From a virus, in IMG/VR virus record IMGVR_UViG_3300033068_001182, positions 3,607 to 67,606 of that record: DNA of 64,000 bases; one strand, 5' to 3'. The notes under the pieces were generated by a model. It searched no databases. It was not told the DNA's origin and saw only the letters and a list, made by a program, of their open reading frames with translations. A program made the position numbers and the translations under genes. Shown here piece after piece: positions 1 through 64,000 of the stretch (within the stretch, counting starts at the first letter, position 1; each line of letters starts with the position of its first letter).

Positions 1-2
1 CA

Positions 3-185
3 TTAAGAGGTGAAATATCTAATTATTTTTATGAAGATGCTTATAATAAATGGCATTGGTATTGTAATCAAGCTGGAGCTGAAGCAATGATGCCTGATCT
101 TAATACATTAGAAAATATTAAAAGATCCTTTTTATCATTAAAAATAAATCCTTATTTATTTAATAATTTCTTTAATAGTTTATAA
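3..185 (+). CDS. 3' end of upstream structural gene (probable tail ring/tubular protein), truncated by window edge
   Basis: Open frame LRGEISNYFYEDAYNKWHWYCNQAGAEAMMPDL...FNSL* whose TAA (183-185) overlaps the next ATG (TAATG); product inferred only from position upstream of the muzzle gene. Confidence 0.55.
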   Translation, partial: LRGEISNYFYEDAYNKWHWYCNQAGAEAMMPDLNTLENIKRSFLSLKINPYLFNNFFNSL

Positions 186-3100
186 TGGCTCAAGCTAAAT
201 CAACTAATCAATTTACTAAAGGACTTAATTTATCTTCTGATTATGTAAATAATCAAAAAGATACTTATTCTTATGCACTAAATGCTATTAAAGAAGATTC
301 TTTAAATGCTCCTTCAAGTATAAGTAATGAGAAAGGTTTTTCTTCTTATTTAAATTTAGGCTATGATTATATATTAGTAGGTTCAATCTATTTAGGTAAA
401 GAAGATTATATTTTATTTATTAAACATACTGATGGTGCTGTAACACAATTTAATAAAATAATTCTTTATAGAGAAGGTATTGTTTATACTAAAATGGATA
501 ATATAAATTTAGGTTTTGATAAAAATTATCCAATTAGAGGAACTTATAGAATTAATTATAAAGGAGAATACATAATTTATTGGGTAGATGGTTTAAATGA
601 AGATAGATTTCTTAATATAGATAATGGAATTTCTATTACTGATTTAGATAAATTATCTATTGATATTAAATATGTACCAGCAGTACTTCAATCTAGAACA
701 ATAAGTGATAATGATGGTTCATTAAAAACAGGTGCTTATGAATTTTTTGGTTCTTATATATCAGAAGATAATGCTACAACACCTTGGTTTACTTTATCTG
801 GTACACCTAGTTATATTATAGATGATAATACTCAAAGATTATCTTTAATAGACTACGTTGCTGTTGATGGTTCTGATAGTGGATTAATTACTACTAAATC
901 AATTGATTTAAATTTAATAAATTTAGATCCTAATTTTAATAGATTTAGATTAGGTATTATTAAAACTATTAATGGTACTTCAACAGGATATTATATTAAT
1001 GATATATCTTATTTAACTTCAACAAAAACTATTAAATATAGTGGTTTTGCTGAAGAAATTTCTATTGGTGACATAAATCAATTTGTTGTTGATCCAGTAA
1101 GATATTATGCTTCTAATGCTATTACTCAATCTGGTAATAGATTACTTAGAGCAAATACTAAATCTTCTATATTTAATATAGATTATCAATCTTTTGCTAA
1201 TAATATAGTAACGGATTATTATATTGAAGAAGAATTAGTTATGACTATGCAAAATTCTACTGATTATGATATAAGATCAGAATGGTGGAAATCTGCTAAT
1301 ACAAAATATAGCGATAAGAAATCTCTTATAAGAGATGAAATATATAGTGTAGGTATTGCCTTTGGTCTTATAGAAGAAGGTATTGAAACTCCTATTTATC
1401 ATATTCCAGGAAGAGCTTTAAATAGTGTTCCTCAAAGTTCATTTGTAGAACAATATTCTAATAATACTAATCCATCATTAAGTGTATGGGATACAAATCC
1501 TATTACAGAAAATGGTGAAACATTACCTAGATGGAAAGTAGAAAATACAGCTTTATTATCTACAGATGGTGTATATAAAAAGCCAGCTTACTGGGAATCA
1601 CAAGAAGTATATCCAGATGGATTTAATTTCCCTATTACAGGCTCTACAAACACAGGAATAGGTGCTACTAATGTTAGACATCACAAGATGCCTTCAAGTG
1701 CCTTAGAACCTCTCTATAGAAGAGAAGAAGTAGGTAATGTATTTAGTTTCTATAAAAGAAATATAGGATTAAAATTTACTAATATAGTTATACCAGACGA
1801 ATTAAAAAATAATATAGCTTACGTTAGATTTTATATTACTCCAAGAACTACTGAGAGTAATAAATCTATAATTGGAAAAGGTATATTTTCTAATTGTAGT
1901 TTAAGTAAAATAGATTTAGCTCCTGGTTCTGGCGGATTAGAAGGTGGACCTTTTACTACAAATCAGTGGATTGTACCAGTTATTCCTTATAATGACTTAG
2001 ATGATCCTTTAAACAGTGCTGTATATAATGAAGCAAAAGGAACTAATACTTGGAATACAACTACAAATCATTATCATTCTTTTTATTCTCCTGATACTAC
2101 TTTAAAAAATCCAGTTCTTAATATTGATAATGTTTCTATTGAAAATGAGATTGATGGTATAGTACATTATTATGATGTAATGGCTACTAAAGTAAATGCT
2201 TTACCTTATAAAGATGGAGCAGATGGTAAAACTAGTGTTGCTCAATATCATATTAAAAGAGATATATTTTATGGTGATGAAAATAAAGGAAGAACTGTTG
2301 AATTAGCAATTAGTAATCCTGATTTTCCTATATATAATTTAAAAGATGTATTTAAGCCAACTTATAAATCTATATCTATATTAAATAATACAGATAAAAT
2401 AGTATCAAGTAAAGGTAGAAGAAAAGTAAAAAGTGCAGTTTATGTACCACATAATTCTAAATTATCTACTGATCAATTAGGTGGTATGGATAATCCATAT
2501 TATTCTCCTTATGGTCAAGGTAATGTTTTAATAGAATTAGATCCTACATATTCAGTACTAGGAGCTACTACAAAAGTAGATACTTCTATTAATTTTCAAG
2601 ATAATGATTCTTCAAAAAATAATATAGGTGTAGCAAATAAACAATCTGGAAGTTTTCATTTCTTTCCTGTTGTTAATCCTAAAGCTGTATATAGATACGG
2701 TTCTATAAAAAGAAATAATCCAACACAATACGGTATTATTACTGGTATGGAGTATATACCTACTGATTTAGTAATAGCTAATCCAACATTTAATGTAAAT
2801 AATACATTAGTAGAAGAAGCTAAAGGTTTAATTGGAGATGGTTTTATAGATTTATTTTCAGTTCAACGTACTAGATGGGCTAATAAAAGAGGTTATACTT
2901 ATGGTGGTAGAGCACCTGAGATACATGTTGGAGTATCTACATTTTTTACAGAATCTAATATTAATCATAGATTAAGGTATGCTGAAGGTACAGATACTAA
3001 AACATATTATCCTAAACAAATACTTACAACACCAATTAAAGATTGGTTAAATAATTATAATGATAGAGTATTGATTGATAATTATTATAAATATAATAAT

Positions 3101-5452
3101 GATTATCATAAAGATGCTTCTAAAAGATCATATAATTTAGATGTAATTGATTTAGATTTACAAACTGTTACTTCATATCCTACTAGAATATTATATTCTG
3201 AAAAATTATTGGATGAGGAAAGAAGTGATAGTTATAGAGTCTATTTAGCTAATAACTATAAAGATTTACCTAAAAATAAAGGATTTATTACTCATTTGTT
3301 TAATAAAGGTCAAGAGTTATTTGCTATAACAAGAGATAGTATTTGGAAATTATTTGCATCTAATCAAACTATTAAAACAAATTCTATTGATAATATTACT
3401 GTTGGTACTGGAGAATTTTTATCTTTAGATCCTATTGAAGTATTATCTATAGATGGAGGTTATGCTGGTTCATCTTCTAAAATGGGATTGGTTGAAACTC
3501 CTTATGGATATTTTTATTGTGATAGATATAAAGGAAGATTTATATTATTTGATAACCAACAAAAGGATGTTGGTTTAATTGGTGTAAATGAATTCATTAC
3601 AAATAATTATAAATTAGAAATTATAAATCAAATATTAGCATTAGAATCTGAATTTGATGGTCCTTTATCTAATTATGGATATTTAGTTGGTTATGAACCT
3701 ATTACACAAAGAATATTAGTAACCAAATTAGATTATAAATTTACTTCATCAAGTTTTTTACTTTATAAAGGAGTTTATAATCCTGCAACTGTATATACAA
3801 CAGGAGATATTTATTTAAAAGATGGTGTATTTTATAAATTTACTAGTCAAAGTAATTCATATAAAACAATATATGATTCTTCTAATTTAAATGATTTTAT
3901 ACCAAGTACTGTTGAAAATATTAATTATACTTTTACTAATCCTTCTCATGGAGATTTAATTAAAAGTCCAGTAGATCCTACTAAATTAATATATACTGCT
4001 GATGCTGAATATGTAGGAGAAGATTCATTTTCTATTACAGCTAATTGTTTGGTAGAACCTGTTGTTGTAACTGTAGAAAATTCACCATTATTACCAAATG
4101 AAGAAGCTACAATTCCAGAGGATTCTATAAATACAGCAACTGTTATGACTGTTGCAGGTACATATACAGAATCTTTAACTTATTCAATAGTTGGTGGTGA
4201 TGACATATATGGAGTATTTACTATTGATTCTTCAACAGGATTAATAACCGTATTAGATAATAGTACATTAGATTATAACATAAAAAATAAATATTTATTA
4301 GAAGTTAAAGCTTTAGGATCTGATAGTAAATTTATAACCTCACAAAATATAATAAATATAACTCCTGTAGCAAATGTTATTACAGGAGTAGATCAAACAG
4401 TTAGTATATTAGATACAACCGCTTCAGGATCTGTTATTAAAATATTAGATCAAGCAACACAAACAAAAGACTCTGTTATATTATATTCTATTGTAAGTGA
4501 ATCTATAGCAGGAGTATTTGAATATAATTTTGATGATCCTTCTAATTTAGAAGTTAAATTAATTAATAATTCTTCTTTAGACCCTTTAATAACAGATACT
4601 TATACTATTACAATAAGAGCGCAAGATAATAATAATTCTGCAATATATGATGATTTTACTTTAACTATTACTGTAGTATTTTATACAGATCCTGCACCAT
4701 TTACTTTTATAGATTTATCTGGTTTAGAATTAAGTACATTAACAGTATCTGATATTGTAACACTATCTGATTTTACAGGAAATGCACCAATAACAATATC
4801 TAGTGGAGAATATAGAATTGATGGTGGTTCTTGGACAAGTTCAGCTGGAACAATAACAGCAGGACAAACATTACAACTGAGAAATACAACTTCATCATCA
4901 AATGATACAACTATTTCAACAACCGTTACTGTTGGTACTGTAAGTGATACTTGGACTATTCGTACAAAGTCAGCATCTGGTACTGCTTGGAGAGTACAAT
5001 CAGCAAGTAAAACTTGTGGAATAGGTGAAGTTGCTGGATATGTATTTTATACAATACTTGAAGAATATACAGTATCAACAGGTATAAATACAGGTAATAC
5101 AAAAGATAATGATCCAGAAGATCCTGATTATATAGGTCCTGTTTATGATACAGAACAATGTCCTTTATCAGAAATTACTCAGTATATATTAGTTAGTTAT
5201 TCTAGTACTGATAGACCAGAAGCATGTGGAGGAACTATTCCTTTATCAGGAGCACCAATATCTGTTTATTCTTCTATAAGTGACCCGTTAACTAATAAAA
5301 CTTTGTATAATCAACCTGAATTACTTAGTACTTGGACAGCTGTTCCTAATAATGGTGATTATGTTAAGTTCTATGTATTTGGAGTTCCAGGAACTACTTA
5401 TGTGGGTAATGTTGATTCAAGTGGTAATATGACTAGTATTGTAACTTGTTAA
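185..5452 (+). CDS. Muzzle/tail stabilisation protein, N-terminal part, with C-terminal cadherin/Ig-like domains
   Basis: 1755 aa; crAss muzzle-like segments (YSYALNA, IYWVDGLNEDRFLNI, RDEIYSVGI, VRHHKMPS, YPTRILYSE, ETPYGYFYCD); last ~550 aa Thr/Ser-rich beta domains with cadherin-like FTIDSSTGLITV...LDY...Y.LEV.A. Confidence 0.75.
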   Translation: MAQAKSTNQFTKGLNLSSDYVNNQKDTYSYALNAIKEDSLNAPSSISNEKGFSSYLNLGYDYILVGSIYLGKEDYILFIKHTDGAVTQFNKIILYREGIVYTKMDNINLGFDKNYPIRGTYRINYKGEYIIYWVDGLNEDRFLNIDNGISITDLDKLSIDIKYVPAVLQSRTISDNDGSLKTGAYEFFGSYISEDNATTPWFTLSGTPSYIIDDNTQRLSLIDYVAVDGSDSGLITTKSIDLNLINLDPNFNRFRLGIIKTINGTSTGYYINDISYLTSTKTIKYSGFAEEISIGDINQFVVDPVRYYASNAITQSGNRLLRANTKSSIFNIDYQSFANNIVTDYYIEEELVMTMQNSTDYDIRSEWWKSANTKYSDKKSLIRDEIYSVGIAFGLIEEGIETPIYHIPGRALNSVPQSSFVEQYSNNTNPSLSVWDTNPITENGETLPRWKVENTALLSTDGVYKKPAYWESQEVYPDGFNFPITGSTNTGIGATNVRHHKMPSSALEPLYRREEVGNVFSFYKRNIGLKFTNIVIPDELKNNIAYVRFYITPRTTESNKSIIGKGIFSNCSLSKIDLAPGSGGLEGGPFTTNQWIVPVIPYNDLDDPLNSAVYNEAKGTNTWNTTTNHYHSFYSPDTTLKNPVLNIDNVSIENEIDGIVHYYDVMATKVNALPYKDGADGKTSVAQYHIKRDIFYGDENKGRTVELAISNPDFPIYNLKDVFKPTYKSISILNNTDKIVSSKGRRKVKSAVYVPHNSKLSTDQLGGMDNPYYSPYGQGNVLIELDPTYSVLGATTKVDTSINFQDNDSSKNNIGVANKQSGSFHFFPVVNPKAVYRYGSIKRNNPTQYGIITGMEYIPTDLVIANPTFNVNNTLVEEAKGLIGDGFIDLFSVQRTRWANKRGYTYGGRAPEIHVGVSTFFTESNINHRLRYAEGTDTKTYYPKQILTTPIKDWLNNYNDRVLIDNYYKYNNDYHKDASKRSYNLDVIDLDLQTVTSYPTRILYSEKLLDEERSDSYRVYLANNYKDLPKNKGFITHLFNKGQELFAITRDSIWKLFASNQTIKTNSIDNITVGTGEFLSLDPIEVLSIDGGYAGSSSKMGLVETPYGYFYCDRYKGRFILFDNQQKDVGLIGVNEFITNNYKLEIINQILALESEFDGPLSNYGYLVGYEPITQRILVTKLDYKFTSSSFLLYKGVYNPATVYTTGDIYLKDGVFYKFTSQSNSYKTIYDSSNLNDFIPSTVENINYTFTNPSHGDLIKSPVDPTKLIYTADAEYVGEDSFSITANCLVEPVVVTVENSPLLPNEEATIPEDSINTATVMTVAGTYTESLTYSIVGGDDIYGVFTIDSSTGLITVLDNSTLDYNIKNKYLLEVKALGSDSKFITSQNIINITPVANVITGVDQTVSILDTTASGSVIKILDQATQTKDSVILYSIVSESIAGVFEYNFDDPSNLEVKLINNSSLDPLITDTYTITIRAQDNNNSAIYDDFTLTITVVFYTDPAPFTFIDLSGLELSTLTVSDIVTLSDFTGNAPITISSGEYRIDGGSWTSSAGTITAGQTLQLRNTTSSSNDTTISTTVTVGTVSDTWTIRTKSASGTAWRVQSASKTCGIGEVAGYVFYTILEEYTVSTGINTGNTKDNDPEDPDYIGPVYDTEQCPLSEITQYILVSYSSTDRPEACGGTIPLSGAPISVYSSISDPLTNKTLYNQPELLSTWTAVPNNGDYVKFYVFGVPGTTYVGNVDSSGNMTSIVTC

Positions 5453-5462
5453 ATAATTAATA

Positions 5463-6512
5463 ATGGCAACTATAACTTTAGATAATAATTTACCAAAAAC
5501 AATTGATGTTAATACTCTTATTAATGCTGGTTCTGATGGTAAATGGAAAATAGTGGGTACTACCTTAGTACATGATAATGTAAGAGATTCTTATATAGAT
5601 AGAGTAATTCCTGAATTAACAGAAGGTACTACCTATAGGGTTACTTATGTAGTAAGTACTTATACTTCATGTAATGTTAGAGTTTATTTAGGAGATACTG
5701 CTGGTACTATTAGAACTTCCTCTGGAACATTTATAGAGAATTTAGTTATGTCTGGTCAAAAAAAATTAAGATTTTGGGCAGATGGTAATGTAATAATATC
5801 TTCTGCTAAAGTAGAAGAATTAATTACAGTGGTTGTAGATACTCCTGTTGATATGACAGATACAACAGTAGCTGAAAATAAATCTTGGACACTATCTTAT
5901 TATCCTATATTAGAACAATGGTGTAGTTTTCATAGTTATTTACCAAACAATTACTTATTACATCCTAGTAAATTCATAGCTAAACGTAATGATACTCAAC
6001 TTAAATTAAGTAACTCAGGAGATTATGGTAAATATTTTGATAATACCATTAAAACATTTATAGTTGAAACTATATTTAATGATAATCCTTTATTTACTAA
6101 AGTATTTGATAATATAACAGTTAATCTTATTTCAGAAGATGCTAATAAAGTATCTACTAATAAGTTCTTTGATAAAATGGTTATTAATACAGAATATCAA
6201 TTATCTGGTGAAATAACTTTAAATACTACTAATTTAACTAAGAAAGAAAGAGATTGGACTATTAATAAGTTTGCAGACTTAACTAGTAATAGTACACAAC
6301 CTTTGTTTACTAAAGCTTGGGCAGATATTAAAACAGTATATCCTATTGATAAAATAGTAAACTCTTCTAAAATAAATACATCTAAACCTTGGTATCAACA
6401 AGCTAGATTTAGAGATAAATTTCTATCAGTAAGACTTATTGAAAGTAATACTGATAATAATAAAATAACTGTTAAATTTATATCTAGTATATTTAGACAA
6501 TCTCAAAGATAA
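5463..6512 (+). CDS. Muzzle protein C-terminal part preceded by a carbohydrate-binding-like beta domain
   Basis: NKSWTLSYYP..EQWCSFHSYLP, KVFDN, KKERDW, RFRDKF resemble the C-terminal region of crAss-like muzzle proteins; N-terminal ~130 aa jelly-roll-like. Confidence 0.65.
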   Translation: MATITLDNNLPKTIDVNTLINAGSDGKWKIVGTTLVHDNVRDSYIDRVIPELTEGTTYRVTYVVSTYTSCNVRVYLGDTAGTIRTSSGTFIENLVMSGQKKLRFWADGNVIISSAKVEELITVVVDTPVDMTDTTVAENKSWTLSYYPILEQWCSFHSYLPNNYLLHPSKFIAKRNDTQLKLSNSGDYGKYFDNTIKTFIVETIFNDNPLFTKVFDNITVNLISEDANKVSTNKFFDKMVINTEYQLSGEITLNTTNLTKKERDWTINKFADLTSNSTQPLFTKAWADIKTVYPIDKIVNSSKINTSKPWYQQARFRDKFLSVRLIESNTDNNKITVKFISSIFRQSQR

Positions 6513-6513
6513 A

Positions 6514-6545
6514 TTTGGATTTATAATATTTTATTTGTAAATTTG
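6514..6545 (+). promoter_or_regulatory. Bacteroidota sigmaA-type promoter (TTTG-N20-TAAATTTG) upstream of cargo genes
   Basis: TTTG 6514-6517, TAAATTTG 6538-6545; matches the -33/-7 consensus TTTG/TAnnTTTG. Confidence 0.7.
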
Positions 6546-6562
6546 TAAATTGTACTAATTTA

Positions 6563-8689
6563 ATGGCTAAAAGTAAAAAATATAAACACACCTATGAATT
6601 TGGTTCTTTTGTAAAACAGAACTCAACAGGTATTGGTAATGCTGGACAATTTTTAGCTGGATCATTAGATACTTTTAAAAATCCAAATAAAGCTAATGTA
6701 GGACTTACTACTGGACAAGGTATATTATCTGGTGCAGCAGCTGGAGCTTCTTTAGGAGTACCTGGAATGATTGGTGGTGCTTTAATTGGTGGTGCTATGG
6801 GATTAGTTGGTGCTAACAAACAAAAGAAACAAATAGATAATCAAAGAGATGCTACTTATGGAAATTTAAGAGGAGAACAGGCCAATACTATGAGTACTAC
6901 CAATATTAATCCTTATGGTACTCAAATATATCAAGATGGAGGAGTGGTAAAAAAAGCTTATAATCCTTCTTTAGGAAATAAAGATAAACAATTTTTAAAT
7001 TGGTATAGTAAAAATACAATAGAAGGTCAAAATAAAGTTCCTTATAATTCTTTTCAAAAAATGAATAATTACGATTATTATTCATTTTATAAGAATGGTG
7101 ATTATAAAAATAAAAATTTTAATCCTGAATTACATTTTCCAGATACATATAAATTACCTAATCATCCTACATTTAGTGATGAATCTATATATGATGGAAA
7201 TAAAAAAGCAGGAACCTGGTTAGGAGATAATTTTATTCCTAAAAAAAATAAATATCAAGATGGTGGTAGAGTAGCTAAAAATATTAAAAAATCACAACCT
7301 AATCCAAATTTTCCTAATTGGGATGGTATAGTAGAAAAAAATGATGGTAGTATAGGTATGTGGGGCAATCCTATTGATACTTTAAAAGTTAATCCTATAT
7401 TACCTAATGTATTACCTATGGGTAGTATAGATCATAGAGGAGTTAGAACTGGACAAAAATATCAAGGTACTCTTCAGACAAATAAAGCAATTGAAGCAAA
7501 AGAAAGAATGTTAAAATCTCAAAGTTCTAGAAACTATTATGCTAATGGTTCAGATGTAGAACAAAATATAATTAATATAGAAAAAGGTGAATTACAAATA
7601 GATACTAAATCAGGTAAAATACTTAGAGAATATACTGGTATTAATCCTGAAAGTGCTGGTTTGTATCAACCTCATGCTAAAAAAGGTAAAGATAGTGATA
7701 ATAATTTTGTTACAGCAGAACCTGAAACTTTTATTGTTACTAAATCAAAAGCTTCTAAATATAAAAAAGCTATTGATAATAATGATAAATTAGCACAACA
7801 ATCTATACTACAAAATATAAGAAATTATAAATCAACTGTAGAAGGTGGTAAATTAAAATTTGCTATTGGTGGAGACACACCTAAAAATCCATATTTACCT
7901 ACTAACTATTTAGCAACTTCTGGTATTCAACCAATATCTACTTATGGATTAACAGGTTTAACAAAAGGTATTACACAACAACCTGTTAATACTACAACTA
8001 TTCCAGGTATGAAAGTTACAGATATGTTAGCTAAACCTTCTGGTACTCCTTATGTACCAAATCCTAGTATGTTAACTAAAGGATTAGATGCTGTATCACA
8101 ATATGGACCAGCAGCTTTTAATTTAGCTAGAGGAATGTTTGGTAATGTAGAACAAGAAAGATATGGTACTAAAGCAATTAATCCTTATTTAAATCAAATA
8201 AAATCTAATATGCCTCAAGATATTGATATGCAACCTATATATAATGATATATATTCTCAAGGTAGAGTTGCAACGCAAGATCTTAGAAACAATGCTAACA
8301 ATTCTGGAGTATATAGAGCTAACAGACAAAATATTGGAGCTAATACTCAAAGACAAATTAGTAGTGCTAGGTTACAAGGTCAAATGGCTAATAATCAAAT
8401 TAGAGGTCAAAGAGCTAATATATATGCAGGACTTGGTGCACAAGATATGCAAGAACAACAAAGATTACAACAATATAATTTAGGTATCAATCAAATTAAT
8501 GCTCAGAATAGAGGAGCTAAACAAAATTTACTTGGTACAGGTATGTCACAACTTCAAGAAATTTATAATAATAAAAATTATAATGATAAGATGTATGATA
8601 TGCAAATGTTACAATATAAGTTATTACCTCAAATATATGGTAATTGGAAATATTATCAAGATAATGTTAACTTACCTAAAAAGAAATAA
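6563..8689 (+). CDS. Virion cargo/ejection protein with Gly-rich membrane-like segment
   Basis: 708 aa; GAAAGASLGVPGMIGGALIGGAMGLVG segment, Gln/Asn-rich helical C-terminus, repeated YQDGG-like motifs; position between muzzle and RNAP. Confidence 0.65.
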   Translation: MAKSKKYKHTYEFGSFVKQNSTGIGNAGQFLAGSLDTFKNPNKANVGLTTGQGILSGAAAGASLGVPGMIGGALIGGAMGLVGANKQKKQIDNQRDATYGNLRGEQANTMSTTNINPYGTQIYQDGGVVKKAYNPSLGNKDKQFLNWYSKNTIEGQNKVPYNSFQKMNNYDYYSFYKNGDYKNKNFNPELHFPDTYKLPNHPTFSDESIYDGNKKAGTWLGDNFIPKKNKYQDGGRVAKNIKKSQPNPNFPNWDGIVEKNDGSIGMWGNPIDTLKVNPILPNVLPMGSIDHRGVRTGQKYQGTLQTNKAIEAKERMLKSQSSRNYYANGSDVEQNIINIEKGELQIDTKSGKILREYTGINPESAGLYQPHAKKGKDSDNNFVTAEPETFIVTKSKASKYKKAIDNNDKLAQQSILQNIRNYKSTVEGGKLKFAIGGDTPKNPYLPTNYLATSGIQPISTYGLTGLTKGITQQPVNTTTIPGMKVTDMLAKPSGTPYVPNPSMLTKGLDAVSQYGPAAFNLARGMFGNVEQERYGTKAINPYLNQIKSNMPQDIDMQPIYNDIYSQGRVATQDLRNNANNSGVYRANRQNIGANTQRQISSARLQGQMANNQIRGQRANIYAGLGAQDMQEQQRLQQYNLGINQINAQNRGAKQNLLGTGMSQLQEIYNNKNYNDKMYDMQMLQYKLLPQIYGNWKYYQDNVNLPKKK

Positions 8690-8691
8690 TT

Positions 8692-10521
8692 ATGGCAATT
8701 AATCGTTACACAACTCCAGTAGAACAGACATTAGAAAAATATGTTCCTGTTCCTATGGACAGTTTATATAAAGCAGCAGAAGCAATTCAAGAAAGAGGTG
8801 ATTTAGCACAACAACAAGTAGATCAAGCTCAATTTGGTTTAGCTTCTATTGCTGCTAATCCTTATCATCAAGATTTTGTATCTCAGTATGCTAATCAATT
8901 TAAAAATAAAGCTACTGAATTACTTGATAAGTATCAAGGTAATACTTCTAATCCTGAGTTTATTAGAGATTCTAAAAGATTAAGTATGCAATTTGCATCT
9001 GATCCTAGATTAAAAGCTGTACAACAAGCTAAACTAGCTTATGATCAAAAAGAAAATATTAAAAAAGACTTGAATATGAAAGGTCTTAAATACGTTGATA
9101 CTGGATTAGGATATAATGGTTTAGATGAAAATGGTCAAATAAGTGCTAATGTAGGAGATATAAAAACTACAGACTATGATAAAACTATAGCTAGTAGAAT
9201 TGCTCAAGCAGCTTCTAAAATGGAGCAAAGAGGTTCTTTAAAATCTAATCAATGGAATATAGAAGGTACAGCTAAAGCTCTTAAACAACAAATATTTACT
9301 GATCCTGAATTAGCATTAGGAGTACAACATCTTATGCAACAAGGTAATCTTACTGAAGGGCAAGCTATTAAAACTATGAATGATTATATAGATAATGTAT
9401 CTAAAAGTATGATTAGTTCTGATATAGATCATTATGAAGATTCTCAAGCTTGGGATAAATTTAAATATTTTGATACTAGACGTAGAGAAGATGAAAAAGC
9501 AAAACAAGAATTTCCTCCACAAGTTCCTTTTGAATTATTAAGTTATTCAAAACCTATTACACCAAATACTAATGTTGATGTAGCAAGATCTGAAACAGTA
9601 AGTAAATTAAAAGAAACAATTGATAATTTAACTTCTACAGGTAATTTAAATTCAGGTAATAAAGAAGTTCCTAATACAGCAGAGAATCGTAAAAAATATC
9701 CTAAAGGAATACCTAAGTATATAGGAGGTTCTGGAGAAGGTTCTAAAGGAGGAATACAACCTCAATTACTTAGTATTAATGATGCAGGATATGATCCAGA
9801 AGAAGTAGCATTATTAAATAGTGCTAGAAAATTTATGGGAATTAAAGGTGGATCTGCTAAAGAAATATTAACTAAGTATTCTAAATTATTAGAAGATTTT
9901 GATAATAGTTCTAATAATATTAAAACAACAGATAATGTTAAAATTAATAATGCTTCTGCTGAAATAGCTAGAAGACAAATTGCTTCTGGTGAAGTATATA
10001 CTGTTGAGAATGGAAATTTAGTTAAAGTTGCTGATGAAGAAACTTTATTGAAAGTTTCAAATATTGATGATAAAAATATATCAGGAATAAGTCCTAAGAA
10101 TTTAGGTGCTTTATCAGGATACACTCAATTTACAGATAAAGAAGGTAAAGTGTATTATACTCCTATTCCACAAGAATATCAAAAGAAATTTATTGGAAGT
10201 AAAGTAGTTGAAAATTATTTACAAGATACTAATCCAACAAACTTAAAACAAAAACAAGTTAAGTTTAGAAACAATGATGGTACAATTAAAGATATGAATG
10301 TATTTTTAAATCCTAATCAAGAAGCTGTACCTTATGTTTATAAAGGAGTTAATGGTGCTATGACACCATATAAAACAGTTGAAAATGGTAAAATTGTAGC
10401 TGGTGGTATATTTCAAACAAAAGAAGGATATATATTATTACCATTAACTGAAATAGAAAATAACGAATTTAAATCATTATTTACTAATATAACAAATAAT
10501 AATAAGATAGAAGGTAATTAA
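8692..10521 (+). CDS. Virion cargo/ejection protein
   Basis: 609 aa; MAINRY...YVPVP N-terminus and helical composition; synteny. Confidence 0.55.
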   Translation: MAINRYTTPVEQTLEKYVPVPMDSLYKAAEAIQERGDLAQQQVDQAQFGLASIAANPYHQDFVSQYANQFKNKATELLDKYQGNTSNPEFIRDSKRLSMQFASDPRLKAVQQAKLAYDQKENIKKDLNMKGLKYVDTGLGYNGLDENGQISANVGDIKTTDYDKTIASRIAQAASKMEQRGSLKSNQWNIEGTAKALKQQIFTDPELALGVQHLMQQGNLTEGQAIKTMNDYIDNVSKSMISSDIDHYEDSQAWDKFKYFDTRRREDEKAKQEFPPQVPFELLSYSKPITPNTNVDVARSETVSKLKETIDNLTSTGNLNSGNKEVPNTAENRKKYPKGIPKYIGGSGEGSKGGIQPQLLSINDAGYDPEEVALLNSARKFMGIKGGSAKEILTKYSKLLEDFDNSSNNIKTTDNVKINNASAEIARRQIASGEVYTVENGNLVKVADEETLLKVSNIDDKNISGISPKNLGALSGYTQFTDKEGKVYYTPIPQEYQKKFIGSKVVENYLQDTNPTNLKQKQVKFRNNDGTIKDMNVFLNPNQEAVPYVYKGVNGAMTPYKTVENGKIVAGGIFQTKEGYILLPLTEIENNEFKSLFTNITNNNKIEGN

Positions 10522-10523
10522 TT

Positions 10524-13500
10524 ATGAGTAAAAAAAGAAGCAAAAGATATGTAGATCCTATGGCTCCTTTGAATCAGGATAATTTACCTATTACTTTTTT
10601 TAAAGAAGATTTAGGTATTAAATTACCTAATTTAAATAGAGATTATATTGGTGATACAGGTAGTTCTGAATATGTTGGTAATGAATTTCAATTTACTGGA
10701 TATGATGATGAATTTACCTATAAAGAAGATATACCTTACTTAGAACAAATAAGAGGAGAAAATCAAGGATTCTTTTCTGCGTTAGGTAATTCTATTGGTA
10801 GAGCTGCTATAAATGTAATTCCTACTGTAATAGGTAATACTGCTTCTATACTTGATTTTGAAGATTATATAAATCAAGATAATGAAGTTGGTAACTCTAT
10901 TACTAGAGCTATGGAAGATTTCAAACAATCTGTTAATAAAGATTATTTACCTTTATATGGTGAAGCTACTGATATGGGAGATACTGCTTGGTGGTTAAGT
11001 AGAGGTTCTTCTTTAGTAGAATCTATTGGAGCTTTTGCTGCTACTGGTGCTGGATTAGGTGCTGGATTTAATGTATTAGGTAAAGGATTAAGTACTATTA
11101 AAGGCTTGTCTAATTTAGGTCAAGCAGGTAAAATTGCTGCTACAGTATTATCATCAACAGGATTAAATCAAGCAGAATCTATTACTACTGCTATGCAAGT
11201 ATATGATACTACTTACAATAATTCTTTACAACAAGGTAAATCAGATCAAGAAGCTAAAGAAGATGCTTCTGATGCTGCTTCATATTCTATTAATATAAAT
11301 AGAGCAAATATTGCTTTAAACTTAACTTCAGCAGGAGCTTTTATTAGATCACCTAAATTAACTAGACAAGTTAGAGAAGCTTTTGGTTATAATAAAACAG
11401 GTATGCTTTCTGAAGGTATTCAAGAATATGCTGAAGAAACAATTAACTATATTGCACAAAAAGAAGGTGAAAGATATGGTGAAGCCAAATCTAAAAATAA
11501 AGATTATAAATTTGATGTACAGAATGCTATAAATGATGCTTTATCTGCTGAAGGTATTGAAGCTGGAGTTATGGGATTTATTGGAGGTGCTGGACAAACA
11601 GCTTTAACATCAGTTTATAATAAACTTACTGGTGAAGCAGATAGACAAAATGAATTAAGTTTTAAACAACAAGAATCATTAGATAGAATTAATCAATTAC
11701 AAGAAAGTGAATTAGTTCCTAATATATCTAATGTATTTAAAAGTGTCGAAGAAAATGTTGCTTTACAAAAAGAAATACAAGATTCTATTATAGCTAATAA
11801 TCCTGCTAAAACTAAAGAATTACAATATCAACTACTTGATAATCAATTAGCTGATGCTTTAGCTAATGGTACAGTTGGACAATTAGAAAGTGTATATAAT
11901 AGTATATTAAATTTAACTCCAGATCAAGCAAAAGCAAAAGGATTAGATATTACTTCTGATTCAGAATATAATTATAAAAAGAAAGCAAGACAAGCATTAG
12001 ATTTAATATCTGATGTAGAAGATAGTTATTTAAATTTAGCTAATCAAAATTATTTAAATTTTAATGAAGTATTAAATTTAGATATACAAAATAAAGGTTT
12101 AACCAGATTAATTAATGAATTAAATACTAATTTAATTACTGGTACTCAAAAAGTATTATCTGATAAATTTAATAATGATATAGAAGGTGATATAAATGCT
12201 GAAAATGTTTCAGAAGAATTAAAAAACTTAGAATCTTATAAGGAATATATTCAATTTAAAACAATTAGAGATCAAGTTAAAAATACTATTAAAACTAATA
12301 GAGCCAAATTTGCTGAAGTAACTTCTAAAGAATATCAAAATAAACTTATAAAAGATCAACAAGAAATTGCTGAAAAAGAAATAAAAAAAGAAGAAGCAAA
12401 AATAGCTAAAGAAGAGGAAAAACAAGTTAAAAAGAATCAACAAGAATCTAAGAAGAAAGTTAAAGCTGCTCAAGTTAAAAAAAATGAAGTAGCTGAAACA
12501 GAAGAAGTAGATGAAGAATTTAATCTTGAAGAAGCAACTTTTGAAGAACCTCCTATTAATGATATTCCAGTTCCTAGTGTAGCAGATATACCTTTAGATG
12601 AACAAGAAGAAGGTTTACCAGCTGAATTTTTATTTAGTGCTGATGAACCAACTACTGAAGATATAGTTGTTACTAAAATATTAGATCAAGAAGAAATCTC
12701 TGATTCTGTTAATGAATTAAAAAATGATGGATTAGTTAGACTTCCTGGTGATTTAGAACTAGCTACTAAACCTTTAAAATATTTAGATGAAACTATCAAG
12801 AGAACAGTAGGTAATACAGTTATATCTTTAAATATACCTTATATAGAAGTAGTATTAGGTGATGTAGATACTGAAACTAATGTTAAAAGTATTTATGATA
12901 CTTATGATGATTCTGGTAATATACAAATAAATGAAAACTTTGATAGTAGATTACAATCTCCTAATCAGTTTAGTACTGGTACAGAATTAAATATTATTAT
13001 ACCTGTTTATGATCAATTAAATAAAGATAATTATAGTATTACAGACTATAATAATAATATTAATGATGTAGATTATTTTCCAATTGCTTTTACAGATAAC
13101 TCTGGTAAAGTAATAGGTTATTTACCTACACAAGAAAATATTAAAAAAAGAGTAGATCCTGATCATTTAGAAGTTGAGTTAGCTAAAAATAAAGCCTTTA
13201 GAGAGACTATTTTTAACAATAAGGACAAACAGTTCAGTGTAACAATTACAGCTAAATCTACAGGCTCTTTAATAGCTAATAGAGGCGTTGTAAAGAAATC
13301 TATATATAGTGCATTAGGTAATGGTGAAAAATTAGCTGATGAAGTAACTATAGCTATTCAAAAAGATAGTATATTACAAACAGCTATTGGTAAACATTTT
13401 GATAAAAAGATAATTAATAAAGAAGACTTAGAAGATGGTTTTGTATATACTGTAGTACCAACTGCTAAGAAAGGATCGTTTATAGCTTTACCTGCTGATA

Positions 13501-14288
13501 TATCTAAAGTTAGTAGAGAAGATGCTACAACTGTATTAAAAATGATACAATTATTTAAAGCTAATCCTAATAATACACAAGATGCTAATTTAATTAAAGA
13601 AAGAAAAGATATTTCTAACGAAGTTGATTTTGATAATATATTACAAACATTAGAAGCTATTAATAGTATATTATATACTTCTGAGAAATCAGATACTCAT
13701 ATGTTAAAGTTTGGTAAAAAGTTATTTTTAGGAGTATCTAAAGATTTAACTTTTAATTGGAATGATGTAATGTATGATTCTGCTACACAAGATAAAATTG
13801 TTGATATATTATCTAATAGATATTATTCAGTACAACTATCTAAGTTTGGTAAATCATATAAAAAATATCAATTAGTTGATAATAAATTATCTATACAAAA
13901 ATATAATAATTATTTTGACTATATTAATAACGGTTCTGTAATTACTACTAATATACAAGGTATTCCTGTTGAAGGAACAGATAATGAATATTATTTTACA
14001 GCACAATCAGTTATAGAGATAACAGATCCTGTTCAAACAATATTACAATTAGAAGAAACTTCTGAGGAAGAAATTGAAGTAGAAACAAAATCTAGAGTTA
14101 ATGTTGTAGCTGTAGAAGACGAAGTAAAACCTGTTAAAAAATCTAATAAAATGGGTATTAAATATAAACCTAATAAGAATAAAAATACACCACAAATTGA
14201 TGATGATATAACTAGTTTTAATACAATTAATAATATCAAAGATATTGATAAACAGGCACAAGAACTAATGAATAAATGTCGTAAATAA
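10524..14288 (+). CDS. Large virion cargo protein (RNAP-associated ejection protein)
   Basis: 1254 aa; Ala/Gly-rich hydrophobic helices, EGIQEYAEETINY motif, coiled coil and acidic linker; directly upstream of the virion RNAP. Confidence 0.6.
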   Translation: MSKKRSKRYVDPMAPLNQDNLPITFFKEDLGIKLPNLNRDYIGDTGSSEYVGNEFQFTGYDDEFTYKEDIPYLEQIRGENQGFFSALGNSIGRAAINVIPTVIGNTASILDFEDYINQDNEVGNSITRAMEDFKQSVNKDYLPLYGEATDMGDTAWWLSRGSSLVESIGAFAATGAGLGAGFNVLGKGLSTIKGLSNLGQAGKIAATVLSSTGLNQAESITTAMQVYDTTYNNSLQQGKSDQEAKEDASDAASYSININRANIALNLTSAGAFIRSPKLTRQVREAFGYNKTGMLSEGIQEYAEETINYIAQKEGERYGEAKSKNKDYKFDVQNAINDALSAEGIEAGVMGFIGGAGQTALTSVYNKLTGEADRQNELSFKQQESLDRINQLQESELVPNISNVFKSVEENVALQKEIQDSIIANNPAKTKELQYQLLDNQLADALANGTVGQLESVYNSILNLTPDQAKAKGLDITSDSEYNYKKKARQALDLISDVEDSYLNLANQNYLNFNEVLNLDIQNKGLTRLINELNTNLITGTQKVLSDKFNNDIEGDINAENVSEELKNLESYKEYIQFKTIRDQVKNTIKTNRAKFAEVTSKEYQNKLIKDQQEIAEKEIKKEEAKIAKEEEKQVKKNQQESKKKVKAAQVKKNEVAETEEVDEEFNLEEATFEEPPINDIPVPSVADIPLDEQEEGLPAEFLFSADEPTTEDIVVTKILDQEEISDSVNELKNDGLVRLPGDLELATKPLKYLDETIKRTVGNTVISLNIPYIEVVLGDVDTETNVKSIYDTYDDSGNIQINENFDSRLQSPNQFSTGTELNIIIPVYDQLNKDNYSITDYNNNINDVDYFPIAFTDNSGKVIGYLPTQENIKKRVDPDHLEVELAKNKAFRETIFNNKDKQFSVTITAKSTGSLIANRGVVKKSIYSALGNGEKLADEVTIAIQKDSILQTAIGKHFDKKIINKEDLEDGFVYTVVPTAKKGSFIALPADISKVSREDATTVLKMIQLFKANPNNTQDANLIKERKDISNEVDFDNILQTLEAINSILYTSEKSDTHMLKFGKKLFLGVSKDLTFNWNDVMYDSATQDKIVDILSNRYYSVQLSKFGKSYKKYQLVDNKLSIQKYNNYFDYINNGSVITTNIQGIPVEGTDNEYYFTAQSVIEITDPVQTILQLEETSEEEIEVETKSRVNVVAVEDEVKPVKKSNKMGIKYKPNKNKNTPQIDDDITSFNTINNIKDIDKQAQELMNKCRK

Positions 14289-14320
14289 TTTGTTTATTTC
14301 ATAAATTATTAGTAAATTTG
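14289..14320 (+). promoter_or_regulatory. Bacteroidota sigmaA-type promoter upstream of the virion RNAP
   Basis: TTTG 14289-14292, N20, TAAATTTG 14313-14320. Confidence 0.7.
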
Positions 14321-14338
14321 TAAAATACCAATTTAATA

Positions 14339-17300
14339 ATGATGAAATTTTGTCCAAATTTAAATTTACCTGAATCTAAAGCTCTAATTAAAAAGTTAGG
14401 GCTTTTGGGTTTTTATAAGCATTATATACAAAATAATTATAATATTTCTGATGATATACAAGATAATGTAAAATCTGTATCTGATTTACTATTTGTTAAT
14501 AAAAATAAATTTAATGCTTATCAACAACAGGAAATTATAAAATCTATTCTATATAAAATACAAGAATATAGAAATGAAGGTAATAGTAATGTACAAGATG
14601 TAATTAAATCTATTAAACAAGATTTAATAGAAACAGAATTATATTTTAGAAATCCTGATGAATTTGAAGCAACTGATGAAACAAATCAAATTGCTGATAA
14701 TATTAAAAATGTAATAGATAATTATGGAAAGTTTATTGAAAAAGTAAATAAACAATTATCTAGTATAGGATTAGGAATAACTAGAGAAAATAAAACTATT
14801 AATGAAAGTAATGAGGAAGAAGAATCTAATTATGATTCTATGGAAACATTGTTTCAAAAATTAAATTATGATGATGAATCTTCATTTTCTACATCATCTA
14901 AAGACAATGCGTCTGGTGATATTAAATTAGCATTATCTCTTATACCTAAATATGTATATGAAAATGGTAAATTAGTATTAGATGATGATAATAATCCTCA
15001 AGAAGAATTAAATCAAATATATTTAGCTAAATTTGAAGACTTAGATAGTATTTGGAAAGATTTACTATATACTTTAATTGATGTACCTATTGGTCAAAAA
15101 TTACAGTATTTAAAAGAATCTACTAATCCAAAACATCAAGTTATATATGATGCTATTATATCTAGTCCTAAAACTAATATACAAAATGAATTTGAATCTG
15201 TATTTAGCAAACAACAAGCTAACTTTACAACTGTATCTTTAAGTAAACCAGATAAGTCTGGTACTGTAACACTTAAAGTATTTGATACTAATAGATCAAA
15301 TGCTACTAATTTCTTAATTGATAATTGGTATGAAGCATTTTTACAAACAGATTTTGTTAAAGTAGATAAAGATGGTAATCAATATGTTGATTTTGAATTA
15401 GGTAAAAAAGCTAAAGCAATATTTGATTCTAATTTAGATACTATTAAATCTAATCCTGAATCTAAAGAAAATATTAGAAAACTTTTAAATTCATTAGGTA
15501 TATCAGTTAGTCCTAAAATATTAACTGAAAAAGTTTATGTAAATAAAAATTCTATTGATTTTGATACAATTATTAAATCTAAATTAAAATATTTTTTTAA
15601 TAGATTAGCTGGAGAGACTAAAGAAGAAGAATTAGAAGATACTTTAGAATACAATAATCCTTTTATTGGTGAAACAGATAGTATTGAATTATTAGCTAAA
15701 TTAGAAAATAAAGCTAATCCTTCTGTATTTGAAGATTCTTTTGTATCTGGTGATAATAAAGCAAAATATTCTTTTGTTAATAATTCTTATTTATCTCATA
15801 AAATAAGACAATTAAAATCAGATTCTAAATATATAAATAAATTAAAACAAGTTCCTTATACTGCTAATTCACTTTGGTTAATTAATGATGCATTTATAGA
15901 TGCTTTAACAGTTACTTATGTAGATACATTAGGTAATGAAAAATCTAATCAAACTAATAAACCTTTTAAAAGAATGTCAACTAGAGAAAAAGAATTCTCT
16001 AGAATTGCTATGTTTCAAAATAGAGGTATAGGTACAACTAAAGAAACTTCTGATGTAGGTTTGTTTGTAGGATTAATACCTTCAGATAAAACTACTATAC
16101 CTGTATTTAAAAGTTTGAAAATAGATGTTAGATATAATGATAACAGATTTAATAGTGAAGTTATAGATACTATTTATAATCAATTTATTAGTGAATATAA
16201 TCGTGTTAAAGAAACTTTTAAACAATTAGAAGATAATAATGTACAAAAGATAGCGGAGTATCATACAGGAGCTAAATTAGGTACTAAATTTATTATATTT
16301 CCTTTTCTTAATAAAATATTAGTTAAAGATGGTCAATTACTTGAATTAGACTCTCAAAGACTAGAAGATTTAGTTAAACCAGAACTTGAGAGTTTCTTAC
16401 AAGATTTAGTTAAACAACAAATATCTTATTGGAATAGTTTAAATTTAAATAAAAAAATTATATTTGATAAATCTTATTCTAAGAAAAAAGGTTATAAACA
16501 AGATGTATCTGATAACTTAGAAAAGTTAGCGGCTGACTATGCTATTAATTATTTTGTATTTTTTATGAATCAAACTCAATTAATATCAGGTGATCCTGCA
16601 TTACATGGTAAGTCAGTTTATGATGATAAAGCTAAAGGTATTATTGAAGAAATTAAATCTATTGATAAAACTTGGGTTAACTATTTTAAAAGGATGGCTA
16701 AAGATATAGCTCCTGGATTAGATGGTAACTTTGAAAGTGATACTTTTACTACTATATTTTTAAAAGATTTAAAATATGATACTTCTCATTTAAATGAATA
16801 TAATGAAAAAATAGGTGAAGTAGCTCAATCATATACTAATATGAATCCTGCTGATGCTCAAGAATATACAACTCTTCCAGAACATCTTAGAGTAATGGAT
16901 GCTATGGGTAGACTTACTCAGGAACAAAAAGAAGCTGGTGAAAGACTTATTAATGGTGGTATAGATACAGGTGATATACAACTTATATTACAACCTGTTA
17001 AACCAGTATATGTTACAGATAAAATAGAAGATAATATTAATAAATTATATTATATTAAGACTTCTTCTTTTCCATTAATTCCGGCATTAACTGTTGGTTT
17101 AGAAATAGATAAACTTAGATTAGCTATGGAAGCTAATGGAATAGATAGAGCTGTTTATGAATCAGGTGTTAAACTTGGATTACAAGGAGAACTATCAAAT
17201 GTATCTAAAGATGGATTTATTAAATTTAATAATTTAGAAATAAGTCCAGAACAAAAAATACAATTAAGTAGATCCGGATTTAGAATACAACAAGAATTAC

Positions 17301-20300
17301 CTTATCATGCTGAAGATAATACTATATTAGAAGGATCTCAAGCAAGAAAGCATATATTTAATGATCTTGATGATAACGATATTATTACTCACAATGGTAA
17401 AGAATTAAAAGCTAATGAAGCAAAACAACTATATGAAGATTTACATATAGAAAAAATGAATAGAGCTTTTGATCAATTTATGGAAGATATATCTTATGAT
17501 TCTACTTTAAATAAAATTACTGATTTATCTAAAATTGAAAAAATACTTAGAGATGAAGCAGAGTCTAGAGAATACTCTATAAACGATATATATTCTATTC
17601 AAGTAATTAATGATAATGGAATAAAAAGATTTAAAGTTCCTTTGTCATTTACTAATAATTCTAATAGATTTGAATCCATACTTAATGCTTTAGTTACTAA
17701 TAGAGTAATTAAACAAGAACTTCCCGGATTTAGTAAAGTACAAGGTTCTGGTGCAGGATTTAGTAAAATAGCAGGATTTGATGAAGCTAACTCTATACTT
17801 AAATCAGGTATAACTTGGTTATCAGATGATACAGAATTAAAATATATTAGAGAAGAAAATGGTAAATTAGTACAAGCTGATGTATTAGTACCTTCTTGGT
17901 TTAAAGATAGTAAAGGTAGACTTCTTAACATTAGAAATTTTGTTAAAGAAGATGGTACATTAGATACTGATAAATTACCAGAAGAATTACTTACTGTAAT
18001 TGGTATTAGAATTCCTACTCAGGGATATGGAAGTATTATGTCTTTTAAAGTTAAAGGATTCTTACCAGCATGGGTAGGAGATTTAGCTATTGTACCTTCT
18101 GAAATTGTTGCTCAAATGGGTAGTGATTTTGACGTAGATAAACTATTTTTTTACAGATATGAATATACTTATAATAAAGGAGTATTGACTAAAGTTAATC
18201 CTGATATTACAGATATTTCTAAAATGTCTGAAGCTGAAATAAACAATGCTATTATACAATTCTTTGAAGATAGATATTCTGATCCTAAGATGTTAGCTCA
18301 AATATTAGAGCCTAATGGTTTTGGTAAATTACCTAAAACAGCAGATATAGTATCTAAAACACAAAAAGGAAATAAGTCTTTACATATATTTACAACTAAA
18401 GAACAAAACAATATACACAAACTTAATAATGATGGTAAATCTGGTACAGGTATATTTTCATTATTTAGTACATTTAATAGAGTAGCACAAGATGCTAAAC
18501 TAAGATTAACAACTCCTTTCAAATTTAAAAATAGTAAAGATCAAGTAGTTGAACTTAGTAATTTTTATGAAGTAAATAATATTGAAGAATATAAAAAATC
18601 TTCAGTTATTCTTTATTTACAATCAGCCGCTGTAGATAATTCTAAAGAACAAATATTAGGTAAACTTAATATTAATGATCATACTATGGGTGTAGCTGGT
18701 ACAATGGCTATGCTTGGATTAGATGAACAATTTATAGGATATTTTTTATCTCAACCTTCTATTATAGAATATGTTAATAAAGTATCAGAAGCTGGTGATA
18801 TTATTGATGGTAAATATGATCCCAATGCTAAAAATAAAGCAATACGAGAATTAATTTCTAAATATACTCCTAAAGATATAGATGAAACAAAAGTTTTATC
18901 TTTGATAAATAGTTTCAATTATGGAGCAAAAGAATTATTAGAATCTTTAAATAGCAATATAGAAGTAAACGCATTAACAACTTTAACTCCAGAAGAATTA
19001 AATCTTGTATCAAATATAAATACATTATTTCAACTAAAAGTAATTATTGATTTTGATAATTTAAGAGAAATTGCAGATAATATACAAACTATACAATCAG
19101 CTATTAATGTTGATACTAAAGGATTAGGTTCTTCTTTTACTACTTTAGAAAACAAAGTAATTCAAATAGATAAATTAATTTCTGCTTCAAAAACATTATA
19201 CTATCCTATATTAGGAGTAAAAAATATATTTTTTAATAATAATGTTATTAGTAAATCTACTCAAATATTAAAACAAACTAGAAATATATATGCTAATGTA
19301 TTGTCACAAGGTACAGAAGCTTATGTATATGCTGTTGATAAAATATTTAAAACAGTTGATCTTACAGAAACAGATAATAACTTAGCTGATATATATAAGA
19401 ATATTAAATCTTACATATTATCTTCTGAAGAAATTATTCCTGATATTGAAGAAGAAAGAAAAAGATTATTATACAGCAAAGAAAGTTTAGCTAAAAGATG
19501 GAACACTTATTCTAAATCAGCTAAAGGTAGAAAAAATATTCTTACTCAAAGAATTAAACCTAGATTTAGTAAAGAAAAAGGTGAACCAGATTTAGTAACA
19601 GCTTTAAATACACCAGCATCCAATAATGCGGTAGATGTTAATAATTCTATGATGTATTTTTATGATATGATTATGTCTAATGATCCTGAAGAATCTAATT
19701 TAGCAGAAGATTTAGTAAAATATTTTATTATAACTGGTGCACAATATGGTCCATCATCAATAGGTAAATATATATCTTATGATGTATTAGAAAAATATGA
19801 TTTTAGTAAAAAACTTAGAAGTATTGAAGATAGATTAGGTAATCCACAAGTATTAGAAGGATTTATAGATCAATATTTTCAAAATAATCCTAGTAAAGCT
19901 AAATCATTTGATTTAGAAAAATATCCTGATTTTATCGAATTTAAAGATATTGCAGGATTGGTCACTAGAGATGAAGACTTGGCTGGATATATTGTAAGTT
20001 ATGATGAAAATAAATTTGAATTTAATTTATATAAAAATATAGGAGGATTAAAATATCAAAAAATACCTGTATTGGTTAATACTAAAACACCTATTAAAAA
20101 ATATAACTTTAATAGTAATAATACTAGTTCATCAGTAGAACAAAAACAAACTATTAACATACCTACTAAAAAACAAATTACTAATACTAATTTAATAGAA
20201 GATAAATACAATTTTGATAATGGTACAGAAGCAATATTAAAAAGTATAATTAATAATACAAATAATGAATATTTCAGAAATATTGCTATTGATCTATTAT

Positions 20301-23300
20301 CTAAAGGATTGGTTAATGTTAAAGTTGATAGTTCTTTAGATAGACCTAGTAATGGTTGGTATGATTCATCTAACAATACTATATCAATTAATTTTGAAAA
20401 TATATTAAGATATACTGGTAAAGAAGATTCTAAATTTGAAGAAGTATTTTTACACGAATTACTACATGCTGGTACAGTTACTATATTAGATAACTATATT
20501 AAACTTAGACAAGATAATTCTCCTGATCAAATTGTTAAAAAAGGTATTATGACTAGAGAGCAAGTAATTGCTGCTAATAATATTAATAGATTATATGAGG
20601 AATATAAGAAACAATATCCAGATCAAGAAAAATTAAATAAATATATTGATATTAATAATAGAAGATTATATAGTAATATTACTAAAGATGAAATGCAATT
20701 TTTAGTAGATAATAAATCTGAATTATATCCATTAGTTAATTTAGATGAGTTTGTTGCTGCTGGATTAACCAATCCTAATTTTAGTAATACTCTTAAATCT
20801 AATAATTTATGGACTAAATTAGTTAAATTTATATCTGATTTATTAGGTATTAATGCTACTGATTTAGATGCTTTATATAGTAATACTATTAATTTAATCG
20901 AAACTGTTGAAACATTAAATAATGAAGATAATATATCAGATGATATATCAGAAGATAATGAATATAATAGACGTAAGTTTATAGAACAAAGAAATGAATT
21001 TTTAAGAGCTTACAGAGTACCTAAAGTTAATAATGGATATGGTTATGATGTTGGTAGAACATTCTCTAAAGAAGCTCAAGAAGGTTATTTAACAGCTAAT
21101 AAAAATTCTAAATATGATAGAATAAGAATTGAGTTTTTTAATGACCAATTAAGAATTAAAAGAGTTGATCCAGTTAGTTTATTTGATGATATAACAGATA
21201 CTATAGATACTCAAGAAAAAAGATTTATTGATAGAGTGCTTAGTAGATATAAAGATAACTTAAAAAGACTTGAAAATAAAAAGAAACAATTAGGTGATAA
21301 TGCACCAGCTGATTTAGTAGTTAAGATAGAAAACTTTAAGAAAAAGATTGCTGAATTAACAGAGAAACAATCTATTGTTGCTATTATAGAATCTACTGAA
21401 AATAAAATTAAAGAGATTAAAAAATCATTAAATGATGATGAAATAACTCCTGATAATTTATATGAATATAGAAGTTATTTAAATGTGCTTTATGATTTAA
21501 ATCAACAAATAGAATTTGATGAAGAATTTGAAGATTTAGAAATAAGATTAAATAACGTATCAGCAGAAGCTGTTAAATTGTTTAAATCTCTTAGAGTAAA
21601 AGAAATTAATTTACTTCAACAAGTTATTGACAATAAACTTGATTTAGCAGTACCTTTAAAGCTACAAAAACAAATTGAAGCTGGATTAAAAGATGTTGGT
21701 ACAGGAGAATCTGGATTTTTAGATTATGCTGCATCATCTTCTTCTATAATTCAATCAATTGGTTATTTAATTGAAGAAGCTAAATTTGAAGCTAATCAAA
21801 AACATGATTTGTTTGTAGAAGAATTTACACCATTGTTAAAAGAATTCTTATCTAAGTATAAGAATTATGATATATTATTACAAAAGGATGCTAATGGTAA
21901 GCCTACAGGATTCTTATTGAATAAATATTCACAAGAGTATTACAGAAGATCTAAAAAGAATTTTAAGTTTTATAATCAAAATACAGTTGTAGAATTTACT
22001 GAAACAGGTTTAGAAGATTATAATGCTGATAGAGAAATAGCTAAAGAAACATTATCAGATAATGATTATGTATTATGGTTAATGCTACATTCTCCTACTG
22101 AATATATAAAAGATTGGAAAGCTGGTAAAAGACCTAAAGCTAAAGGATCTGAAAAATATCTTAAAATTAGACCTATTGATAAATGGATTGATCCTAATTA
22201 TAAGAAATTAACTGATTTAGGTGAAGAAGATCCTGCTGTTAAATTTTATAATTATATAGAACCTATTTTAAGAAAAGCAGGTAGAAAACATAAACAACAA
22301 GTAAATTATATTCCAGAAATTAGTAAATCTACTTTAGATTATTTTCTTGAAGGAAATGTAAAAAGTGGTATATCTAATATAGCACAAGGATTATTAGATT
22401 CTATTACTGTAGATTTAGATAATTCTTCTAATACAGAAATAGATGAATATACTGGAGAACCTAGATTATCTATACCAGTACTTATGTTTAGTAATAAATT
22501 AAAACCAGAAGAAAAATCTTATGATTTAGCTAGAATAATTGAAGCAACTCAATATCAAGAATATGTATTAACTGCTAAAAGAGAAATTGAACCTTTATTA
22601 AATATATACTATGCTATTATAAAAGATTCTAAATCTTTAGCAACTAAACCTGGTTCAACTGGTGAAGTATTAATTGATAAAGCTCCTCAAAAGATGTTAG
22701 ATCAGTCTAACTTTTTAATTCAATCTTATTTATATAATAAGACTACTGAATTAGAAGGAGTATCTAGTGTAAAAATTAAAGGTAAAAATCTTGCTGCTTC
22801 TAAAGCAACAGATGCTTTAATTAATTATGTTAGAATTAAAGGTATGGCATTTAATCCATTTTCTGCTATTGGTAATATTATGCAGGGTTTGACTTCAAAC
22901 TTTATATATGGTTCTGGTGGTGAATACTTTAATGTTAAAGACCAGTTTAAAGCTTTTGGATTAATGTTAAATTCATTAGCAGGTTCTACATCTGAAGCTA
23001 GAAAAATATCCAAATTAATGAGGAAATTTGATGCTTTTGCTAAAGCTAATGATTTGAAATTTGGTACATCTAGAGATATTAAATCTACTGTTAATAGTTT
23101 AGATAATTTCAGTTGGTTTGAATTACAACAAAGAGGTGAATATTTTATTCAAGGTCAAACATTATTATCTGTTCTTATACATGATAATTATTATAATAAG
23201 TTTGATGAAAATGGTAATTGGACTGGTGAAGATTCTAATCCCTTTGAAGATCCTAAATTTATGTACAATTATACTCAAAAAGTAAGAGATGCTATAATTG

Positions 23301-23980
23301 ATGTACATGGTAACTATGTAAGAGAAATTCAAAATAAAAAGAATTTCTATTGGAGAGCTGCTATGATATTTAGAACTTGGTTACCTCAAGCTATTAATGT
23401 TAGATTTGGTGAACAAACTACTAATATACTTAGCGGTAAAACTAAGAAAGGTAGATATAGAAGTTATAATTCATTTATTAGAAATGAAGATGGTAAAATT
23501 GATCTTAATGCTATGAAAGATAATATATTATGGTTATTAGGAGCATCTTCTACTAATATGACAGAACTTGATAAAATTAATATGAGAAAGAATATGGCAG
23601 AATTAGCTTTAATTGCTGTTATTACTATGCTTATATTAGGATTAAAAGCTGCTATAGAAGATTTTGATGATGATGAAAAGAATTATACTACTTATTTAAT
23701 AAACTCTTTAGCAAGAACTCAGAATGATTTAACATTCTTTATGTTACCTTCATCATTTGATACTATTATAAAAGATCCTATACCTTTAATGAGTACATTA
23801 GGAGATATAATTGATATATTTGAAGCATCTTTTGCTACTATTACTGGTGATCCTGTATACAAAACAGGTCCTAGAAAAGGTAAATCTAGATTATATAAAG
23901 AAATTGTTGATAATTTCCCTATTATAAATCAAATAGATAAGAATATAGTTTATGCTAGTGAAGTTATGAAAAAGAAATAA
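14339..23980 (+). CDS. Virion-packaged two-barrel RNA polymerase (crAss-like/phi14:2 gp66 type) with zincin-like domain
   Basis: 3213 aa; NPADAQEY, IGIRIPTQG and GSDFDVDKL (catalytic DxDxD at 18125-18139); FLHELLHAG HExxH near 20450. Confidence 0.9.
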   Translation: MMKFCPNLNLPESKALIKKLGLLGFYKHYIQNNYNISDDIQDNVKSVSDLLFVNKNKFNAYQQQEIIKSILYKIQEYRNEGNSNVQDVIKSIKQDLIETELYFRNPDEFEATDETNQIADNIKNVIDNYGKFIEKVNKQLSSIGLGITRENKTINESNEEEESNYDSMETLFQKLNYDDESSFSTSSKDNASGDIKLALSLIPKYVYENGKLVLDDDNNPQEELNQIYLAKFEDLDSIWKDLLYTLIDVPIGQKLQYLKESTNPKHQVIYDAIISSPKTNIQNEFESVFSKQQANFTTVSLSKPDKSGTVTLKVFDTNRSNATNFLIDNWYEAFLQTDFVKVDKDGNQYVDFELGKKAKAIFDSNLDTIKSNPESKENIRKLLNSLGISVSPKILTEKVYVNKNSIDFDTIIKSKLKYFFNRLAGETKEEELEDTLEYNNPFIGETDSIELLAKLENKANPSVFEDSFVSGDNKAKYSFVNNSYLSHKIRQLKSDSKYINKLKQVPYTANSLWLINDAFIDALTVTYVDTLGNEKSNQTNKPFKRMSTREKEFSRIAMFQNRGIGTTKETSDVGLFVGLIPSDKTTIPVFKSLKIDVRYNDNRFNSEVIDTIYNQFISEYNRVKETFKQLEDNNVQKIAEYHTGAKLGTKFIIFPFLNKILVKDGQLLELDSQRLEDLVKPELESFLQDLVKQQISYWNSLNLNKKIIFDKSYSKKKGYKQDVSDNLEKLAADYAINYFVFFMNQTQLISGDPALHGKSVYDDKAKGIIEEIKSIDKTWVNYFKRMAKDIAPGLDGNFESDTFTTIFLKDLKYDTSHLNEYNEKIGEVAQSYTNMNPADAQEYTTLPEHLRVMDAMGRLTQEQKEAGERLINGGIDTGDIQLILQPVKPVYVTDKIEDNINKLYYIKTSSFPLIPALTVGLEIDKLRLAMEANGIDRAVYESGVKLGLQGELSNVSKDGFIKFNNLEISPEQKIQLSRSGFRIQQELPYHAEDNTILEGSQARKHIFNDLDDNDIITHNGKELKANEAKQLYEDLHIEKMNRAFDQFMEDISYDSTLNKITDLSKIEKILRDEAESREYSINDIYSIQVINDNGIKRFKVPLSFTNNSNRFESILNALVTNRVIKQELPGFSKVQGSGAGFSKIAGFDEANSILKSGITWLSDDTELKYIREENGKLVQADVLVPSWFKDSKGRLLNIRNFVKEDGTLDTDKLPEELLTVIGIRIPTQGYGSIMSFKVKGFLPAWVGDLAIVPSEIVAQMGSDFDVDKLFFYRYEYTYNKGVLTKVNPDITDISKMSEAEINNAIIQFFEDRYSDPKMLAQILEPNGFGKLPKTADIVSKTQKGNKSLHIFTTKEQNNIHKLNNDGKSGTGIFSLFSTFNRVAQDAKLRLTTPFKFKNSKDQVVELSNFYEVNNIEEYKKSSVILYLQSAAVDNSKEQILGKLNINDHTMGVAGTMAMLGLDEQFIGYFLSQPSIIEYVNKVSEAGDIIDGKYDPNAKNKAIRELISKYTPKDIDETKVLSLINSFNYGAKELLESLNSNIEVNALTTLTPEELNLVSNINTLFQLKVIIDFDNLREIADNIQTIQSAINVDTKGLGSSFTTLENKVIQIDKLISASKTLYYPILGVKNIFFNNNVISKSTQILKQTRNIYANVLSQGTEAYVYAVDKIFKTVDLTETDNNLADIYKNIKSYILSSEEIIPDIEEERKRLLYSKESLAKRWNTYSKSAKGRKNILTQRIKPRFSKEKGEPDLVTALNTPASNNAVDVNNSMMYFYDMIMSNDPEESNLAEDLVKYFIITGAQYGPSSIGKYISYDVLEKYDFSKKLRSIEDRLGNPQVLEGFIDQYFQNNPSKAKSFDLEKYPDFIEFKDIAGLVTRDEDLAGYIVSYDENKFEFNLYKNIGGLKYQKIPVLVNTKTPIKKYNFNSNNTSSSVEQKQTINIPTKKQITNTNLIEDKYNFDNGTEAILKSIINNTNNEYFRNIAIDLLSKGLVNVKVDSSLDRPSNGWYDSSNNTISINFENILRYTGKEDSKFEEVFLHELLHAGTVTILDNYIKLRQDNSPDQIVKKGIMTREQVIAANNINRLYEEYKKQYPDQEKLNKYIDINNRRLYSNITKDEMQFLVDNKSELYPLVNLDEFVAAGLTNPNFSNTLKSNNLWTKLVKFISDLLGINATDLDALYSNTINLIETVETLNNEDNISDDISEDNEYNRRKFIEQRNEFLRAYRVPKVNNGYGYDVGRTFSKEAQEGYLTANKNSKYDRIRIEFFNDQLRIKRVDPVSLFDDITDTIDTQEKRFIDRVLSRYKDNLKRLENKKKQLGDNAPADLVVKIENFKKKIAELTEKQSIVAIIESTENKIKEIKKSLNDDEITPDNLYEYRSYLNVLYDLNQQIEFDEEFEDLEIRLNNVSAEAVKLFKSLRVKEINLLQQVIDNKLDLAVPLKLQKQIEAGLKDVGTGESGFLDYAASSSSIIQSIGYLIEEAKFEANQKHDLFVEEFTPLLKEFLSKYKNYDILLQKDANGKPTGFLLNKYSQEYYRRSKKNFKFYNQNTVVEFTETGLEDYNADREIAKETLSDNDYVLWLMLHSPTEYIKDWKAGKRPKAKGSEKYLKIRPIDKWIDPNYKKLTDLGEEDPAVKFYNYIEPILRKAGRKHKQQVNYIPEISKSTLDYFLEGNVKSGISNIAQGLLDSITVDLDNSSNTEIDEYTGEPRLSIPVLMFSNKLKPEEKSYDLARIIEATQYQEYVLTAKREIEPLLNIYYAIIKDSKSLATKPGSTGEVLIDKAPQKMLDQSNFLIQSYLYNKTTELEGVSSVKIKGKNLAASKATDALINYVRIKGMAFNPFSAIGNIMQGLTSNFIYGSGGEYFNVKDQFKAFGLMLNSLAGSTSEARKISKLMRKFDAFAKANDLKFGTSRDIKSTVNSLDNFSWFELQQRGEYFIQGQTLLSVLIHDNYYNKFDENGNWTGEDSNPFEDPKFMYNYTQKVRDAIIDVHGNYVREIQNKKNFYWRAAMIFRTWLPQAINVRFGEQTTNILSGKTKKGRYRSYNSFIRNEDGKIDLNAMKDNILWLLGASSTNMTELDKINMRKNMAELALIAVITMLILGLKAAIEDFDDDEKNYTTYLINSLARTQNDLTFFMLPSSFDTIIKDPIPLMSTLGDIIDIFEASFATITGDPVYKTGPRKGKSRLYKEIVDNFPIINQIDKNIVYASEVMKKK

Positions 23981-24008
23981 CCGCTCAAGTTAAAAAAATA
24001 AATTGGTT

Positions 24009-24036
24009 AAAAGGTAGGATTAAAGTCCTACCTTTT
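24009..24036. terminator. Bidirectional intrinsic terminator between the convergent modules
   Basis: AAAAGGTAGGA-TTAAAG-TCCTACCTTTT inverted repeat with A/T runs at both ends, at the strand switch. Confidence 0.85.
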
Positions 24037-24814
24037 GTTTTACTAAACTTTTGAGATCACCAGTATCTAAATTACCGACATCCATTGTTTTCTTAATATC
24101 ATTAATAGATAAACAAGGTTTATTCATTATGATATATTCTTCAGCTTTTTCTTTAGTTGAAAAATCTTTATCATTAGATGCTGTAAAATCAAGTTTATTT
24201 AATTTTTCAAAATATTCAATTGTCCAATCGTCTAAATGAACCGTATAAATATTGTCACCTTCAAATATTTCTACTCCGTCTTCAGTAGTGAATAATGGTT
24301 GTTTTAACTTTTTTAAATATAGAATATTACACGAATAATTAGAATTTTTAGTAGATGTCATTATAATATCTTTACCATTAATATATTTAATTAGAAATAT
24401 TCTTGTTAAAATACCAAATTCACAATTATCACCAATAGTAAATACTTCTCCATCAGATAGTCTTTTTACTGAATGAATAGACCAATGATCTTTTGATAAA
24501 AACTCATTTTCTGAATCACCAGCAATAATACCTCTGTTATGTGATGAAGTTCCTTTAAAGCCGTCACCTACTTTAGTAACTATATCACCTACAATTAAAA
24601 CACCCTTTGATTGATTTACTATAAAAGATAATATTTCATAATCTTTTTCTAATATTTTTTTCCAAAATTTAGGAAATTTATCTACATATAACCTATTAGG
24701 ATTACTTTCTTTATCATAAAAAATATTACCATTTATTGTAGCATTCTCTGGTAATGTAGTTCCTAATTTAGGAGAACCTGGATATTCTTTTATTAATTTA
24801 TAACTTTTGCTCAT
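24020..24814 (-). CDS. Hypothetical phage protein
   Basis: 264-aa ORF overlapping its upstream neighbour; no function recognised. Confidence 0.6.
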   Translation of the reverse strand: MSKSYKLIKEYPGSPKLGTTLPENATINGNIFYDKESNPNRLYVDKFPKFWKKILEKDYEILSFIVNQSKGVLIVGDIVTKVGDGFKGTSSHNRGIIAGDSENEFLSKDHWSIHSVKRLSDGEVFTIGDNCEFGILTRIFLIKYINGKDIIMTSTKNSNYSCNILYLKKLKQPLFTTEDGVEIFEGDNIYTVHLDDWTIEYFEKLNKLDFTASNDKDFSTKEKAEEYIIMNKPCLSINDIKKTMDVGNLDTGDLKSLVKQKVGL

Positions 24815-25175
24815 AATTAATTCTTTTTAATTTTTTTATATAATTAGGATCTTCTGCATATCCTATTCTTTTTAGAAATACATAATAATCTTCACCAGAT
24901 TTACGTCTATTACCAACTCTTTTCTTATAAGCTATTACAGCTTCATCATAAGACTCAAATACATTTTTACCAGTCATAAAACCAAAGATATTTTTATCTT
25001 CAATTGCTCTTCTGGATTTAAACCAATTGGTTTCATGTATTGCTATTCTCATTACTACGTCCTTATTTCTTATTTCGTATTTATGTAATAAATCATAGAC
25101 TTCTTTAGTACTTATTTGAGCATTAGCAGTAATTGATACTGCTAATAACACAAATAATATTTTCAGAAATTTCAT
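24798..25175 (-). CDS. Signal-peptide glucosaminidase/lysozyme-like peptidoglycan hydrolase (GH73-like)
   Basis: Signal peptide ending ANA; IAIHET, NIFG, YAEDPNY motifs. Confidence 0.7.
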   Translation of the reverse strand: MKFLKILFVLLAVSITANAQISTKEVYDLLHKYEIRNKDVVMRIAIHETNWFKSRRAIEDKNIFGFMTGKNVFESYDEAVIAYKKRVGNRRKSGEDYYVFLKRIGYAEDPNYIKKLKRINYEQKL

Positions 25176-25191
25176 TATTTTTTCTCCTTAT

Positions 25192-25740
25192 TTATAAAAG
25201 ATTTTTATCTTTCATTATTATTAATTCTTCAATTGTTCTAGGTTTAAAATCTAAAACTTTTGTATCTACATTAAAGTATTTATGATTTGTTGAATATGGA
25301 ATTTTACTTTCATCTCCATACCTATCTGGTACATAACAATCATATAACTTGTTTTTATGATGAATATGAGCATGTATATTACCTCTATAAAAAGATAATT
25401 CTGATGGATGTATAGGACAATGTGTTAAAGCATATCCTTTATGATCTATCATGCCTGCTACACTATCAACATAGTTTAATAATTCTTTTACATGTTGTTT
25501 TTTATCATGATTACCAAGTACTACATGTTTTATACCATTTAATAAGTCTAGTTTATAGTAACTTTCTGTTTTTTCCATAGTAATATCTCCTAATATATAG
25601 GTAATATCTTTTTTATTTGTAACAACAGAATTCCAACTATCAATTAAATAATCATCGTGATCCCATTCATTTTGAAATCCTCTATATGTAGCTAAGTTTA
25701 AATGTCCTAAATGTAAACAACCTATAAAACGTACATTCAT
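25192..25740 (-). CDS. Calcineurin-like metallophosphoesterase
   Basis: GCLHLGH, LGD, LGNHD, THCP, HAHIH motifs. Confidence 0.85.
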   Translation of the reverse strand: MNVRFIGCLHLGHLNLATYRGFQNEWDHDDYLIDSWNSVVTNKKDITYILGDITMEKTESYYKLDLLNGIKHVVLGNHDKKQHVKELLNYVDSVAGMIDHKGYALTHCPIHPSELSFYRGNIHAHIHHKNKLYDCYVPDRYGDESKIPYSTNHKYFNVDTKVLDFKPRTIEELIIMKDKNLL

Positions 25741-25913
25741 TTTGTATTAAATATTTGTTTAGCTTTATCTATTTTACCATCTAAAACAGCAACTACTAAG
25801 TCACCTATTTTTTCAGTTTCAAAAGATTCAACTGTTTTTATATATTCTTCTACTGTAACTCCTAATGTATTAGCAATTTCAATATCAAATATATCCCACG
25901 ATTCCATACTCAT
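25737..25913 (-). CDS. Small hypothetical protein (58 aa, not in ORF track)
   Basis: MSMESWDIFDIEIANTLG...FNTK*; overlaps both neighbours. Confidence 0.6.
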   Translation of the reverse strand: MSMESWDIFDIEIANTLGVTVEEYIKTVESFETEKIGDLVVAVLDGKIDKAKQIFNTK

Positions 25914-26668
25914 ATAGCTTTTGCTAATTTTTGTTTGTTTTCTTCCATAATAAAAGTATTTATTCTGGCACTAATTCCTGAATTATGAATATTATGTGCA
26001 TCCACATTATCAGGATATTTATATTCTAATAACTTATCAAATTCCATCCATCTACAAGATGATTTTAATAACATTAAATCTTCTTTTAAATATGGTTGTC
26101 TTTCAATTAATTCTTTTAAATCTTTTTTTAATTCTTCTTCAGAAATATTTATAAAACATCTTATGTATAAAGTATATAAACTGATTAAAAAATTAAAACT
26201 AGACCAAAATATAGGAACTTTTAATATTAAAGTATCTTCTATTAAATTTTCAAATTCTGTAATTGTATCTAATTTAAAAAATTCTTCTAATTTATTAAGA
26301 AATAATATTAGATTTTTAGAATTATTATTTATATTATTTTGTAAATCAGATTTACCAGGCCAATCAAAGTTACCATGATTATAATTTAAAGCTTTAATAC
26401 CAAGATAAAAATATTCTTTACCTTCAAATACTCCTGTATATTTATGTTCAAAACCATATATTTTAGATAATGGTTTTTTGGTAGTTTCAATATATACAAA
26501 ATCATTTAAATAGTCTTTACATGCTGTAAAAGGCATTAGTGTTTCATAACTAATATCTTGTATACTATCTCCTGTTATTATAATATTGTTTTTATTTAAA
26601 AAACTAAATCCAAATCCATAATCTCTACCTTCATTTAAAATTTTTCTATTGAAATTATCTTTTATCAT
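25910..26668 (-). CDS. Hypothetical protein
   Basis: 252-aa ORF with a CKDYLND motif; function not recognised. Confidence 0.6.
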   Translation of the reverse strand: MIKDNFNRKILNEGRDYGFGFSFLNKNNIIITGDSIQDISYETLMPFTACKDYLNDFVYIETTKKPLSKIYGFEHKYTGVFEGKEYFYLGIKALNYNHGNFDWPGKSDLQNNINNNSKNLILFLNKLEEFFKLDTITEFENLIEDTLILKVPIFWSSFNFLISLYTLYIRCFINISEEELKKDLKELIERQPYLKEDLMLLKSSCRWMEFDKLLEYKYPDNVDAHNIHNSGISARINTFIMEENKQKLAKAI

Positions 26669-26960
26669 CTTTTAATTGTCTATCTACTCTTTCTACACAT
26701 TGATCTATTTTATATATCATTCTTTCTGATACTTCAGACCATATTCCTAATTTAATTGCTAATCCTTTAACATTTGCTAAAACATCTCCAGATTCTTCTA
26801 TTATTTTAGCTATTCTTTCAGGACTTTTTGAACCTTTTGGTTTAGTTAATTGTTTAATTAATACTTCTCCTAATTCAAATAATTCTTCAGCAGTTTTTAA
26901 TATAGTATATTCTTCTGAAGTATTTGCTGTTATATATTCATATTTTTCATTTAAATTCAT
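26655..26960 (-). CDS. MazG-like NTP pyrophosphohydrolase
   Basis: AEELFEL...IIEESGDV all-alpha ExxE/ExxD pattern. Confidence 0.6.
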   Translation of the reverse strand: MNLNEKYEYITANTSEEYTILKTAEELFELGEVLIKQLTKPKGSKSPERIAKIIEESGDVLANVKGLAIKLGIWSEVSERMIYKIDQCVERVDRQLKDDKR

Positions 26961-27093
26961 TTTGTCGCTTTGTAAAAGGAAGTTACAGTACTCCTGGAGA
27001 ATTACCTCGTGGTCTGTCTGCTTTTTAAAGCATCATGGTTTCTGGTTATCTTCCTTAAATTGTGCTTACTATAAACCATTTTTCAGCATTTTA

Positions 27094-27576
27094 TTAATAT
27101 TTAATTAATTTATTATATAATTCTTTTGTTTTTTGTATATCATATAAAGCATTATGTAATTTATCTTCATTTGTATTAATATTAAAATGTTTACATATAG
27201 TACCTAATTTAAAATTCTCAGGTCTAATGTTTTTTCTCATTAATTTAAATGCAGCTATTTGCATAACATCTATTGAAGGATTATAAAAATAAGAACCATA
27301 AAATTTATTATCATTCTTTAGGAATAATTGTCTTATAAAATCTTCATCAAATCTAGAATTATATGCAATAAGATAAGCTTTATCTTCTTTATTATATCTA
27401 TCAATAATTTTATCTAAACTAGATATTAAATTATTGTATATATTATTATTAATAAATAATTCTTCTTTTACTTTACCTCCAACTCTATAGATGATACCAA
27501 TTTGAGTTATTATTCCTGTATAAGGATCTAAACTCTGATTGGTTTCTAAGTCTAAAAATATTTCTTTCCTGTTCAT
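27094..27576 (-). CDS. DEDDh 3'-5' exonuclease (DnaQ-like)
   Basis: FLDLET, AYNSRFD, HNALYD motifs. Confidence 0.85.
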   Translation of the reverse strand: MNRKEIFLDLETNQSLDPYTGIITQIGIIYRVGGKVKEELFINNNIYNNLISSLDKIIDRYNKEDKAYLIAYNSRFDEDFIRQLFLKNDNKFYGSYFYNPSIDVMQIAAFKLMRKNIRPENFKLGTICKHFNINTNEDKLHNALYDIQKTKELYNKLIKY

Positions 27577-27785
27577 TAATTATCTTCTAAATCTATAATT
27601 CTTAGATACAAACAATCAGAATATTTACTCATATATATTTCTTGTTTTATTAATAATTCTTGTTGAGTTTTTGATATATTATGAAATTCATCATTTTTTA
27701 ATATAAATTCTTGTAAATTAAATAATTTAGTATTTAATTCTTTAAACTCTATTTTAAGTCTATCCAAAAAATTATTTTTACTCAT
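27576..27785 (-). CDS. Small helical protein, crAss001_48-like
   Basis: RL..E..EL..K...L..FI...F.....QQELL..Q...M..Y...L..RI pattern recognised by eye. Confidence 0.6.
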   Translation of the reverse strand: MSKNNFLDRLKIEFKELNTKLFNLQEFILKNDEFHNISKTQQELLIKQEIYMSKYSDCLYLRIIDLEDN

Positions 27786-27973
27786 TACTTCAAACTATTA
27801 ATAAAGTTATTTCTAGCCTTTACAGCTTCTTCTAAGCTCTTAAAAGAACCTATATGTTGCTTATTACCCATAAAAGTAAATTGTGTCTCAAATCTATTCC
27901 TATTGGCTCTAAAAGTGATTCCTTTTTTACCTGTATTACTTTGTCTTACTTTTTTTGTATTTTCCATCTTCAT
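27785..27973 (-). CDS. AP2-domain DNA-binding protein
   Basis: NTGKKGI...HIGSFKSLEEAVKAR. Confidence 0.7.
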   Translation of the reverse strand: MKMENTKKVRQSNTGKKGITFRANRNRFETQFTFMGNKQHIGSFKSLEEAVKARNNFINSLK

Positions 27974-27985
27974 CTTATCTTTCTA

Positions 27986-28345
27986 TTAATATTTTTTACC
28001 GTTTTCTAATTCTCTATTTTCTAATTTATGATCTGCTCGTTGTTGGTTATATTTAAGTTTTTCTATAATAGCTCCACCCAAATCTAATTTTTCTTTACCA
28101 GCTAAATCACATATTCTTATTACTGCGTCTGCTAGTTCAACTTCCATCATTGACCTATGAGGTAAATGATCGTCCATTAAATTCTTTCTATCTCCTTCCA
28201 TAGCTTCAGCTATTTCAGAAACTATAAGCATCAACATTGTACCTGTTTCTCTAGGTTTATTATGCCATCCAGCATCACTTGATAATCCATAACATAAGTC
28301 AACTAAATCACTTATGGTATAATTAATATCTTCTATCTTTCTCAC
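27986..28345 (-). CDS. MazG-like nucleotide pyrophosphohydrolase
   Basis: IVSEIAEAMEG...EVELADAVIRICD; GTG start. Confidence 0.8.
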   Translation of the reverse strand: MRKIEDINYTISDLVDLCYGLSSDAGWHNKPRETGTMLMLIVSEIAEAMEGDRKNLMDDHLPHRSMMEVELADAVIRICDLAGKEKLDLGGAIIEKLKYNQQRADHKLENRELENGKKY

Positions 28346-28548
28346 TATTTAATTATTACTTTATTATTTATTACTTCTACACTATTTGCAAATCCTTGCA
28401 AAACTAAATAAGGTTGTATTTTATTTCTTTTAGTTTCACAAGGTACTTCACAAACGACATCTTCACATGGTATACATTGTTTCTTAAAATGTACACTCAT
28501 TTTTTTATCACATCTTCTGTAATGATAAAAAAATCTATACTTCTGCAT
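28345..28548 (-). CDS. Hypothetical protein
   Basis: 67-aa ORF overlapping neighbours. Confidence 0.5.
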   Translation of the reverse strand: MQKYRFFYHYRRCDKKMSVHFKKQCIPCEDVVCEVPCETKRNKIQPYLVLQGFANSVEVINNKVIIK

Positions 28549-28747
28549 ATTTTTTTACTCTATATATTGAAATATAAGGAAACCAAATATCTTCTTTATA
28601 GGAATTATCTTCATTATAACAAATAAATCTTAGCATTTGATTTTCAAATATCATTTTACAATTTGTAACTACAAAATATTCTGGACTATGTAAAAACATA
28701 ATTTCATAATCATGTTTTTTATTTCTATTGTCTAAAGCTTTTCCCAT
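28535..28747 (-). CDS. Hypothetical protein
   Basis: 70-aa ORF overlapping neighbours. Confidence 0.5.
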   Translation of the reverse strand: MGKALDNRNKKHDYEIMFLHSPEYFVVTNCKMIFENQMLRFICYNEDNSYKEDIWFPYISIYRVKKYAEV

Positions 28748-29631
28748 TACAAATTCATTAATCTTAACATAGGTATTTTACCATTATCAAGTGTTATACC
28801 AGCTGATATAATTGGTTTCTTAGGCATAGGTTTAGCATAATCAAAAGCAAATGCTTCTCTATCTATACCACAACCTAGTTGTAATCCATAAATTACATCT
28901 TTTTCTGATACAGAATATTGTAAAAATGCTTGACTATGTAAGTGACCTTGTACTGTTGACATTCTAGATTCTTTTGCTCTAATAAATGCATTACCAATAC
29001 TTCCATGAATATGTCTTACATTATCATATATAAATTCATGTCTAAAGTTCCATTCTTTAGGAGCTTCTATAATTTCTCCAAAATCTTTAATAAATCTTTG
29101 AGATAATCCTGCTGCTCTTGCTTTTCTTGCAACTAATAAATCATGATTTCCTAATGTAATATCTGCTTTAGGAAATAATTTATATGCTAATTGTAATTGT
29201 TTAATAGAAGCTGATAATTCATCTCCTACACTTAGTCCATCAACATCATGTTCATGAAAACTCCATGCACCAGAATCAATTATATCACCTATAAACATAA
29301 CTTTGTTACATTTATATTCTTTTTCCATTTCTTTACACCACTCTAAATATCCATCAAGAATCCAAGGTGCATGTAAATCACCAATTATTAATCTATTAAT
29401 ATGTTGTTTACTTATAATATTAACAGTTTTAATATCTTCGGCTGTAACAGCTTCATATTTAAAATCTTTTCTAAGTTCACTAACTATTTCTTTGATTAAT
29501 GATTGAGTACAATCAAATTTAGCTGCTAAATAAGCATATCCTTTTTTAAGAACACCTGTACTAGACAAATATCCTTTATTATTTAATAATTGAGTTTTTA
29601 TAAACTCTTTTTTTATATCTTCCTTACTCAC
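28747..29631 (-). CDS. Metallophosphoesterase with N-terminal HTH-like region
   Basis: IGDLHAP, IGDIID, LGNHD, HG, QGHLH motifs. Confidence 0.85.
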   Translation of the reverse strand: MSKEDIKKEFIKTQLLNNKGYLSSTGVLKKGYAYLAAKFDCTQSLIKEIVSELRKDFKYEAVTAEDIKTVNIISKQHINRLIIGDLHAPWILDGYLEWCKEMEKEYKCNKVMFIGDIIDSGAWSFHEHDVDGLSVGDELSASIKQLQLAYKLFPKADITLGNHDLLVARKARAAGLSQRFIKDFGEIIEAPKEWNFRHEFIYDNVRHIHGSIGNAFIRAKESRMSTVQGHLHSQAFLQYSVSEKDVIYGLQLGCGIDREAFAFDYAKPMPKKPIISAGITLDNGKIPMLRLMNL

Positions 29632-29980
29632 TATTCCCTCCTTCTATTGTTATTTTCTGTTTTATTGAAGCCTCTTGAAGTATAAGATAATTAATCATAT
29701 CTCCAATCTTTTCATCTACATAAACAGCTGTAGGAAGTTTACCTTCTCTAATGTCTGTTAACATATCTAAATAGCTTATATAATGTTTTAGAAAAAAGCT
29801 ATGAAGTATATCTTCTCTAGTTTTATTTTCTAATTCAGCACCAACATTAAAGTTGTGCATTCTATCGTTATTTCTAACATATTCTAATGCTTTTTTAGAT
29901 AATGTATTAATAGTATATTTAACTCTTCTATCAATAATTTTATCCATAAATTCATTATTCATCTTCAATCTCTTCTTCAC
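29624..29980 (-). CDS. Nucleotide-modification-associated (Nmad1/DUF1599-like) all-alpha protein
   Basis: K...Y....D..HNF...KH...EKIGDMINYLIL pattern. Confidence 0.5.
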   Translation of the reverse strand: MKKRLKMNNEFMDKIIDRRVKYTINTLSKKALEYVRNNDRMHNFNVGAELENKTREDILHSFFLKHYISYLDMLTDIREGKLPTAVYVDEKIGDMINYLILQEASIKQKITIEGGNSE

Positions 29981-30489
29981 ATCTCCTCCCTTATTTCTTT
30001 ATTCCAATCTGCTATTGAACATATTTCTGCATCAGTTGGTAATTCTTGTCCAATTCTTTCTTCCAATTCTGCTTTTAAGTCTGCTGTTTTGTATAATATC
30101 TTATACACATAACTATTTTGAATTGGTTTTATTTGAACTTGATTTAATATTTTACTTTTATATTTATCAGAGAATTGTGAATATTTACCTTGTAAAAATA
30201 AATAATAATCTTTTTCAAATTCTTCAGGTACTTTAAAAACATAAATACAGGTATTTTGTTTTGTTTCATAACTATCTTCTAAATATATATTTTTTAAAAT
30301 ATTATTATCTTTAAACTTTAATTCTACTAATATTTTACTATAATTATATTTAGGATAAGTAGAATCTCCTAAATAACAGTTTATTAAATTACGATAATTA
30401 CTACTAATACCTATCATAGGCATTATAAAATAAAGTGATTTATTCCATTTAGTTTTATCTATTTTTTGTATTTGCTCTAATCCTTCCAC
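29977..30489 (-). CDS. Hypothetical protein of the crAss-like replication module
   Basis: 170 aa; VFKVPEEF..DY..F..GKYSQFS..YK motif. Confidence 0.55.
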   Translation of the reverse strand: MEGLEQIQKIDKTKWNKSLYFIMPMIGISSNYRNLINCYLGDSTYPKYNYSKILVELKFKDNNILKNIYLEDSYETKQNTCIYVFKVPEEFEKDYYLFLQGKYSQFSDKYKSKILNQVQIKPIQNSYVYKILYKTADLKAELEERIGQELPTDAEICSIADWNKEIREEM

Positions 30490-30695
30490 TCTACTGCATA
30501 ATCTCCTTTCCTTCTATCACAAATTCTTATTTCTGGTACTATAAATCCTTCATAATCATCTAATATTTTTAAAAGACTATAATTTAAATCAAAATCAACA
30601 CATTCTTTTATATAATAAGCATCATATACTGATTGTCTATAATCTTTAGAATCATTTAATAATTTTTCCGCATATACTTTACCACATTTAGGTAA
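30477..30695 (-). CDS. Exon 2 of 5'-3' exonuclease (flap endonuclease/RNase H-like)
   Basis: LPKCGKVYAEKLL...EWKD*; joined to exon 1 gives the intact H3TH motif GDSIDNIKG|LPKCGKVYAEKLL. Confidence 0.85.
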   Translation of the reverse strand, partial: LPKCGKVYAEKLLNDSKDYRQSVYDAYYIKECVDFDLNYSLLKILDDYEGFIVPEIRICDRRKGDYAVEWKD

Positions 30696-30773
30696 CTTTT
30701 ATTTAACTGATTTTTTATTATAAGTAATTAACTTATTCAGTATCTCAGATTTATCTGAGGATCGGACTATATC

Positions 30774-31433
30774 TTAGATTTTCTCTTTTTTCTCAAATGA
30801 GAATTTATAATTTTTATAACTTTTTGCTTTTCCTGTACAACATTTAGATATACCTTTATATTTAAAATCTTTTATATGTCTTGCAGAGGGATAACTTTTT
30901 ATAAAATATCCCTCTTTACTATACATATGAACTTCTTTCATAAAAGTATTTTTTCTATATTTATTTATATTATCATATTTGTGATAATTCCACATATATC
31001 CTCCAGCTTGTCTTCTCTTTCCAGAAGCTGCTGTACAAATATTAGATAAGTCAATATCTAACTTATTAGAGGCTGTTAACATATTTGGATATGTATCCAT
31101 ATACAAACCATCTAAATCATATCTATGAATTTCTCTACCGTTAATTTCTTTAGCAGATTTATCATTAAAAATAATATTATATTTTGGTTTAAATTTCTCA
31201 ATATAATATTTTTCTTTGGATATATCTTCTGTTTCTTCTATTAAAGAAATTAATGGTAATTCATTATGATATAATAAATCTTTTATCCAATTAGATTTAT
31301 TTTTATTATATCTATCTCTATGATAGGCTTCATGTAAATGTCCTACTAATCTTGCTTGTAAACAGTTTTTTGTACTTCCTATATACATTATAATTCCTGT
31401 ATTAGGATCTTTTAAGTTATAAATTTTATACAT
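30774..31433 (-). CDS. Intron-encoded GIY-YIG homing endonuclease with NUMOD1-like repeats
   Basis: KIYNL...MYIGST...RL..H; two C-terminal NUMOD1/HTH-like repeats; stop codon overlaps the intron S element. Confidence 0.85.
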   Translation of the reverse strand: MYKIYNLKDPNTGIIMYIGSTKNCLQARLVGHLHEAYHRDRYNKNKSNWIKDLLYHNELPLISLIEETEDISKEKYYIEKFKPKYNIIFNDKSAKEINGREIHRYDLDGLYMDTYPNMLTASNKLDIDLSNICTAASGKRRQAGGYMWNYHKYDNINKYRKNTFMKEVHMYSKEGYFIKSYPSARHIKDFKYKGISKCCTGKAKSYKNYKFSFEKKEKI

Positions 31434-31453
31434 TTCTAATAATTTTGTTTATA

Positions 31454-31485
31454 CAAATTTACTAAAAATATATGAGATTATCAAG
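31454..31485 (-). promoter_or_regulatory. Intron-internal promoter for the homing endonuclease
   Basis: CTTG-N20-TAAATTTG on the minus strand, ~20 nt upstream of the ATG at 31433. Confidence 0.55.
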
Positions 31486-31647
31486 AAAATCTCCTACTTT
31501 TTCCAAAATAATTAATTAGATTATTCTGTACTCCCCTTCCGAGGGATAGTCTCTACACGTTCCTATTAATAGGCTTCGCTCGGTATTGCCATAACTGTCT
31601 TTCAAGTCTTAGGTTTCACCGAATTAAATAGGTAAGGGCCTACCATG

Positions 31648-32211
31648 ACCCTTTATATTATCTATACTATCTCCAATTATCATAGAGTTCCAGAAATTAT
31701 AATCTGCTGTCTCTTTATCTGTATAAATTAAAGACATATCTCTTGAATTTAAATAACTACCTTCAATGCATTTAATTAAATCTTTATCTGTAGTTACTAT
31801 AATAGAGTCATAAGTATCTTTTAATTTATTTCTTGTAATATTTACCGCATCGTCTGCCTCAATGAAGTCACATACCTCAAAGTTCCATCTTTCAATAAGA
31901 TAATTTTTACATTCTTGCCAAAATCTGGGTTTAATAAGATTTTTTCTATTGGCTTTATATTCCGGGTATATATCATATCTAAAACATTTTTTTCCTCCAA
32001 TAAAACCTATATACTTATATATTTTAGTTGTTCTACAAATATTATATATAATATCATCAACTCCTCTATATACTTCTTCTTCGGTTTTATCCGTATAAAC
32101 AAATTTATTATTTTCTCTTAATGGTTCACCATTATTATCTAATACTTTATTACCTGTTGTTGCATAGTACAATATAAAATCACCGTCTATAATTAATAGA
32201 CTATTTTTCAT
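31648..32211 (-). CDS. Exon 1 of 5'-3' exonuclease (spliced product ~260 aa)
   Basis: IIDGD, FRYDIYPEYKANR, EADD, DKD, GDSIDNIKG motifs of T4 RNase H/FEN family. Confidence 0.9.
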
Positions 32212-32374
32212 ATATTTCTAAATTTTTATATACAATATTGTATATAAGATCATAATCTATTTCATGATATTCTGTATTCATTATTTCAGAAGCTACAGCA
32301 TCAGAAACATAATCTTTAAAATCTTGTTTTAAATTACATTTAGCTACATCATTTAAATTAGTTTCTTTTCCCAT
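32201..32374 (-). CDS. Small hypothetical protein (57 aa, not in ORF track)
   Basis: MGKETNLNDVAKC...IYEK* fills the gap and overlaps both neighbours. Confidence 0.5.
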   Translation of the reverse strand: MGKETNLNDVAKCNLKQDFKDYVSDAVASEIMNTEYHEIDYDLIYNIVYKNLEIYEK

Positions 32375-33119
32375 ATATATTAATTATTAATTTTTGTTCT
32401 TCTTCTTGGGGAATAAGAATAGTTTCTGATTCATCTCTTGATATTACATAACAATTATCATCAGGTATTAGTTTTAATTCTGTCAAAGTATCTCTAAATC
32501 CTTTAGCCCATACCCATTTATTATCATTATCAATATTATGTTTACCTTCATCATGCATGTAAAATAAAAATTCTACAGTTAATGGATAATCATCTAATTT
32601 AAATGGTTCTACTTTGTCCAAATGAATTTTAAAATAATCATGTAAAAAGTTTCTTAGAAAATTTCTACTAAAACTATTATTTTTTTGATTATAAATATCT
32701 TGACCATTTACTTTTACAAATCTTGGTTTATTAGCTGACTTCTTATTAGAAATCATTATAATACCATCTGAAACTCTTTGAAGTATTTCACATTTTTTAC
32801 CATAATAACTAGTAGATAACCATTTATAATTCTCATTATCATACATTTTAGGTAATCTACATTTACCTTTAATATATGGTATTTCTCTGGCTTTATTAGC
32901 CTTTTTAATATATTCACTAAAATTATCTATCTTAATTGATAGTAATTTATTTCTCTTTAAATTATTTCTTTCAACATTAACTATATTAAATTGTTCTTGC
33001 CACCAATCAGTAACATCTTGATTATTTAATAGTTCTTGATAATGCTTATAAACTTCTAACCATTTTTCAGGATTATTATTTATTTTTTCTAACTTACTCC
33101 AATCTCTCTCTTCACCCAT
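32358..33119 (-). CDS. RusA-like Holliday junction resolvase with N-terminal extension
   Basis: C-terminal DNDN....KGFRDTL....LIPDD. Confidence 0.6.
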   Translation of the reverse strand: MGEERDWSKLEKINNNPEKWLEVYKHYQELLNNQDVTDWWQEQFNIVNVERNNLKRNKLLSIKIDNFSEYIKKANKAREIPYIKGKCRLPKMYDNENYKWLSTSYYGKKCEILQRVSDGIIMISNKKSANKPRFVKVNGQDIYNQKNNSFSRNFLRNFLHDYFKIHLDKVEPFKLDDYPLTVEFLFYMHDEGKHNIDNDNKWVWAKGFRDTLTELKLIPDDNCYVISRDESETILIPQEEEQKLIINIYGKRN

Positions 33120-33122
33120 CCA

Positions 33123-34100
33123 TTATATTAATTTATTCATTAATTTCTTAGATTCTTCTAGTGTATAAAATTTTGTAAAATCTGATATATCTTTTTGATT
33201 ATATTCTAAAGGAATTATTATATTTGATGTATTTAGCTCTGTAGCTAATTTATTACCATATTTTAAACCTTCTTTATCATTATCATAAAATACAATTATA
33301 TTATCAAAACAAGAATATAAGTAATATATTATTTTATCAGGAATTCTCATTCCTTCTCCACCTGGAGCTATTGCATTATAACCTAATACTTTTAATACTA
33401 AAACATCTTTCATAGATTTAGTAATAATAAGTAATTCTCCCTTACTAGGAAGTTGTTTTAATCCTTGTATATCAAAGCTATCTGTATTACTTACCCATTT
33501 ACCACTTTTACTATAATTTAATGGTCTATATATTTTATAATGTCCATCTAATTCATAAGAATAAATTGGATTAATATTATAATATTCTCCCCATCTTATG
33601 TGTTCTCCACGTTTTGTTATTATGTCAATATATTTACAAGATCTTCCACCATAATTATATAATAAATCTAAAGGTATATAAAATTCATTCCAATATTTAT
33701 AATCTATTTTAGTAAAACTTTGATATGTAGGTATAATTTGAGTTTTTAATATCTCTCTTTCTACTATATTAATTTTACTTCTAATAGCTTGTATATTGTT
33801 ATTATCTATTTTAAAATCATTACTTATTAAATCTATAGCTTTAGGAAGATTTAAATTATATAAATCTTTTACAAAATTAAAAACACTTCCTTGTTTACCA
33901 CATCCAAAACATTTATGATTAAGTTCTCCATATTTATTTTTATAGAATCTTAAACTTGGTGTTTTATCATCATGAAAACAACATCTTATAGGTTTATCTA
34001 TATTAACACTTTCTTTTAGATAAAATTCATATATATCTTTTTCATTTACTTTATTTAGTATATCATTAATTCTTAATGGTTTCTTATCAAAATCTATCAC
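33123..34100 (-). CDS. dnaG: DNA primase (CHC2 zinc finger + TOPRIM)
   Basis: CCFHDDKTPS...KCFGC; ITKSMKDV; YDNDKEG. Confidence 0.9.
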   Translation of the reverse strand: MIDFDKKPLRINDILNKVNEKDIYEFYLKESVNIDKPIRCCFHDDKTPSLRFYKNKYGELNHKCFGCGKQGSVFNFVKDLYNLNLPKAIDLISNDFKIDNNNIQAIRSKINIVEREILKTQIIPTYQSFTKIDYKYWNEFYIPLDLLYNYGGRSCKYIDIITKRGEHIRWGEYYNINPIYSYELDGHYKIYRPLNYSKSGKWVSNTDSFDIQGLKQLPSKGELLIITKSMKDVLVLKVLGYNAIAPGGEGMRIPDKIIYYLYSCFDNIIVFYDNDKEGLKYGNKLATELNTSNIIIPLEYNQKDISDFTKFYTLEESKKLMNKLI

Positions 34101-34114
34101 ATAATCTCCTTATT

Positions 34115-34333
34115 TTATACTATCCATCTGATTAATAACTGAGCTTCAATTTCATCCGGAAATTCTTTTTCTCCCATTTCTTTTAAAGGAACTTTAAAGC
34201 CAACTAACCCCAATGATGTTTCAGCTAAGTAAGTTTTATATTTTCTTACTTTAAAATTAAACATTGTGTCATCTTGTAAAGTAGCAATTGGTTTTTCCTT
34301 ATAAAGAGCTTTTTTAATCTCATTTATATTCAT
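34115..34333 (-). CDS. Hypothetical protein
   Basis: 72-aa ORF. Confidence 0.55.
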   Translation of the reverse strand: MNINEIKKALYKEKPIATLQDDTMFNFKVRKYKTYLAETSLGLVGFKVPLKEMGEKEFPDEIEAQLLIRWIV

Positions 34334-34345
34334 ATTATTTATATT

Positions 34346-34371
34346 AAAAAGTAGAGGATTTCTCCTCTACT
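34346..34371 (-). terminator. Intrinsic terminator downstream of SSB
   Basis: AGTAGAGGA-GAAA-TCCTCTACT followed by T run on the minus strand. Confidence 0.8.
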
Positions 34372-34386
34372 GTTATTATCTATTTT

Positions 34387-34929
34387 TTAAAATGGTAATC
34401 CATCATCTTCAACAGACACATTTACTGCTTTAGATGTTGGTTGTGAATCTGTAAGATCCTTAATAATTGGCTCTGCTGCTAATCCTTCAGGATCAACATA
34501 TCCAGCAAATCTTAAAGTTGGATATACATTCACATATACTTTATCATTTTTTACATTTGTTCTTTTTTCACCGTCTACAACTACTGTTTTAGACTTTCCA
34601 ATTAGTTTACCAGATAAGGCTGTTGCTACACTTTGAGCTAATTCCATTCCTTCTCCAGGAAAACTTCCTGTCATTTTTGTTCCTGTAAATTTTTCTACAA
34701 GATATTGTAATTTAGGTAGTGTTTTTTCTGTTAACCAAAATCTATGATTAAAAGAAGCTTCTGCTTCTTTAGATTCAAAAGTAACTACTACTCCTGCACT
34801 TCCTGTTCCTGCCACTGTTGGCTCTACTGCACTGATCATTAAGGTATTTAAACCTGGTTTCACACTTTTAAAGGTTGATTCTCTTACTTCACCATTTGCA
34901 CTCTCTACTTCATCAAAATTTAAATTCAT
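34387..34929 (-). CDS. Single-stranded DNA-binding protein (DUF669-like)
   Basis: OB-like beta pattern, acidic tail ending DDGLPF; next to Sak4-like ATPase. Confidence 0.7.
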   Translation of the reverse strand: MNLNFDEVESANGEVRESTFKSVKPGLNTLMISAVEPTVAGTGSAGVVVTFESKEAEASFNHRFWLTEKTLPKLQYLVEKFTGTKMTGSFPGEGMELAQSVATALSGKLIGKSKTVVVDGEKRTNVKNDKVYVNVYPTLRFAGYVDPEGLAAEPIIKDLTDSQPTSKAVNVSVEDDGLPF

Positions 34930-34937
34930 CTCTTTCT

Positions 34938-35172
34938 CTATTTTATTTGTTTTTTTATGTTTAAAATTATTGGTTCAAAATAATCTCCATTATATGAACC
35001 ACCTACTTCACTAGCAGCTAAATCAATAAATTGAACTGCATATTTTTTAGCTATTTCTATAGCTTCTTCTTTACCAATAAATGATTTTAATTCTCCTTCT
35101 TTTTCTTCTACAAAATGTAAAGGAAAATTTTTAAAATCATCTATAAAATTATCAAATGATTTTATTTTTCAT
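34938..35172 (-). pseudogene. Small gene with a one-base frameshift in the A-run just after its ATG (or ATA start)
   Basis: ATG coupled to upstream TAA gives MKNKII*; shifted frame reads IKSFDNFIDDF...KQIK* for ~75 codons. Confidence 0.45.
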
Positions 35173-35831
35173 TATTTTACATATTCAAGAATTGCTTTTT
35201 GAATCATATCACAATCATTATCTGTACGATGACTATTTAATAGATCAGGCGGACATTTAGCTGATGATCCTTCTAATACAGTATCAAACCAAGCTTCTAC
35301 TTCTTTCTTTTCATTAATTTTTCTATCAGCATATAGTACAATTGTAAATTCTTTTTCAATTACACCTTCCCATTCTTTTCCTTTTACTTTAACTCTTCTT
35401 TCTTGAGTTCCTTCAGGACTTAATACTTCATAATGAGCTGTAACATATACTTCTTTTGGAATTCTTTTAATCAAATTTAAAAGTTTACCAATTTCTTCAG
35501 CATATAAATTCCATACATCAAATCCTTTTTTAGTTTTTCTACATTCTAATAATAGTAAATCAACATAAGCTGAAAAACTATCAAAAAATATTTGTTTAAT
35601 GTTTGGGTTTTTAGCATATTCTATCAAAGCTGAATAAGCTTCTGTATAAGAATTACATCTTATATGATTTTCAAAACTTCCTTTAAAAGGTAAAGGTTTG
35701 TTTTCTACATTAATAAATCCTGTTGTTTTTCTATCTAAATTTCTAGCTGAAAAAGTTTTACCTTTTCCAGATTGAGATACTAATAATATTTTATAGTAAT
35801 CTCTAGTTACTTTATCTGCATTCTCTGCCAC
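35172..35831 (-). CDS. AAA_24/Sak4-like P-loop ATPase (recombination/annealing)
   Basis: SQSGKGKT Walker A, IFFDS Walker B, TAH, SAKCP. Confidence 0.8.
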   Translation of the reverse strand: MAENADKVTRDYYKILLVSQSGKGKTFSARNLDRKTTGFINVENKPLPFKGSFENHIRCNSYTEAYSALIEYAKNPNIKQIFFDSFSAYVDLLLLECRKTKKGFDVWNLYAEEIGKLLNLIKRIPKEVYVTAHYEVLSPEGTQERRVKVKGKEWEGVIEKEFTIVLYADRKINEKKEVEAWFDTVLEGSSAKCPPDLLNSHRTDNDCDMIQKAILEYVK

Positions 35832-35843
35832 ATTCCCTCCTCT

Positions 35844-36986
35844 TTATAAATTAAATTGTTTTTGTATTTGTACGTAGTTTTCTTCTGTCATACGTGCAGG
35901 TAATTCTTTAAAGTAATTAACAGCTCCATGAAATAGTAGGTGGTCTGAACAAAACCCTGATCCGTTTCTATTTACTAGCACTAATAATTCTCTATAGTGA
36001 TCACCCAGTTTTTCTATATTATATCCTTCATGAGATCTTATTTTATATCTCGAAGGTGCAAATAACCCAATCATAACATCAACATCTCTACCTACAAGTT
36101 TATTATCTCCTAATCCGTCTGCTGATGGTTTTAGTTTCTCTAAGATACTTTCTCCTGTATTTGTATATTGTTGTTTTTCTTGAGCTGCTGCTTGTTGTTG
36201 TATATTCACAATAGTATAAAACCATTTATCCCTCATGTGTAAACAATAATCTGAACTAAATTTACTCATAGCTTCATGTAATTGTTGACCTTTTTCTGGT
36301 AATAATAAACTTATATGGTCTGTTATTACTAAAACATATTCATCAGGATCATTTGGTATATATGTATCATTTACTTCTTTAGTTTCAGATTTACCATCAT
36401 CATTAACAAAATTTACATTCTTTTTAGTATAGTGGCCATGCATCTCCGCATAAGCTCTCATATACTTATATATTCCATAAGGATTACGTATATTGTCAAT
36501 TATTGTAACAGTTTTTTCTAATTCTTTAAAGTAATCATCATATTCATCTAACAGTTTTTCTATATCATCATTTAAAATCTTTTTTTCAAATGTTGAATAT
36601 AAATCTTCTGGACTAACTATAATACCTTTATCTTTAAATATCTTATAAGAAAGTATTGATAACAATTTTCTTTCTTTAGACATTTCTAAACTAAAATAAA
36701 ATATTTTTAATTTAATATTTTTAGGTTTATTTTTAGTTATAAATTCGTATGGTTCATATACAAATAAATAATCAGCCAATTGAGTCTTACCAACTTTTGA
36801 GTTAGCTGTGACTAAATAATATCTGCTTTTTTGTATTCCTGGAATTACAGAAGATAATCCAGGTAAATTTTTCCAAGGTATAGAATTATATCCTCCTTGT
36901 AATCTAATTTGTTTGTTTTGTTTTATTTTTGTTTTTATTCTACTAAATAGACTTGTTTTATCATCTTCTTCAATCATCCTTCTCAC
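35844..36986 (-). CDS. dnaB: DnaB-like superfamily 4 replicative helicase
   Basis: ANSKVGKT, YFSLEM, ITDHISLL, IQQQ, RDVD, NRNG. Confidence 0.9.
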   Translation of the reverse strand: MRRMIEEDDKTSLFSRIKTKIKQNKQIRLQGGYNSIPWKNLPGLSSVIPGIQKSRYYLVTANSKVGKTQLADYLFVYEPYEFITKNKPKNIKLKIFYFSLEMSKERKLLSILSYKIFKDKGIIVSPEDLYSTFEKKILNDDIEKLLDEYDDYFKELEKTVTIIDNIRNPYGIYKYMRAYAEMHGHYTKKNVNFVNDDGKSETKEVNDTYIPNDPDEYVLVITDHISLLLPEKGQQLHEAMSKFSSDYCLHMRDKWFYTIVNIQQQAAAQEKQQYTNTGESILEKLKPSADGLGDNKLVGRDVDVMIGLFAPSRYKIRSHEGYNIEKLGDHYRELLVLVNRNGSGFCSDHLLFHGAVNYFKELPARMTEENYVQIQKQFNL

Positions 36987-36995
36987 ACCTATTTA

Positions 36996-37634
36996 TTAGT
37001 TAAGTTTTTTAGTAAACTTATCAACACTATAATCTACATCTAAATTTTCAATTTCACGAGTATCTAATTTATTCACTACATCTTCACAACATGATGCTAA
37101 AGTTGAAACATCATTTTTCATTATAAAATAATGAGCTAATTGCATGTATTGAAATTGTTTCATTCTCATGTAATTAATATAATCTTTTGTTGCTCTTATA
37201 ATTATGTCTTTATTAAATTCAGGATATGTTTTTACAAACTTTTCCATTTTTTTTAGACATCCTGCTTTATCAGATTTAATTAAATATCCTCCAGATTTTA
37301 CTCCTTGTGGAAATAAATCAAACCATTCATCAAACCAGTCTGAAAGTTTATTACTAATCAACTTAGATGCTACAGGTTTCTCAATAAAATCTTCTACAAA
37401 TAAATCTGTAACAAACATATTGCTAAACCTATAGTCATCTTCTTCTTTTTTTAGATCTAAGTAACCTAAAGATCTTATCATATCTAGTGAATCTCTATCT
37501 GCAAATTCTCCAAATACACTTCTATATTTACTTAAATCAGGTTGTGCTTGTTGATAAATAAATTGACAAAACATAAACTGATTAAAATCTAATCCATATT
37601 TTCTAAGTTTTTCTGTATTTATTTCAACTATCAT
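36996..37634 (-). CDS. Putative replication initiator/helicase-loader-like protein
   Basis: wHTH-like N-terminus, FDEWFDLFP motif; position upstream of the helicase. Confidence 0.45.
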   Translation of the reverse strand: MIVEINTEKLRKYGLDFNQFMFCQFIYQQAQPDLSKYRSVFGEFADRDSLDMIRSLGYLDLKKEEDDYRFSNMFVTDLFVEDFIEKPVASKLISNKLSDWFDEWFDLFPQGVKSGGYLIKSDKAGCLKKMEKFVKTYPEFNKDIIIRATKDYINYMRMKQFQYMQLAHYFIMKNDVSTLASCCEDVVNKLDTREIENLDVDYSVDKFTKKLN

Positions 37635-37708
37635 TTTTTATTTTTAACATTTTTCTAATTTATAGAAACCTCCATCAGCTTTAATTAATAAGGCTATGTT
37701 AAAAATAT

Positions 37709-37903
37709 TTATTCTTCTTCTAAATCAAAAAAATTTGATTGATCTGCAAAAATTTTTGTTCCTGCAAGTTCACTAGCATCATTAAATTCTTCTTCTTTAA
37801 TTGAATATAATTGTATTCCACTACCTTCACAAATTGTGCAAATATCATGATTATTTTTTATACCTTTACCATTACATATTTTACACTTTTTTCCATTATT
37901 CAT
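37709..37903 (-). CDS. DnaJ-type zinc-finger small protein
   Basis: CKICNGKG...CTICEGSG. Confidence 0.65.
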   Translation of the reverse strand: MNNGKKCKICNGKGIKNNHDICTICEGSGIQLYSIKEEEFNDASELAGTKIFADQSNFFDLEEE

Positions 37904-38130
37904 AATCCTAATACTTCTTTGTAATAAAATTCATTATCTTCTATAATTGTATCAATTGTTGGTTCATATAATAAAAATATTTGTTTTTCATTACATTTTA
38001 CACCAAATTCATTTTGTATAATCTTTGCAATTTCAAAACATGTTTTAAATTTTATTTTTTCTGGTTGTTTTTCTAATATTCTTAGATACAGTTCAATTTC
38101 GTCTAATTCTGCTTTTTCAAGATTTTTCAA
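37900..38130 (-). CDS. Hypothetical protein
   Basis: 76-aa ORF, TTG start. Confidence 0.45.
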   Translation of the reverse strand: MKNLEKAELDEIELYLRILEKQPEKIKFKTCFEIAKIIQNEFGVKCNEKQIFLLYEPTIDTIIEDNEFYYKEVLGL

Positions 38131-38172
38131 AATAATTATTGTTAAATATGCTTTATTTAAAAATTAATATAT

Positions 38173-38358
38173 TTATATCAATTGTTTAATTTGTTTTTCT
38201 GTATTCTCAATTTCTAAACTTAGAATATCTATATAATCTTTCATATCAACATCTATATTTATAAATTTATCATTAACAATTGAATTTTTTTCATTTGTAG
38301 ATTCATATAATTTAAAAAATAATTTTTTTAAATTATTAAATTTTGTTTGTTTACTCAT
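38173..38358 (-). CDS. Hypothetical protein
   Basis: 61-aa ORF overlapping upstream neighbour. Confidence 0.45.
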   Translation of the reverse strand: MSKQTKFNNLKKLFFKLYESTNEKNSIVNDKFINIDVDMKDYIDILSLEIENTEKQIKQLI

Positions 38359-38572
38359 TTACTTCAACTACATTAACTTTAGATTCGTAAATTTCTTCTT
38401 CTTGTTCAAAATTATGATTTTGACAAGGTGTACCTACAGCTTCATAAAAAAATCTTTGAATATTATTCATTTCAAGATAATCGTGATATGAAATATATTC
38501 TTTTAAAGGATGTTGTGTATGAGTTGTAAATTCAGAAAATTCTTCTTTTATTTTATATCTTCTTAATATCAT
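38351..38572 (-). CDS. Hypothetical protein
   Basis: 73-aa ORF coupled to neighbours. Confidence 0.5.
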   Translation of the reverse strand: MILRRYKIKEEFSEFTTHTQHPLKEYISYHDYLEMNNIQRFFYEAVGTPCQNHNFEQEEEIYESKVNVVEVNE

Positions 38573-38907
38573 TATTTAAATTTTACAAAACCTAATGAAA
38601 GCTTAATACATCTTTTACGATATACAATTAAACTATGTTCAACAATATCTGGTCTAAATATAATAAAAGTTCTATTAATATAAAAACACTCGTTAGCAAT
38701 AAAAGTTGCTACTCCTTTTAATTTAATATTTAATCTCCAATGTTTTCCTCCTTTTACAGGATCTTTATGTTTTGGAAGTATTGTATTTGGTTCATATTTT
38801 ATAATATAACCATCAAATCCAAATTTCCATAATCTAAAGTTCCATAAAGGAAATTTCTGGTAAGAACATTTTTTGTTCCTACCAGCTTGCCATTTCCATA
38901 AATTCAT
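38572..38907 (-). CDS. Small 2OG-Fe(II) oxygenase-like protein
   Basis: PKHKD...RLNI...FRPD..EH: HxD...H facial triad. Confidence 0.65.
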   Translation of the reverse strand: MNLWKWQAGRNKKCSYQKFPLWNFRLWKFGFDGYIIKYEPNTILPKHKDPVKGGKHWRLNIKLKGVATFIANECFYINRTFIIFRPDIVEHSLIVYRKRCIKLSLGFVKFK

Positions 38908-38909
38908 AT

Positions 38910-39035
38910 TTATTTTTTAACTGCTCCTGGTGGAGGCGGAGCACAACCAGTTTTAACTATACAATTACAATTTTTTAATTGTCCAATTTTAGGATATTTT
39001 TTACATACAGGACAAGGTTTTAATACGTATCCCAT
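38910..39035 (-). CDS. Small Cys/Pro-rich protein (41 aa, not in ORF track)
   Basis: MGYVLKPCPVCKK...CNC...GCAPPPPGAVKK*; TAATG coupling. Confidence 0.5.
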   Translation of the reverse strand: MGYVLKPCPVCKKYPKIGQLKNCNCIVKTGCAPPPPGAVKK

Positions 39036-39256
39036 TAGTCAAATAATCCTCCACCTTCAAATATGTCTCCAACTACTCCTCCAAGCATATCTCCTCCTAA
39101 AAATCCTCCTAATAAAGCACTTCCAGTAACAGCACCGATTGCAGCACTAATTAAAAAACTATTATCTGATGAACTATATGTCCTACCTGTACTACCACAT
39201 CTATGATTGGTATTTCTAGGAACTTCTTCATTACAATGTTTACAATAATTTGCCAT
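39035..39256 (-). CDS. Small protein with Cys/His knuckle and Gly-rich hydrophobic segment
   Basis: CKHC...HRC then AAIGAVTGSALLGGFLGG. Confidence 0.55.
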   Translation of the reverse strand: MANYCKHCNEEVPRNTNHRCGSTGRTYSSSDNSFLISAAIGAVTGSALLGGFLGGDMLGGVVGDIFEGGGLFD

Positions 39257-40884
39257 TATTTTAATTTTTCTCTAACTTCATTTAAAGTGGTTAATTTAAT
39301 TAATTTACTATCTTTAAATATTGTTGTTAATAAACCAGATTGCTCTTGTTTCCAAGTACATTGATCTACTACAAAAATATCTTTAGTCATACCAGTTTCA
39401 TTACCAATAATACATAATAAACCTTTCTTAGACTTCTTAGTACCATCATCAGTAATAGGATCTTTGAAGATTTCTCTAGCTTCTACTATATAATCTTTAC
39501 TTCCATCAGCAATATCTCCTTTAGAATTTTTGTGAGTAATCTCACCATAAGTAGCTTTCATAGCAAATCCAAAAGTATCACGAGTGTTATATTGATAAGT
39601 GTAACTTCCTACACCAAATACAATATTAGTACTAGCAAATCCTTTAGCTTTTAATCTTTCACAAATTTGTTCAGCTCTTTCTAAAGTAATAGAATCACCA
39701 TAAATAGCTCCAATATGTGGATCTAATACTTTGTAACCTTGTTCGTTAATAGTACCACCAAAGACATCCCAGAGAAGTTCTATTACACCTTTTTCTTCTG
39801 GTGTTGGCTCAACATTTAATAGCTTCCAATTGTCTACTGTTAAGAATTCTCCATCTAACCTGTAAGAAGTCTTTTTAGGAAGAGTGTTTTCAGGATAAAT
39901 CATATATATTCCATCTATAGATATAGTTTCATGATCAAAAGTTCCTACTCCTCTTTTTAGTATTTCTCTAGCTGTGCCACAAATAATGTCAGCAGGATCA
40001 CCAGAATCAGGACGTATTACTAATTTACCATCTCTACCAAGAATTTCTTCTTTTAATTGTGGTAAATATTCAGTACAAACCTTCCATAAATCCCAAGTAT
40101 CAGATACAACAGATAATATACCATTAGGATATTTATCTAATAATCTTTTAAAAGTTTCTATTTCAGATTCTTTAGTACCCATACACATGACACTATGTTC
40201 AGTTGCTGGTACAGAGGCTCCAATGAGTCCTGTTGCATTATAACTTTTTTCTAACTGATATATACCAGGAATAGTATCAGTGCCTGTAAAGCTTGTTAAA
40301 TGAGCCATACCACTAATAATAGCAGATTCAATACTAGACATTCCTCTCATACTAAAATCATGAGCTTGCCATTGAACTCCTTCTATAGATCCTGTAGTTT
40401 CTAAAGCATATTTATTAAGAAGTTTTTTATATTCATAGGCAATAGTAGCTGAAGTAATACCTTGCCATAAACAAGCACTTAATAAAGTTTCTAAATAGTT
40501 AACTAACCAAGCAAAGTCTGGATGTGTATTTTTAATTGTTAATAAAGGTACACCAATAGGACATAAAGTACCTTCTGGTAAAGCTTTAATTTCAATAGGT
40601 AAATAGCCTAATGCATGTAGTTCTCCTATTCTTTTAACATTAATAGGAATATGTCTAGAATACTCTTCTAATATTTTAGATATTCCTACATTAAAAAATT
40701 CTTCGTTAAAACTTTTAATAAGATATTCTAAAATAAAATGTTGTATTCCCCATACAACTACATGGTTTACTCCTTTAATTCTAGATTTTCTAGGAGTAAA
40801 ATTTGAGTATAATAAACTCATATTATCAGGATACATATCCTGATGATGTGGCTTATAAAAGTCCACATATAACATTGGATTCAT
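39256..40884 (-). CDS. Nicotinamide phosphoribosyltransferase-family protein (NAMPT/Namat-like)
   Basis: DFYK..H, HDFSMRG, SVPATEHS, SVVSDTWD, VIRPDSGDP, YGDSI, TRDTFGFAMK, KKSKKG. Confidence 0.92.
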   Translation of the reverse strand: MNPMLYVDFYKPHHQDMYPDNMSLLYSNFTPRKSRIKGVNHVVVWGIQHFILEYLIKSFNEEFFNVGISKILEEYSRHIPINVKRIGELHALGYLPIEIKALPEGTLCPIGVPLLTIKNTHPDFAWLVNYLETLLSACLWQGITSATIAYEYKKLLNKYALETTGSIEGVQWQAHDFSMRGMSSIESAIISGMAHLTSFTGTDTIPGIYQLEKSYNATGLIGASVPATEHSVMCMGTKESEIETFKRLLDKYPNGILSVVSDTWDLWKVCTEYLPQLKEEILGRDGKLVIRPDSGDPADIICGTAREILKRGVGTFDHETISIDGIYMIYPENTLPKKTSYRLDGEFLTVDNWKLLNVEPTPEEKGVIELLWDVFGGTINEQGYKVLDPHIGAIYGDSITLERAEQICERLKAKGFASTNIVFGVGSYTYQYNTRDTFGFAMKATYGEITHKNSKGDIADGSKDYIVEAREIFKDPITDDGTKKSKKGLLCIIGNETGMTKDIFVVDQCTWKQEQSGLLTTIFKDSKLIKLTTLNEVREKLK

Positions 40885-40895
40885 AATTTTTAATT

Positions 40896-41657
40896 TTAAT
40901 TTCTACCCTTTTGATTAGGATATAACTCTTTTACAGAGTCTGATTGAAAATATTCTTTGGTATCTATATTCATAATGGTTAACTTACCTTTAAACCCAGC
41001 ACCTGTATCTAAATTCCAAATAATAGATGCGTTCATAGGTTCATCAGTATTCCACATATTAGTTGTAGTATGTCCTATATAAATCTCAGAAAATTTTTCT
41101 TTAATTTTAAAAACACTATTGGTATCTTTATGAGATAAAGCTGTTCTCCATAAATCTCTATCCCAATATAGTTGATAAGGATTTTCATTTACTATTTTAT
41201 CTATATAATGATGTCTATTAAATCCTCCATGAACAAAACATCTGTTATATTTATCAATATAGTAAAGTAATTGATTTTTAAAAAAATTTACATGACTTTC
41301 TGGTATATCTTTATAATTAAGTTCAGAATTCCAAACATTATAATTATCTACATATTTTTTATCTAATGCTTTAGCATAAGAAATTAAAGTAGCTTTACCT
41401 CCTTGAGAATAACCAGGATGATTATTACTTTGTCCTAATAGATAATCTAAAAACCAGTCATCATGATTACCTTTAATACTAATAAGATTTTTAATAGTAA
41501 GTAATTTTTCTACACATTTATAAACTTCATCCCAGCCATCAGCAACATCTCCTAACTGAATAAGAACATCATTATTATAATCAAAATTAGATCTTTCTAA
41601 ACACTGTAATAAAGCTTTATAAGCACCATGTATATCTCCCATGACAAATGTTCTCAT
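40896..41657 (-). CDS. Metallophosphoesterase (PPP/ApaH-like)
   Basis: GDIHG, LGDVADG, GNHD, FVHGG, IGHT, LDTG. Confidence 0.88.
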   Translation of the reverse strand: MRTFVMGDIHGAYKALLQCLERSNFDYNNDVLIQLGDVADGWDEVYKCVEKLLTIKNLISIKGNHDDWFLDYLLGQSNNHPGYSQGGKATLISYAKALDKKYVDNYNVWNSELNYKDIPESHVNFFKNQLLYYIDKYNRCFVHGGFNRHHYIDKIVNENPYQLYWDRDLWRTALSHKDTNSVFKIKEKFSEIYIGHTTTNMWNTDEPMNASIIWNLDTGAGFKGKLTIMNIDTKEYFQSDSVKELYPNQKGRN

Positions 41658-42601
41658 ATTACTTCTAATTGTTTAATTTTTGTGTCTTTTACTTTACTAT
41701 TTAAATCAAAATATTTATCAGTAATTTTTCTTACAGAATTAGTAGTATAAATACAATCAAAGTATTTGTTTAATTCTTCAAAACCTGCTGAAAATATACC
41801 ATGAGTTACTATAAGATAAATTTTATTAATATCTGGACTATTTGGATTATCTCTAATTTCTTTAGCAATATTAATAAAGGTTCTACCTCCATCACATATA
41901 TCATCTATAATGATAAAATCTTTACCAGCATAGTTATTATTTAAAGGAACTACAGTTTTAGTAAGATTACCTTCAGTATCCCTAGATTTACTACAAGTAA
42001 TAATATCTCCTGTATAACCTATAAACTTAGCAAGATTTTCTATTTTTTTAGAAGCTCCTGCATCTGGTGATACTAGTATAAAATCTTTAAACTTATCTCT
42101 TATAGATAGATCTTTATAATCTACATTAAAGTAAAAAGTAGATAAAGCTTTCTCAACTAATTTAATATTATTTTCAATTTTTAGATTATTAATACAAGCA
42201 GGTGCTACATCAGAATGTACATCAAGTACAGTTACTGATTCATATTTTTGAGTATTAATAATAGGAGCTATTATATCAACTAAATAACTAGTACCCCCTT
42301 CTTGAAATTGTCTATCAGATCTAGCTCCTAATAAATAAGGAATATACAAATGAACTTCTGAAACTCCTAATCTTTTAAGAGCTTTAGTAGTACACAATAT
42401 TAATTCTAAATCTTTAAATGAATTAAATCTAGATTTAATTAGTACAGAAATTCTTGATTTATTCCAAGATCCTAATCCATAATAAGTATTCTTTATATCT
42501 TCAGTGACGTTAAGTACAATATCTTGTTGACCATCAGGCATATTAGATATTTTGTATTTTATATCAGAATTATCTAAATCTGATAAATTAATTGTCTTCA
42601 T
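41654..42601 (-). CDS. Ribose-phosphate pyrophosphokinase-family protein (PRS/Adps-like)
   Basis: PYLLGARSDR, LDVHS, VSPDAGA, IIDDICDGGRTF, VTHGIFS. Confidence 0.9.
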   Translation of the reverse strand: MKTINLSDLDNSDIKYKISNMPDGQQDIVLNVTEDIKNTYYGLGSWNKSRISVLIKSRFNSFKDLELILCTTKALKRLGVSEVHLYIPYLLGARSDRQFQEGGTSYLVDIIAPIINTQKYESVTVLDVHSDVAPACINNLKIENNIKLVEKALSTFYFNVDYKDLSIRDKFKDFILVSPDAGASKKIENLAKFIGYTGDIITCSKSRDTEGNLTKTVVPLNNNYAGKDFIIIDDICDGGRTFINIAKEIRDNPNSPDINKIYLIVTHGIFSAGFEELNKYFDCIYTTNSVRKITDKYFDLNSKVKDTKIKQLEVI

Positions 42602-42840
42602 ATTTTTTTAATAATTGGGCTAACATATTTTTTAACCTTAACTCCTCCTTGACGACTTATATAGTCAAAACCGTGTTTTTTATTTTTTATAAAATTATTA
42701 TCATACTGATCTTTTTGAGATTCAATATATTTTTTTAATTTTATTTGAGTATCAACTTCTATAATTTCTTCATGATCAAATTCCGGTGAGGCTAATAAAT
42801 GGTTACTTTTTATATAGTGGTATTCTATAATAACTCTCAT
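42598..42840 (-). CDS. Hypothetical protein
   Basis: 80-aa ORF overlapping the PRS-like gene start. Confidence 0.5.
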   Translation of the reverse strand: MRVIIEYHYIKSNHLLASPEFDHEEIIEVDTQIKLKKYIESQKDQYDNNFIKNKKHGFDYISRQGGVKVKKYVSPIIKKI

Positions 42841-42851
42841 ATTTTTTTAAT

Positions 42852-42875
42852 AAAAAAGGAACTATTTCTAGTTCC
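42852..42875 (-). terminator. Intrinsic terminator
   Basis: GGAACTA-GAAA-TAGTTCC followed by T6 on the minus strand. Confidence 0.75.
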
Positions 42876-42907
42876 AATATATAAATTCTAAATTGTTATA
42901 ATCCATA

Positions 42908-43297
42908 TTAATCATCATATTCTTCTTCAATTCCTAGTTTAATTAAATATATAGACATTTCTGAACCATTAGTACTTGTATAATTATTTTGAAATACAAC
43001 ATCTAAACCATCACGTATAATTTTATTATATTTAGAACTTTGATGAATATCAACTAATAATTGTTTAGATATATATCCCTTTTCTTGTAAAGATTCTAAA
43101 ATATTTACAAAATCTTTTTCTAAAATTATATTTTCACAAGCTGCTATACTAGATATTTGACAATTACATGTTGGACAACTAACTATATAAAATCTGTTAC
43201 CCGAATTAATACTAATACACTCATAAACAGCCCCTGTACCTGTTAAAGTTTTTTTATCTATTTTAACATATTTATTTTCTAAAATATATTCTGACAT
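42908..43297 (-). CDS. Hypothetical protein
   Basis: 129-aa ORF with CPTCNCQ. Confidence 0.55.
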   Translation of the reverse strand: MSEYILENKYVKIDKKTLTGTGAVYECISINSGNRFYIVSCPTCNCQISSIAACENIILEKDFVNILESLQEKGYISKQLLVDIHQSSKYNKIIRDGLDVVFQNNYTSTNGSEMSIYLIKLGIEEEYDD

Positions 43298-43298
43298 A

Positions 43299-43475
43299 TT
43301 ATTCTATTTTTTCTAATTGATTTTCATTCATAATGTGTAACATACCATTATCATCCATTTCTGCTACAACTCTAATATCACCATTAAGATTTTTAAATAC
43401 TGATACTATTGTACAAGGAAATTTATATCCTTTTGGTTTATAGGCTTTATCTCCTACTTTAAATTTTTCTTCCAT
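43299..43475 (-). CDS. Small SH3-like protein resembling R67/DfrB dihydrofolate reductase (58 aa, not in ORF track)
   Basis: FKVGDKAYKPKGYKFPCTIVSVF...RVVAE...GMLHIMNENQLEK aligns by eye with the DfrB core F..GDRV.K..G..W.G.IV..Y...YAVE....GSVQIY...ALE. Confidence 0.5.
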   Translation of the reverse strand: MEEKFKVGDKAYKPKGYKFPCTIVSVFKNLNGDIRVVAEMDDNGMLHIMNENQLEKIE

Positions 43476-43476
43476 A

Positions 43477-43959
43477 TTAATTATTATTTGCTATTAATTT
43501 ACACATTTGTATAAAATACTTTTGATCATATCTGTTTTTCATATAGTTTACATCTTTGTGAACTAATTGTATATTATCTAATGTATATTCTTTTAAACTA
43601 TCAATTCTATCTATAGAACAAGTATGTCCTTTATTATCATCATTAAATCCAATAATAACTTTTGATAAAGCACATTTTTTATCTTGTTTAATCCATAAAT
43701 TATAAACATCTTCTATTGTTATAGTACCTGTTCTTTTTCTATTTGATCTTTTAAAATATTTACTAAACCAACTATAAGGAATTTTATTAGAACTTTTCCA
43801 TTGAGAATTTTTGTTTCCTTTAGTATAGTTCATAGTTTTATTTCTTATAATACAATTACAAGACCTACAAGGAGAATTATTCCTAATAGATCTTTGTAAA
43901 TTATACTTATTATTGTATTTAATTTCTTTATTACAAGAAAGACAGTTTTTAACAAACAT
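43477..43959 (-). CDS. Free-standing HNH-type (homing) endonuclease
   Basis: N-terminal Cys pairs; KCALS...SIDRIDS..EY..DNIQLV...VNYMK. Confidence 0.7.
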   Translation of the reverse strand: MFVKNCLSCNKEIKYNNKYNLQRSIRNNSPCRSCNCIIRNKTMNYTKGNKNSQWKSSNKIPYSWFSKYFKRSNRKRTGTITIEDVYNLWIKQDKKCALSKVIIGFNDDNKGHTCSIDRIDSLKEYTLDNIQLVHKDVNYMKNRYDQKYFIQMCKLIANNN

Positions 43960-45812
43960 TACTTAAGTTCGCAGCCTCCTGCTCCACAAGCCAATTCACC
44001 TGATAAATCAGTATTATCGTCTATTTCTATTACTTTTGATAAGTCTATATTAGAAAGATGTTTAACTCTTTCTTCATATTCTTCTTTAGTAATGTCAGAA
44101 AAAGGTGGTTGAACATAAGTTCCTCCATCGTAATTTAGTACTGAAAGTCCATTAAAAGTATCTTTATTTTCCCACATCCATTCACCTACTTCTTTCCATT
44201 CTTCAGGTTTAATAGATATGGTAGCTGATACATTATTTGTATTAGCTCCTGATCTATGACCTTTTTTAACATATTCTAGATTAAATTTTCTAGTTCTTTC
44301 TAATAAATCTAATGCAGATTCTGTTCTAAGAATAGATCCTTCTGGTGCTTTTTGTGGTATTCTAATAATAGCTAAATCATTAGGTCTAAAAAAATCATCT
44401 TCTAATAATTCTGGAGCAAATATTTTTAAATATGTATATAAAGATTCATTTTTATTAACTCTAATAGATCTTAAATAATATTTATTATGCCAAGCATGTA
44501 TTCCTGAACTTGTTCCCAATACACAACTGCTAGTACCACTAGGTTTAATGGTAGTACTTCTTGCAGCAGGATTAATCCCAATTTCTTTAGCTGTTTCTTC
44601 ATTTACTTTTCTTACTATATTTGCGGCATTTTCTAGGTTATAATTTAGTATTACACCAGAACCTATTCCAGTCATACCTACACCAATCAATGCATCTTTT
44701 TCAGTTGTTTTTTTCCATATATCTCTTAGATAATGAAAATCTGTAAATCCTGCTTGTAATGTACCAAAGAAACTAGCAGCTTCTAATCTATTATCTAAAT
44801 CTTTTTGAGACTTAATATTAGATACATTTACTTCACATAAATTACAGAACTGATAAGGTCTGAGAGATATTTCACAACAGGGATTAGTACCCCAATTGCT
44901 GTCATTAGTGAAATAAACACCAGGTTCGCCTGAACCCGACGCTTCAATTTTCCTAAATAAATCATTCCATTCTATTTTTTTAATTCTATTTCTAACAATT
45001 ACAGCAGAATTATTAGCTCTACCTCTTTGTTCATTTAATTCCCACCAATTACCTGTTTTACAGGTTAGCATTTCTTCATCATCTAATGAAAATAAAGCTA
45101 TCATAGCTGCTCTTCTAATACCACCTGCTAATACTGCATTAGCAATATGACACATAATATCATGACATTCTATTGGTGTTAATTTTGTACCATTTTGCTT
45201 TCTATCTAATATTGTTTCAATATGAAATAAACAAGTTTTTAATGGTTCTGCTCCAGGAGCTTTACCTCCAGCAGTTTTAAGTTTTGTACCTTTTGGTCTT
45301 ATATCTGAAAAATCAAATATAGGTTTCTGATTATTTTTACCTAAATAAGATTTCATTAATGCTTTTATAGCATCTGCCCATCCTTCAATATTATCACCTA
45401 TTAAATATCTTTTATATTTACTAGGTCTTACTATTTCTGGTAATTTATCTACATGACTAAATTGTACTGAATATCCTACTCCTGTACCTCCTAATAATAA
45501 AAACATGGCTTCACTAAATGATCTATAATCATCTATTGGAAGATATGCACAATTATATATTCTACTAGGATTTCTTTCTATGGGTTTACCTGCAAATTGC
45601 AGTGCTCTCATAGAGGGTAGTATTTGTTTATTATATATAAATGATGATAGATTAATTATCTTTTCCTGTAAGGTTGGATATTTATCTATCATCATTTTAG
45701 TATATCTATGGACTATTTCATCCCAAGATTCCCTTCTCTCTTCTCTTTCTAAATGTTTTGCATATTTTTGAAAAACAGTTATTTCACTTAATATCTTGGT
45801 ACTATTATCCAT
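43959..45812 (-). CDS. nrdJ: Class II (B12-dependent) ribonucleotide reductase, monomeric type
   Basis: PSMR, YNCA, GTGVG, TNPCCEI, QFCNL, TTIKPSGT, C-terminal CGAGGC; no nrdB seen in window. Confidence 0.9.
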   Translation of the reverse strand: MDNSTKILSEITVFQKYAKHLEREERRESWDEIVHRYTKMMIDKYPTLQEKIINLSSFIYNKQILPSMRALQFAGKPIERNPSRIYNCAYLPIDDYRSFSEAMFLLLGGTGVGYSVQFSHVDKLPEIVRPSKYKRYLIGDNIEGWADAIKALMKSYLGKNNQKPIFDFSDIRPKGTKLKTAGGKAPGAEPLKTCLFHIETILDRKQNGTKLTPIECHDIMCHIANAVLAGGIRRAAMIALFSLDDEEMLTCKTGNWWELNEQRGRANNSAVIVRNRIKKIEWNDLFRKIEASGSGEPGVYFTNDSNWGTNPCCEISLRPYQFCNLCEVNVSNIKSQKDLDNRLEAASFFGTLQAGFTDFHYLRDIWKKTTEKDALIGVGMTGIGSGVILNYNLENAANIVRKVNEETAKEIGINPAARSTTIKPSGTSSCVLGTSSGIHAWHNKYYLRSIRVNKNESLYTYLKIFAPELLEDDFFRPNDLAIIRIPQKAPEGSILRTESALDLLERTRKFNLEYVKKGHRSGANTNNVSATISIKPEEWKEVGEWMWENKDTFNGLSVLNYDGGTYVQPPFSDITKEEYEERVKHLSNIDLSKVIEIDDNTDLSGELACGAGGCELK

Positions 45813-45822
45813 TCATTTTCTC

Positions 45823-46149
45823 CTATACTTTTTCTTCTTTATTTACTTTTGATTTTCTTGTAGCTTTTCTTTTAACTACGGGTAGTTCAGGTTCAACAGT
45901 ATTAATAGGATCTGTACCTATTTCCATACTTATTATTACATTATTTTCTTCTTCAGAAACAGCTTTTAATACCTTTTTCTTACGAGCAAGATTTTTTTCA
46001 ACATATTCTGGTGAATAAACTTTTTGAGGAACTGAACTTTTTACTTTGGTTGATTTAATTACTACATCATTATTTGATGTTTTACGTAATTGACTATATA
46101 TAATAAGAGCTACCGCTATTATTATTAATATTACTGATGCTAAAATCAT
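45823..46149 (-). CDS. Membrane-anchored basic protein
   Basis: N-terminal hydrophobic helix then Lys-rich tail. Confidence 0.55.
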   Translation of the reverse strand: MILASVILIIIAVALIIYSQLRKTSNNDVVIKSTKVKSSVPQKVYSPEYVEKNLARKKKVLKAVSEEENNVIISMEIGTDPINTVEPELPVVKRKATRKSKVNKEEKV

Positions 46150-46163
46150 AATTTTATTATTTA

Positions 46164-46194
46164 CAAATTTACTAATTTTTTATTGATTTACAAA
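46164..46194 (-). promoter_or_regulatory. Bacteroidota sigmaA-type promoter upstream of membrane protein and nrdJ
   Basis: TTTG-N19-TAAATTTG on the minus strand. Confidence 0.65.
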
Positions 46195-46204
46195 ATTTAT
46201 TTTA

Positions 46205-46444
46205 TTATTCCCAAGACACAAGATATGATTTAGTATTACCATTGGTAATTAATCCTCCAACATGAAATCCTAATTCTTGTAGTTTTAACTTGAGTCCTCC
46301 TGAAAAATTACTTTCTGATATGTGTAAATTAACTTTACCTGTATCAGCTACTCTAGATATTTCTTCTAGTGTAATATCAAGTAATTTTTTATTTGATTCT
46401 TTAGAAGCTATTCTAGCTTCATACGCATTTCTTACTATAGACAT
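46205..46444 (-). CDS. Hypothetical protein
   Basis: 79-aa ORF (L.ELGF...VSW). Confidence 0.55.
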   Translation of the reverse strand: MSIVRNAYEARIASKESNKKLLDITLEEISRVADTGKVNLHISESNFSGGLKLKLQELGFHVGGLITNGNTKSYLVSWE

Positions 46445-46494
46445 ATTTAATTTAAATTGTTTAACTATTTTTCATAATTTTTCCTCCTAATTTA

Positions 46495-47940
46495 TTAAAA
46501 CATATACTTATGATTTATCGCTCTATCATCTTCATCTTGTGAATTAACATAAGATGCACAAGTATATTTAAAAAGATCTAATGCATATTTACAAATTGGT
46601 CCTACATTTTTATACATAAGAACTTTATCTTTAACATTACTGTTATATCTCAGAAAAGAAGCTAAATGTTTTAATGTAGTTTGTGAAGGCTGTAATCTTT
46701 TTACTAATTCATAATAATCTTTATATTTTATAATATTTTTTGGAAGAATTTTTGATTCAAACAACAAATGCAAATATAATTTAGGAATACTAATAAAATT
46801 TACTTTTCCTATAAAATTATTATTTTGTATTTTAGTTAAAACATAATGTTTATCACCCAAATGATTAATTGTATAAGTTGCTCCTCTTTCAATATTATAT
46901 TGATTATCATCTTTAATAGCTAATAAATATAGATCGGTATAATTAAATTTATTAGGTAAAATTTGAATTGAATCAAATTGTTCATCTGTTTTAAATTCTT
47001 CTGGAATTAATATATCTAAGCTATTTGAAAAAGAAATTGCATATTTTGCATCTTTAAACACTTCTTTAGTAAAAGGTATTTCTTGTTCATTTGCTTTTCT
47101 AAAACCAATTCTAAAACCTAAAGATATTCTATTGTTTGGTAATTTAGTTCTGTTTGGATTTTCAATTAATTCAGTTAATTCAATTGTTTTTGGTTTAGTA
47201 TATGTAACTTCACCTAATAATTGTTCATCATTGTCTACCAATTTCTCTCTTAATCGATTAATATTTCTATTTTTTCCATAAATACTAGAATAATAATCTT
47301 CTAAACTAGCATATTCTCTTCCTCCTATATTATATGTTTTACTTTTATAGCTATCGTTTGAATAGTAATATCCTTTTTCATATTTAAAATCTCCAATTTT
47401 AATTAAACTTTGATCACAATCTGGAAATAAAAATGCTAATCTATTTGTTGTTAATTTATATGAAAATATTTCTTTAAAAAAGAATATGTCATCTTTTAAA
47501 AGTTCAATAATTAAAGGATTAGACATAAATGTTTTAACGAATTTATATGTGTCAGAATAATCATCTGAATTTACATAAGAATGGAATGTTCCATTATGAA
47601 CCATTGTAGGATAATCAACAAATTTATTATTTGATAAAATTATATTCTTATCATCAGATAATACAAAAGGATGACACATATCTTTATTAATACTACCTCT
47701 ATTACCAATTCTTAAATGAACTATTAATTCATCATCAAATGATAATTTTTTAGATTTTAAAGATTTTATAACTTTTTCTATATCAGCATATCCTTTACTA
47801 ATATATACTTTTTTATTTTTATGTCTTTTAAAAGTATATCCTATACCATCTTTATTGGTTTCAGAAGCATTTATTAAACTTTTTATAAATTCTTCACTAT
47901 ATTTGTCTGTTCCTTCTCCTGCTATTGCTATAAGGCACAT
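46495..47940 (-). CDS. Class II (Ntn) glutamine amidotransferase-domain protein
   Basis: MC N-terminal nucleophile, NKDGIG, HLRIG, CHPF, HNG, SDT. Confidence 0.85.
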   Translation of the reverse strand: MCLIAIAGEGTDKYSEEFIKSLINASETNKDGIGYTFKRHKNKKVYISKGYADIEKVIKSLKSKKLSFDDELIVHLRIGNRGSINKDMCHPFVLSDDKNIILSNNKFVDYPTMVHNGTFHSYVNSDDYSDTYKFVKTFMSNPLIIELLKDDIFFFKEIFSYKLTTNRLAFLFPDCDQSLIKIGDFKYEKGYYYSNDSYKSKTYNIGGREYASLEDYYSSIYGKNRNINRLREKLVDNDEQLLGEVTYTKPKTIELTELIENPNRTKLPNNRISLGFRIGFRKANEQEIPFTKEVFKDAKYAISFSNSLDILIPEEFKTDEQFDSIQILPNKFNYTDLYLLAIKDDNQYNIERGATYTINHLGDKHYVLTKIQNNNFIGKVNFISIPKLYLHLLFESKILPKNIIKYKDYYELVKRLQPSQTTLKHLASFLRYNSNVKDKVLMYKNVGPICKYALDLFKYTCASYVNSQDEDDRAINHKYMF

Positions 47941-49475
47941 GTTACCTCCTTTATTGTTTTCTTAGTTGGTTTTTCTTTATCAATATAATCAAAAGATTCA
48001 TCATGTAATTTAAATGTTTCTTTTCTTTCTCTTATATAATCGATTAGATTATTTCCTGATTTTGGATAAGATAGTTTAACAACTAATTCTAAATCTAGAT
48101 TAAAAGTATTACCAACTTTATCTTTATAATAACCTTGTTTAATTATATTTTTAAAGTTTTCAACAAAATAAACAAAAGCAACACAAATTTTAAGCCAATT
48201 TCTAATTTTTTTAAAATTTAAAGTTGCACTCATTGGTCTAAATTCTAATGTATGACTATCTGGTATTTGTTTTGTATTAAATAATAAAGTAACATAATTT
48301 AACCAACAATACCTTTGTGATTTTTTATCAAATCCACATTTAGGTCCTTTAGGATGTTGTTCTCTTTTATTAATTGATTTACTAGCTCTACCATTTCCAT
48401 CATTTATTCCAGAGACTTCTGTATAAATAATATCATAAAAACTATCTATTTTATACTCATAATCTGTTATTGATGGTGAACTTTTTAGATATTCTAATTG
48501 ATTTTTTAACAAAGGTGTTAACTTTCTGCAATAACTGTTATTTCTTCTTGATTTAGGAAGTATTGAAAATATTTCATTTTCTAAAATTTCAGCAAGAATA
48601 TAAGAAAAAACCACATCTTCTTTATTCCAATTTAAATTCCCTAAATGAACATGTATTCCACATCTATGATCAATTTTACATTTAGAATTTAAAATTCTAC
48701 ATATTTCATAAATTTGAGCAATTCCAGAATCTCCTACAAGAACTCCTGTTACATATTCTCCTCCTAAAGGATCTTCTCCATTTGGACCTCTTAAAGATCC
48801 ATCATGTACAGCTTTAACATTTAAGTCTTTAACATCATCTTCTTCAAGTCTACCTAAAGAAGTTTCAATTTCAATACCAAATGTATATTTTTTACCTTCA
48901 AGAATTTGGTGTGTTAATGAGTCTACACCCATTTGAATATTTCTTTTATTTATATTTTTTTTTAATTCTAATATTTCATTACTGTTATCTTTTTCAACAG
49001 TTAATAAATCATTGACTAACTTTTTTTTGTAAGTATTATCAAATTTTCTATAAGGTTTTGGAGTGTCCATAATTGCTATTTCTCTTTTATCATAGTAAAC
49101 TTCATCATTATTAATTCCTTTTACTAAATCATGAGTTTTAATAAATTGTTCTAAGGGTTCTTTAAGGTATATATTAATTATATTACTGTGAATTATAGAA
49201 CGTAAACATAATTTTACAGGTTGTGGTATATTTGAATTAGCGTGATGTGTAAATTTATTTATAACATTATATATATTCCAAGTACTACTATCGGTAATTG
49301 TAAATTTTTTCCTTGGTCTTATAAATTTTCTTGTTAATTCAATTCCCACACTGATTTTTTCAGCATCACTTAATAAAATATATTTATCAGTAAAATAATC
49401 TAATACAATTTTAGGATCATCCTTTTTATATATTACATTATTTATTAAAACAGTTTTTTCTTCATCTTTATCCAT
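47928..49475 (-). CDS. Putative amidoligase (COOH-NH2 ligase, glutamate-cysteine ligase-like fold)
   Basis: FGIEIE, HDGSL, GEYVT, CGIHVH, RRNNSYC, TLEFR; start placed at MDKDEE to avoid a long overlap. Confidence 0.82.
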   Translation of the reverse strand: MDKDEEKTVLINNVIYKKDDPKIVLDYFTDKYILLSDAEKISVGIELTRKFIRPRKKFTITDSSTWNIYNVINKFTHHANSNIPQPVKLCLRSIIHSNIINIYLKEPLEQFIKTHDLVKGINNDEVYYDKREIAIMDTPKPYRKFDNTYKKKLVNDLLTVEKDNSNEILELKKNINKRNIQMGVDSLTHQILEGKKYTFGIEIETSLGRLEEDDVKDLNVKAVHDGSLRGPNGEDPLGGEYVTGVLVGDSGIAQIYEICRILNSKCKIDHRCGIHVHLGNLNWNKEDVVFSYILAEILENEIFSILPKSRRNNSYCRKLTPLLKNQLEYLKSSPSITDYEYKIDSFYDIIYTEVSGINDGNGRASKSINKREQHPKGPKCGFDKKSQRYCWLNYVTLLFNTKQIPDSHTLEFRPMSATLNFKKIRNWLKICVAFVYFVENFKNIIKQGYYKDKVGNTFNLDLELVVKLSYPKSGNNLIDYIRERKETFKLHDESFDYIDKEKPTKKTIKEVTCAL

Positions 49476-49488
49476 ACATCTTATAATT

Positions 49489-51219
49489 TTAATTAACAGT
49501 AAATTCAGTTTCTTCAGGAATTTCTTGTTCTTGATTTTTCCCAAACCAATCGTTAATATTATTATCATTTCCAATAATACTATTTTTATTAACGATTTTT
49601 TGTTTTTCCTTTTTTTCATCTTTAGGAATCATTTCTTCTAATTTTTCAACATAATAAAATTCCAAAATATGATCTTCAAGTAGATTAACTTCTATTAATG
49701 ATTCATTAAGTCTTTTTTTTGATAATAATTCTTTAATATTGTATATTCTTTCATAAATATCTGAAAGTACATTAGCAATAGTATCATAACTATAAAGACT
49801 TTCATATCTTGAAGGATCTTCAAAAAGAGAATTTTCACTACCTAACTGTAATAATTTTACATCTGGTGCAGTTTCTTCATTTTCTTTAGGAGAATCAACA
49901 TTGTCGAAATTTAATTCACAACTACTACTTTTTTCAAGATATGCTTTAATTTCATGTTCTTCAGCACATCTTACATGTCTTGTTAAACAATATCCGGCTT
50001 TATTATTTTTTAAATTAAATATATTTACATCATTTTCACCATAAGTATAATCTTTTATAAAAACTATATCTCCTTTTTCACCCAGTACATTTTCAGTTCC
50101 AGCAAAAACAAGTTTTGCCATTAATATACCATAACTATTACTTTGCAATATGAAATTTGTTGTATCAAATTTAAAAGTTGTTGAAATAATTCCTCTATTT
50201 CCTTCAGAATTTTGAAATTCTGAAAAATTTCCTTGAACATTTTTATAACTGTCTTCTTCTGGTTTACCCAAGGCTAGATACCAATTATCTTTTATTAATA
50301 ATTCTGTTTTTTTAAACAAATTACTTATAACACTATTACCAGTATCACATCTCAGCCAGAAACCTTTTATATATTCTGGTTTACAGTCTGAATATACAAT
50401 TCCAGAAATATCATCAATTTTACATTTTAATTTAAAAGTTCCTTTCTTTGCATTAATAATTTTGTAGACAATATCTTTTCCACTAGCAATTTTACTTTTA
50501 CTTCTAACTACTTCTTTGCTGATATATTTATTTTTGGATACTATATTTCCATTTTTAATTTCATATAAATAATTTATATCAAATTCTTTTATATTTTCAC
50601 ATTCAATAGCTTCTAAACTTTCTTTTATAGAAGAAATATACATTTCCGTTCCTTGTATATAACCATAAAATAAAGGTCTTTCTTTATCATGATAACAAAA
50701 TAAACTATCTAATTCTTCATTATAAAACAATAAAGCTGCTGCTCCTTCATATTGTTCAAGTACTTTAATTTTATCATCATATTTACTATTTATGTTTACA
50801 CAATTTGCAAGTATTTGACTATCTACTGGAAAGTCTTTTGTATCGAAATTGTACATTTTTGCAAGATCAATATGATTTTTTAAAGTTCCATTATGAGCTA
50901 ATATTATATTTCCATATTTAAAAGGATGAGCATTATCTACTGAATTAGTACCTATGGTTTTTGCTCTAACATGTGTTATTATTACTTTATCAGGAAATAT
51001 TTGCTTTTTTATACCTTTATTATTTATAAAATTTTCAGCTTTAACATTACTTTTTATAATTCCTGACTTAGGAGTAAATATTCCTGTTGCATCTTTACCT
51101 CTTTCAATGCTATTCCAATACATCAAAAATTTAATTTTTTCTGCATTATAATTTTTTTTACCACTGAAACCTGCAAGTCCACAAAAAAGTATAGAACTGT
51201 TATTTGTAATAAAGCTCAT
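49489..51219 (-). CDS. Second class II glutamine amidotransferase-domain protein with short leader
   Basis: CGLAG, RGKDATG, HVRAKT, NAHPF, HNGT, VDS; start uncertain (51219 or 51261). Confidence 0.82.
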   Translation of the reverse strand: MSFITNNSSILFCGLAGFSGKKNYNAEKIKFLMYWNSIERGKDATGIFTPKSGIIKSNVKAENFINNKGIKKQIFPDKVIITHVRAKTIGTNSVDNAHPFKYGNIILAHNGTLKNHIDLAKMYNFDTKDFPVDSQILANCVNINSKYDDKIKVLEQYEGAAALLFYNEELDSLFCYHDKERPLFYGYIQGTEMYISSIKESLEAIECENIKEFDINYLYEIKNGNIVSKNKYISKEVVRSKSKIASGKDIVYKIINAKKGTFKLKCKIDDISGIVYSDCKPEYIKGFWLRCDTGNSVISNLFKKTELLIKDNWYLALGKPEEDSYKNVQGNFSEFQNSEGNRGIISTTFKFDTTNFILQSNSYGILMAKLVFAGTENVLGEKGDIVFIKDYTYGENDVNIFNLKNNKAGYCLTRHVRCAEEHEIKAYLEKSSSCELNFDNVDSPKENEETAPDVKLLQLGSENSLFEDPSRYESLYSYDTIANVLSDIYERIYNIKELLSKKRLNESLIEVNLLEDHILEFYYVEKLEEMIPKDEKKEKQKIVNKNSIIGNDNNINDWFGKNQEQEIPEETEFTVN

Positions 51220-51301
51220 TATATAATTAATTAAAGCTATTATTAATATTATTTTTATCATTTTTTTAATTTTTAATATGTTTTAAAATATAATTTAGTT
51301 A

Positions 51302-51357
51302 AAAGAGGATGACGGAGGATAATAAATTATCTAAAGCGAACTCAGGTCATCCTCTTT
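51302..51357 (-). terminator. Long hairpin/terminator-like element inside the amidoligase cluster
   Basis: 12-bp inverted repeat AAAGAGGATGAC/GTCATCCTCTTT enclosing a GATAAT/ATTATC hairpin. Confidence 0.55.
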
Positions 51358-51362
51358 ATTTT

Positions 51363-52205
51363 TTAATCTATTATATAATATGCAGATAATACCTGATCTA
51401 ATTCAAATTTATTAATTAAATAATACGCTTCTTTTTTATCATTATTATTAATTGCCATTTGAATTTTAATCTGATCTTCATCTTCTAACACTAAATCATT
51501 ATTTATAAAATCAATTGCTTTATGAACTCCATTAAATATAAGTTTAACAAGATCTATATCATTTATCCAAAAATTAGATAGTCCTCTGAATTCAACTCCA
51601 TAATTTTTAAGTCTAAATTCACCAGCTTTTCCATACATTTTCTTTCTTTCATTGTCTTGATCAAGTATTAATGATGGAATATTTAAGCATAAATCTAACA
51701 TTTTTATTAATTCAATAGAAGTGTTATCGTCAGGATTTTCATATCCAATATGAATATGCCCTCCTGCTGTTCTTAAATTAGTTTTGTTACTTGGTGCATC
51801 ATTCATTTGATATGTCCACGCATTAAATGATGGTTCACAACCAAATGTTTGTGCTTGTTTATTATCTAAATATTTATCATCAAGAAATGCAGAAGCTTGT
51901 ACAACAACTTCTAAATTAGAAGGTAATACAGAATTAGTATAATTAATACATTTTTTAATACTATTATATAATTCAGAAGCATTTTGGCATGGTGGAACAC
52001 ACCATTCAACCATTACATTATCTGTTTGAATATTATATCCGTGTCCTATTTCTTTATGTAAACTAAAAGGTTCTTTCTTTGAACCAGGAATTAATCCAAT
52101 AGCAGATACAATTTCTAAAGTATCTTTTATTCTAATAAAAGCTTCAGGATCACTACCAATTAATATTTTATTTTTATCTATTTTATTTTTCATATTTTTA
52201 ATCAA
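51363..52205 (-). CDS. phiEco32-like COOH-NH2 ligase type 2
   Basis: IGSDPE, TDNV..E, FGCEP..NAW, RTAGGHIHIG, YGKAG.FR.K.YGVEFR. Confidence 0.88.
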   Translation of the reverse strand: MIKNMKNKIDKNKILIGSDPEAFIRIKDTLEIVSAIGLIPGSKKEPFSLHKEIGHGYNIQTDNVMVEWCVPPCQNASELYNSIKKCINYTNSVLPSNLEVVVQASAFLDDKYLDNKQAQTFGCEPSFNAWTYQMNDAPSNKTNLRTAGGHIHIGYENPDDNTSIELIKMLDLCLNIPSLILDQDNERKKMYGKAGEFRLKNYGVEFRGLSNFWINDIDLVKLIFNGVHKAIDFINNDLVLEDEDQIKIQMAINNNDKKEAYYLINKFELDQVLSAYYIID

Positions 52206-52650
52206 ATCCGCTTCTAATAGAATAATTTACCCAATCTCCATTTATAATTCTTGTAAAGTTAGAAATTTCCATAGAATTTGGAACTAAATATATAAGTAGA
52301 TACTCAATACTTTTATTTATTTCTTTGTTAAACACTATATTTCTTTCTAAATTTAAAGATTTAAAACTATTATCAATTATTCTAAAACCTACCTTATTTA
52401 CTTTTAAAACATCACAAACGATAGTATCAGTTTTATTTCCTGTATATTCACAAACAGGATCTATTCCATTATCATACATTTTGTAACCTGTTACTTTAAC
52501 TGTTTCTAAATATTTTAATGCATCTACAGATTCTCCAAGTATTGATTTTATTCTTGAAAAATCTTTTTGAGTTCTTCTATGCTCTCCATAAACTAAAATA
52601 TAGAAAATTTTGTCGTTTTCTAATGTTTTATTATATTCATCAATTTTCAT
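52198..52650 (-). CDS. Gamma-glutamylcyclotransferase (AIG2)-like protein, divergent
   Basis: ILVYG, GYKMY, I.CDV..V, I.NGDW; operon context. Confidence 0.55.
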   Translation of the reverse strand: MKIDEYNKTLENDKIFYILVYGEHRRTQKDFSRIKSILGESVDALKYLETVKVTGYKMYDNGIDPVCEYTGNKTDTIVCDVLKVNKVGFRIIDNSFKSLNLERNIVFNKEINKSIEYLLIYLVPNSMEISNFTRIINGDWVNYSIRSGFD

Positions 52651-52655
52651 AAATT

Positions 52656-53420
52656 TTAATCTGCTTCAACCAATTTTTTTGATTTGGTACTTGTCATATC
52701 AATATATTTTTTGAATTCTTCTTCTTCAATTTTAAAATCCGGAGATAATATTCTACTAATAGGAATATTTAAAGCTAAAGTAATCTCTAGTTTATCTTCT
52801 ACTAGAAGTTGTGTTAACTTTTTTAATATTGTAACCAGTTTTGTATTATATCCCATCCATTCAGGATGACCTTGTATACCTAAAGCTTTTGATTCTTTAT
52901 AATATACTAGTTCAGGTTCAATAATAATATTATTTTCATCTGTAGGCATCATTATTTTAGAATCACAACCATCTAAATGATTATTAGATAATTCTTCAGC
53001 ATATGCTAATATTCTATATTTATCTTTTCCTCCAGGAATACTCCAAGGATATTGTAATTGATGATGACAAGATGTGGTATTAACTTTTGAACCATCCCAA
53101 AATTTAATATCATGATGTGAAGGATGTGATAAGTCTTGTACTAATCTTCCTCCAGCCATAGCACATAATAATTGTGCTCCTCTACATATTCCAAAAATAG
53201 GAATTCCTAATTTAATAGCTCTATTATATTGATCTATTTCATATTCATCTCTTCTATTATTGAAATGTGTTCTTGATCCTTGTTTTTCACCATATATTTC
53301 AGGATTAATATCTTCGCCTCCTGTTAATAATACAACATCGGCATCTTTCATATTAATTACTTTTTCTCCTAAAAAAATACTTCCTGTTTGGAATCCCCCA
53401 CCTATAATATATACTTTCAT
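52656..53420 (-). CDS. Class I GATase / peptidase C26 (gamma-glutamyl hydrolase)
   Basis: LTGGEDINP..YG, RD.YE, GICRGAQ, HHQ, QGHPE. Confidence 0.9.
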   Translation of the reverse strand: MKVYIIGGGFQTGSIFLGEKVINMKDADVVLLTGGEDINPEIYGEKQGSRTHFNNRRDEYEIDQYNRAIKLGIPIFGICRGAQLLCAMAGGRLVQDLSHPSHHDIKFWDGSKVNTTSCHHQLQYPWSIPGGKDKYRILAYAEELSNNHLDGCDSKIMMPTDENNIIIEPELVYYKESKALGIQGHPEWMGYNTKLVTILKKLTQLLVEDKLEITLALNIPISRILSPDFKIEEEEFKKYIDMTSTKSKKLVEAD

Positions 53421-53446
53421 TTATTATTTATTTTTATTTAATTTGT

Positions 53447-54301
53447 TTACCAATTGTAATTTTTCCAAAATTCTAAAAATTCTTTTCCTAAACCATTTTC
53501 TGCATAAAAATTTCTAAAAATATCTATTGTTTTAGTTTGTTTAGTTGCTTTATCATAATAATCTAAATCATTTGATGAACCTAAATGATAATAAGGTGTA
53601 TAATTTTGTTTTTTATATGTTTCTTCATAAAAGAAATCATTAGGTTGAGCTACTATAACATTATTATAAAAATGTTCAAATGTAAAATGTTTAAATATTC
53701 CTTTTCCTGCAAAAACCGCATAATTACGAGTTCCTTTAATAAATGACTCACATAATTCAGACATTAGGAAAGCATCCCAGAAACTAATAGATTTATCTTT
53801 ATTAATTAAATTTAATGCGCTACTTAAAACTTTATTTCCATAAAAATTTATAAGGTATCTACATAAAAATAATTGGATTTTTATATCTTTACAGTTAATA
53901 CTGTTTGATAAGTCTATTTGTAATGTTACTGCTGGTTCAAGATCAATATAAGAATAGTGTACTGTACTAGAATCAAATTCATGTATATTATATTTAAAAT
54001 CATCAATTCTTTTAATATTTGAACTTGGTATAGAATTATTTAATTGATTTAAATAAAATTCAATTTCTTCATCATTAAAAATCAATTTGTCTGTTGTAGA
54101 ATTGTAATTTTTTAATATCATTTTACCATCTTCAAATGATATAAAATTTCTGGGCAGATAATATTTTACAGTATGATTATTTCCTAATATTAAATTTTCT
54201 TTATCATTAGTATATTGTCCAAAACAATCATATCCTCTTGAACGTATGAATATTTTTCCTGTATTGTTATCAATAACATCATAATTTGTTCTGTAACGCA
54301 T
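53447..54301 (-). CDS. Hypothetical protein inside the amidoligase cluster
   Basis: 284-aa ORF overlapping the ATP-grasp gene end. Confidence 0.55.
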   Translation of the reverse strand: MRYRTNYDVIDNNTGKIFIRSRGYDCFGQYTNDKENLILGNNHTVKYYLPRNFISFEDGKMILKNYNSTTDKLIFNDEEIEFYLNQLNNSIPSSNIKRIDDFKYNIHEFDSSTVHYSYIDLEPAVTLQIDLSNSINCKDIKIQLFLCRYLINFYGNKVLSSALNLINKDKSISFWDAFLMSELCESFIKGTRNYAVFAGKGIFKHFTFEHFYNNVIVAQPNDFFYEETYKKQNYTPYYHLGSSNDLDYYDKATKQTKTIDIFRNFYAENGLGKEFLEFWKNYNW

Positions 54302-55160
54302 ATTTTCTTCTTAATAATTTAGGAATTTCTTCAATATATTTTTGTGAAGTAATTTCTCCAAATGAAGGAGCAGAATTAATTTCAACAATAATAAAATCTG
54401 GATTTTCTCTTATTATACCTTTATTATCTTTACTTGATTGAATTCTTAAATCTACAGCACCAATGTCTAATCCAGTAGCTTTTAATGCTTTAATAGATTC
54501 TTCAACAATAATATCCCAATTAACCGGTTTATCAAAATCAGGATTTTGTTCTATGATCCAACTTGAATTTTTATCATTTCTATACCATCTTTGATCTTCA
54601 GGAGTATCTGATTTAAGCATTTTTCTACAAGTGTAGAAACAACCATCTTCAGTTACATGAAGTCTATATTCTCTATTATAATTATAGAATTTTTCAAAAA
54701 TATAGTTATTTAATGTTTTACCAATTAACCATTTATTTAATTCTTCAATAGATTTAATTAATGTATTACCATTATTTCTGCTACCAAAAATATGTTTAGC
54801 TACTATTGGATAAGTATCATTATTTATAGCAAATTGTTGATCATCATCTTGTTCTCCATATTTATGAAATTTTAAATTATTATGATTATCCACAATCCAC
54901 CAATCAGCTGTTTTAACATTATCATTAGCAAAACATCGTTTCATTAACAATTTATTAGCTGAATTTTTTACAGCTTTTATTGTATTACATTCAATTCTTT
55001 TACCTCCATTACTTACAGTATCTGGCATATCAGTAGTAGAACCTAATCTGACTAATGATCTAAATGGTAATAAAGGTAGAGTCCTATTTTTTCGCCTTAA
55101 TATGCTATGTGTTGGATGTCTAGAAAATATTACCGATCTTGTTAACTTCTTTTTTATCAT
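54279..55160 (-). CDS. ATP-grasp peptide ligase (RimK/YheCD-like)
   Basis: NSANK, YPIVAK..GS...G, REYRLHV, LDIGAVD, IVEINSAPS. Confidence 0.88.
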   Translation of the reverse strand: MIKKKLTRSVIFSRHPTHSILRRKNRTLPLLPFRSLVRLGSTTDMPDTVSNGGKRIECNTIKAVKNSANKLLMKRCFANDNVKTADWWIVDNHNNLKFHKYGEQDDDQQFAINNDTYPIVAKHIFGSRNNGNTLIKSIEELNKWLIGKTLNNYIFEKFYNYNREYRLHVTEDGCFYTCRKMLKSDTPEDQRWYRNDKNSSWIIEQNPDFDKPVNWDIIVEESIKALKATGLDIGAVDLRIQSSKDNKGIIRENPDFIIVEINSAPSFGEITSQKYIEEIPKLLRRKYALQNKL

Positions 55161-56142
55161 TATCTAATTTTTTTATAAATTTTAAATCTTTTGCTCTAAA
55201 TCTTAATATTTCATTAGTTGGAGTAATACATTTTATAATATCTAATTTTTTATTAGAACTTGCTTTTTGTATTCTAGAAGATTCAGAATTATTTATTACT
55301 TCAATAACTTTTAATTCCTTTTTACTATATTTTAAATCTTTTCTTTTCAAAACTACAATACTATTTTTATAAATAGTTTTATCTTTTTGTAATTTATAAC
55401 CTTTTAAATTAGGAATAATAAATTTTATTTCTTCTAATAAAAATTTAAGACTTATTTTCTTTCCGTTTTCAATTTCATGATTAACAATAATATAATAAGA
55501 ATCTCCAAGTTTTAAACTATTTCCATATCTAATTTCATAGTCTGAAATAGTATTACCAACCAATGTCTTTTTAATATCACTTAATCCCCATACTTTTCCT
55601 GATAAATTATAATCTTTAATTTTTATTTTTAATTTGGATAAATTATTTTTTACTTTATCTTTTGAAGTATAAGATTGGATTTCAGTAAGTTTAAATCTTT
55701 TAATTTTATTTATTTGTTTTTCATCAGATGAATCAATTATATAAACTATTCCTTCATATTGTTGACCTGGTCTAAGTAATGAATCTTCATTTAATATTTC
55801 AATACCATCTGTAAATCCTAATAATATACCTGATATATAAATATCTTTAGTAAAAGTATATTTGTTAAACATACCTCTATTTTTATCTATAAAAACTAAA
55901 TTATTTATTGATGATAATCCTTTAACAAGTGTACTTGTATAATTATTTTTATAATAAAGAAGTATATCTTTTATTTGCAGTCTATTTTTTGTATAAGTAT
56001 TTAACATATTAAATTCTTCGTTATTTAAATTTTCTTCATCATCTTTTATTTTCTCAACAATATTTTCTTCTAGTTTTATTTTTAATGCTTGTTTTTTTAA
56101 CATTTTTATAATTTCTTCATCGCTCATATTATATGCATTCAT
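55120..56142 (-). CDS. Hypothetical protein
   Basis: 340-aa ORF overlapping polB and ATP-grasp genes. Confidence 0.55.
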   Translation of the reverse strand: MNAYNMSDEEIIKMLKKQALKIKLEENIVEKIKDDEENLNNEEFNMLNTYTKNRLQIKDILLYYKNNYTSTLVKGLSSINNLVFIDKNRGMFNKYTFTKDIYISGILLGFTDGIEILNEDSLLRPGQQYEGIVYIIDSSDEKQINKIKRFKLTEIQSYTSKDKVKNNLSKLKIKIKDYNLSGKVWGLSDIKKTLVGNTISDYEIRYGNSLKLGDSYYIIVNHEIENGKKISLKFLLEEIKFIIPNLKGYKLQKDKTIYKNSIVVLKRKDLKYSKKELKVIEVINNSESSRIQKASSNKKLDIIKCITPTNEILRFRAKDLKFIKKLDNDKKEVNKIGNIF

Positions 56143-58084
56143 TTTTTTCGATTAATTCAATTAAATTTATTTGAGAAGGTTTTAAAATATCTATAATTTT
56201 ATTAACTTCTCTAATATAGAATGAATAATCTATTTTATAATCATTCATTTCTTTTTCTATATATTTATTAAATATTTCAACATCATAACCTTTATTTATA
56301 ATTTCAGAAGAACCTTTACTATATTGTTTAACAAACTTTTTGCCTGATTTAGATATATAATATCTTACATTTTTTTGTTGTTTTTCAATGGTTATTTCAG
56401 AACTATTGCGAGATATATAATGGATTTCTCCATAACTATCTCTACTAAATTTCTGTCTTCCACAAAAATCATAAATATTAGTATGATTTAATATTGTATC
56501 TTTTATATTTTTATTATTAATAAAATATTCAGATATTGCTAAAGGAATTATACGGAAACTATTATCTTTATGATATGCTGGTTCATTACCTACGACTTTA
56601 TCAATTTCAAATGCTCCTTTGTATTTTATTTTACCCTTAGTACTAACTGCTATATAATTATTAACATCTTTTATAATCATTTTAGAATAATCAACATATT
56701 CTAATTCAAGATTTGTTTTAGTCTCCCACTCTTTACATAATTTATAATATATATCTTGTTGATTTTTTGGTATTTTTACAGTAATACCATCTGTATTAGC
56801 TTGTATCATAGTAATATTTTTAATATTATTTACTAATGATTCAGCTAACATAGTCAATAATAATTGACCATTAATTGTTGTTGCCATAGTATATTGTGGA
56901 TCATAAAGAAAACTAAATTTATCATTAGATTTACCATATACACTATTAGCTGATAACTTTAAAGCATCTGAAATAGACATTTCTCCTGCTTTTTTAGCAC
57001 GTATTCTTTCTTGAACAATATCTTTATCATATAATTCAATAAATGTTTTTCCTAAATGTTCAATAAAAAGTTTATTTTTAATTGCTACATTAGGATATAA
57101 AGATGCAACATCAGCATCAATTATAATATAATCTTCATTAGATTCATACACACCTGGTTTAATACAGCCATGAATACCTCCTGTACCATAATCATATTGA
57201 AATCCTTTATATATTACAGATTTTTTAAAGGCGTTCTTAGTTTCTCTTACTTCAACAACTTTAAAATATTCTAATAAATTTATAAATTCTTTAGATTCAA
57301 ATTTAATATAATCAAATATTATATCTCTAACATAAATACAATCTCTTTTAGTTCTTAGATTTTTAATTTCTCTAGGGTCTAAATTTAATTCATCACAATA
57401 TAATTTAAGTAATAATGCTTCACCAATTTTACTATCACTATAATTTATACAAGGTAATTTATATTTATTTTTAATTGATTTTCTTAATTCTATTTTATCT
57501 TTAGATTTTTTATAAAATTCATAAGTTGCTAATACATCATTTAGATTATATTCTAAAATCAATTTAACGTCTTCTAAGCTAATATTTTTTATAGAGTGAT
57601 CTATTGGCATATCCATTACATTTGGATAGTTCATAGAGATTTCTAAAGCCTTTAAAGAAGTCATTCTAGCCTTATTATTATAATGCCATATTCTAAATAA
57701 GTCTACCTGTTGTATTTTTGTATCTTTATCTTGTATTACTGCTGATTTAGAAGGATCATTTAAATTTTGTATTTCAATAATTCTTTGAGCTTCTTTATAT
57801 ATTGAAGTTATAATTTGTTCTTTACAACTTTCATATTTATTAAACCAGCTGTTTTTAAAATTCTCCAATATATAATGTAATATAGGATAGTCAAATCCAA
57901 TATTATTAAAGCCTATTTGTGCATGTAAAGATTGTAAATGCTCTATTAATTCTAATAGTTCAAATTTATCTTTATGTAATACGAATTGAGTAATTTTGTG
58001 TGTATTAATATCAAAACCAGTATATGTAAAACAAGACGCAAGTGTTTCTAAATCATATACTTCGATATTATACTTTTTAGTCAT
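56129..58084 (-). CDS. polB: Family B DNA polymerase (crAss-type)
   Basis: Exo YDLE, GFNNIGFD, YNLND; pol DVASLYP, KLSANSVYG, NTDG. Confidence 0.93.
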   Translation of the reverse strand: MTKKYNIEVYDLETLASCFTYTGFDINTHKITQFVLHKDKFELLELIEHLQSLHAQIGFNNIGFDYPILHYILENFKNSWFNKYESCKEQIITSIYKEAQRIIEIQNLNDPSKSAVIQDKDTKIQQVDLFRIWHYNNKARMTSLKALEISMNYPNVMDMPIDHSIKNISLEDVKLILEYNLNDVLATYEFYKKSKDKIELRKSIKNKYKLPCINYSDSKIGEALLLKLYCDELNLDPREIKNLRTKRDCIYVRDIIFDYIKFESKEFINLLEYFKVVEVRETKNAFKKSVIYKGFQYDYGTGGIHGCIKPGVYESNEDYIIIDADVASLYPNVAIKNKLFIEHLGKTFIELYDKDIVQERIRAKKAGEMSISDALKLSANSVYGKSNDKFSFLYDPQYTMATTINGQLLLTMLAESLVNNIKNITMIQANTDGITVKIPKNQQDIYYKLCKEWETKTNLELEYVDYSKMIIKDVNNYIAVSTKGKIKYKGAFEIDKVVGNEPAYHKDNSFRIIPLAISEYFINNKNIKDTILNHTNIYDFCGRQKFSRDSYGEIHYISRNSSEITIEKQQKNVRYYISKSGKKFVKQYSKGSSEIINKGYDVEIFNKYIEKEMNDYKIDYSFYIREVNKIIDILKPSQINLIELIEKNECI

Positions 58085-58088
58085 ATTA

Positions 58089-58577
58089 TTAAAAATTATC
58101 TGTTACAGTTGTTTCTTCACTATAAGAAGTAAAAAATGTTGTTCCGTTATGTAGTGGTTGTATAACATTTAAATTAAAATATAAATTATTATTAATTATA
58201 AATTGTTCAATATCTGAAACTCTCCATAAATAACCTATTAGTGAAATTACTTGTAAACCATTTATTTCCATATATTCTCCTTCAACTTGTCCTGCTGGAG
58301 CTTGTGCAATGTAATTAAATGAAAGAGCAACTATTGATAATAAATCAGATAAAGAATTTATATTTATAGAATTTATTAATTCTGAACCAATATTTTGTTT
58401 ACTTTTTTTATTTAATAAACAGTTATGTGTTATCCAATATTTTTTATTAAGACTAAACCATTTTTTATGTGATTCTGGTAAAAGATCAAAAATTTCACCA
58501 CTAATCATTGATATTTTGTATATATGTAGTGCTTTTTTATCACATACATAATAAATTATTTTTTTTCTTTCGCTCAT
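58089..58577 (-). CDS. Hypothetical protein
   Basis: ORF; ATG (MSERKK) preferred because the TTG start overlaps the terminator. Confidence 0.5.
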   Translation of the reverse strand: MSERKKIIYYVCDKKALHIYKISMISGEIFDLLPESHKKWFSLNKKYWITHNCLLNKKSKQNIGSELINSININSLSDLLSIVALSFNYIAQAPAGQVEGEYMEINGLQVISLIGYLWRVSDIEQFIINNNLYFNLNVIQPLHNGTTFFTSYSEETTVTDNF

Positions 58578-58596
58578 ATCTTTCTGTTTTTTTTTC

Positions 58597-58629
58597 AATA
58601 AAAGGTAGACAATAAATCTACCTTTTATT
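58597..58629. terminator. Intrinsic terminator hairpin
   Basis: AATAAAAGGTAGA / TCTACCTTTTATT inverted repeat, similar to the 24009 hairpin. Confidence 0.75.
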
Positions 58630-58639
58630 TATTTTATTT

Positions 58640-58912
58640 TTAAATTAATTCTTTTGCAACTTCTACAAAGATTTTACCAATAACATGAGTGTCGTTGATT
58701 TCAACTTTATCAGTTGGATGTTTTAATGCTCTACCTGTTGCAATTGCTCTACCTTTTTTTTTGGTAAATTGATCTCTTGGTGAACATTCAGATTTTCCAA
58801 AGAATAATACATTGTCTACAAGCACTCCTGCAATTGTAACTCTTCTTTGTTCTTTGTTTTTTTTACCTGCTTTTTTACTTCCATATAAGAAGTAGGTTTT
58901 ATTATCGCTCAT
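58640..58912 (-). CDS. Small phage protein
   Basis: G.SECSPRDQF.KKKGR.IA.GRA motif. Confidence 0.55.
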   Translation of the reverse strand: MSDNKTYFLYGSKKAGKKNKEQRRVTIAGVLVDNVLFFGKSECSPRDQFTKKKGRAIATGRALKHPTDKVEINDTHVIGKIFVEVAKELI

Positions 58913-58933
58913 TTTTATTATTTATTTAATTGT

Positions 58934-59155
58934 TTATAATGCTTTTTCAATTTGTTGTAATATACTAGTAAGTAAAGGTAATTCTTCATTACCATTATTA
59001 TCTAATAAATAACTATTTTGTAAATCTCCAATTTTATATTCTCCATGTAATTCTTTTAAAGATTCTTTAGTATTAATAGTAATTTGAACATTTAATATTA
59101 TTGGTTTAAATGTAAGAACATCATCTTTTTTTGTTACTTCTGTTATAATTGCCAT
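58934..59155 (-). CDS. Hypothetical protein
   Basis: 73-aa ORF in early cluster. Confidence 0.5.
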   Translation of the reverse strand: MAIITEVTKKDDVLTFKPIILNVQITINTKESLKELHGEYKIGDLQNSYLLDNNGNEELPLLTSILQQIEKAL

Positions 59156-59157
59156 AA

Positions 59158-59586
59158 TTATTGATTTATTTCTGCTACAAAATAATATACTTTATTTTTT
59201 GTATCAGGATTAATAAAAGAAGATGCTAATTTCCAAGGTCCTTCATAATTTTCAGCAGTTAATGCTTTAACTATAATATTATCTTCAATATGTGAAAAAG
59301 TTACTAATCCTTTATTACCATATTCAGCAACCATTTTTAATAGTTGTGTCATTAGTTTTTGAACAAGATTAATTTTGTTTTCTTCTGATATTGAATCTGG
59401 TAAACTAACTAAAAAATTTCCTATATTGTATATTCCACAACAGTATTTATTTTCTTCTGGTAAATCTATTTCTAATAAAGTATCACCATCAACAGATATT
59501 GATAGATCATTATAATCAAATATAATTTCTTTTCTGTCAATATTAAATAATTGTGATATTAATGTTTTTAATTCGCTTTTTGCCAT
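59158..59586 (-). CDS. Hypothetical protein
   Basis: 142 aa; CCG and FINPDTKN motifs. Confidence 0.55.
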   Translation of the reverse strand: MAKSELKTLISQLFNIDRKEIIFDYNDLSISVDGDTLLEIDLPEENKYCCGIYNIGNFLVSLPDSISEENKINLVQKLMTQLLKMVAEYGNKGLVTFSHIEDNIIVKALTAENYEGPWKLASSFINPDTKNKVYYFVAEINQ

Positions 59587-59587
59587 T

Positions 59588-60010
59588 TTAATTTGTGTAA
59601 TTAGTATTATTATCGTTTAATCTTTTTCTTATTAAATCATTTGTTTTATCATTAATAGATCCAAATCTTGTATGAACTATTCTTTTTACGTTATAACAAT
59701 AGATTTTACCTAAAAAAGGATATTCTTTAGTTGGATTAGTATAGTTACTTTGTACAGCATTATATACAGTTTTGTAATCAATTTTTGGAAAATAATGTTT
59801 TGCTAATAAATAACAATCTTCTATACTTCTCATTGATCCTGTAATTTGTCTATATAGTTTATTATTTCTTTTCCAAAATGTAGGAACATTTACAAATAAT
59901 AAAAGAAATATTATATCAGCTAAATCATTTATGATCGTATTACTATTAAAAACTAATTCGCTTTTTCTTAAATTATCTAATTTATTTTGTTTTTCTTTAA
60001 ATTTATCCAT
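59588..60010 (-). CDS. Hypothetical protein
   Basis: 140 aa; RSIED.Y...KHYFP. Confidence 0.55.
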   Translation of the reverse strand: MDKFKEKQNKLDNLRKSELVFNSNTIINDLADIIFLLLFVNVPTFWKRNNKLYRQITGSMRSIEDCYLLAKHYFPKIDYKTVYNAVQSNYTNPTKEYPFLGKIYCYNVKRIVHTRFGSINDKTNDLIRKRLNDNNTNYTN

Positions 60011-60094
60011 TTGTTTTAATTGTTATTATAATTATTATAACTAATACATACAATATTAAAAGATATAATACAGGATGTTTATTTATAAAATTTT

Positions 60095-60463
60095 TCATAA
60101 TTTAAGTTTTAAAAATTCTTCGTATAAATAGTTTACTGGATGATATGCTTCTTTTCTATACCACCATTGTCGCATCATCATTTCTGCTAATCCATCTTGA
60201 ACATCTTGTCCAGGATATATCCAAGGATAATTTATATGATTAAATATTTCACCAGATAAATAATTAATACAAAATTCAAACCAGTGAATATTAATATGTT
60301 CAACAGTTAATTCATTTTCAATTTTATAAAAATATAAATAATCTTTATTACCTCCTAATCCTATATTATTACCAAAACCAATATAAGAATATTCAGGAAA
60401 TAATTTTTTACACATAACTAATAAATTCAACTTTTGAATATTAGTTAATTTTATACTATTCAT
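60095..60463 (-). CDS. Early protein, paralog of 60809-61159
   Basis: MCK.LFPEY...HWFEFC...LYEE shared. Confidence 0.6.
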   Translation of the reverse strand: MNSIKLTNIQKLNLLVMCKKLFPEYSYIGFGNNIGLGGNKDYLYFYKIENELTVEHINIHWFEFCINYLSGEIFNHINYPWIYPGQDVQDGLAEMMMRQWWYRKEAYHPVNYLYEEFLKLKL

Positions 60464-60816
60464 ATTTCTTTTATTTGTTGATTTAAAAATTCAGTTTCTC
60501 TTTGTTTAATTAGTTGATTTTTATACATATCAATAATTTCTATAGCCTCTTTTTCAGTATCACAATAAGCTAATACACTTTCAATTAAATCGTGATCTGA
60601 TAAAAATATTGTTCCAATACCTTTATTATTTAACATAATTAATTGAGCCCATCCACTCATTATACCTGATTTGTATTCAGGATAAAATTTAAATAAACCA
60701 CTTTTTAATTGAATAATTTTTAGTCTAAATTCATCTACATAATCTTTATCCAAAGGTTTATCTTTATTAGATCTACCTAATATCCAATTATATAACCTTT
60801 TTATTTGACTATCCAT
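60460..60816 (-). CDS. Hypothetical protein
   Basis: ORF; likely start MDSQIK overlapping upstream gene end. Confidence 0.5.
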   Translation of the reverse strand: MDSQIKRLYNWILGRSNKDKPLDKDYVDEFRLKIIQLKSGLFKFYPEYKSGIMSGWAQLIMLNNKGIGTIFLSDHDLIESVLAYCDTEKEAIEIIDMYKNQLIKQRETEFLNQQIKEI

Positions 60817-61159
60817 GTTTTTTAATTTTTTTATACTCTTCATACAATATATCAATAATAACAGCTTTTGATTTTAATTTAGTCTCATGTAGTGGATAAT
60901 TAAAATCTGTAGTTAAAGCTCCATATCTTTTTAATTCGTAATAAAGATGTATTAAACAAAATTCAAACCAATGAAAACTATCCGCATAATCTTGAGAATG
61001 TTCTTCTATATTTTTCCATCTAATTAATGCATCCACTTGTGTTATATCATTTAGTGTACCATAAGTACTACAAAATTCCCATTTATATTCTGGAAATAAT
61101 GCTTTACACATTTCTAATAATTTAGACTTGTGTTCTTCTGTTAATTCTATTGGTTTCAT
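60809..61159 (-). CDS. Early protein, paralog of 60095-60463
   Basis: MCK.LFPEY...HWFEFC...LYEE shared. Confidence 0.6.
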   Translation of the reverse strand: MKPIELTEEHKSKLLEMCKALFPEYKWEFCSTYGTLNDITQVDALIRWKNIEEHSQDYADSFHWFEFCLIHLYYELKRYGALTTDFNYPLHETKLKSKAVIIDILYEEYKKIKKHG

Positions 61160-61401
61160 ATTATAGGATTAATTTGTTCACATCCTGCTCTACATAGTCC
61201 TTGTAAGCATCTCCAATAACCTCCTGTAGGATATGACGATACCTTATTCATAGCACCATGTTTTATACAGTGTGGAGTTTTTTTTATTTTTATTAATTCA
61301 AAGTTACTATTGTTATCTTCAATTGGAATATATTTAATATGTGTATCTTGAAAATGTTTAAAAGAAGCAGGTGCTGTATCAGGATTGTAAGGATTTTTCA
61401 T
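61156..61401 (-). CDS. Small Cys/His (zinc-binding-like) protein
   Basis: C.KHGAMN...WRC...CRAGC. Confidence 0.55.
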   Translation of the reverse strand: MKNPYNPDTAPASFKHFQDTHIKYIPIEDNNSNFELIKIKKTPHCIKHGAMNKVSSYPTGGYWRCLQGLCRAGCEQINPII

Positions 61402-61677
61402 TTATTCAATTAAAAAGAATTTAAAAGATTTTTCAAGTTTCATTAATGAATCTAATGTTCCATATAATTCATTTTTTAAATAAGCATAATGTCCTGTAAC
61501 ACTTTTAGTTATATCAATTTCTTTAGGTATAATAACAAAATCATTTTGTTTCGTTTTAACAACTGTTCCAATTAATTGACCTCCAATAGTTTTAACAACA
61601 ATTAAACCTTTATCAAAGTCTAACTCGTTTGTATATATTACACTATCTTTTTTTTCTAATAATAATATTTCTTTCAT
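61402..61677 (-). CDS. Hypothetical protein
   Basis: 91-aa ORF. Confidence 0.5.
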   Translation of the reverse strand: MKEILLLEKKDSVIYTNELDFDKGLIVVKTIGGQLIGTVVKTKQNDFVIIPKEIDITKSVTGHYAYLKNELYGTLDSLMKLEKSFKFFLIE

Positions 61678-61678
61678 T

Positions 61679-61816
61679 TTAATAATTATTTAAGTAAATT
61701 GCCCAACATAATAAACCATTAGCAAGTAATTGTTTTTGTAAGTTTAACATTTCTTCTTCTGATTTAACTTCAAGTTTTTGATTATCTTGAGGTCCATAAA
61801 TTTGATATTTTTCCAT
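61679..61816 (-). CDS. Small hypothetical protein (45 aa, not in ORF track)
   Basis: MEKYQIYGPQDNQKLEV...YLNNY*. Confidence 0.4.
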   Translation of the reverse strand: MEKYQIYGPQDNQKLEVKSEEEMLNLQKQLLANGLLCWAIYLNNY

Positions 61817-61834
61817 TATTTTATTTTTTATTTG

Positions 61835-61905
61835 CAAAGGTGGCTAGAGTCGAACTAACATCAAAGGTTTTGGAGACCTCTATTCTACCATTAAACTACA
61901 CCAAT
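61835..61905 (-). tRNA. tRNA-Trp(CCA)
   Basis: Cloverleaf with GAGGT-CTCCAAA-ACCTT anticodon arm, TTCGACT T-loop, G73; two U.U mismatches in the acceptor stem; CCA end not encoded. Confidence 0.8.
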
Positions 61906-61910
61906 GTAAT

Positions 61911-62165
61911 TTATTCCGCTTTTTTATTCTTTTTCTTATCTTTCATATTAATCATTGCCATTATTTGTTTTTTAGCAAATCTATAATGTTGATCTAAAGG
62001 TTTATAATCATTTAACCAGTTTACTTTTTGTAAATCAGTTTTACCAACTAATTCATTAGTAATTTCTTTTACTGCTTTTCTGAATCTTAATAAATTTTTA
62101 TTTACTTTTTTAGTTAATTTACTTGGATCAGTTTCGGTTTTACTTGTTTGATATACTTTTCTCAT
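61911..62165 (-). CDS. Basic hypothetical protein
   Basis: 84-aa Lys-rich ORF. Confidence 0.5.
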   Translation of the reverse strand: MRKVYQTSKTETDPSKLTKKVNKNLLRFRKAVKEITNELVGKTDLQKVNWLNDYKPLDQHYRFAKKQIMAMINMKDKKKNKKAE

Positions 62166-62289
62166 AATTTTTAATTTAATAGTTTAAAATAAATAATAAG
62201 CTCCGTTAGATAGTCCTACGTTATTTAACTACTCCTTTATAACATTTTCGTAATGTGAGTACTTATTATTTATCAACTTAAACAAGTAA

Positions 62290-62478
62290 CTAAATTTCGT
62301 TAATTACTTGGTTTTTAATTCTTAAAATGTCATCAATATCATTAGGATCTTGCATGTGAGCAATTCTTGACCAAAATGTATTAACTGCTTTTTCTGAAAC
62401 ACCTTTAACAAGAGTTTTAATTTGTTTTTCTTTTTTAATTTGTTCTGGTGTTTTATGAACAACTGATTGATATTTCAT
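62290..62478 (-). CDS. Hypothetical protein
   Basis: 62-aa ORF. Confidence 0.45.
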   Translation of the reverse strand: MKYQSVVHKTPEQIKKEKQIKTLVKGVSEKAVNTFWSRIAHMQDPNDIDDILRIKNQVINEI

Positions 62479-62480
62479 AG

Positions 62481-62741
62481 TTATTTACATGCTATAATCC
62501 TTAATACTTTTTTAAAAGGTATATAAGTTTTAGGAGTCATTTTCTTCCAAGCTGATTTAGCTTTATTAACTTCAATATTACCACCTTTTTTTAATTTTAC
62601 AGTAGCTATTACAGTAGGTGGATCAGCTTTTTTAACTGTTTTAATAGTAGAACCAAATTGAGGATAACTACCTTTTGGATTAAAGTTAGCAATAATAGCA
62701 ACTTTTTTGATATTTTTTAATGAAAATTCTTTTTCTCTCAT
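62481..62741 (-). CDS. Basic hypothetical protein
   Basis: 86-aa ORF. Confidence 0.5.
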   Translation of the reverse strand: MREKEFSLKNIKKVAIIANFNPKGSYPQFGSTIKTVKKADPPTVIATVKLKKGGNIEVNKAKSAWKKMTPKTYIPFKKVLRIIACK

Positions 62742-63082
62742 GGTTGTTTGTTTAAGTTTAAGTGATTTATTAAATGATCATAACCTTCACCTCTAATAGG
62801 TGTAGTTTTCATAAAAGAATATTTTTCATCTTCTCCTATTATTAATACTTCATCAACAGGTGCTGTTTGTATTTTATCTAAATTACTAATTCCGTTAGGT
62901 TCTTTTGATAAATAATCTCGTAACTGTTGATTTAATCCTTTTATAGAATAGTTTAAAATATTATCATTATCCTTTTCTTTCATTATCCAATTCATTCCTG
63001 AAAATGCTGGTAATGTTATAAATGGAATTTGATCTTTGTTCAAATCAGATTCTAAAATTGCTAATGAGGTTAAATAACTCAT
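62738..63082 (-). CDS. Hypothetical protein
   Basis: 114-aa ORF. Confidence 0.5.
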   Translation of the reverse strand: MSYLTSLAILESDLNKDQIPFITLPAFSGMNWIMKEKDNDNILNYSIKGLNQQLRDYLSKEPNGISNLDKIQTAPVDEVLIIGEDEKYSFMKTTPIRGEGYDHLINHLNLNKQP

Positions 63083-63120
63083 AATTTATTTGTTTAAGTG
63101 AATAATTAATTGTTTAATTG

Positions 63121-63209
63121 CTGTACAGGTAGGAGTCGAACCTACACGAGAATATACATTCTCACACATGAGACTAACGTGCGTGTCTGCCAAGTTCCAC
63201 CACTGTACA
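63121..63209 (-). tRNA. Class II tRNA-like RNA with non-canonical anticodon loop (GUC, Asp-like)
   Basis: TGTACAG/CTGTACA acceptor, GTG/CAC D stem, CACGT-TAGTCTC-ATGTG anticodon arm, GAGAAT/ATTCTC variable arm, GTAGG-TTCGACT-CCTAC T arm, G73. Confidence 0.8.
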
Positions 63210-63222
63210 TTGTTTATAAACT

Positions 63223-63380
63223 AACAAGATGTGTTGTTACACCAAAGGTATGTCTGAATCAGGTACAATTATAGTTCATTAGCCTACGTCCCTGACATTA
63301 CTATAGTGTCTAAACGGTCAGTCTAAGAGAGCTATCCCACTCTTTAAATGATGGCTACTTCTAAGCCTACATTTCTTGTT
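63223..63380 (-). ncRNA. Stand-alone mimic of the 23S rRNA uL11-binding domain (H43-H44) with a 96-nt insert
   Basis: AUGUAGGCUUAGAAGUAGCCAUCAUUUAAAGAGU...GUGUAACAACACA closed by AACAAGA/UCUUGUU; matches E. coli 23S ~1051-1108. Confidence 0.8.
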
Positions 63381-63668
63381 TCTAAGTTTATAATGTTTAT
63401 AAAAATATAACATTGGGCTATATTCTTTATCTAGAATAAGAATACTCTCGGAGCTTTACAATCTGCTTATAGCTTAGATAATTCCTCCAATGTTATATTA
63501 ATGTTTTAAAATAAAAATAGATGTGCTTATTCTGTTGATATTACACTAAATTACTTATTCCTTCTATTTTTATTAATAATATCAAATTACTGAAGTGATT
63601 ATAAGTGATCAACTCTCTTCAATCTTGGTTCATATGATATTATTTATACTGGTGATTAAACAGTATTG

Positions 63669-63742
63669 TTGACTCTACAGGATTTGAACCTGTGACCTAC
63701 TGATTATGAGTCAGTTGCTCTAACCAACTGAGCTAAGAGTCA
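63669..63742 (-). tRNA. tRNA with CAT anticodon (probably Ile2/lysidine type; elongator Met possible)
   Basis: TGACTCT/AGAGTCA acceptor, ACTGA-CTCATAA-TCAGT anticodon arm, ACAGG-TTCAAAT-CCTGT T arm, A73. Confidence 0.9.
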
Positions 63743-64000
63743 TTACTAACACCCGGTAAATCAGGATTAGTATCTTTATGCTATAACAAATCACATCGCA
63801 TATTACAGCTTATTTAAATGTTTCATTATTATTTACATCAGGATCAATGTTTAGCCTGTTTGTTTTTTAAAAAATCATCTGTCCAATTTTCAGTGGAATA
63901 CCATCATAGTTTTTAATGACTCACACATCCTTGCAGGGTATTTCACCATACAGAGTACTAGGTATCTCTACAATAAACAACAGCTTCTGAATCAGCTTAT

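Follow-up and report, generated by a model that had tools for sequence, protein, structure and literature searches.

A phage RNA element that very probably rebuilds the ribosomal GTPase-associated centre, and its apparently undescribed family in phages and mobile tRNA arrays

Few RNA tertiary structures are as conserved and as well studied as the uL11-binding GTPase-associated centre (GAC) of 23S rRNA. The translational GTPases dock on it, RelA activation depends on it, and it is targeted by thiopeptides and by at least one interbacterial toxin. Imitation of rRNA binding sites is familiar from ribosomal-protein mRNA leaders, such as the Rfam L10_leader and the L1-binding leader of the L11 operon, which share with the element described here the principle of an off-ribosome RNA copying a ribosomal protein's rRNA site. 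These leaders, however, are cis-acting 5′ leaders in cells and resemble rRNA only partially, whereas the phage element is a free-standing gene among tRNAs that reproduces an entire tertiary domain with hardly a base altered. Other trans-acting structured RNAs working by imitation or titration include 6S RNA and CsrB, which are protein sponges or decoys, and the large, ornate, phage-linked RNAs GOLLD and ROOL, which are found near tRNAs and share the phage and tRNA setting; all four have other targets and other folds, and none is known to copy a ribosomal functional centre. In phage T4, the small stable RNAs rnaC and rnaD (species 1 and 2), of unassigned function, lie at the end of the tRNA cluster, a setting like that of the element; as candidate relatives they were rejected, the best T4 score with our covariance model R1 (described below) being 8.8 bits, inside segB, with nothing above 5 bits on either RNA. 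The genomic home of the element is that of the units surveyed in PMC4758250, tRNA arrays found in phages, plasmids, ICEs and some bacterial chromosomes. In such arrays, including dense ones of phages, it is a non-tRNA passenger, and the term '23S' is absent from the main text of that survey. The closest laboratory counterpart is the 58–60-nt GAC fragment, a ligand of L11 and thiostrepton described in passages of PMC1802607, which, like the phage element, is closed by an arbitrary stem.

The window, meaning the whole 64,000-nt stretch of DNA analysed here, comes from a linear IMG/VR virus record of 67.6 kb that is about 75% complete, and carries on its minus strand an element of 158 nt (63223–63380, in window coordinates). 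The element is closed by a 7-bp stem, whose 5′ strand AACAAGA (63374..63380) replaces the top of H42 (about 1049–1055 in E. coli numbering) and whose 3′ strand is UCUUGUU (63229–63223). Within this stem lie the A1056 equivalent (63373) and the H43 equivalent (1057–1081; 63348..63372), the latter placed by sequence and R1 alignment and containing U1060 (63369), A1061 (63368), A1067 (63362), G1071 (63358) and U1072 (63357). There follow the junction UUAAA (1082–1086; 63343..63347), with U1082 at 63347 and A1086 at 63343, and GAGU, the 5′ strand of H44 (1087–1090; 63339..63342), in which A1088 (63341) partners U1060 and U1090 occupies 63339. A variable insert domain of 92 nt (63247..63338), founded on a basal stem GGGAU/AUACC with one G.A mismatch, then separates 1090 from 1091, and a UUUG linker (63243..63246), a family signature without an rRNA counterpart, leads from the insert to G1091. 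The H44 hairpin and 3′ strand (1091–1102) are supplied by GUGUAACAACAC (63231..63242), with the loop GUAACA and the residues G1091 (63242), U1092 (63241), A1095 (63238), A1099 (63234), C1100 (63233), A1101 (63232) and C1102; with A1103 (63230), which adjoins the closing strand, the 1091–1103 equivalent reads GUGUAACAACACA (63242–63230). All of these features are on the minus strand.

The layout agrees to the base with the sequence-only reading that prompted this work, which had described a 7-bp stem, H43, the junction and a split H44 on the minus strand. Every residue named there—A1067, A1095, U1060/A1088, G1071/G1091-C1100, the U-type triple, A1061 and U1090-A1101—is found in the window, and the 96 nt (63243–63338) that it had set apart, which have no rRNA counterpart, resolve into the 92-nt insert domain and the UUUG linker. 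Its E. coli reference and the fold stabilisation that it ascribed to A1061 are confirmed by the construct in PMC1802607. Set against the 23S GAC (1051–1108), the element has the same helices, junction and loops, and the residues of the tertiary contacts U1060-A1088, G1071/G1091-C1100, 1072/1092-1099 and 1082-1086 are all present in the window sequence. Judged by this correspondence, its two ends very probably rebuild a stand-alone GAC, comprising the top of H42, H43, the junction and H44 (E. coli 1051–1108). It differs from the rRNA GAC in standing alone in phage and mobile tRNA arrays, outside any rRNA gene; in the interruption of H44 after 1090 by a domain that measures 48–341 nt over the family and by the UUUG linker; in its U1090-A1101 pair, the true rRNAs examined having U at 1101; and, across the family, in not strictly keeping A1067.

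The covariance model R1 was built from 25 aligned short-insert members (alignment A1) with the GAC secondary structure written on, and scores the element at 112.7 bits (E 1.7e-34, model positions 1–174), a value owed partly to construction as the window is one of the 25 seed sequences; no other match in the 64-kb window exceeds 8 bits. Rfam 15 at gathering thresholds reports two tRNAs in the window and no family on the element, either at these thresholds or at E up to 10, where nothing overlaps it except 27 nt on the plus strand that match a plant-virus pseudoknot by chance (E = 4). With the Rfam LSU models, no match was obtained in the window, nor anywhere in the 67.6-kb virus record; LSU rRNA was detected in 13 of 14 known genomes used as a control. 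The flanks consist of tRNA genes and AT-rich spacer. An assembly chimera had been named as a possible refutation, and an 18,700-nt Logan contig from run X1, of even depth (74), spans 62700–63723 with 0 differences; X1, a DNA-type run, is probably the source sample; the contig therefore brings in another assembler but no further sample, and excludes an assembler artefact, not a sample-level one. The stretch is present as contigs in X1 alone. Other runs, among them X2 and X7, classed as 'RNA?', and the RNA run X18, contain only H43 words, attributable to other organisms' true rRNA at 90% likeness, or the tRNA-Met. The element is neither a chance match nor an assembly chimera.

The 5′ part of the element is close enough to rRNA to suggest a functionless scrap of host rRNA, a pseudogene or a chimera: the 34-nt stretch 63372–63339 (minus strand) matches bacterial 23S 1057–1090 and is identical at 32 of 34 positions to a true 23S copy (L002), differing at 1061 and 1072, and several phage database records with the motif are rRNA contamination (L002, L003 and others). 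The 13-nt H44 piece departs from L002 at four positions (1092, 1097, 1099 and 1101). We regard such an origin as very improbable, given that rRNA is missing from the flanks, that the second assembler crosses the locus at even depth, that the changes are coordinated across the insert, and that hundreds of relatives carry compensatory changes together with shared signatures foreign to rRNA.

These relatives were recovered in several searches. By BLAST against GenBank phages, the arrangement was found again in Pseudomonas phage pf16, where its neighbours are tRNA-Asn and tRNA-Pro, one on each side; the remaining matches were true rRNA contamination (e.g. L002 and L003). A pattern search of IMG/VR anchored on the 5′ half yielded 101 stretches, among which only L087 runs on as rRNA, the others sharing a common architecture of closing strand, H43, UUAAAGAGU, insert, UUUG linker, H44 hairpin, ACAC and closing strand. 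To counter the ascertainment bias on the 5′ half, we also searched with a narrow 3′ signature, which gave at least 120 IMG/VR stretches (about 170 estimated) and at least 119 metagenome stretches (about 780 estimated). R1 matches 79 of 79 sources in the first set and 79 of 80 and 75 of 80 loci retrieved with their flanks in the IMG/VR and metagenome sets of the 3′ signature, respectively, with non-seed members scoring 78–126 bits. It also matches the true 23S copies L002, L003 and L087, insert-less, at 59–63 bits over 74 nt, and therefore describes the GAC. Over all sets, viral and metagenome contigs contain 182 distinct full-length elements, a lower bound on family size because both samples are anchored on fixed sequence patterns, with conservation likewise conditional on the anchored half. 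Element length ranges from 119 to 387 nt (median 207) in the first two sets, which comprise 120 distinct elements.

We place the window's element in this GAC-fold family with high confidence. The family is large and apparently undescribed, and occurs in phages and mobile tRNA arrays; neither Rfam 15 nor full-text literature searches, which covered papers other than subscription-only ones, returned a description, consistent with the sequence-only reading, which had known of no described family. Three signatures are the family's own relative to the true rRNAs examined, namely A1101, the UUUG linker, and an insert fixed between 1090 and 1091 with a Watson–Crick foot pair. They stay constant over element GC contents of 28–61% and over cultured hosts with different rRNA H44 types, which argues for one origin and long maintenance and against repeated capture from hosts. 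Seven cultured phages carry the element (pf16, UNO-G1W1, Milchi, Aeromonas 4_4572, XacN1, GAP32 (L026) and CBB (L168)), making its role directly testable; in at least two cultured carriers, tiny antisense ORFs have been wrongly annotated at the locus. A pattern designed to leave out ordinary rRNA retrieved 53 loci from bacterial and archaeal assemblies. Among these, 11 are long mimic-type copies, and 10, in filamentous cyanobacteria, are insert-less GAC-like copies outside rRNA genes, 5 of which adjoin tRNAs. A mimic-type copy (L131) lies within a dense tRNA array of a complete Acidithiobacillus chromosome. The other 74-nt matches among the 53 appear to be ordinary rRNA of CPR bacteria and archaea.

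Evidence for maintenance of the fold comes from covariation. In the first alignment, 94.0% of helix cells are paired, compared with 70.6% in shuffles, 17 of 23 pairs have changed on both sides, and the covariation score of 0.570 falls to 0.151 or less once partners are shifted by 1–3 columns. Four pairs that are invariant in this alignment are fixed by the search pattern and uninformative there; the same four covary in the 3′-anchored set (e.g. 1064–1074 A-U and 1062–1076 A-U). The pairs of the closing stem are kept in 19–25 of 25 sequences with 3–6 standard pair types each, all nine pairs of helix 1 show changes on both sides, and 1058/1080 covary via four Watson–Crick types. The insert is likewise held at its foot: its basal pairs 1–3 are kept in 25, 25 and 23 of 25 sequences, and the second is paired in 125/125 with all four Watson–Crick types. 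Minimum-free-energy folding gave non-significant z-scores, −1.44 for the window RNA (14 of 200 shuffles equal or better, with the lower H43 stem and H44 missing from the prediction) and −1.17 for the pf16 RNA; such values are expected if the fold is held by tertiary contacts, yet they are not support for it.

The tertiary contacts covary as well. According to PMC2952862, residues 1072, 1092 and 1099 are in contact in the E. coli ribosome. Among the 182 elements, this triple reads C/C-G in 137 and U/U-A in 35, and is concordant in 172, the exceptions being two C/U-A, two C/C.A and six alignment gaps; such concordance was reached by 0 of 10,000 permutations. In the first alignment, the 1092–1099 pair itself is C-G in 62 sequences and U-A in 13. 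Conn, Gutell and Draper are said to have reported in 1998 that the change from C/C-G to U/U-A is a natural, tested swap. Grouped by insert similarity, copies with the U-type triple fall into 28 pure clusters and 5 mixed ones, so the three-position switch occurred repeatedly. Positions 1082 and 1086, which are paired in crystal structures, combine as U-A in 63, C-G in 31 and A-U in 17 elements, that is, as Watson–Crick pairs in 111 of 125, a number that 0 of 10,000 permutations reach; the remaining 14 are C/A (7), U/U (5), A/C (1) and one gap. G1071, which contacts G1091-C1100, is kept in 123 of 124. On this comparative evidence, the GAC helices and three tertiary contacts are under selection. 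The view advanced from the sequence alone—that of a selected tertiary-structure mimic rather than a captured rRNA scrap—is borne out by this family-wide covariation and by the derived features foreign to rRNA. The family thereby offers a natural experiment on the GAC fold, in which hundreds of independent sequences reveal the indispensable contacts. A further candidate, an alternative helix between AAAG (1084–1087) and the linker, was dropped, as one of its sides is always fixed by the search pattern.

Gene neighborhood analysis shows that tRNA genes are the sole recurrent neighbour, and that they lie on the same strand. A same-strand tRNA is present in the available flanks of 66 of the 125 elements and an opposite-strand one in 0 of 125, with a tRNA within 20 nt of 43 of 125; an earlier neighbourhood count had given 40 of 60 elements. 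In UNO-G1W1, the R1 match begins 6 nt past tRNA-Trp and stops 5 nt before tRNA-Arg. Among 370 flanking ORFs there is no recurrent protein neighbour, the largest cluster having 3 members from near-identical phages. The window conforms to this picture, with tRNA-Met (CAU; 63668..63742, minus strand; Rfam 76.5 bits) 287 nt upstream of the element and a 90-nt tRNA-like gene (63120..63209, minus strand; ARAGORN 'Thr agt', Rfam tRNA 31.7 bits) starting 13 nt past its final paired base. A tRNA-Met neighbour was also noted at several other loci. The element would be transcribed together with the neighbouring tRNAs and freed by tRNA-processing enzymes, and an RNase P cut at the 5′ end of the tRNA-like gene would fix its 3′ end. 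A sigma-70-like site 24 nt upstream (63433–63404) was set aside as evidence for a promoter, since 16 such sites compare with 16.8 in shuffles, and the 'early' expression assumed in the sequence-only reading is not supported, the phage being covered only by DNA-type data.

The same neighbourhoods distinguish the element from a ribosomal-protein leader: no Rfam leader matches it at E up to 10, no ribosomal-protein gene lies nearby, and downstream are the tRNA-like gene and small ORFs, in a record without a uL11 gene. More broadly, uL11 (PF00298) is absent from 5 of 5 phage records searched, three of which are complete jumbo phages, and any uL11 bound by the RNA would therefore be the host's.

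Conservation was read, for each half, in the set whose search pattern lay outside it. U1060 and A1088 are invariant, in 125/125 elements of the set that is unbiased there and in 70/70 of the other. The GAGU strand is nearly so (G1087 125, A1088 125, G1089 122 and U1090 125 of 125, in the half outside the search pattern), and the positions conserved where unbiased are G1055, U1060, U1066, G1071, A1077, A1084, A1085 and G1087–U1090. In the unbiased view of the 3′ half, the linker is UUUG in 59 of 70, the other 11 reading UUUA, CCUG, UUCG, UUAG or UUGG. Position 1067 is relaxed: of 125 elements, 103 have A there, 17 have G, 3 have C and 2 have U, and copies without A score well and are otherwise intact (e.g. 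L197 at 115.8 bits). Lower H42 is preserved as pairing only, with no base above 32 of 63 at positions 1043–1053 and none kept below 1054; therefore, the copy does not take in the uL10 site found there, and uL10, which had been suggested as a possible partner, is not borne out, 1043–1053 and their partners showing pairing without conserved bases.

This pattern, an invariant U1060/A1088 beside a relaxed, thiostrepton-critical A1067, favours uL11 as the ligand. The U1060/A1088 pair makes important hydrogen bonds to Gly130–Thr131 of L11, and G at 1067 is associated with thiostrepton insensitivity while E. coli L11 still assembles on such RNA (both in passages of PMC2175356). In isolation, a 60-nt GAC RNA with an artificial closing stem adopts a compact fold and is a high-affinity ligand of L11, and the U1061A change stabilises the GAC fold, according to the text of PMC1802607; the window has A1061. 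That an isolated GAC is a classic L11 ligand, that the base most important for thiostrepton and cleft readers has relaxed towards G, and that the phages searched lack a uL11 of their own, form part of the case for host uL11. On these grounds, the best overall reading, to which we assign a probability of roughly 0.5, is an RNA released by tRNA processing that would bind host uL11 off the ribosome; that uL11 is the direct partner, as the conservation pattern suggests, seems to us an even bet. The bound RNA would withdraw uL11 or compete for it. The downstream effect may, speculatively, be lost RelA activation or altered factor cycling: in the most speculative step, ribosomes short of uL11 could not activate RelA, which would blunt the stringent response during infection, an outcome that we consider unlikely. 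The interpretation given in the sequence-only reading is accordingly upheld in part, the selected GAC-fold mimic and the want of a described family having stood and uL10 and 'early' having not. A selected stand-alone GAC copy, widespread in phages, would amount to an unrecognised manipulation of host translation or surveillance.

Three observations serve as counterpoints to the uL11 reading. The insert and UUUG linker, placed as they are within H44, might change or obstruct the surface for uL11; a sponge would need tRNA-like expression, because uL11 matches ribosomes in abundance; and the H44 loop is strongly conserved (A1095 in 66 of 70), which folding or uL11 binding alone need not demand.

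This last feature bears on the main rival, in which the element would be a decoy for an attacker or reader of the GAC, such as an ADP-ribosylating or nuclease effector of a defence or competition system, or a thiopeptide, and would sequester it and spare the ribosomes. Tre23, a precedent for such a toxin, ADP-ribosylates 23S rRNA within 1095–1098 of H44 (PMC8661411), and the H44 loop, near-invariant where unbiased (G1093 70, U1094 69, A1095 66 and A1098 70 of 70), fits this rival. The association also fits, as the element accompanies tRNA arrays, called a putative anti-defence system in PMC12803027. There is a parallel, too, with the phage tRNA arrays themselves, thought to replace tRNAs destroyed by host defences. 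Position 1067, however, which contributes one side of the cleft for thiopeptides and factors, has a base other than A in 22 of 125 elements, speaking against thiopeptides and cleft readers; a decoy facing a catalytic toxin must outcompete tens of thousands of ribosomes; and we know of no anti-phage system that targets the GAC. We therefore hold this rival to be unlikely. Somewhat less doubtful, though still tentative, is the broader proposition that the GAC copies of phages and tRNA arrays act in trans as decoys of one kind or another, stripping or withholding uL11, which would keep ribosomes from triggering RelA and the stringent response, or shielding against immune effectors aimed at the GAC. 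In both cases no viral RNA imitating a ribosomal active site would be known before this one, and the GAC would be a phage–host battleground.

The GAC is also the docking site of translation factors (PMC8661411), and the element might be bait for one of them—RelA, EF-G, the EF-Tu ternary complex, IF2 or release factors—titrating or misdirecting it with or without uL11. In most copies, the loops of A1067 and A1095 retain these bases (103 of 125 and 66 of 70), but factor binding on the ribosome also needs the sarcin–ricin loop and the uL10/bL12 stalk, neither of which is copied, and A1067 is relaxed; we rate this as improbable. A stretch loosely resembling the sarcin–ricin loop in the pf16 insert was dropped from consideration because it is not conserved in the related inserts L006, L079 and L071.

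The host uL11 reading assigns the function to the GAC module; conversely, the module could be a mere handle for stability, folding or processing, with the insert doing the work or the element aiding maturation of the neighbouring tRNAs. The inserts are indeed long (48–341 nt), some of their sub-motifs are common to several copies, and the elements abut tRNAs. The inserts of the 182 copies, however, fall into 124 unrelated similarity clusters, insert-less copies occur in cyanobacterial tRNA arrays, and the part under selection is the GAC module, whose U1060/A1088, two triples and H44 loop would be superfluous in a mere handle; like factor bait, a handle is therefore an improbable account. The window's own insert has no detectable relative. 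A GNRA hairpin block is common to the inserts of pf16, L006 and L079 and recurs in looser form in L071 and L077; the element as a whole also occurs in tandem, divergent copies.

Immediately beside the element, the predicted RNA mimic of the GTPase-associated centre (GAC; 23S H43/H44), lies a 90-nt tRNA-like gene (window 63120-63209, minus strand), which ARAGORN assigned as Thr(AGU). Its variable arm is long and its anticodon loop irregular. The Rfam tRNA alignment scored only 31.7 bits while passing over 8 nt of that loop, which renders the Thr(AGU) identity doubtful. On the other side, an AT-rich spacer of 287 nt (63381-63667, minus strand) extends from a tRNA-Met gene to the element, with no ORFs of at least 40 aa and no Rfam matches. 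A weak sigma-70-like site was observed within it at 63433-63404.

Examination of other phages recovered further neighborhoods of the family. On one viral contig, ARAGORN placed a tmRNA gene directly downstream of the element (L057:24-347, minus strand). In Xanthomonas phage XacN1 (locus L399), an annotated 2'-5' RNA ligase gene (30-680) ends 10 nt before the model match begins (691-934), and this adjacency indicates a neighborhood of RNA repair rather than tRNA. In phages Milchi (L401:731-862) and UNO-G1W1 (L402:776-883), GenBank lists tiny 'hypothetical protein' CDSs antisense across the element, which are probably mis-annotations.

Copies were also recovered from bacterial genomes. An Acidithiobacillus sp. 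chromosome carries a 309-nt copy (L131:581-889) within a dense tRNA array, with about 10 tRNAs in 1.2 kb, in agreement with the known Acidithiobacillus tRNA array units. Ten loci from filamentous cyanobacteria (L106, L108, L117, L118, L134, L140, L145, L146, L147 and L155) encode GAC-like copies without the insert, all with the U-type triple (U1072/U1092-A1099) and a loosely rRNA-like continuation of about 30 nt; these copies are located outside rRNA genes, and five of them are surrounded by tRNA arrays.

Some phages harbor two copies of the element, which either follow one another in tandem or are separated by about 2 kb. The tandem pair at L223 (236-484 and 489-734, minus strand) combines one copy having the C-type triple (C1072/C1092-G1099) and C-G at the 1082/1086 junction pair with another having the U-type triple and A-U at that pair. 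Additional two-copy cases are L315, L317 and L341/L342, the last two lying on one contig.

In the window element, the sequence GAGUGGGAUAGCUCUC at the start of the insert (63327-63342, minus strand) can form a separate hairpin by AGAGU/GCUCU pairing in the MFE fold. It bears a loose likeness to an uninterrupted rRNA H44 and may represent a vestige of H44 or an alternative to it; the remaining family members do not share it. The related inserts of Pseudomonas phage pf16, L006 and L079 share a GNRA-capped hairpin block, CACCCCG-GNRA-CGGUAAGG, at columns ~160-195 of A1, the alignment of 25 short-insert members, with looser versions in L071 and L077; this is perhaps a tetraloop docking elsewhere in the RNA.

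Elsewhere, window positions 40000-42400 remotely resemble, at the DNA level, genes for PRPP synthetase and for nicotinamide/nicotinate phosphoribosyltransferase carried by cyanophages and by Staphylococcus phages, a likeness that suggests an NAD-salvage module. The best relatives overall are Microcystis and Leptolyngbya phages.
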